Positions 1 through 64,000 of a DNA stretch of 64,000 nt are shown here, piece by piece. Numbering within the stretch: position 1 is the first letter of the stretch; every line of letters starts with the position of its first letter. Location: contig NW_025964223.1 in the NCBI RefSeq assembly GCF_023055435.1, forward strand, positions 44,020,001 to 44,084,000. The letters run 5' to 3'. The notes below the pieces were generated by a model. The model had not been told where the DNA came from, made no database searches, and saw only the letters and a program-made list of their open reading frames with translations. A program made the position numbers and the translations under genes. The stretch is from Haliotis rufescens. Lineage: Eukaryota.

Positions 1-12166: not shown

Positions 12167-12428
12167 GTGAGTGAGTGAGTTGGGTTTAACGGCGCTTTTA
12201 ACAGTATTCCAGTTATATCACGGCGTGTCAGCTTAATGTGGGAGGAAAGCCCGAAGTGATGCAGGTCTCACACGTTTACCACTTCGGTGAAACACACGAG
12301 CACGGGTATGGTGCTGACAAACCTAGAAACATAATCGAGGCGAACCGGGATTCGAACCCACAATCATAGGTTTCTGGCGTGCCCAAGGGAATCGCGGCGC
12401 CTTAGACGACTTGGCCACCCATGCCCCC
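12167..12428 (-). mobile_element. SINE family C (duplicated copy with an internal deletion)
   Basis: Counterpart of 1156-1435. Confidence 0.8.
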
Positions 12429-14258
12429 ATAAATTATATTATATATGCAAAGACTTGGATTGTGTACGTGCTGGTTTAAATTCAGTGTTGGGTGGAATTA
12501 AACGGTACAACAAACATATATACTTATACACAGTGTTCGCTTCTCCTGATAGTGTAAAGATACATGGATGAGACAGAGAAGTCACCCTGTGTGACATAAA
12601 ACTGTAGGTAATGTTTATGTGCATGTACTTAGTCGGCGTAATAACATATTGCAAAAGTGTAAGAATCGTCGATATTGTAAGAACCATAACTGTAATAGAG
12701 ATGCATGGAGTTAGATATACGTGTGTCATTTGTGTTTCGAAGGAAAGGTCACAATCATCAGCAGGCCTTATCGTTTTTATCCCCAGTTTAAATTGTCATG
12801 TCATTGTACCCCTTTCTGTGCAATAATAAATGGCAAGTCATTTCGATCAGATGTTCTTTGCAGCTATTTCTATAACAGCTATTTTACCCTGTTTTGCCAT
12901 TTAGGCCAAATGGAATCTGACAGGTTATTTATTCTCTTACATTTACAATGTATATATACACTGACTAAATATCCAGGCGTGTTATCTATTCTTTGTCAAG
13001 GTAGAATTCAGCTTTATGGAATAGATAATTCTTGACGAAGAGATAAGAATCTTGTCCGATGTGGACATATGCATGCATGCCTATAAACATATACACTTAA
13101 AGAATTCCTTGTATTTCTGACAATTACGCAGATGTGGAGTGTTTATGCTCAGTATTCCAGTTATGTGACGGTGTATAAGCCTAATATGGGAAGAAAGCCC
13201 AAAGTGACACAGGTCTTGGACTTTCATCACTTTGGTACAAACCTCATTGACAAATGATCATAATCAGGGAATATTTGGGATTCGAACCAACGATCATCGA
13301 TCATGACACTAATGACACAACTCTACACAGCGAATAACGACTGGGCCACTTCGTGTCTTCCTGTCATTTAAAAAAAATAAGTTGTTCCAGTAGATACTTG
13401 AAACAAAGAAATTGGCCTCAGATTTTAGACAGTAGAGTTTCTTTACGCTGGAGATGCTGGTATTCTCGGAAATCAACTGTGTTCGGCTTCTCCTTTCGTT
13501 GCATTATTTAGTATGTTTTGAAGCTATGACCCAAGATTGTCAGTGTTGTCTTGTTATACAGTGAGTGTCAGGTCCCAGAGAAGGATGCGAGTAGAATCAG
13601 TCACACGGGATGGGTGTTGTTGGAGTTCATCCTGACACGGGACTTTTAATTGTACGAGAATATACATGTCATTCAGTGGTGCACTTATTCACTGCAGTGT
13701 CCCTGGTTATCAAATACAGCTTGCACTAGATCACATAACACATTTCAGAATATTTCTGTCACATGAGTAGAGTTACTGAGCGATAATCCATGGTTAGAGA
13801 ACCTGCTTGAACTTAACGCTAAACAGATTTGTGTCAGTAAAATTAGAATAGACATTGGCAAATATCAGTCTTGGCATGATTAAGAGCAATTGGTATAGTT
13901 TAAAATAATTTCGTTGCAAATATGACTCGAACTGGGTAAACATATTAAACAACTAAGAAAAACGTCTATATGTTACATATATTTATGCTTTATACTAAGA
14001 TAAGTCTAACAATGTTTAATATTGGATACATTTGCTTGAAATATCCATCAACGCTAAGTACCACAATCAAAATACGTCTTTCTTTACCTTTCCGTATGGA
14101 AATACTTGGCAGTGGACATCTACAAAAGAATTACGGGAATATTGTACTGCCGAAACCTAACTGAAGATATTTCTATTATTGCACCATACACCAAACTGAT
14201 TACTTCAAATGAAGATAGCGAGACATATCTCAATATCCATACAAATGGTTGAGTAGAA

Positions 14259-14407
14259 TACAGAAAACCCTCTTTAGTCGAGACCCGACTGGTCCGGAAA
14301 TCAAGGCCCCTAAAACATTACACTCTGATCAATATTAGTTAACGCTGGAAACGCCTACCCGGGCGATTTATTAGGAAATATAGTCTGCATATCGAGGCTT
14401 CACTGTA
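14259..14407. mobile_element. Short TA-flanked MITE (Tc1/pogo-type ends)
   Basis: Imperfect TIRs tacagaaaacccctc ... gaggcttcactgta. Confidence 0.5.
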
Positions 14408-14624
14408 TATGTTTGTGGGATATCAGACTATACACAAAGGACAGATTGGTTATCATGCAAAGAGTTATTAGCATTTGTAACAAACCCTACTTGGCATAAC
14501 TCGAAGGCTGCTATACATGTACAAGAATGGTATTCAGTATCATAGAACCATCTACTCCCTGATTGTAAGTCAATATCACCCTGAGAAATTCACTACAGAG
14601 AAGAACATCTAAAATTAGATTATC

Positions 14625-17599
14625 ATGGACGTATTGTTGACTCTCGTTGTCCTCACACTGCCGTCAGTAAGCTCAGGTAAGATTTCAGCCATATACTAGC
14701 AACTTATACACTGTGTAACAGGCGCTCAGTCAACATTGCTCGTCATGTGTCAGTGATCTATATATACTGGTTTTGTACGTATGCCACCCAGACATTAGGT
14801 TATCTATCGGTGTGTAAACTATCTACAAGTGAGTAGATGTCCGAGTTGCTTATAAAGACCCCTGATAGTTTACACGTTTTTATTTGTTGAACGAGTTCAT
14901 TGCAGTACATATGCTAAGTGTTCTATAAAATTTGAGACTCTATGTGTTGTTAGTCAGAGAACATAATAAGATCTAATAAAATGTGTAATGGGCGCTCAGT
15001 CAAGCAGTCAACGAGGACCATAAGCCACTGTGTTTGACATCAGTATATTTTTACCCAACGGGTTAGAAATAACGGCATTCGTAAATATCGTATGTCCACT
15101 CAAGAGAATGCTCATCTTATATCAACTGAATTGTTTTACGATATAAGCACTAGAGGTTTTAGAACTCGGGACGTATGAATTGTATGTGGTTTTGTAAGTA
15201 CATTTATATGTGAAGAGGCTTGGGACAATAATCCAAAAATGTGTATCTGGGTTTCTGTTTTATGTGTACTTGAAGTAATGTACCTCCATGTAACTGTTGG
15301 GTGTGGTAATTAAATCATAACGGTTGATTTACTGTCAAGGTCTACAGACCTGCTCTTCTGGGACCGAGAACAGCTCTTCTGGGACCGAGACCAGCTCTAA
15401 CCAAGTCATACTGGATGTGTCTTCAGCTCAGATCAACACAGGGGGGAAGGATGTGTTCCTGTAGGCTGACTGTTTCACAGACAGCACAGGTGGAGATGTT
15501 CCCTATTGGCTGGTCACAACAGTGTGATACATACATGACTATACAGAGGTGGAAAACGAGTACACAGTGTACAAATGGTGTTGTTCAAACTCTAACACTG
15601 TCTAAAACTGTCCCCACGGGTGAGGAGATTTGGATACTGGTGGTGGCTGCAAGACCTGGAGCCAGACTGTTGGGGCAGCTGCTGCTCAAGCTTAAGTCAT
15701 CATCAGGTATGTACACACACACCTCAGATTAAATAAAAATGGTTCTATCATCATCAATCAAATAGACATCTGATCATGACATGTGTTTACTTCCATGTAT
15801 GTTATATTCAGATCCCATCACTTGAAATATAATAATCATGATTCAATGACAGCACTTAAATATTGAGGAGTAGTTTGTGTCCTGAAGCTTTTATTAAGTC
15901 AAGTAACATGCTCAATGAAGATACTCGGTATGGGGTTGAGGTATGGCATCAACAAAGTATAGCTAAACAAAGTAATATGACAAGACCCAAATGCAATGTA
16001 GAACATGTGTGCCTCAATTAAACTAAAGTTATTGTGACATAAATAGCAGTTTGGCTGGGGAATCAAGGGCGGATCCAGCATTTTTAAAAGGGAGGGTTCC
16101 AAAATATCAAAACGCTCTCAGATAAATTTCTGCCTACAACATACTACATTTGGTTTTAAACAGACAAGCTTTCTTTAGAGTGCTTTGAGCCAAACACCAA
16201 CGGTTCTACAACCAATACTCCCTCAACAACCATCCAAACAACCCAGCCAATGACAATGACTGCTGATGCAATTACATCCTTATTAACAACTACAAAGGGA
16301 TGGACCAGACCTAAGCCGAATACAATCAATACTCCCTCAACAACCCAAACAACCCAGCCAATGACAACAACTGCTGAGGCAATTAATTACATCCTTATTT
16401 ACAACTGCAAAGGGATGGACCAGACTAAAACCTAACAGGCGCACAGAATCATTCACAGCTATTCCATACGAAAGTCACAGTCAACGTCAAAGTGAAACGT
16501 CTCCTGATTCTTTCAGTAATAGACCTAATATGGCTAACTGTACTTGCAAGAGTGTTCAACCATGTGGTGCAGTTGGCCTATCTGATGGCAGTCAGGATGT
16601 TTTCCCAAGTATGACATTTAACACATGAGTGAGTGAGTGAGTCTGTTTGATATTACGCTGCTTTCAGCAATATTCCAACAATATCAAGGCGGGGGACACC
16701 AGAAATGTGGTTCACACATTGTACCCATGTCAGGAATCGAACTCGGGCGTGACGAGTGAACGCTTTAACCACTAGGCTACCTGACCACTCTTTAACACTA
16801 TGATGGAATTTATGGTTTCAATCGAAGCTTTCTATGTCCCTTATATTAATCAATCAGATTCCACTTCTCTTATTACCTGCACTTGCTTCAAATAAAAAGA
16901 AGGCGCCTAGTCAAGACGATCTGATCGATAATCAAAATCTATATTGTAATCAAACGGTTTTTTTCTCTCGAGGTGCATCAAATAATGTGAGCACCTTGAT
17001 TAAAATCATAAAAAGATTTGGAAAAGATTTGGAAAATATCTGTCAATGCCCAGCTGATGGTACACAACATTTTGGTCTTGACAATCATTTTGTTTATAAT
17101 TACAGGTGACATATTTGCTGCAGGAATAGCCACTGGTGGCGGAGTGGCCATTATAGTTCAAGTCATCTACTTCTTCATCATAAAGTATGGACCATTCACA
17201 GATTTTCCATTTATTCTCAATACATCCACAAAAGGGTGTTACAAAAAATATTCATTGTATATGTCATTTACTAGCAATATGATGTATGTAAGATATATGT
17301 GTACATTTCACAAACATCATTCCTGTCGTGTTCATTTTGTGAAATGTGCTATAGATGAAAACAATAATTCTATGTCAATACTAGTGAAGGTTCCTTTGTC
17401 TCACATCATGCGTATAACTCTGACATATTCCAGACCAAGATGCAGGACATCCTGCCGTAAGAGTCCTGCTGACTTCCCTGTGTCTGAGGACCATCCCACG
17501 TATGCTGGCTTCAGCAACAGAGCTGTGGATACAGGCAACAACTATGATGTACTTAGTCCTGCACAGGTCATCACCAACCCCTACACGAATGAACAATAG
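14625..17599 (+). pseudogene. Receptor gene 1: type I membrane protein (Cys ectodomain, Thr-rich stalk, TM, Tyr-motif tail) with two frameshifts
   Basis: Exons 14625-14676 (MDVLLTLVVLTLPSVSS, donor gtaaga), 15340-15706 (Cys domain, clearly paralogous to 26586-26945), 16164-~16515 (KLSLECFEPN + stalk with a duplicated T/P repeat), 17106-17184 (TM IFAAGIATGGGVAIIVQVIYFFII) and 17434-17599 (tail with YAGF, YDVL, NPY). Lesions: an extra G in the G6 run at 15441-15446 and a 4-nt AATT duplication at ~16381-16388. Corrected length ~336 aa. The exon 3 donor is the least certain boundary. Confidence 0.75.
16625..16790 (-). mobile_element. SINE family B
   Basis: Reverse complement of family B with (GAGT)n. 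Confidence 0.75.
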
Positions 17600-19064
17600 A
17601 TACAATCTGCAGTGTGTGCTGTTACTATTAACTCTCACTTCCTGTTCCAAACTACTACTGACATTCTCCTCATGTTCAAGTTAATTCTTATTAGTGTTTA
17701 GCCTGTACACGAGGGTGGTACTTGTGTTGATAAACAGATGTGTGAACAGACACAGTACATATTAGTTAAAACACATTGTGTTGTATATGCTGCACAAGAA
17801 CAAATGTGATAAAGATACATTAAGACACTCATCCAGATCATAATATAGTTTTGAGCCTTCACAAAATGTTTTGCAGAATCCATGTTTAATATATATATAT
17901 AGAATGGAAAAAGACATGTGTGCACATAAACATACACCTTGTCATGTCAATGAATGTCAAATGAAATACCAGTACACTGTCAGGTGGACACACAGCTAAA
18001 AGAGTGGTGTCTGTGGTAGACTCGGATTGAAGTCAGTGCCTGATAGGGAGTGGAGGGTATGGGATTATCACTAATAACATGGTGCCTGTGCCAAGACAGG
18101 GATAATAATGAGTGTAGCATGGTACACACTGCTTCAATTCAAAGAGTTGATGTTCATCCATATGCAAGATTCAGCTTTCAATAAATATTACCAATATGCT
18201 ACATATTATAACCCTAATAACAGTTGCTGAATTGTGCATCCTGGAGCTTACCTACAGACTGATTGTATTGTAGAATCAGATAAAAACATCCAAACAATTG
18301 GAACAAATATTTATTCATATAATTTGAAACAAAAATTGTGAACAAACTTAAGAAAGATATTTTTGTGAGATTTCCTATGCATAGTTTCTACAACATTTCA
18401 TTTGTAGTGATATTATATTCAAAACCTGTTATGAAAAATAAATGAAAATAAACAACCAGCAAACTAGTTTTTACATTCTTTGCCCAAATTACTCATATTT
18501 CTATTTCACTTTAATGTTTCACATCTTTTCTCATACGACATCTAAGCAGGAACATGTGCGGAATCATCATAATAAATTCAGAGGCATGTAAGACACTTCT
18601 GACCACTAATACACTGCTGTACAGTCTTCTATCTGTGTGACCTAAAACAGAAAGAAACTGGATAAAACAAACATCTTTTGTTCTTTTGTTTTTAAAAATA
18701 CTATCTAAATTACAAATCAATAATTCATATTTCTTTGATACTTAAAGTGTTACAATGTTTCCTTGTCATGGATATGTTGTTTGTCATGTCAGCTTCATGA
18801 CGACCATACCATAGTGCACTGGGTCCACACCAGTTCCATACAGATGAGACTTCTGATGTAAAGATTCTGCTGACACTAAAAAATGATCACAGCCAAAAAC
18901 ATAAATTATATTATTCCTTCTGCAAATTTTTGAATTCACCACAAAAAGCAAATGAGTGATATGTGTCATACTACAAGACCATAGTTTACAATAGGTGACA
19001 TGATAAGCTAAACTGACATAACATCTGTTATGACTACAGGTAAGGATAGATGTCTCCAGGCAAG

Positions 19065-19275
19065 CTATGTTCTAAGGGGTGACTAACTGGATTGAATGGT
19101 CAGACTTGGTGACCTGGTTGATTGCACATCATCCTCTTCCCATTTGTGTAGATTGATGCTCGTGAAGTCAATCACTGGACTGTCTGGTCTAGACTCAATG
19201 ATTTACAGAATGCTGTCATATAACTAGAAAAATTGCTGAGAGCGGCACTAAATAGCAAACAAAACAAATAAAACA
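19065..19275 (+). mobile_element. SINE family A, diverged
   Basis: ggtcagacttggtgacctggttg...cactggactgtctggtctagactc...A-rich tail. Confidence 0.65.
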
Positions 19276-20456
19276 ACTAATAGTATACACATTGCAACAT
19301 CTTCAGAACAAAAATAACAATGTGAAGAGTCCATTCTATTTTACTTTTTTTCACAGACTCAGCAAGCTTTTTTAAACCTGTGTGGTGCATTCTTACACTG
19401 CCTACACCAGGTTTACCTTGGTTACCTAGCTAGACTACAAACAAAGTAGGCTTACAAAACAGATAAGGTAACCAAGGAAACATCATAATAAATCACTAGA
19501 AAATGATGCAACAAGAATACAGTGTAGCAACAACTTGTGAGTTGATTTATATGATTATGAATGCTGTGAGTGACCTGATTACAATACTGTCATATGATCA
19601 ATATTTATCAGATAGTTGCTTTCCCTACATGCCCCTGTAGTCAAGTGTCACTTTCAGCCACCCTGGCTGAAAATATGTCAAGGTTAAGGGCCAATCTTGA
19701 ATTGTATTTGTTCAAATAGTGAATTTTAAACCACAAAGAAGTGACTGAGATATCCCATGTCTTGATAACAAGCACATATGTGTTCAGTTTAGCCTGAGCA
19801 TTTAAGAGTTGCCACGAAGCTGATGACTGTCCAGTCAAAGTGTACATGTACCTGTCTAGTTGTGACAGCGGTAGTGTAAGATATTTCACCAATATTTCTT
19901 ATTCAGGATCACAGGACAGTACATACCTGCTGACTCAGACATGATGCTTAGTGTGATGTTTAAGCCTGTCTCTAGCATCCATTCAGCTGTTTTGACAGTG
20001 CAACCATCAACATCTTCAGTCTTCTTGTTTAACTACTGAATACTATGAGTGCTATAACAGAAACTATATGGCTTGTTTGGTGACTGCTCTCAACAAAGCT
20101 CTAGCCATATGATGGCTACCCAGAATTAATTTAGTTACAAATCAGTGATTCACGATACACAATCAATCACGTCACCAAACCTCGGACCACATGATCCATC
20201 TAGTTGCCTTGCATGACAGGCATAGTTAGGCACCAATTCTTACCCACAATCCCCATGGACAAAACAATATCCATAAACTAATCTGTAATAACAATAATTA
20301 TCTTTAGGATGAAGCAAACATATTTTGGTTTTCAGAAGGATCGAAATATGTGGGTTGGTCACCACACAAATCAAACATAAAAATAACTGGCCTTGGGATA
20401 GTGGGTGGATGGTTATCTCAAACACACTCAAACATCATTCATTAATAAATGCTTAT

Positions 20457-20770
20457 AGGTGAGGTGAAGTGAGGTGAGGTATGATATCACATTCAAAATT
20501 GTTGCATGCATGCATGTGCATGTGTGGTGTGGTGGGGGCTGCTTGTAGCAGTCTGGTCTTATCAAATGCTGGTAGTAGGGTGCTAGCCTGCTGAGATACA
20601 GTATGGAGTTGACCAGTATTTGTTTTAACAATTTAATGCCAAGTGTCAGGCACAATAACAATAACTACCATAATTTAATGTATTTTAGTATGACAAGGCC
20701 AGGCAATGAACCATCAACATTCTGCTGTCTGGGCACAATGCTCTATCCACTACTACCACAGCAGCAGCCC
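20457..20770 (-). mobile_element. SINE family D, diverged
   Basis: (GGTGA)n tail and family D body. Confidence 0.6.
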
Positions 20771-21207
20771 ACTAGTGAGTTCATCCACAACAAAACATAT
20801 TGAAGAAGTTGTAAAATGCCTACAAACCATATGAGTGCAAACTCCTCATAAGCATACAATGCCAGAGCTGAACACCTTTGAACCTATGGAAAATGTAATA
20901 CACTGAATACACAATTAATACTTAGGACACAGTGATATAGAATGGTAATTTTCGATACATTAAAGGCATTGACAAAACTTATCAAATTGTTTAAAGATGA
21001 TGAATAACTACTATGGTCAACCTACCTCAATTGAAACCCGTATCAGTCATACAATACTAGCTGGTGGCTGTAATGTGTGTAACCTGAGCAATAAACATTT
21101 TGAATGACAACCTATGTGAACACTGATAATATCATGTATTATAGACTGACACAGTACAGGGGTTGTTAAGACGCCCTTAAACTTGTTAATACAATCAATA
21201 ACTTACA

Positions 21208-21376
21208 GGAGCAGTCGGGTAGCCTAGTGGTTAAAGCGTTCGCTTGTCACGCCAAAGACCCGGGTTCGATTCCCGACATGGGTACAATGTGTGAAGCCCA
21301 TTCCTGGTGTCCCCTGCCATGATATTGCTGGAATATTGCTAAAAGCGGCGTAAAACCATACTCACTCACTCACTCA
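21208..21376 (+). mobile_element. tRNA-derived SINE family B, full length
   Basis: A box tagcctagtgg, B box ggttcgattcc, (ACTC)n tail, TSD-like taacttaca/taactaaca. Confidence 0.85.
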
Positions 21377-22829
21377 GTAACTAACAAACCACAATATTTT
21401 CATCTTGTTTTGGGGAGAGTCCTAACATTTATGAAAATTGATGAGAAAAAACATCAATTATCAGTACAGTATACATCATAGCACAGGATACTTACAATAA
21501 CAACGTTTTGCTATGGACCTAATGAAATAAAAAGCAAATCAATGTACAGTGAAATATGCATAAATGAGTTCAATGCATCACCGACTTGAATAGCCCACTT
21601 GCCAGAAGTCACCATAAAGCTATACACAAAGTATCAGCCTCTATCAGCCAATGCTGTCTCCTTATGCACCATTCAAAGCTGTTCACATGCTGATAGTCAG
21701 GAGGAAGCATGAATGATACAATTTAATGCATCATCACACCAAATATAAAGAGCAAATAAGTGATTATCACATTGACTTGTGTAAATATTTTCTCTGCTGT
21801 TTGCAGGGCCTATATGAGTGCTTCTGTGAGATATCAAGTGTTGAGATGGTCGAGTTGGGTAAAACACAGTAGAGACATCAGCTATACAGACCTGTTCTGC
21901 AAGTTTCTAATAATAATGTTTCTACCCGCCCGGTATAATCAATACCAATAAACTTCCTGATCCCAGTGAGAGACACAACTTGATACTTACTTACCGTATA
22001 CTGGAGGGAAATATCAACACAGTATTCTACTCTTTCAACTGTATTTCTTTTGAATAAAAAATGCTCTGTAATTTTTTTGTACTTGAGATATATGTATCAT
22101 TTTTAATTACCCCGTAATTGCACTGTATCTATTTTTGGCACTCTAATCAGTAATATTTTCACTTTGATTGTGTGAAAGTGATCTTCCGTTCCAAGATATT
22201 TACAATACAATACATATGTACAGTCATAAACATTGTCATATGTCAGACTACAACAGAGAAACCTTCTTGTCACATGGAAATGTTTTCATGTGTTGAGCGA
22301 GTGAGTGAGTGATTGTTGCTGTCAGCAACACTCCAGGTATAGGACTACATCCAGAAAATAATAATCAGATCTTGACCATGAAAGCATGAGCAAGGATCCA
22401 TGACACTTGGTCAAAATGACATGCAGTGAGTCATCCAGGGAGGAGAGGAAGTGGAGGGTGTTCTGGGTGTGGCCACACACCCCTTTTTACATCTGATATT
22501 TTGCATGTGCATGATACCATCCTACCATGCCTGACAACCTAATCCATAGGTTCATTTGACTCTTACAACAGACATAGGTTACTGGGGACCTTTCTACCCC
22601 ATAATTCTAATGAGGACAATTTCTTTATTATGTTCAGTTGGTAATCTGATAATGTGCTATGGCTAATTTTGCATACCTTCCATACTAAAATGTATAGCAA
22701 ACAAAATATATAAACCACCAGCAAATTTGTAATATGATAATATACTATAGAATGATCATATTGGGTTTTGATACATGCATGTTAGCTAACTTGGACCTTG
22801 GGAGTTTTATGTACATATAGGATCTACTT

Positions 22830-23062
22830 TGTTTCCGGAGAGTCGAGAGTTCAGGTGGGTTTCATACCGACTGATTCAAACCAAAAGATGGTACTTGTTG
22901 TTGCCCTGCCTGGCCCTTGGGTATAAGGGAACAAAACAAGTACTGGTCACCTCGGAGTCAGTATACTGTGTGTGCGGTATTCCTGTTAAAACTGCAGCAT
23001 GGTATCTTGCACTATAAAACTAGCATTAGTCTGGACTAGTACAAGCAGATACAAACACACAC
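22830..23062 (+). mobile_element. SINE family D, partial
   Basis: aaaagatggtacttgttgttgccctgcctggc...ggactagtacaagc. Confidence 0.65.
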
Positions 23063-23609
23063 AAAATATGAATAAAACTACCAATAACTTGTAAAAATAC
23101 ATCTTTTGGATTTAAAAAAATAATTTTAAAGAAGTAAACAGGTTTTTTTTAGTGTTTCTTTGAATGTTAAGTTATAACAGAGTTACTTCCCTTCCCATAT
23201 TGATCTTCTACATTGTATACTGAATTGTCTTGACAGGTTTGGCAGAGAGGAACAAGGAAAATTTAGGTTATAAGACTTCTAAACCAAGTTATACAAAACT
23301 CCACCCGACAAGGAGACAAGTATAGAATTGTGTTCTTTGACAACCACAGATGCATTTATTGCATACAATGCGGTAGTGGTGTACCCTTTCAGTGAGCATG
23401 TAAGTGTGTGTATGAGCCCTGCATGTGGTAGTGGTGCTCACTTGACTGCCAGATTACACACTCAGTAGTCCATGAATGCCTATGATGGCTGGCCTGTAGT
23501 CTCCTAGCCTGTCCAGGAGTGGAGGAGACAGGTGCTATAATCTAGACATCACTGGTCCCATGTTGTAGTCGTGTGAGCGGACTGCTCCGTGGATGGTTAC
23601 ATAGACAGC

Positions 23610-26600
23610 ATGGGGATCTCTCACTGTGGAGGAGGGCAGGGTGTCACTTGGCTGATTCTGCTGCTTATGTACATCTTTAGGGATGTCACATCAGGTAGGA
23701 AAAACACACTTCACAGATGTGATTTGTAAATACAAAAATGATTATTTTATTTACTTCTGTAAGGATATAATAGACATACATAAAAGTACATCTCTATGTA
23801 TCTGGTGATGTTGAAATGTTGGTTATTTAAAGCATATACCCAATTATAATTATTGATATCAGTTTAAGGTGATGAATGTTTCATATAGATATTGTAATGG
23901 CGTATATTTATATTATACTTTCTATAAACCATATCGTCAAAGGAAGCAGCTTTTATATTCTATAGTATACACATTATATACAGAGTTCCAAATCAACTTG
24001 TATCCTGTGGACTAACACATTTTAATGAAAAATCTCCCTACAATCATAATAATAGTAATAACATAACAATAAAAAATCTCCCCCGTTTCAATACACACAT
24101 ATATACACAAAATTTGTTTAAAATAGATAATTGACAGAAAAATCACCATCCTTACTCGTAACCTATTACTGACACTTGAAAGATTTGTTCAACAACTCAG
24201 ATAGGAGAGGGAGGTAGCCAGGAATTGTAACACTATATTCTTTATGTTTAATGCAAGAACATCATGGTTAAGTCTATTGCCCTTCTTGGCATGTTCAGAT
24301 CATTAGATGAACAGATACATTCAGATCTGTGTATAACAATAACATTACAGGCAGTATCTTTTGATGGTTTCTATCTCCATCATGTTATTGGGCCAGGTGA
24401 CAATGTCAGGATACCATTAGCCATCTATTATGAACTAGAGACAGAATGAGTTTGGTTTAACAGTGCTTTACACAGTATTTCAGTTATATCACAGCATGTC
24501 AGATTGATGCTGGAGAAAAGCCTGTTCAGTCTTAAACATTTACCACTTTGGTGAAACCCATGAGCACCTATTGAATGATACAGTTTGGTGGAGTTCAGGC
24601 AATCTTATTAATCTTTTTCTCATTTCAAGAATAATTAAACATGTCCACATGAATAAAACCTTTGAAACTCACCTCTAAATATTTCCATCCCCATTTTCAA
24701 ACTTATCCTAAAGCCAAATAGATATGTCTTCAAGACATATGATTCGGCATTATGCAACATGCATATTGTGTTCATTATACATTCAGTCAGATTTTCCTCT
24801 TCATTGTTGTAACCTGGTGATTCTATTTTGTTTGAAGTCTATGATGTCATACATTATATTTTGACATTATTATGGGCATGGGTGGATGATTTATCTTAGG
24901 CACTGCAATTTGGTGTGCAGAGTTGCATCTCTAAGTTGGGCCAGGAACTTATGTTTATGGGTTTGAATCTGAGATTCACCCTCATTCTTATATTTCATGG
25001 TTTGTCACCACTATTCCCTTGCATCACTGATGATGTTAGGAATTAGATAATATATTTGTTCAACCTGATGTTGGTGATGACAAATAATGAATGACATATC
25101 TTCCATTGTTTGATATCACAAACAGTTCTCAAGATGAGAAAGATTGAGAATGAACTTACAAAAAGGTACATTTAACAGATAGTGCCTAACAGTAAAGCCA
25201 AATTTGATTGTAAAGAAATAATTGGCTTTTTGAGACTTGGACAGTGAACCGTGCTGTGATTAAATGTACATGTATTTGAGGTTCTGCCAAGAGACTAAAT
25301 ATGACCAGCCGTGTCTACATGTTATTGTAACCAGATATACCCATATCCACATTTATACAGCACATTTTAGCCTTTGATGCCCAGTTATGTTTCCTATTCT
25401 TTTCATAGACAAACATCAACATGTAAATATTTTCTAGGGTATCTTGCTCTTGCCATTTAATATTTCAACCCAATATATATTATGTTATTACCCTTAATAA
25501 ACTGAAACCTTAACATTCACCATAAACCACTGGATTTCATAAGCTAGATTTTACACACAAAAACGATCTACATGCATACAAATATGACTTTCAGTGACAT
25601 CAAAATGTCCCAATTGAAAGGTTTCAGAGCCATACAATAAAATAAGCCTGATGTTTTTATCAAATATCTAAAAAAACATGTCAAACATTACCCCAAACCT
25701 TCCAAATTCAGGATATCCCAAATAAAACGGTCTTGGTTTGTTGCTCTTGACTGTTATGTAATGACCAGTTGGATTTATTTATCTATTCTAGACAGGGTAC
25801 ACTATTTGTATCTACTACTGTTGCACAGTGGTATATAAACTGTAACCGTAACTAAAATGTGAACATCCCTTAAAATTACTGTTGTATGTGGGGAACTTAA
25901 CTCTCTTGATATTGATGAAGTAATTCAGAAAATAAATGTGGGGAATAAAATGTGAATATCTGCTAAAAAAAATGAAGAAACATAAATGTGACAAAATTAA
26001 CTAAATATGTTTTCAGATCTATTTGGTGCTATCAAACCTATCTGTCTATCAATATAGTCTAGCGCTCTACTGTAGCTCGCTATGGTTGCACCCTATTGCG
26101 ATGACCTAATGAATGATTTCAATAAATGTGTTCTACCTACGTCCGACCTTGACAAGCTATAAAATAAATCTGTTTAGTGTAGGTCTTATCACGAGGACAT
26201 ATCATGCAAATCTGTCCTTACCTCAAGTGAGTCCAATTTGCATCGTTTTGCACATGCTATGTTATACTTACGTTTTCTCTCCAATGCAAGTTGCATTCCA
26301 GCTGTGTTCTAGCTATCTGTTCATGCTTAAAATGTCTTCAAACCTATTACTATACTTTATTTAAACTATACTAAATTGAGAGATAGTTTTGACAATTCAT
26401 AAAAGTCCTCCAGTAACTTTATTTGCTTCTATTATAAAGTACTGTCCTTGAGAATGTGACTATTTCATCCACAAACAGAAGTAAAAACAATATCATATAT
26501 GACTGGTACAACACAGCAAAGATTGGATAATTTATTAATATGTCCCTATGAGGTTTATGATAAAATTACTTTTCTACTCTCCAAGATCTCCAGACATGTT

Positions 26601-29600
26601 CCTCTGGGACAGAGACCACCACAAACCAAATCATTTTGGGTGTGTCTTCAACACAGACCAACACTGAGGGATGGATGTGTTCCTGTAGACTGACAGTGTC
26701 ACAGACATTACAGGTGGAGATGTTCCTTGTGGATAGGAGCTGGTCTCAAGATTGTTCAACGTACATGACTATACAGAAGTGGAAAACTGATACACAGTGT
26801 AGAGGGAATACTCCTGTGCAACCTCCACCTGCACTGGTTAAGAACGTCACCAGAAGTGATGAAATCTGGATACTACTAGTGGGTTCAAGTGCTGAGACCA
26901 AAAAACTGTTTGGAAAGCTGCAGTTCAAATTTAAGCAACCACAAGGTAAGAAAGTATGAGGTATGATTAAACAAACAACCATGAACTAGCTACACAATAA
27001 GAAAAATGACATTGAATGAAGTTTCAAAATTCACATTTAAAGTATCATGTTGTAGCCAGAGGATTTGTAACTCATGTTTGGGCATTAGCAACATGATTTC
27101 ATAGATCACATTCAAGGGCTAAAATGATTTTGTTTGCTTGTTTATTGTTGAACGCTGTGCTCAGAAATATTCAAGCTACATGATGGTGGTCTGTAAGGAA
27201 ATCAAGTGATTGACATCATGAGCATTGATCTATACAAAACGATAGGATGACATGCACCAACCAAGTCTGTGAGCCTGACCACCTGATCACGTTAGTCGCC
27301 TCTGATGACAAGCATTGGTTGCTGAAGACCAATGTTAACTTGGATCTTCAAAAGTAAATGAACTCAAAGATTAAGATGGAAAACAAAGTCCAATTTTAAA
27401 CTAAACAGGTAGCCTTTAACTGAAACACAAATAAGATACACAGATATTATCACATGTTATGCCAAAGGTGAGGCATTGGCTACCAAACTGTGTCTACTCG
27501 AGCCCATAATAACAACACAAGATGAGAGTGGATTAAATGGCAGAGGGTGTGCATGTGGTAGTGGGCTACAAAACTACACGAAAAATTTACCGTTAGCAGT
27601 GGTGATTAGCTGATACCGCTGCCCAGCCCTGATAGCATATTTAATTATAAGAAATGCTACTGTTGCTTGGCAACTACCACGCTGCCAAAAGCTGTATCCG
27701 CTGCTGGCCAAAGGAAGCTACCACTGCCCGGCCCCAGGTATTAGTTTAGAAGCAAGTTAATTTGTTACAAGCAGGGTCACCCACAAGAACCATGCCACAA
27801 AGCATCAAACTGCTACACAGACATAGCATAGCCGCCCAGCTTGCCTAGATGGGGAAAACACTGACCTTTGGAGATACCATCCCCCAATTAGTGCAAAACA
27901 AGTGCCAGGGCATGCCATAAATTGTGGCTGAGGTGTATGTCCTGTCTGATGCCAGAATCCAGACCTGTCAACCCCTCATCATGACAATTTGGGAGATTTG
28001 CCTTCAAAATGTGGGAGATATGACTCCAAAGGGGGAGATTATTAAAAAAGGGCAATAACACTTGACAAAGATAATGTACAAGTTTAATTATAGCTCAGAT
28101 AAAGGCATCATATCACATCATATCACACTGGAAAAAGGTCATTTAACAAATAAAAGAAACAATAGCAAAATTCCATATGGCAGTGCTCAAATAAACATTT
28201 AACTGTCTCAAATGTGCTGTGAATTGTACAGTTTTGTAGCACATTTAGCTTTGCACAAGAGGTCTTTGCTGAATGTGCAGCTGTAGCATGGGTCTCTGCA
28301 GTTCACTTTACAACTCAGCAGAGCACAGACCGTGAGAATTATCCAGTTCTGATCAGCCCTCTGTGTTTATTTTCCTGACCATGGAAAACAATCTCTCGGT
28401 GTCAGCATTGGAATTTGGAATGAGACAGAGCTTGATGGCCAGGGCAGACAGATACTTAAATCTTCTGGTGCCATCAAGAGTCTTCTGTTTCTGCAGCTTA
28501 ATCCAGTACTGCTCTGGCTTTAGTGTGATTGAAGGCAGCACCTCTTCTGGTGTCAGGCTGTACTCCAGGAACTCTTCTGTCAGTTCATCTGTCAACGGAA
28601 ATGCTATGGCAGAAGCACAGGCCAGGACTGAAACATTAGGAACATATGTATATTATATAAATATCTTAATGGCTACATCATGTAATATTTAAATTACATA
28701 TGCATTGTAAAATAACTATGAAAATTAATAAATAGATGAAATATTAATTGTACATGGCTATACCTGAGTCTGATGTGAAAGCCTGCTTTTTTTCAGGGTC
28801 TGCGTTGATCCATTCAATATGTTCAGGACTTCAACATTGTTGTCACAGTTTCCTGATAGAAGAGCCTGATGTTTCTGAAATAAAGAGGTTGCACTAATTA
28901 GTTTTTAATACACATTTTATGTGATATAATGCAGACATAATAACATATGCTCCATATTTCAGAATATTAAAAAATAATAAACTTATTTCATGAACCTGTT
29001 GATCAGATCAAGATCATCCAATCTGGAAATGAACTCCCTTGTTCTTATGCCTACTGCCATGATGCTGCCATGATGCTGGTTGTCTTTTTCAGTGAAGGTT
29101 ACTTCTGTTAGTGGGTGTGTCTTTATGATGTCAATCTTGACAAACTTTGCCAGATACTTCCTGAGAAGATTGTGCATTTCTGTGTACATGAAGCACACCT
29201 TGACTTCATCAGCCTCAAAAAGATAATAGATTTTTAGCTAATTAATGACATTAAGGAAATTAATTAAATTACTATCAATGATTACCCACCTCATCCAGTT
29301 TTATTATCACATATTTCATTTCTCACCAACATCACTTTACAGGGATATACACATTATTTATTATAAAAGAAATGTACCTGGAATGTTGTGTTGAATTCAT
29401 TCAGTGGTGGCAGAATGAACTCCATGAAGAGGAAGTACAGCTTTGTCATCTCATCATTGTTAAGGTAGCTGCAGCAGGTCTTTACCCTTCCAGGTTTCTC
29501 AACGTCTTCATGGCTTGTGAAGTATGATTTAAGTGCTGGCCACTGCTCAAGGGTCCGCTTGACACATCTCTCCAAGCTGAGCCATCTTGTCTGAACGTGT

Positions 29601-32600
29601 TTCAGGATCCTGTCTGGCTCCACATCGCAGAACTCCTGAAAGGACTTGTAGAGCTCTGTCCTCTTTGTACTACAAACAATAAAACACACTGCAGTGATAT
29701 TCATCCAATATTTGATGACAATGTGTTAATGTCTTATTGATTTAATACACATCAATGATTTATGAAAGTTGATGTTTAACAAGAATAGTGTATCATAAGC
29801 AAGTATAGTACCTTAGGTGAAAATGAAAGTGAATCTCAATAAGCATGTGGTCCAGAGAGAGCGGTAGTTTCTTGAGACCAGACTTGATTACAAGGTTTGC
29901 CAGGTGGCAAATACAGCCAAGGTCAAAAACTGCCGGCTGCCTCTCCCTAATCCTTGACAGAACAGAGTTGTGTCGTCCAATTATCACACTTGCATTGTCT
30001 GAACAGTAGGCTATCAGGTTCTTCCAATCAAGACCACGGTCTCTGTAAGTAGCAATTAGTAGCAGGTGTCATTCAATTAGGATTAACTCAAAATCAAAGC
30101 AAAGTCCAAACTAATTTCAAAACAAACATTGCGCCATGATCAGTTTCTCCTCATTGTTTGTTATTTATAGAACACAAAAGCAGTTGCCAAGTTCTTATTG
30201 TCGCCGCGATAATTAGACTCATCCACAAGCAAACTGAACGATCCTTGGCACATATCCGTAACTTCAGTGTCAAAGGTGGGGGCAAGGGCATTCTTTACGA
30301 TCATGGTCGTTTTTGTCTTTCCCCACTTGAATTGTTTCGCAATATCGCTGTCCGGAAACATCTTAGGTACCATCATGGTAAAGTGGTCGGCGAAACTAAA
30401 TGACAAGATGTGTTCTGTGACCATCATAGCAAACAAGGTTTCTGATTCAACCACTTTGGATGCGGCTGGGTTTTCCACACGTGTGAAGGACGTTATCAGT
30501 TGAAAGGATGAAATCTCCTTTGCAACCTGACAATGTTTTTGCACTCTTAATATGTCGCTTCACGTCATAATATCCTCCAGAACAAATGTTGATATAAACT
30601 TTGCAAAGCGTACACAGGACTTCTGACTCACATTTCCCTCGAGCAAGGAACGGATGGTCTTTCTTCCAACTTTCTTGAAACTTGCAGGCGTATTCCTTCT
30701 TTTTCAAAGTCGATCCTGGTGTTGTATCCATTGGGCGTTTGGTTGCCATAATTAAGACAATACGAATTTCTTAACGAAACGCCTTTATAAAGCACACGTA
30801 CACGTGTGTTTGTTTGGCAATAAACACTGAAAAGCTTTCAGTAATCATCGGGTGTTACGAAAAGCTCTGAGTGTTACACGGAGAAAGGCGATTGCAATCA
30901 ACTTTCATCTGAAAACTTTCTCGTAGATTTCCGTATTCGTCAACTTCCTGTTGTTTTTTTTAACCCGCGGAACAATGCATGCGCATTCTTAGTTATTGAA
31001 AAATGCTGTTTTGCGGGAGAAATCGTCTCTAATGCGGGAGACTGGGAGATTTCATCAAATTGAGTCTCCCGCAAAATGCGGGAGGGTTGACAGGTCTGAG
31101 AATCTGGGGATGTGGCTCCATTGTTCCGCCCAAGCTCTTTCACTCAGTTAGCAAGCCTGCAGTTAATGTTCTTTCGCATCCCCCCGATCTTGCCTTGGCA
31201 GCATTGAGGATATGATGATCCTGGTGTCGGGAAGTTGGAGTTGTATCCGGAGGATGGGTTACCACGTCAAGGTAGAGTTGGCTGCCCTTGACCGTGCACA
31301 GGTCATTAGAGCCCCTGTGAATGATGAGCACTCTGGGGCTGCACTGAGTCTCTTTGACCTGTGCATATAAGATGGCATCCTGCTCCCCTTCCACCTAATT
31401 CCACCTTGCACCAGCCATAGCATCCTCGGTTGGTCCGGACTGCTGCCCTTCAAATGCAAGTACTGACGTGCTCAGGCCATGTAGCTGGAGCCCACCATCC
31501 AAACTGTAAACAATAAGGGTAGTAAATACCATGTATACAATATGTAAATTAGTTGTGTTGCATTACATTTGTTGTTAATTGTAGGCATTGTAACAATCAT
31601 TGTAAAGCATTGATGCCTGTTTGGTATGTGGACCATGTGTTTGCAGACAGGGATTGTTACAGGAGTCTAGCAGCTTCTTGCCTCAGATAAGCCATATGTT
31701 GCACGATATAGGTATGGGGTTCTGGTACGCGTATGGTGCTACTGCCTGCAAGCATTTGAGCTGAAACCTCGAGAGCATCGGCAATAGTGTTAGCAGTGAT
31801 ACAAACATACTTTGTCTTGAACAGAATATTATATAGGAGGCACTGCAGGATTTGGCGGCGGAGTAGGCTCATCACTCTGGGGGCCTTGGTAGACTGTTTG
31901 TTTATTATTGCTACGACGGCTTGGTTGTCGCAGTAGAAGAGGGCCTTTTTGTTTGCTAGTTGCTTGCCCCCAAAGTTGGATGGCCAACGTGATGGGAACA
32001 GCTGTAGTAGAGTCAAGTCGCATGTAGTTCCATCTGTAACCGACTGGTTTGGCCATCAGCCGCTAAACCTGCTGGTAGGTCCCGAAGCCACCCCAACCGG
32101 CTGTGTCTGTAAACAGCTGAAGAAAATCGCTGTCAATCCACAGTTGATCCTGAAACACTGAAATGCCATTATAACCGGTGAGAAATGTTAACCACATTTG
32201 TTAATCTTCCTTGACCCAGTTGGTAATCCTAATGTGGTGAAATGGTTGCTTGCCTTTGCTAGGCAGGTTGATTAGCCTAAGGCTGAAGGCCATTACCTTT
32301 GGGGAAGCAGTGCACATAGTTAAGCTGGCCTATGAAAGAATGTAGGGCCCTTTTGCATATGTACACATCCGTTGAGTTGTCTGAGGAGTGGCTGGAGCCA
32401 ACTGTGCGCCCCATAAGGAAGTCATCCAGGTAATGCATTAACCATTGCAAGAAGGTACTAAATGTTTCAAATAAGGCACAAGATATGGAACAGCAGAGGT
32501 TGAACATTTAAGAAAAATACTACTTGACCAAGGGCAAGTGTGACCAACATTCTTATTTGCCCCATTTTAAAATGTTACATCTACAGAACCGAGAATGAGA

Positions 32601-35600
32601 GATACAGTGTTCTGTCGCTATTGCTTCCCTCAATATAGCGCTAACTCGGTTACAGCACACAGTAACACATGGCCCACAAAATTTACTTACATATTAAATA
32701 TTTGCAAGCTCTACACTGACACAATTTTTTTTCCCATCTAAAAAAACACTATCAGCTGATCACCGCATGCACGTAACACGGGAAATACCAGTCAACAGAG
32801 ACCATATCCGAACTGAAATATGCAGTTTAATCCCATTATTATACTATCTGGTTATAAAAAAGGTGTTCATTGTTTATCTCTACTTATGTTTGTGATATAT
32901 ATTACTTATTTTATTCAAACTTTCATTCAATATTTGTTAACATTCATTTTGGTGAAATGCATTTCACTACCCAAGAATGGCTATAAAAATGTGCGTTAAC
33001 AGAATACCATACGCATTGTTTAGCATCTTGCTGACAACAAACACTCAGAAAAACAACAAAGTTTTTCAACATTACGAAACGCCACGCCCATCCGAAAATG
33101 AGCGTCTGCGAGCCATTGGTATGCTTGAAGCAGGATCGAGTCAACATGATGTTGCAAGACAATTTAATGTCCACAAAAACACCATTTGGTGTTTATGGCA
33201 ACGTTGGCAACAGACGAATGAAGTCAGAGATCATACTTGGACTGGCAGGCCACATGTAACCAATAATCGACAAGACAACTGGATTCGAACAACACACCTA
33301 CGAAATCGATTCCAGCCAGCAACAGTGACTGCAAGAAGCATCCCTGGCCCTCGACAAATATCTTCACAAACCGTATGTCGTCGCCTCAGATGTGCAGGGA
33401 TTGTCACCAGAAGACCCGCCAGACGTCCCATTTTGACAGGAAACCACCATCAAGCACGTCTACAGCGGCGCAGACTGCATCTACGCTGGACGGCCATGCA
33501 GTGGGGACAAGTTCCTATTCACTGACGAGTCTTGTTTTCACCTCAGCCACAGCAATGGATGGATTCGAGAGGGCCGGCGTCGGGGTGAACATTACGTCAA
33601 TCATTGTCATGGAAGATCGGTTTGGGGGCGGCAGTGTTATGGTATGGGGTGGGATTACAGCAAGACAGAGGAACCGTTTGATAGTGGTAGAGGGAAAAAT
33701 CGATGGACAGCCCTACCGCGACAAGATCATCGGACCTGTTGTTCTACCGTTATTGCGCCGTCATGGCCCAGGCATTACCTTTCAACATGACAACGCCCGG
33801 CCTCATATTGCTCGAAATGTTCAGGATTCGCTTGAACAAAAGAATGTGAATGTCATCCACTGGATGGTTGGCTCCCCTGATCTCTCACCAATCGAGCACA
33901 TGTGGGATCAGATGGATCGGCGCCTACGACGACAACCACGTGTTCCACAGACGCTCCAGGAACTTCAGAACATGCTCCAGCAGATATGGACAGATATCCC
34001 ACAGGACTTTGTGCGAAGCCTGGTCCATTCCATGAGACGAAGATGTGTTGCTTGCATCGCAACCAGAGGTGGACACACACGCTATTGATTTGTAATTTGA
34101 CATTTTGGCATGTTCAGGTTTTTTTTATGAAATCACACATTTTCTGAAGTCAGTATGGCAAACTAAACCATTTGAACACTTACAGGAGTCATTTATCTGG
34201 TGCAAACCGAAGTTGTTTCAGATTTGGTAAAAAACATAATTTTGCATTAAATCTTATTCAATGTCACATGAACTTTTGTTGTTCAGTATATATCATAAAT
34301 GGCATACTTTGACTTGTTAAAAGTCATATTTGTTGTAGTTAGACTTATGTGTCAACAAAGTTTCCACGATCCATAGTGTGATTCTCGATGGTGACTGGTG
34401 TATTCAAATAAAATATTTCATCAATTAAGCTACACCTAACGAAGTTTCAAAAGTCAGCACTAGACCTACCACGCATTACAATTTCCAAGTAATGTAGTCA
34501 ACTGTCATTTATCCAAGAAGCTTGTGCCATATATGGAAGTGTTACTCCTATATATTGATGAAACAAGCTATCGAATCCCATTGACTGGTGTAACTGTATG
34601 CAAATTAGATTGCCAGTCTGGGACACAAGCAAAATATTAGCGAATGAAATGTCATAGCGACTGATTTATGACTACCATTGTCTGAAGTATATTTGACTCC
34701 AAAGGCAAATTACCCTGTAGCCATGTCTCCATAACTTAATTGTCATTACGTTTTAGGCGCTAATCCCTGTTGCTAATCCTCACCAACATTTCATTGTATA
34801 TTGACTGACAGCCAACCTGGGCTACTTTATCACTTCCCGTTAATTACTGTTATTTATAGTATGACATCTATTGCCTTAACTGTTCATCCCCCCCAGAAGT
34901 CCCATGTCCAGATCTAAGTCATTGCCTTTCCATTGTTGTTCATTAGTATATATGTGCTACAATTACACTGTTACTTGGGTGTTAGTCAAGCTTGGTATTC
35001 CGAGTGCTGGTGTAGGGACGACCTCGAGCAGGGTGTGCCGCTTGTAGGAAAGGCCCTGAGATGAGCTGGAGCTCTGCTCACCTCTTGTACGCCTGAGCTG
35101 GAAGGCCCACTCATTGCTGTGTTTGTGTTGTCAGAGCAGGTATTCCGCTCATTGTGCAATTGTTGTTTATTGTTTACACGTTGTGCATAAAGCGTTCCGG
35201 GACAGTGATATCGATTTTGTCCTTTATTCCCCGAAGACCCCAAGACCTAATGTTGTACATATCAGCATTGTTTAGTGCATTGTATGCTTGTGTCATACAC
35301 ACAGCAGTATCATGATTCATATGCACCTTTATCAGCTATATTTAACTATTATTGTGCACTGGTGATTTTTCTTTCAATAGATGTATTTTTTTACCAAATG
35401 GTCACCCACAGGTTTTCACCTGACAAGATATTAAAAAAAACCAAATGATAAAACAAATGTTGAAGACATTAGTCAAGAATGTGTACGTTTGCCCTACCTA
35501 ATGACCAGTAGATGGCGTGTGTAGACTGGAAAACAATTACATTCATTAATAAAGATTATCCATCATTTTGATAGCCACTGAGTTATGGTCTATATTTTCA

Positions 35601-38600
35601 AGATGAAATGTAACAATGTTTCTGGCACTACCTCACTAAGACTAAGAATCTTCTTCAATATGCTTAACAGAAAATTGTTACACTATGGTGTCAACATGGC
35701 GGTATATAAGAATCAGTACTGGTAATATCAGAATCCATGGAACATTGACATTTTGTCATCAAATATCTGTGTGAAATAATACATAAGAGTATTTCTTTCT
35801 CCATTGCAGCAGGCAAGCTGAACATTGAGTGCTTTGAGCTAAACATGAACAGTTCTACAACAACAGCTCCTTCAACAACATCAACAACAACTGTAACTAC
35901 AGAGAAACCAACATCTTCATCCCAGCCTACCACTGTCACAGAGATTCCAAGACCAACAAACAGCACACCTCAAAGACAGACCACTTCTCCCAGTGCTGCT
36001 ACTGTAAGAACTTCTGGATCATCTACATGGTCAGGAGGATCTCCTGGAGCATCTACAGGGTCAGCAGGAAAATCTACTCAAGCTCCTCCTTCACCAGACA
36101 GCAATAAAAAGGATTCATCAATTAACTTCCCAGGTATTAATGCCTTACATATTCACAAACCAACTCTATTCAGTGACGAAAAGAGCAATCAGTAAGCCTG
36201 ATATTGTTTATACATATATATTCTTCAAAAAAAGAAACTTGACATAGATGTAAAACCACTTTTTGCCAAATATCTAAAATAATTACATTAAATGAGAACC
36301 AAATAAGTCAAACAGAAAGATAATCTATAATTCATGAAAACACATGCAAAGCACATAAACGTAGTGTTTGGGGATCAATTTTACAGCTTCATCCAAACGC
36401 AACCGCCTGTAAAAAACGTGCAGCACAGGTCCTTCATTTAGGCATGCAGGCCCCCCTGCTGAATGGGTATAAAAATCCACATCAACGGCTGTTCATACAG
36501 TCCTTATAAAGGCAGTAGAGGCGGTGACAGAATGCCAAGACTGAATGCAGCTCAATGGAACAATGCCATTGGGAGATTACAAGCTGGAGCAACTCAGCAA
36601 GAAGTGGCCAGGCACTTTGGCATATCCAGACAGACAATCTCCGCACTGTGGACCCGATACAACAACACCAACAGAGTTGACGACAGACCAAGGTCAGGAA
36701 GACCAAGGGTGACAACCCAAGCACAAGATCGATACATCCGGCTGCGACACCTCCGAGACCGCACTACCACTGCCACGTCTACAACCACACAGATCCCTGG
36801 GGTACACAGAATATCAGTTCAAACGGTACGCAACAGACTGAGGGAGGCTGGACTTTTGCACGAAGACCTGTCCGACGTCATGCACTGACCCCACGTCATC
36901 TGACGGACCGTCTGCTTTGGTGCCAACAGAGGGTTAGATGGGCACGTGCAAGGTGGAGAAATGTACTGTTTACTGACGAGTCCCGTTTCCTACTCACACG
37001 TGCTGATGGGCACGCACGTGTCTACAGACGTCGGGGTGAACCTTACGCCCCCAAATGTCTGCAGCAGGTTGTCCCATTTGGCGGCGGGAGTGTCATGGTA
37101 TGGCCCGGAATTCATCACGGTGGTAGGACGCCTCTCGTGCACGTGGCAGGTGCATTTACAGGTGTGCGTTACAGAGACTTGATCCTACAGCCTTATGTTC
37201 TTCCTCACGTCAACATTCATGGCGGACAGTTCCAGCAGGACAACTCTCAACCGCATATTGCACGTGTTTGTCAGGACTTTCTACAGCACAACAACATCCA
37301 GACATTACCTTGGCCAGCCCGGTCACCAGATTTGTCCCCGATTGAGCATCTGTGGGACGAGTTGGATCAACGCGTTCGCAGAAGATATCCACCGCCCCAA
37401 ACACTTCCGGCGCTTCTTGATGCACTTCAGCATGAATGGTAGCACATCCAACAGCGTGTTATTGACAACTTGATTGCATCTATGGGTCGTCGGTGTCAAG
37501 CAGTGATTGATGCACGTGGTGGGCACAACAGATACTGACATTTTCTGTACCCCGGGGACATTAACTGTATCGTGTACCTGTGTCTGTCTAGGTGACACAA
37601 TTAATGTTTTGAACATTGTGTACACTGATCTTCAAACAGTGTTTCAATTATGGTTTCTGTGTCCTACTTTGAAACAGAGTATATATCTAAAAGCACATAT
37701 GAAGTCACCACTTCAGCACTGGTTTGACTATTGTATATGACTGTAGATAAGCCAATCTCAGAGTTACGCAAAGGAATCTTGATCTTTGAAATCTGTATCA
37801 AAATATTATGTCCTGTACATAAGCATTTCAAAGTCATCTATAATATATATATATCAAATAATCTGTATTTGTAAAAGTGGCAAAAATCTATTGTTTTAAC
37901 GTATGTGGCACATTACAATGTATACTACTCAAAGAAGTTAAAGATCACATGTTCTTTAAATTCTTTTGTGTAGAATAGATGGCAAGAGTATTCACACCCA
38001 CATTTTCTTGTTTGAATTGTGTTCATTTCATGCAACAAAGGTATAAATATTTCTAAAGCATGGATGTTTACCTTACAGCGGCAGCAGTAGCAGGTGGTAT
38101 TGGAGGAGGTCTGCTGCTCATCCTGATCATCGTCATCGCTGTCACATGCTACAGGTCAGAAGAATCATACTGTTTACTGCAATTTTTTATGTTATTACCT
38201 TTATTTCAATTGTGTGTATCCATTTAGAATTTGGATCATTTTTACTCAATGGAAAGCATCATTGTCAGTTCAGATTACATCCAGTGGAGCCTTCATCTCA
38301 TATTTAAGTTAATAATTTGTTCCTGCATGAAACTGTATCTATGAAAGTAGTTGGCCATATGTCATTCACAAAATAAATTAAAAATTTGCATTGTTCCACT
38401 GGTTATGTATCAGAATAAAACCTTTTATCCAAATCTTATTTTTTATCCCTCCATCATATGTGGAATGTATCTGTCTTGACAGGAGAAGTCGGGATAATGA
38501 TCAAAGGATTCTAGAAGTTGTCCCAAATACAAGCAAACAACACAGTGGCTGTGTGAACCATTCCTATGAAAATGAGGAACCTTTATCCCACGAAAATGAT

Positions 38601-39302
38601 CTCTACCATTCTAGTGGAGCATATAACAAGCACCCAGAAGAACAGAAGCTGGACAAAGAGGAAGACACAATCCAGAAACAAGACACATCTACAGTCTCAG
38701 GAGCTCCTTCAGCTGAATCTGGTGGTGGGATGAAACCTTCAGATGATGTGGCTGTTCCAGGACCTGCCCCAATGTCCAGTGATATCTCTGACATGTATGC
38801 ACCTGTGGATGAAGTTCAAGCAGGAAATCCTGTGGTCGTAGACAGTGACATGTATGCAGCTGTGGATGAAGTTCAGGCAGGAAATCCTATGGTCGTAGAC
38901 AGTGACCTGCAAGATACTGGTGATGACATTCACGGTGAACAAGCATCAAATGGATTACCTGGCACCGATGACCTGTATGCAGTTGTGAACAAGCCTGGAG
39001 GACAACCTACAGCAACAGATGAACCAGGTTCACCGGACGGCATAGTCAGTCCATCTGGAGACATCTACGCTGTTGTGGACAAGTCAAAGCCAGTTGAGGA
39101 TTCTGCTACTGATGGTGACGTGTATGCTGTAGTAGACAAATCCAGAAAGCAAATCAAGGATCACAATGGTTCTGGTCAGGGAGATGATTTATCAGCTGAT
39201 GACCAGGAAGCAGCTCTCAGCATGATGAACTCTGCATTAGAGGATGGGTTGGATGATACTACACCACCAGCATATCCAACAGTCCAGTCCACTGACCTCT
39301 AG
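23610..39302 (+). CDS. Receptor gene 2: type I membrane protein, ~554 aa (signal, Cys ectodomain, mucin-like stalk, TM, long acidic tail with repeated YAxV motifs, C-terminal STDL)
   Basis: Exons 23610-23694 (MGISHCGGGQGVTWLILLLMYIFRDVTS, gtagga), 26586-26945 (DLQTCSSG...WMCSCRL...KQPQ, gtaaga), 35810/35813-36133 (GKLNIECFE + S/T/P stalk, gtatta), 38079-38154 (TM AVAGGIGGGLLLILIIVIAVTCY, gtcaga) and 38483-39302 (tail). Intron phases 1,1,1,2 match gene 1; total 1665 nt, open frame. Confidence 0.85.
27130..27350 (-). mobile_element. SINE family A
   Basis: Reverse complement of family A. Confidence 0.7.
27600..32510 (-). mobile_element. Degenerate DIRS/Ngaro-type retrotransposon, split by a hAT insertion
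   Basis: Minus strand: RT (CALFETFSTFLQW..HYLDDFL, ~32400-32500), RNase H (LFTDTAGWGGFG; FYCDNQAVVAIINK; ANTIADAL, ~31760-32130) and an SGNH-like ORF (WMVGSS; LIIHRGSNDL, ~31150-31500). No recombinase seen; the left boundary is approximate. Confidence 0.7.
27960..31098 (-). mobile_element. hAT-superfamily DNA transposon (3139 bp), intron-containing defective transposase, 6-bp TSD
   Basis: TIRs cagacctgtcaaccc / gggttgacaggtctg; TSD agaatc at 27954-27959 and 31099-31104. Transposase pieces: N-terminal Zn finger (CTLC...H, from 30749), LVDESN, CICHLANL, TRWLS, SNADTERLFS. Frameshift near 30540. Confidence 0.9.
32840..34290 (+). mobile_element. Tc1-like DNA transposon (DD34E), frameshifted
   Basis: HTH region RAIGMLEAG..QHDVARQFNV, TDES, GGGSVMVWGGI, FQHDNARPH...SPDLSPIEH (34 residues between D and E), ending GGHTRY* at 34088. 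Termini degenerate. Confidence 0.9.
34880..35258 (+). mobile_element. Possible solo LTR
   Basis: TG...CA-bounded, GC-richer block with a late ATAAA-like motif; no convincing TSD found. Confidence 0.25.
36218..37682 (+). mobile_element. Second Tc1-like DNA transposon (DD34E), defective, in intron 3 of receptor gene 2
   Basis: ORF from 36532 (MPRLNAAQWNNAIGRLQAG) with a frameshift near 36860, FTDESRF, QDNSQPH...SPDLSPIEH, an in-frame stop at 37440, ending GGHNRY* at 37538. Confidence 0.9.
38790..38906 (+). repeat. 57-bp coding tandem duplication (DMYAxVDEVQAGNPxVVDS x2)
   Basis: Units start at 38790 and 38847. Confidence 0.95.
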
Positions 39303-40932
39303 GGACATTCAAAAGCTGAAATGCCCTGATATGTGTTTTTCGTGCTACAAGATCCATGAAGATGGAGCAGGCTGTTCCCATGAACAGTTGGTAACATTTG
39401 AAAACACATTATTAAATCAATCAAGTTGGTTACCCTTATAATGTAGAAATATTATGTTGGTTTACAAATGACACTATTAGCAATGTACTACAATCCCTGA
39501 AGGTTAGTGCATCTGAAAATGCGTAATGTCATGTGACTTACTTAGAAAAGGGGGTTCATATGCCATGGTACAACTCGCTGTAAAGAGTTGTGTCCCCTTA
39601 CTAGATGCCAGTATCTCATGGTTGTGGGTTTAGAAATTCAAATTCGTCTATTTATGACCTTTCATTTGTTCACAACATACCCATTACTGTGGGTTTCACC
39701 TAAGCCATAAATGTCTACCCTGCACATTAAACTGACACTGAGCTACCATTCCAAAAGATTGTGAACCCAACACATTGGCTGACTTTGAAAAGTTAGATTA
39801 CATTAGTGTACCCCAATGGATATATTTTGAATGGTTACCTCCCATTTGTCAGCTTGAAAGTTCGACAAGTCATTGTGATAGCCCACTGAGTCCTTAGAAT
39901 GAAGGTAGACACATAGCTGCTTTGTAGAAAAAAGAACTTCCTGGTTGAATTACATAAAGCAAATGTTCTCATATATGAACTTAAGCTTGATAATCTGTTT
40001 AAGTTTGAAATATATGGTCACCATGACAAAAGTCACCTTCCAAATTCCATGTATGTAGGATGTGTCTGGAAAGAAACTGGCCACACAGTTGTGAATATGC
40101 CAGAAGGGGAAAATCATTGACAGATATGAGATCATGTGTAGGCCAAACATCAAACATTATGTAATGCAAAATTATTCAGTTCTGTAAAAAGAAAACATCC
40201 CAGAATAATTGAAAGCAAATAACACTGTCTAGATAATTCATAAATATATTCACAGCATACTCTACAATAGATACAGAAGACTATCCTGACAAACTCAATT
40301 GCCATTTACATCACAATGAATTTAAATTGAATTAAAAATGTTACACTTAACTTTCAATTCTAAGTTATAGGCAAGTAAAGTAAAGCAGTATTTGCAGCAA
40401 AGGGATACATCTACACTAGAAATAAGCTTACATTGTGATTGCCATGTGATAATGTTGTGATGGCCTACAATAGATGTATGACTGAGCCAGGTGATACATA
40501 TGGGATAGATAGGTTGAGCTCCTGCCACATGGTAATTATCCTCGATATGCTTGACAGGAGACAATAATCAGGTGTGAACACCAGGAACATTATAGATGCA
40601 GCCTGTTGCATTCTGTTGATGATATATGTGTCTGCAGCTGGAGCCAGGACATATGAATAGATCTTGATTCAAACAGTGTATAAGGCAACACAATATTGTT
40701 ACAGGAGTGAGACACTTATAATGGGGACTTCTAAGTGTAACTTATTAGATAAGTAATGTAATTTGTCAAAGAAATCTAGCAGAAATTCAGCATCACAGTA
40801 CTATATTTTCTTGTGAATAATTATGTGCACTTGAGTATAACGCATACCATGGGTAAAAGTGTTGGGGAAATTGCTTTTTGATATATTGTGTGCAGTCAAA
40901 ATGTACATTGTGTTGCTTCAGTTGAACAAACA

Positions 40933-41017
40933 GGGCCTTGTTTCACGGAGTGATCTTATGTTTAAGCATTGGATTTCAATTATCTTAGCGCTAAGTTCAC
41001 TTTGTGGGATGGGGCCC
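40933..41017. mobile_element. Tiny palindromic MITE-like element
   Basis: gggccttgtttcacggagtgatctta ... taagttcactttgtgggatggggccc form imperfect inverted ends. Confidence 0.4.
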
Positions 41018-44000
41018 TCGAGACATAATAAACTTGGTCAACCAAAATGTGAATTTTATGATAAAGTAATATTTTGTGAGGAATGTCTTTATCAAAGAGA
41101 GTTGATCCTGCATAAGTGTTTTTGTTTATTTTATCAAGGAGCTTTTGATTTATAGCTAAAAAAAGCTTGCTTTATTTTCAAGCAGTCTGATTGTACATAC
41201 CAATACTTGTGATAAGTAAAACTTGTCTATACCAAAGGATCACCCCCAAATAGTTAAATGTACACCAGCGTAATTCCAACCATATACAACACACCACAGC
41301 TTTATCAATCTGCATAGAAAATACCGACAGTTTGGGATCAATTGAAATGTAGCTATCTGCCAAAATTAGACCAATATTTCTTTTTTTAATTAAAGTCTGG
41401 GATTTCAGACAAGAAATGGTCCCTAACAACCTATGCTTGTTATATCTTAAATGGATCAAAGGGTCAAGCCCGATGACTTGTTTCATTGACCATCATAATG
41501 CCCAACATTGTTGGATAGGACTCATTATTAGTGCAGACTTATATGGTCCAGAATTGATCATTTACAAGCTGCAGTCATAAATCAAGAATATTGCTGAGTG
41601 ATTCCTTAAACATAAACATAAAAATGAACTGAGTTGAGACAAATGTAGCCAATGTATTGTTTCACTACAGTTGATAATCTAATGCCGCACCTAAACAAAT
41701 GTGTATATCGTGAGATGTAATGGATCTAGAGAGTCATCAATGTTTCTGTATGTATGCTATTTTTGCCTGGCTTGCAATGCTTATCAACAGAAACTATATT
41801 CACTATGCATAATTAAATTATGTTTTATCATAATATACTTCTATTCCAGTGAATTCTTTTTCTAAAAAATCCATATTGGTTTGAACACTTTTGTGTATCT
41901 ATGTAACATATGGTTAATCAAATGATTTACTAGAGCAACACTAACCACTGTCTATGTAGAGTGCCATATGGGTATCTGGTTTGTGGCTGCTAGGTTTAGC
42001 TCAACAGAGTTCTCTAGCAGTGTATTTAGTCTTCAGTTACTGCAAAATAGTCCCTTAACTTTACAAAACAACATAATTGTAATTTCTGGTGAATTCATAA
42101 AATGTGATTGACATTTCATAGTCACAAGTAATGATACATTTCATTCAAGAGCTGACTTACAATATCACTGTCATACAAATATAAATGACCTCACCATCAG
42201 AGGTTAATGTAAATTTAGTGATAATTTTACACCTGTATCAATGATGTGTTGTACTCAGTATTGGTTAGCTACCGTATTTTCTTGCGTATAGTGCGCACTT
42301 TTTTTAAAAAAAAACACAGCTGTGTAGAAGGGGGTGCGCATTATATATGAAATAATGAGTTTTGATGTTTTTTCCCCATTGATAGATTTTACCGTGAGCA
42401 CGTAACACCGGAAATACCATGTCAACAAATCCATACTGAAGTACGCAAAATCATCATGTAATTTCACTGACTACAAAAAGTGTTCTTTGTATATCTTGAC
42501 TTATGTATATAACTTATTTCATTAATTTTATTCAAAATTCCTTTTAATATTGTTTTAATAAATTTCGGCGAAATCGTGTGATCGGAAGATCGCACAACTC
42601 ATCGTTATTAACAGCAACCACGGTCAGATTACCGCTATTGACGCCTTGAAACAAACATTAGTTGACAGAGAATGGATACATCAACCAGTCCGAGTCCTTA
42701 TCAGATTAGCCACCATAAGGAGTCCTTGCAACTACATTGTAGCTTATATTTATTTCATAGTACTGTTTCCCAAAAAACTCTTGCCAAAGACTAGCCTTTA
42801 TTTAGTGTAAAAAGAGTGTATATATTCGTAACTTAGACAGCCTTCCTTCATTGCTTGGTACTGATCTGTTCACTAAAAATATTACAAATGTGGAATAACA
42901 TTAAGTGTTGTTTTAACTAATGTTGACAACGTCAATCTATACAAAAGTAAACTACAAAATAATGCTGCAACAGGTATTTCCCTAAAACACTGTTTATTAA
43001 TCTAAACTGTATGGACAATTCTCTTAAGAAATTGATTAAAAAAAGACATTGTTTTAAAAATCAATCTGACCCTATAGTTGTGGAATACAATTCTGTAAAG
43101 CAAGCAACACAACAAGAAGGCTATATCATAGTGTTGCATTGTTCTGTGAGCAGTCTGCTGGAAAGCTGAACATTACAGGGCTATACAATCATCACGCTAT
43201 CGCATGCATCATTGCAAATAGCCTAAATCAACTCTTTCCTCACCTTGTATAGACGGATAGGGAAAAAGAACATTAAATACGTGTTGTCATAACTGTTTTT
43301 ATCATGAAATCTGAAATGTTATCAGTTGGTATTGACTGCCAGTTGACTGATTGCGTAATGGATGCTACACAAGTTTTTAATTTCAAACACATTTCCTCAT
43401 TTTAACAGCTCTGTAATGTTGATGTTATATTTATATGACCACAGAATTGTATTCGAGTACTGAGGATTGCATGTTATCATATGCAGTACAAATGTTTGAT
43501 TCATGTAAAGACAGTGAGTATTTCATAACCAATGGAGAAATGTCACTGTTTAAGTTAGGAAACAGGACTGCGCCGGATCAGAGACCATATAATAGATATT
43601 ATATGGTCTCTGGCCGGATTGAACATCCCAAAGAATAGATATGAAACTCAATCCAGGTGATTGAACAGGATTTTTATTATACCAGGGGACATTTATCTTG
43701 ACATTTTTTTCACGCTTATAATTTTGTCAAATAAATAACTTATTTCAATCTACCAGCCTTGCAATGAGGAGTTGTCTCCCTTCTGGAGAAATTCTGAAAT
43801 TGTGTACCGATATTATGTTTAGTCACCTCCCTGACATCAATGTTTTGTGTGTGTCAGTATCAGTTTTATCATTGTTTGCTGTTTCTCTTGGAGCGTAAAA
43901 TAAATACATTGAATAATTGCATGTTGTACTGTTAAAAACAATCTTTATTGTGTAAATAAAATAGCATCAATGCAAACATTAACACATTTAATGTGATAGA

Positions 44001-45356
44001 ATTCTGAGATGCAATGATTGGATCCGATACAATGGACTATTTTTTTATGATCCTTATGTACATAAAATATTGAGTATTTGTTATTGATTAGCTTTGATAT
44101 TTCGAAAACATGCAACCGAAAGTGCTTTTATCACTCACATCCTGAACTACCATCATTCTATTTGATAATCAGGTTTTGATAATAAAGTCTCCTTTGACTA
44201 GAAAGTGTTGTGTCGTTCCTTTGTTAAAGATGTGTTGTTTCACAACTGCAGGTAACAGACATTCAATCTGACATGCCATAGTTACCATAATGCAAATTAC
44301 AATACAAAAAATATTTAACCATTCAAATCTTTTGCATTAAGCCTTAAATGTCTGACCTCCGATGTTGTGAACACTCTTCATTTTGCTAAAAGTTTAAATA
44401 CTAAAAAACAAATTTCTGTAAACAAACACAAATTCATAACTTTTGCTTAAAGTCAGTTTTCGTTGAAAAGAAATCAAGTAATTATTAAATATATATTATA
44501 TAAAATCTAATGTTAAGGTTACCAGTACACATGCAGACGACATGAACAAAACAAATAATAAAACAATGGTATTTGAAAAACTTAGGAAGCCCTCACCAAT
44601 CCAATATCTGACATTATGAATGTCTAGGTTTTATCTTGTCTTACAAAAGCCGGGTCCAGGCCTCGGGAACCCCAATAATTTTAAGGGTCCTTGCAGGCAA
44701 TATGCGTTGGGTCCTGTAAAGTAATGAAATGGTGTCGTGTACTGTATGTTTTGATAATTTTGTTAAGAGCCTGGAATAAATCAGTGATCAAGTGGACAGT
44801 TGTCATGTTTGAAGGATGGAATGACAAACACCCACATCTGCATTTGATGTGCTATAGGTACAATGAATATATTTTTGTGCGTCCATCGGGATGCAGTATA
44901 AAATTTCTTGCGTCTTGTCTCTTACAAACCTGTGTCAGTAACTGTGCTGACTCTACTTTCACACATCCATTCAAATCCTTATTAAGTTCCTTTTATTCAG
45001 AAAAAGGGAGGAGAGATTAATCACTGTGGTCGTTCATGCATGAACTGATCTGTATCAGCAATAACCATAATAGAATAGGGCTCAGATATCCATCTTGGCT
45101 GACACACTGCTGGATATAACTGCCCCAGGTGCATTCTACTTGCAGCGTTGAAGTATGTACACCTACAAAACTGTCATATTCTAAATTTGGAGATGAAGGC
45201 TATATGCGACCATTTTAATGGGACAGGTGCCCTTAATGGATATTGCTCACCTTTTTGCAAACATCTGCTATAATCACTATTGCATAGAGACTCATAAACA
45301 CATGCACATGGTATAGTCAGAATGCTTTCCAGGACAATTCTTCTTATGTTCACAAA

Positions 45357-45490
45357 GGGTGTTGGTGTAGCCTAGTGGTTAATGTGTTCGCTCTCATGCC
45401 AAAGGCCTGGGTTCAATTCCCCACATGGGTACAATGTTTGAAGCCTGCAATGATATTGCTGGAATATTACAAAAAGTGACATAAGTTATA
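45357..45490 (+). mobile_element. SINE family B, diverged, followed by (TTGA)n
   Basis: tagcctagtggtt...ggttcaattccccacatgggtacaatg. Confidence 0.65.
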
Positions 45491-45497
45491 TTTCCAG

Positions 45498-45529
<32 letters not shown>

Positions 45530-46304
45530 TATTGATTCGGCAGTGGAGTTAAAACTGCAGCTGGCTTCTTGAATAATTGATAGTGATGTAGAAATGGAAT
45601 TTATATATAATATTGTTTTTTGAGGGTCTATATTCCTACGCTATTATTATGCTTAATTTGTTTCTTTTCTTGCTTCTTTTCAATAGAGGTGGCAGGCCCA
45701 TGAAATGAAAAATAAATAATGTGTAGCCTTATAGTCTTTCTAGGATGCATTTGCAAAAACTCAGTGAGCTGAAATGGTTTGTTCCAGTTTCAAAGTGATG
45801 AAGAAATGCCACACAATATTGATCCAGTACAACTGATTCACTTCAGTTCAGTCTCAATTTCCAAAGATATACTGCATCAATTTAATACATGTACATGAAT
45901 CCTGAGGAAATTGAGGGTAACATTGGTCCCAATGCCACTTGCATGACGTTGAGGGTGAATAATAAATGGATTGGATGGTTACAATGGCTGCTTACCATGA
46001 ACATTTCATAGAGTGGTGACCACCTGGAAATATCAACCTACTACCCTGACGTGTAGGATAACTGCCTGATTAGGTTGCACCAATAACAATTAATAGCCAG
46101 GATATCCACTACATGATTCATATTGAACACTGTTATGTAATCTGGTTGACTCATTTAGACAGGGTAATAATTTTACTGATTATGACAAGCTTTGTTGTTT
46201 AATGTTGCACTCAGCATATGATGGAAACCTCTAAATCATTGAATCAGGACAAAACAATCCACTTGTTGATATTATTAGCAATGATCCATGCCGTTCAGGT
46301 TCTG

Positions 46305-46555
46305 GTTTGTTGTTTAGTGCCGCACTCAGCAATATTCTAGCTATATGATGGCAGTCTGTAAATAATCGAGTCTGGACCAGACAATCCAGTGATTGATATT
46401 ATGAGCAACAATCCGCACAAATGGGACATGATGACATGCATCAACCAAGTCAGCCTGACCACAAGAACCCGTTAGTCGCCTCTTACGACAAGCATATTCA
46501 CCTTTATAAGCAAGAATGGGTTGCTGAAGACCTATTCTACCCTGGAACTTCACAA
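46305..46555 (-). mobile_element. SINE family A
   Basis: Reverse complement of family A. Confidence 0.75.
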
Positions 46556-46624
46556 GTCAAGACGTGAAATGATAAAACACACTCAGTCACTCATTGACTC
46601 ACACACTCACTCTGCTGGTCATAA

Positions 46625-46775
46625 NNNNNNNNNNNNNNNNNNNNNNNNNNNNNNNNNNNNNNNNNNNNNNNNNNNNNNNNNNNNNNNNNNNNNNNNNNNN
46701 NNNNNNNNNNNNNNNNNNNNNNNNNNNNNNNNNNNNNNNNNNNNNNNNNNNNNNNNNNNNNNNNNNNNNNNNNNN
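46625..46775. other. Assembly gap (151 N)
   Basis: Run of N, flanked by SINE family B-like sequence. Confidence 1.
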
Positions 46776-47904
46776 TTAATGTCATTGCACAGTCACTAGA
46801 AAAGGGCTTCACAAATTGCATCCATGATGGGAATCAAACTCAGGCCTTCGGCAGGATGAGCAAAAACACTTTAACCACACACCCCAAAGCTCCATGACCA
46901 ACATAGGATGCTGGGACCTAGTCTTACCCAGAATCCCTATGAGTAGACAAAAAGCCATTTCCTCACTTTCTTCTGATGGATAAACGGTTGATATATTTAT
47001 GCAATATGTTGTATTTTGGGCACTGGAAGAAACATAAATGCATTATGTCTAAATAACTATTGTCATAATCGGAAAAAAATATCTGTAATTGATCACATTT
47101 TAATATGTATCCTCTAAACATTCATAAGCAATCAATCTCCAAGACATGCATATCACATTAATCATGTCGGAGCAATCTCGGTAGACACTGAGCAGTTTAA
47201 TGCATTTGACAAGTGGAAATGAGCTTGCAGCTTCCTTAAAAAACAAATTCTATTTACAAAAACTGTTATTGTAAAGTAATGTATACCATTAAGCAGTACA
47301 CAATTTCTCTGTTATACTGATGGAACTCCTTGATCTAGACTTAACACTGGTATTGATTCATTGATTCATTGATTTTGGACCAATCACCTACATGAATCAG
47401 ATTAACAGCAGATTTCAAGATCAGCAGGTATCGGACACATTCTTATTGTTGTAGGGCAACAAACACAACAGACAAAGGTGCGTCTACACATAATACACTG
47501 TTGTGTGTCTGAATAGGTCATTCCTGGGCTTATTGATCGAACAATCTTGTGACTTGGTGAGTGAGTCATTAGAGTTTTAAACTGCTTTGAACAGTATTCC
47601 AGTTTTATCACTGCATGTCATCTTAATGTGGCGGTAAAGATCAAAGTGATGGAGGTCTGAGATGTTTACCTGCTGGATGAAACCCAGGGGCATGGTTAAT
47701 TATGAAGTCTGCTCCACTGCCCGGTGACCACTAGGTCTGAACATTAATAATAAATGTGAAACTGAGACATTGATTCTGAGTAAGCAGAGTAACTATTAGC
47801 TCATAGATTGATAAGTAAATTAACATTTGAGTTGATAGACATACACAGAGGTGTTTGAACAACTTGAATAACTAGCACTTAAAATACTGGATATTACACT
47901 ATTC

Positions 47905-48231
47905 CATACCTGTCAACTCTCACGCATCTCACGTGAGTCTCACCCATTTATCACCTATATCACGCTCACACGCAAGGTTGGGAAATTCTCACTCATTTAT
48001 ATAAAATGTAGATAAAAATATTTTGAAACACTTTTCTCTTTGTTGTTATTTCAGAATACATGCTCTCTAAGGCCATTAAAATTGTCTTAAAATCATTTAA
48101 AACCAGTTTTCGCTGGGGATGCTTAGCTCCCCTGTGCCCCCCACCAGGGCTTAGCCCTGGACCCAGCGGGGCTTGCAACCCCTGCACCCTGGCTTCTCAC
48201 TCATTTAGACATCCAGGGGTTGACAGCTACG
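47905..48231. mobile_element. Non-autonomous hAT-related MITE with 6-bp TSD
   Basis: Ends catacctgtcaac / gttgacagctacg resemble the TIR of 27960-31098; TSD ctattc at 47899-47904 and 48232-48237. Confidence 0.75.
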
Positions 48232-49295
48232 CTATTCAAACTTTTTCTTTGGATAGAATGTTTTACAGCACCAAATAACAAAAGCCTATTGACATATTAC
48301 CAAATTAATTCCTTTCTAATCTTCAAAAATGGGGTAGCACATGTATTGGACTTCAGTTTTTGAACATATTTTATTCATTTGAAAAGGATAGGGCACAAGC
48401 TATCACTACTCTGATTGACCTGTTCCAAACAAAGAGTTAATTTGAGCCCCTTAAATAAGCGACCCCGTCCTGCGAGTCATGGGTTTGAGTCCTAGATTTC
48501 CCACAATAATGATCCTCTTAAGGCTGGACCATACCCAGGATCATGGGTTTCACCAAAGTGATAAATGCCTATAACTTTCCGAAATTTTCTACCCATATTC
48601 AGCTGACACAACTGAAATACTATTCAAAGCAGAATTAAGTGTAACTCACAAACTCACTCCAGGGGCATGTTAACAGTACTTAACTGAAGTAATCTATGCC
48701 AATCAACACAGCGGTAACATAGCCCTCATGTAATTATGATCGCAACTAAAATATTACACTCAAATCAGAAAATCCAGCAAGCAGAACATTACAATAATGG
48801 CAGGCTGATTTGAGCTGATACAGAGCCCGACAAAGGATGTTTACAGCCAAGTCGGTGCTGTATATCACTACTGTCAGGTCAGGGTGTAGAGGAACAAATC
48901 CATTTAACTGGATCCCAGCTATATTTACTACAAGATATAAATGATTCAACTCAAAAGAAAGTCACATCCACTAATTCTGTACAATAACACCACAGTTCCT
49001 GAGGGTCTGTTATTAAAAATTAATCTCAGGTATGTTGCTATAAGCACAGATCAAACAGTCCAGATTCTCAGACATAAACACATGTAGGTATACTAACGGC
49101 ATGTTTCATACACATGGTATAGGTGATTAGCAGGTGCGATTCCTCAACTGACTGATGCTTGTTTGAATCTCTTGTGGAGAAACATGGAAGCTGTTTGACC
49201 TATACAGAGATGAATTATTGATCCTAGTGGTTGAAAATTCCAGTCAGAGGCATAGGAAGACACCACACACACAGGTACAATGTCATCAAGTTGAT

Positions 49296-49403
49296 ACAGG
49301 TAGGACCTCGTCAGGATTAAACAGGTAGGATCTCGTCAGGATTACACAGGTAGGATCTCATCAGGATTACACAGGTAGGATCTCGTCAGGATTACACAGG
49401 TAG
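49296..49403 (+). repeat. 25-bp minisatellite (~4 copies)
   Basis: Unit acaggtaggatctcgtcaggattac; degenerate related units at ~50175-50285. Confidence 0.9.
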
Positions 49404-49584
49404 GGTTTGAGGAAACCATATAAGTAAATGTTGGTTCATGGAAGATACTTCCACGAGCAGACAGTTATGGGATGTTCTCCAACTTAAAATACATCCCTAC
49501 TTCTAGAAATTGACAAAGCTTTCTGTTGTGGAAAATATTTGAAAAAAACAACCCACAGAACTCTTTCTAGTCCATATTTGTTTT

Positions 49585-49860
49585 GGTTTGTTCGTTTGTT
49601 TCATGTCGTTTAACGCTGCATTCAGCAATATTACAGCTATATGACAGCAATTTGTAAATAATCGAGTCTGGACCAGACAGTCGAGTGATTGATGTCATGA
49701 GCATTGGTCCACACAATTGGGATATGATGACATGCATCAACCAAGTCAGCGAGCCTGACCACCAGATCCTGTTAGTCACCTCTTACGACAAGGATAGTCA
49801 CCTTTTATGGCATGCATTGTTTGCTGAAGACCTATTTTACCCCGGATCTTCACGGGTCCA
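49585..49860 (-). mobile_element. SINE family A, near full length
   Basis: Includes the 5' end gacccgtgaagatccggggt on the minus strand. Confidence 0.8.
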
Positions 49861-52659
49861 GTGAAATAAGTTAGCATGAGGTAAATGGAATGTGTTCTCT
49901 GCTGCTTGTGTGCGACGTTCTGTCACATGTTGATCTTTACAACGCAGGCTACTAAGCTCTCTTGTGGAGATTGACCCATGTTTTAATACAAAATTTATGA
50001 TCATTCACTTGAGTGGCAAAATAAATAACAGTTCCATAAATTTCAAAGTGCATTAATTGGAATGTGGGTTCAAGATTTATGTAGGCATTAATAATTTACA
50101 ACCAACTCTCCATTCCAGACAGATAATGAAGCATTTAAACAATAGAGTCACATCACAGATAAATTTAATCAGTATTATACAGGTGATATCATTCCTCAAA
50201 AATACAGGTGGCATCTCATCAGGATCATACAGGAAGAATGGCATCAGGATTTACAGGTGGCATATTTTCAGGATTATACAAGTAGCCAAACACTTGGTGA
50301 GTAACATCTTTGAATTTTAAGATAAATGGAACACTCTCAACAACAATATATTGGAGGATTCAGAAAAAAATGTCTGGGAAATCATTCACCTTAGGTTACT
50401 AATCATAAATCTGATTATGCAAATTTATGGACCTCTGATATAAATCTGCTTTCAAAAGTAGGGTCGCCAACTAGTAATTAAGCAAGTTTTATGCAGTGTG
50501 TGTTTCCTTATATATAACAGATGAATCCTTTACAGCAAACATTAAATTTGTCATTGTCAAGAATGTCAATGCTGTTATCATCACTGATAACAGCTAAAGT
50601 AGCGTTTGTTAGCTTCCATGCTGTTTCCCTAGTTGCACTGGTTCTTGTCGGCTTCCTCATGCAGATAGAACTGTAACATCTAAACATGCAAAATGTATTT
50701 TTCATGAAACATGCAAATCAGTTTATAACTTACGTCACTTCTATGAGAACACTTCTCCAAAATCTCTAAAAAAATTCACACTTTTTGAGTGAAATTTGTT
50801 TAATCATATTTTATTCACATAAAATGACTGGATACGAGTTCTCACAAAATATGGTCCCTGTCATTGGTATTAAAAGTGTCACTGGAACTTTGTACAACTT
50901 ACAGAAGAAAAGGAATAAAAGACAGGAAAATAAGTATAGAGAGAAACCTTCTTAGACTGGACGGTATCATCTGCTGGGAAATTGTCTGGATTAACAAATT
51001 ACTAGACTCACAAATATTTTCTTGGTATTGAGTGAAGTCCTTTGTGTCTTATATAGACATCCTCAATAAGATAAGCTGGATACACAGCATTTGCATTGTC
51101 GACCACTTGGATATGGATTAATCAAGTTTCAATTCATATATTTTTCTCACGAACCTATTTTCATATTTATAACGTATGTTTGAAAATGAAAAATATTACA
51201 AATTAGAAATATTATTTTCCTGTTCAGAGCATTCCATATGCTACATCTTTTAGGATCATTCAGGTGCAATATTATTGATTCAAGATACTGGTTTTGCATG
51301 AAGAAATAAGCTAACAAGAATCGACTGTTTTAGGTACAGGTTATGGATTTGCTGTCTGAGAAAGCAGAATTTTTGTACAGCTGATTATGACAATGTTCTC
51401 CTCAAAAGACCGGTAAATTTATCCATGCTGACAATGATAAATATAGACATAGTATAGGAATGTAACTGCTGCATCAATCATAATTGAATACAAATATCAT
51501 AGACATCATGACCAAGGAGTGAACAGATTGAAATGTGGTAATGACTGACAACTTTATTCTTCAACTGACAGGTGTATGTAACACAGCGACATGAAATATA
51601 CATCAGCCAGTGTGGGACTTCTCATGTTGACATCGGCATACGCCCCCAGGCTATAGGGTGGCAACTGTTTTATCAATTATCTACACCAAATATCGCCACT
51701 CACAAAAAACTGATCATTTGTGTTTCTGTGGGAATAGGGGTTTTACTCCCTAAATTGATACAACAAACTCGGAACAAACAAGGGTTCATTGTGAACATAC
51801 GCCAACTGGATCATTATTTGCAAAAGGACTGGTCTTGTTATGCTTAAAAACCCTTGACTGAACATGATTTTCCGGATCTGTCAAACGTGAGTAATTGGTT
51901 TAGAATGCAACACAGACACGCCTAAGTTTTAAAAAGGCTTTGTCACAATTTCTTCTTGAGATTTAAAAAAAAAGTAAAACAATTGGTATATCTAAGAAAA
52001 AAGGTAAAAGCTGTACACAGTTATTTGTTAAGCCTACATGAAAACATTTACTTTTAGCTATGATACAATGGACAATTGTAGAAATCCTATAACATACAAA
52101 GTAAGCAAATGAGAAATGCATCAGAATGAACCAACTGTTGTAGTTGGCTGTGGAAGACATCATGTCATCTCACGGTTACATAAATCATATTCTAACTCAG
52201 TGCATGCTAAATTTCAAATTTTGACTCACTCATAAAATTCTTTTAAAATATTAACAAATCTCTATTGTTAAATTTCCTGCATGGATTGAGCCACACCACA
52301 CCCCAATTTGCAATAATTGGCTTTCCTTACACAGAGTTTTTTGTTTCCCAGACCCTTGTGATCGGTCAAGTGGATTAATGGCATCCCTCATCATCACATC
52401 ACGCCATTTTGCATAACACCCCACCCTAATCCAGCCTGCATCAACCTCCGGACAAGGTGGTACCTACGCAGTTGAGGTTCTCTGCATCCGAGGGGAGAAA
52501 CTGATTTGAAGACGTCAGTGACAGTTGACAGTGTTGCCTCATTATTGCTCATGAGGATTGCAGAGTTCAGTGACAAGGATATATAGTGCTTATATTACCA
52601 TCCGACATCACACTGAAGAAATACTTTCTGAAACAAGAAGATCTACACTTGATAGAAAA

Positions 52660-64000: not shown

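Follow-up and report, generated by a model that had tools for sequence, protein, structure and literature searches.

A long-tailed abalone membrane protein with five D-hydrophobic-Y-A-x-V motifs as a candidate inhibitory member of a paired-receptor-like gene cluster

Paired inhibitory and activating receptors are familiar from vertebrates and have been suggested for Botryllus and Hydractinia; for oyster, there are reports of ITIM receptors. The conversion of ligand-binding exons is described as a mark of the vertebrate paired receptors (PMC5112662, PMC5701461). The ITIM consensus is given as S/I/V/L-x-Y-x-x-I/V/L in a table that nonetheless counts as an ITIM the NLYAAV site of LILRB1, whose -2 residue is polar (PMC7226588), and LILRB1 is described as recruiting Csk at Y562 (PMC4810170, PMC7226588, PMC10533923). 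The AVYAQV site of the catfish receptor IpLITR 1.1b is reported to bind Csk and to inhibit without SHP-1, and the same receptor can activate too (PMC4810170). Our literature search found no paper on the abalone receptor family analyzed here, which RefSeq labels as uncharacterized or mucin-like.

The gene under study lies in a window of 64,000 nucleotides of the Haliotis rufescens genome (contig NW_025964223.1, positions 44,020,001 to 44,084,000), and all coordinates below are window positions on the forward strand. A first-pass annotation had read the segment 38483-39302 as an acidic cytoplasmic tail of about 270 residues. This segment is the final one of five spliced exons in a gene for a type I membrane protein that consists of a signal peptide, a 130-residue beta-sandwich, a Ser/Thr stalk, one membrane helix and an acidic tail measured at 272 residues (20% Asp plus Glu, 9 tyrosines). 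Exon 1 (23610-23694, from the spliced model and run contigs) provides the start codon and the signal peptide, exon 2 (26586-26945) a cysteine-containing ten-strand beta-sandwich, exon 3 (35810-36133) the final ectodomain beta-strand and a Ser/Thr/Pro-rich stalk, and exon 4 (38079-38154) a transmembrane helix without a charged residue. Exon 5 (38483-39302), with its acceptor AG at 38482/38483, encodes the entire tail, which is predicted to be disordered (pLDDT <50, without secondary structure), and its open frame stops at TAG 39300-39302. The introns are GT-AG and the translation of the model is identical to that of RefSeq LOC124140007 of H. rufescens. The exon 4/5 junction was joined in the contigs of all four RNA-type runs examined, and the locus is taken to be transcribed because of these spliced joints, the run index having recorded none of the runs as RNA. 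The gene model and the run contigs thus bear out the cytoplasmic-tail reading.

The ectodomain encoded by exon 2 is CUB-like by lead only. Pfam gave no match above cut-off for the whole protein or the ectodomains, and a sequence search of solved structures returned no match. Foldseek yielded only low-TM beta-sandwich matches, and VIA-align stayed below Z 8, its best values (7.6 and 7.8) both being to non-CUB sandwiches; CUB chains scored Z 5.9-7.1, and those among the tied fold matches, spermadhesin included, Z 6.1-7.1. CUB clusters were also found among the language-model (Atlas) neighbours at 0.82-0.87, i.e. below 0.9, and the same search with the tail gave no usable match. An ectodomain profile had eight of its nine matches in Haliotis, and the remaining one, a bacterial repeat protein (P0014), was discarded as a chance match. 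Nine more distant CUB-like exons were not accepted as homologues of this family and are regarded as look-alikes only, since just one of them was clearly above shuffles (E 0.003) and two were borderline. A homodimer prediction for the ectodomain scored 0.02 with the alignment unused, and was counted neither for nor against.

The five D-hydrophobic-Y-A-x-V motifs of the tail and the C-terminal STDL are present in the open frame as first annotated. The motifs are DMYAPV (38790-38807; Tyr387, codon at 38796), DMYAAV (38847-38864; Tyr406, codon at 38853), DLYAVVNK (38970-38993; Tyr447, codon at 38976), DIYAVVDK (39060-39083; Tyr477, codon at 39066) and DVYAVVDK (39117-39140; Tyr496, codon at 39123). 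A membrane-proximal G-[C/Y]-V-N-H-S-Y-E-N-E element (38547-38576) contains SYENE, with its Tyr codon at 38565. Class I PDZ ligands have S/T-x-hydrophobic at the C-terminus, and STDL (39288-39299) fits as a putative ligand of this class, the T-D-L-stop ending being found in four of four species. AYPTV (Tyr codon 39273), also annotated as a motif, was rejected as a signalling site; H. rubra and H. asinina have ASPTI in its place, and it is probably no site. The pattern D[ILVM]YA.V occurs five times in the tail, whereas 50,000 shuffles gave 0.0018 on average and at most 2, odds that are overstated because the pattern was set after seeing the sequence and two of the copies come from one duplication. 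Orthologue conservation is the better test of the motifs.

This comparison had been set beforehand as one able to refute the motif reading, and the motif tyrosines and STDL were found to be kept in all three other abalones. When residues 404-440, of ambiguous alignment, were excluded, the four motif windows showed 28/32 identities with H. rubra and 27/32 with H. asinina, whereas the tail outside them showed 143/202 and 132/202, respectively; by this measure, the motifs are more conserved than the tail background. Among 23 motif copies, in whose choice positions -2 and +4 played no part, 21 have D at -2 and 22 have D or N at +4. The two SNPs that fall within motifs are both synonymous, and 8 of the 14 SNPs in the whole of exon 5 change a residue. 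Residue 305, a Cys in this assembly, is Tyr in other individuals and in the three other abalone species, and the change responsible (38551 G>A) was seen in two same-species runs.

The proposal that the tail grew by tandem duplication is supported for motifs 1 and 2 and not supported for motifs 3-5. Repeat finding and cross-species comparison delimit a tandem duplication at 38789-38926, in which a 57-bp (19-residue) unit is present in 2.1 copies (38789-38906) followed by a decayed third start that matches at 16 of 24 bases. The two full copies, the second of which holds motif 2, agree at 54 of 57 bases, in agreement with a recent origin of both motifs by duplication. In a 39-base stretch around the tyrosine, motifs 3-5 agree at only 23-24 positions, a likeness that is about what the motif itself forces and hence no evidence for duplication. 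In H. rubra and H. asinina the third start reads DMY, compared with DLQ in H. rufescens, and H. cracherodii has three full copies of the unit; motif 1 is DMYAAV in the three other abalones. The motif count is 5 in H. rufescens and 6 in each of the other three, and has been held at 5-6 via independent gains and one loss. Allelic variation in motif number through this repeat, as had been suggested, did not appear: four of four same-species DNA runs, all from one study and one of them bridging the repeat with just 27 letters on the left, had no gap or joint there, and the repeat number was unchanged in the two RNA runs whose listed contigs span it, contigs being prone to lose rare variants. In one run filed under a different organism code, coverage is interrupted at the repeat and nothing bridges it, which is uninformative. 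The tail, used as a query against the genome, revealed no second copy.

With regard to motif class, none of the nine tail tyrosines fits a canonical ITIM, as previously stated, and the pattern [SIVL]xYxx[IVL] gave no match in the tails of four of four abalone species. The proposed link to Csk holds in part. According to the Csk SH2 consensus quoted as pY-[T/A/S]-[K/R/Q/N]-[M/I/V/R] (PMC4810170), all five motifs fit at +1 and +3, but none at +2. Cbp/PAG is described as binding Csk through YSSV (PMC3492796), a known Csk site that likewise misses the consensus at +2. The likeness to EPIYA is also partial, since hydrophobic-Y-A-x-V is shared but the E-P-I/L/V-Y-A core is absent, positions -3/-2 being S, D or G and then D; EPIYA-type sites are reported to bind SH2 proteins promiscuously (PMC3593179).

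In the genome as a whole, the strict motif pattern was found only at this locus (3 matches vs 1 in the control). The loose motif gave 139 matches vs 49 in the control, and a genome-wide excess was not supported, as 43 of the 100 matches listed are DNA repeats and the other 57 compare with 49 in the control. At 12 hand-picked other loci with D-phi-Y-A-x-V-x-K, a same-strand membrane-helix exon lies upstream in 7, and the ectodomains, where seen, are Ig or CUB-like. Motifs like those of this tail also come after the membrane helices of further abalone receptor arrays, some of them of the Ig type, and YAKV and YAQV in these arrays fit the Csk consensus in full.

The long-tail gene closes a row of tandem paralogues, a context absent from the first-pass annotation. 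Eight short-tail genes, starting at 43.93 Mb of the contig, precede it (5 intact, 3 broken), and they have in common the exon layout, a related ectodomain and short tails. The nearest, eighth of eight (14625-17599), has a frameshift in exon 2 that breaks the gene, and its tail contains YAGF, YDVL and NPY. By sequence match, YSGL-x10-YD[IT]I is present in all five intact short genes and in 7 of the 8 overall, and it fits the ITAM consensus given as YxxI/L-x6-12-YxxI/L (PMC7226588); the short-tail paralogues are predicted to be of the activating type. YxxL/I pairs and YxxV sites are also compatible with endocytic or activating roles. Estimates of dN were 0.074-0.135 for the short-gene ectodomains vs 0.008-0.032 for their tails at similar dS, and on these values the ectodomains diverge faster than their own tails. 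Of 10 young pairs, only 3 had an ectodomain dN/dS >1, and these values come from 4-5.5 synonymous changes; this is no more than suggestive of positive selection.

The ectodomain of the H. rufescens long gene is 49-61% identical to five aligned short-gene ectodomains, with dS of 0.36-0.50 to six short genes, and therefore, unlike in classical pairs, the gene is without a close partner in this genome. The long-gene ectodomains of H. cracherodii and H. asinina are 66-82% and 68-74% identical, respectively, to the seven short rows aligned, and the former is 82% identical to one rufescens short gene. The long genes of H. rufescens and H. cracherodii have helices that are 100% identical and tails that are 94% identical, but ectodomains that are 57% identical, compared with 128 of 132 ectodomain residues in a control, an orthologous short gene. 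Grouping of the long-tail ectodomains as one clade was rejected, with AU p 0.015 (two rows) and 0.0001 (three rows), in a test run after a first tree had been seen and in which the rufescens long row forms a long branch; P0003, whose N-terminus is incomplete, was excluded from the final tree. The 57% vs 94% identity and this rejection, which are at the protein level and use predicted protein models of other species, point to exchange of the ectodomain between long- and short-tail genes. No difference was found in exon 2 among the three RNA runs that have a listed piece of it (alleles <85% alike would escape), which argues against high allelic polymorphism.

Our preferred reading, to which we give about an even chance, is that the long-tail gene is the inhibitory member of a paired-receptor-like cluster and recruits Csk and/or SHP2; the neighbouring ITAM-type paralogues lend indirect support to the inhibitory role guessed earlier. 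Ligand binding by the beta-sandwich would cluster the receptor, and Src/Abl-type kinases would then phosphorylate the five D-hydrophobic-Y-A-x-V motifs, which may recruit Csk and/or SHP2, several sites 19-41 residues apart giving avidity for SH2 proteins. Csk would turn off Src-family kinases, or SHP2 would remove ITAM phosphates, and the long tail would oppose the predicted ITAM-type signal of the adjoining short-tailed paralogues. STDL may tether the receptor to a PDZ scaffold, and exchange of exon 2 between long and short genes could keep re-matching the ligand range under parasite or pathogen pressure. To our knowledge, Csk and Syk/Shark have a pan-animal distribution. The same is described for SHP2 (PMC5408210).

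It seems rather unlikely to us that the tail is instead a phosphotyrosine scaffold of positive or mixed sign, on the lines of CDCP1, Cas or Gab, in which Src/Abl phosphorylation would recruit kinases or SHP2 and drive adhesion, spreading or growth, long and short genes differing in strength or route and not in sign. The CUB-type leads of the ectodomain speak for such a scaffold, CDCP1 itself being a CUB receptor whose tail docks Src, and so does the miss at +2 of the Csk consensus in five of five motifs; however, Crk/Abl sites are of the type YxxP, and the abalone motifs have neither this +3 Pro nor the YEEI-type core of Src SH2 sites. That core is given as YEEI/V (PMC3492796). Acidic and aliphatic residues ahead of the tyrosine match those described for Abl/Src substrates (PMC3561454), and repeated EPIYA-C segments are reported to increase SHP2 binding and mitogenic signalling (PMC5408210), but the neighbours already carry an ITAM-fitting tail, and a single long gene next to numerous short-lived short ones is how inhibitory and activating members are usually divided (PMC5112662).

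A still smaller probability is given to a cluster for non-immune recognition (gamete, larval, epithelial or neural adhesion), with fast ectodomain change due to reproductive or relaxed selection and a tail that would signal adhesion via PDZ and SH2 partners. The spermadhesin and other CUB domains among the tied fold matches, the invariant exon 2 and the STDL of all four species agree with it, whereas gene turnover (three of the eight short genes are broken), exchange and two tail types fit parasite-driven families, and clusters of fast-evolving single-pass genes are described as controlling parasite resistance in Biomphalaria (PMC7494358, PMC11426442). We find it improbable that the protein is a recycling or scavenging receptor that does no SH2 signalling, its motifs serving without phosphorylation as YxxPhi sorting signals (AP-2/AP-1 type) or being neutral repeats of a disordered tail. 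YxxV is compatible with YxxPhi and the proximal G-Y-x-N-x-x-Y resembles internalisation signals, and the tail has accommodated large duplications and one lost tyrosine, with a Tyr/Cys polymorphism segregating in it; nevertheless, Val is poor at +3 in AP-2 signals, the constancy of D at -2, of A at +1 and of D or N at +4, together with a copy number kept at 5-6, goes beyond sorting needs, and the motif windows are more conserved than the remaining tail.

Returning to the inhibitory reading, a broader and more tentative proposal, which we hold at clearly less than even, is that abalones, and perhaps molluscs, have a paired-receptor system independent of that of vertebrates, with a non-Ig, CUB-like ectodomain and with D-hydrophobic-Y-A-x-V-(x-K) as a Csk-recruiting stand-in for the ITIM. 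This motif would be reused across unrelated Ig and CUB-like arrays, repeat turnover tuning its number and exon exchange resetting the ligand. If the inhibitory reading is right, the cluster would be a compact, testable mollusc example of paired receptors, whose ectodomain is new and whose brake motif, not being an ITIM, is invisible to standard ITIM scans, so that many unannotated mollusc receptors could be relabelled. The locus would also be a candidate for disease-resistance differences between abalone species, given how sharply two close species differ in the ectodomain of this one gene.

In comparison with CUB single-pass proteins (Kremen1, neuropilin, CDCP1), the abalone ectodomain has a similar ten-strand beta-sandwich and cysteine spacing, but neither a Pfam CUB match nor a solved sequence relative, and other sandwiches score equal or better. 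Biomphalaria PTC2/GRC genes are, like the abalone genes, tandem, fast-evolving and single-pass without known domains, although the descriptions of PTC2 used for this comparison mention no tail motifs (PMC7494358, PMC11426442) and no Biomphalaria protein was among the nine matches of the abalone ectodomain profile. ITIM/hemITAM logic is described in invertebrates for the Botryllus fester co-receptors (FcoR) and oyster CgNCAM1 (PMC12065747, PMC11841013), which, unlike the abalone proteins, have Ig domains and canonical ITIMs; the high allelic polymorphism of invertebrate polymorphic clusters was not seen in exon 2 of the three abalone RNA runs. The vertebrate paired receptors, among them CEACAM1/CEACAM3 and the Xenopus ceacams, with an intrinsic activating tail, and Siglec-11/16, with conversion (PMC5112662, PMC5701461), resemble the abalone cluster in clustered genes, two tail types, exchange of the ligand-domain exon and broken array members. 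The abalone set differs from them in a beta-sandwich that is neither Ig nor lectin and is found by sequence only in Haliotis (the eight profile matches), in having no canonical ITIM, in one long vs five intact short genes and in the low ectodomain identity within the genome. IpLITR 1.1b (AVYAQV) and human LILRB1 (NLYAAV) have, like the abalone tail, hydrophobic-Y-A-x-V sites in clustered inhibitory receptors, but are described as having true ITIMs and Ig domains as well, in contrast with the five abalone sites, which are all of the non-ITIM type and have D at -2 and a hydrophobic residue at +2. PAG is almost without an ectodomain and Pragmin is described as cytoplasmic, whereas the abalone protein, a receptor of the host, has an ectodomain of its own, lacks the EPIYA pentamer and is without homology to the Csk scaffolds or EPIYA proteins. 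The abalone tail has in common with Cbp/PAG1, Pragmin, p140Cap and EPIYA repeats a disordered acidic region with acidic-x-hydrophobic-Y-A/S-x-V sites (PMC3492796, PMC3593179, PMC3561454, PMC5408210) and, with the bacterial EPIYA segments, growth by tandem duplication.

A search with the tail sequence retrieved a 100% identical 554-amino acid protein, LOC124140007 of Haliotis rufescens, together with one orthologue each from H. cracherodii, H. rubra, and H. asinina. A five-exon model on the forward strand (exons at 23610-23694, 26586-26945, 35810-36133, 38079-38154, and 38483-39302), in which all introns are GT-AG, translates exactly into this protein. When the long-tail gene was compared with 8 of the 24 sequencing runs listed, the exon 4-exon 5 junction was present in contigs of all four RNA-type runs (three studies), and exons 1, 2, and 3 were joined in one contig. 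The encoded protein consists of a signal peptide, a ten-strand β-sandwich, a Ser/Thr stalk, a single helix (residues 264-286), and the tail; the sandwich was predicted with a pLDDT of 74.6, and the tail had no predicted structure. The sandwich gave no Pfam match and no sequence relative among solved structures, and eight of the nine sequence matches to the ectodomain were in Haliotis, the only place where sequence comparison found this domain. CUB domains appeared as leads but tied with other sandwiches, and therefore the term CUB-like is not established for this ectodomain. Introns 2 and 3 carry broken DNA-transposon ORFs (28353-30770 on the minus strand, 32956-34088, and 36463-37442), of which, by the look of the translations, we take one to be hAT-like and two Tc1/mariner-like.

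The features that a first-pass annotation had placed in the last exon were all recovered from the sequence and the ORF list, i.e. the D-hydrophobic-Y-A-x-V motif in five copies, SYENE and AYPTV, a 57-bp duplication whose copies agree at 54 of 57 bases, and an STDL terminus directly before the stop codon at 39300-39302. The motif, a pattern picked post hoc and with two of its five copies due to a single event, matched no more than twice in any of 50,000 shuffles. The strict codon pattern D-φ-Y-A-V-V-[DN]-K had three matches in the 1.33-Gb genome, all inside the tail exon (control, one). Comparison with the ITIM consensus agreed with the annotation that these motifs are not canonical ITIMs, and the Csk consensus was missed at +2 in all five.

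The STDL terminus is kept in all four abalone species, and the number of motifs per tail (five, six, six, and six) was reached by different routes. The 19-residue unit is present in two copies in H. rufescens and three in H. cracherodii; in H. rubra and H. asinina, the DIYAVV block occurs once more and an extra motif stands at the position of DLQ in H. rufescens and of DMH in H. cracherodii. AYPTV is replaced by ASPTI in two species. Identities were 28/32 and 27/32 in the motif windows versus 143/202 and 132/202 in the remaining tail, residues 404-440 being omitted from this comparison. The suggested allelic variation through the 57-bp repeat was not borne out, since neither gap nor joint was seen in four of four H. 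rufescens DNA runs from one study (in one of these, the bridge has just 27 letters to the left of the repeat) or in the two RNA contigs that span it. The tail exon contained 14 SNPs, 8 of them residue-changing; the two within motifs were both silent, and one SNP turns Cys305 into Tyr, the residue of the other species. Therefore, in this small sample, tyrosine number differs between alleles through a point change and not through the repeat. Just past the stop (39307-39385), a 3'-UTR haplotype with 15 bases deleted and 5 substitutions was found in all four DNA runs.

Upstream, the same strand carries an array of eight short-tail paralogues, the first at G000:C445:43.93 Mb and the last at window 14625-17599, of which five could be modelled as intact spliced genes. 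The other three are broken, one by a stop in its signal exon and two by exon 2 frameshifts. The paralogues have the ectodomain and exon layout in common with the long-tail gene and their own signal exon, helix, and tail of about 50-57 residues. Four of the five intact tails terminate in YINV, whose YxN is of the type bound by Grb2. All five contain YSGL-x10-YD[IT]I followed by NPY, the former fitting the ITAM consensus tabulated in PMC7226588. For the five youngest copies, ectodomain dN was 0.074-0.135 versus 0.008-0.032 for six tails, with similar dS, and dN/dS exceeded 1 in 3 of 10 ectodomain pairs; because these ratios rest on very few silent changes, selection on the ectodomains is suggested rather than established. 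In the paralogue at 14625-17599, exon 2 is frameshifted and contains a 21-bp duplication, and 115 bp are duplicated in the stalk exon; the tail type of this gene also occurs in the H. rubra relatives P0012 and P0017. Six short-tail genes show a decayed partial second exon 2 after the intact one (e.g. G000:C445:43953295-43953453), and an H. rubra relative (P0005, P0006) has two full ectodomain copies.

Comparison of the H. rufescens long-tail gene with its H. cracherodii counterpart gave 57% identity for the ectodomain, against 89% for the signal peptide, 94% for the tail, and 100% for the helix. The H. cracherodii long-tail ectodomain is 82% identical to that of one H. rufescens short-tail gene; as a control, the ectodomains of an orthologous short gene were identical at 128 of 132 positions between the two species. 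Long-tail ectodomains never clustered in a 16-row tree (related protein P0003 omitted, H. rufescens long-tail row on a long branch), and forced grouping was rejected (AU p 0.015 and 0.0001) in a test made with a preliminary tree already known. From these predicted proteins, exon 2 seems to have been replaced in one or more lineages, in the manner described for the ligand-binding exon of vertebrate paired receptors (PMC5112662, PMC5701461). The H. rufescens long-tail ectodomain is 49-61% identical to the five H. rufescens short ectodomains aligned, and its exon 2 was invariant across three RNA runs, both of which count against a tidy pair.

The looser pattern D-φ-Y-A-x-V-x-K gave 139 matches genome-wide versus 49 for the control, but 43 of the 100 rows listed were DNA repeats, so that no overall excess is established. 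Among those 100, 33 of the 57 non-repeat rows cluster locally, in nine groups of which several are tandem arrays. A same-strand membrane-helix exon lay upstream of the motif in 7 of 12 hand-picked loci, and none was seen within 10 kb for the other five; an Ig ectodomain was found at locus L057 (Pfam Ig_3, 1.6e-8), a weak Ig match at L058, and CUB-like exons plus a stalk at L052 and L055. The motif thus has the appearance of a tail element that abalone receptors can reuse. At L052, L053, L054, L057, L058, and L060 (G000 C2, C90, C157), several of them tandem, D-φ-Y-A-[KQ]-V-x-K lies past a membrane helix, and the ectodomains of L058 and L060 are probably Ig. L055 (G000:C445:47.07-47.08 Mb, minus strand) is a solitary gene of the same layout; its helix is very similar, its tail contains DMYALVNK and DIYAKVDK, and it may represent the ancestral long-tail type. 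At 43.90 Mb, two genes encode several acidic YED[VIM] repeats and then a terminal D[VI]YAKVKK; L022:704-1756 and L022:8403-9344 are near-duplicate tails with repeated GG[DE]YED[VIM]D that end in D[VI]YAKVKK-stop, a third tail type in the cluster. At G000:C445:43.89-44.14 Mb (window 60196-61885 included), seven further same-strand genes have a CUB-like, cysteine-spaced exon, and most of them also a stalk exon and a helix exon, which brings the regional total to about 16; any homology they share with the core family is at most weak. At 60536-61331, a 64-bp unit is repeated about 12 times; the unit takes in the last part of the upstream CUB-like exon together with its splice donor. At G000:C556:225164-226850, at least 28 copies of a tandem 59-60-bp unit match the codon pattern of the motif, and this array is probably non-coding because the unit length shifts the frame.

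Receptor clustering would lead Src/Abl-type kinases, which prefer acidic-hydrophobic-Tyr sites (PMC3561454), to phosphorylate the long tail, whose Y-A-x-V sites might then bind Csk or SHP2 and oppose the short-tail signal. Csk is bound by AVYAQV of catfish IpLITR 1.1b (PMC4810170) and YSSV of Cbp/PAG (PMC3492796); LILRB1, whose NLYAAV has a polar residue at -2, recruits Csk chiefly via Y562 (PMC7226588, PMC10533923), and SHP2 gains avidity from repeated segments (PMC5408210). Nevertheless, the sequence does not fix the sign of the signal, because the sites are non-ITIM, depart from the Csk consensus at +2, and are of a kind that can be promiscuous (PMC3593179). We give an inhibitory paired receptor about an even chance, and consider a positive or mixed scaffold roughly half as likely.

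Sorting signals or neutral repeats appear the least probable reading, the motif windows being more conserved than the remaining tail. It is unlikely, if somewhat less so, that the cluster serves non-immune recognition; in Biomphalaria, resistance to schistosomes is controlled by clusters of single-pass genes that evolve fast (PMC7494358, PMC11426442). Receptors of the ITIM/hemITAM kind are known from Botryllus (PMC12065747) and an ITIM receptor from oyster (PMC11841013), and a literature search, with most subscription papers outside its reach, found no publication on the abalone receptor family. In its working, the abalone cluster appears to resemble a paired-receptor set, but its long-tail motifs do not fit the ITIM consensus, and for this reason it is set apart from paired receptors as a variant.
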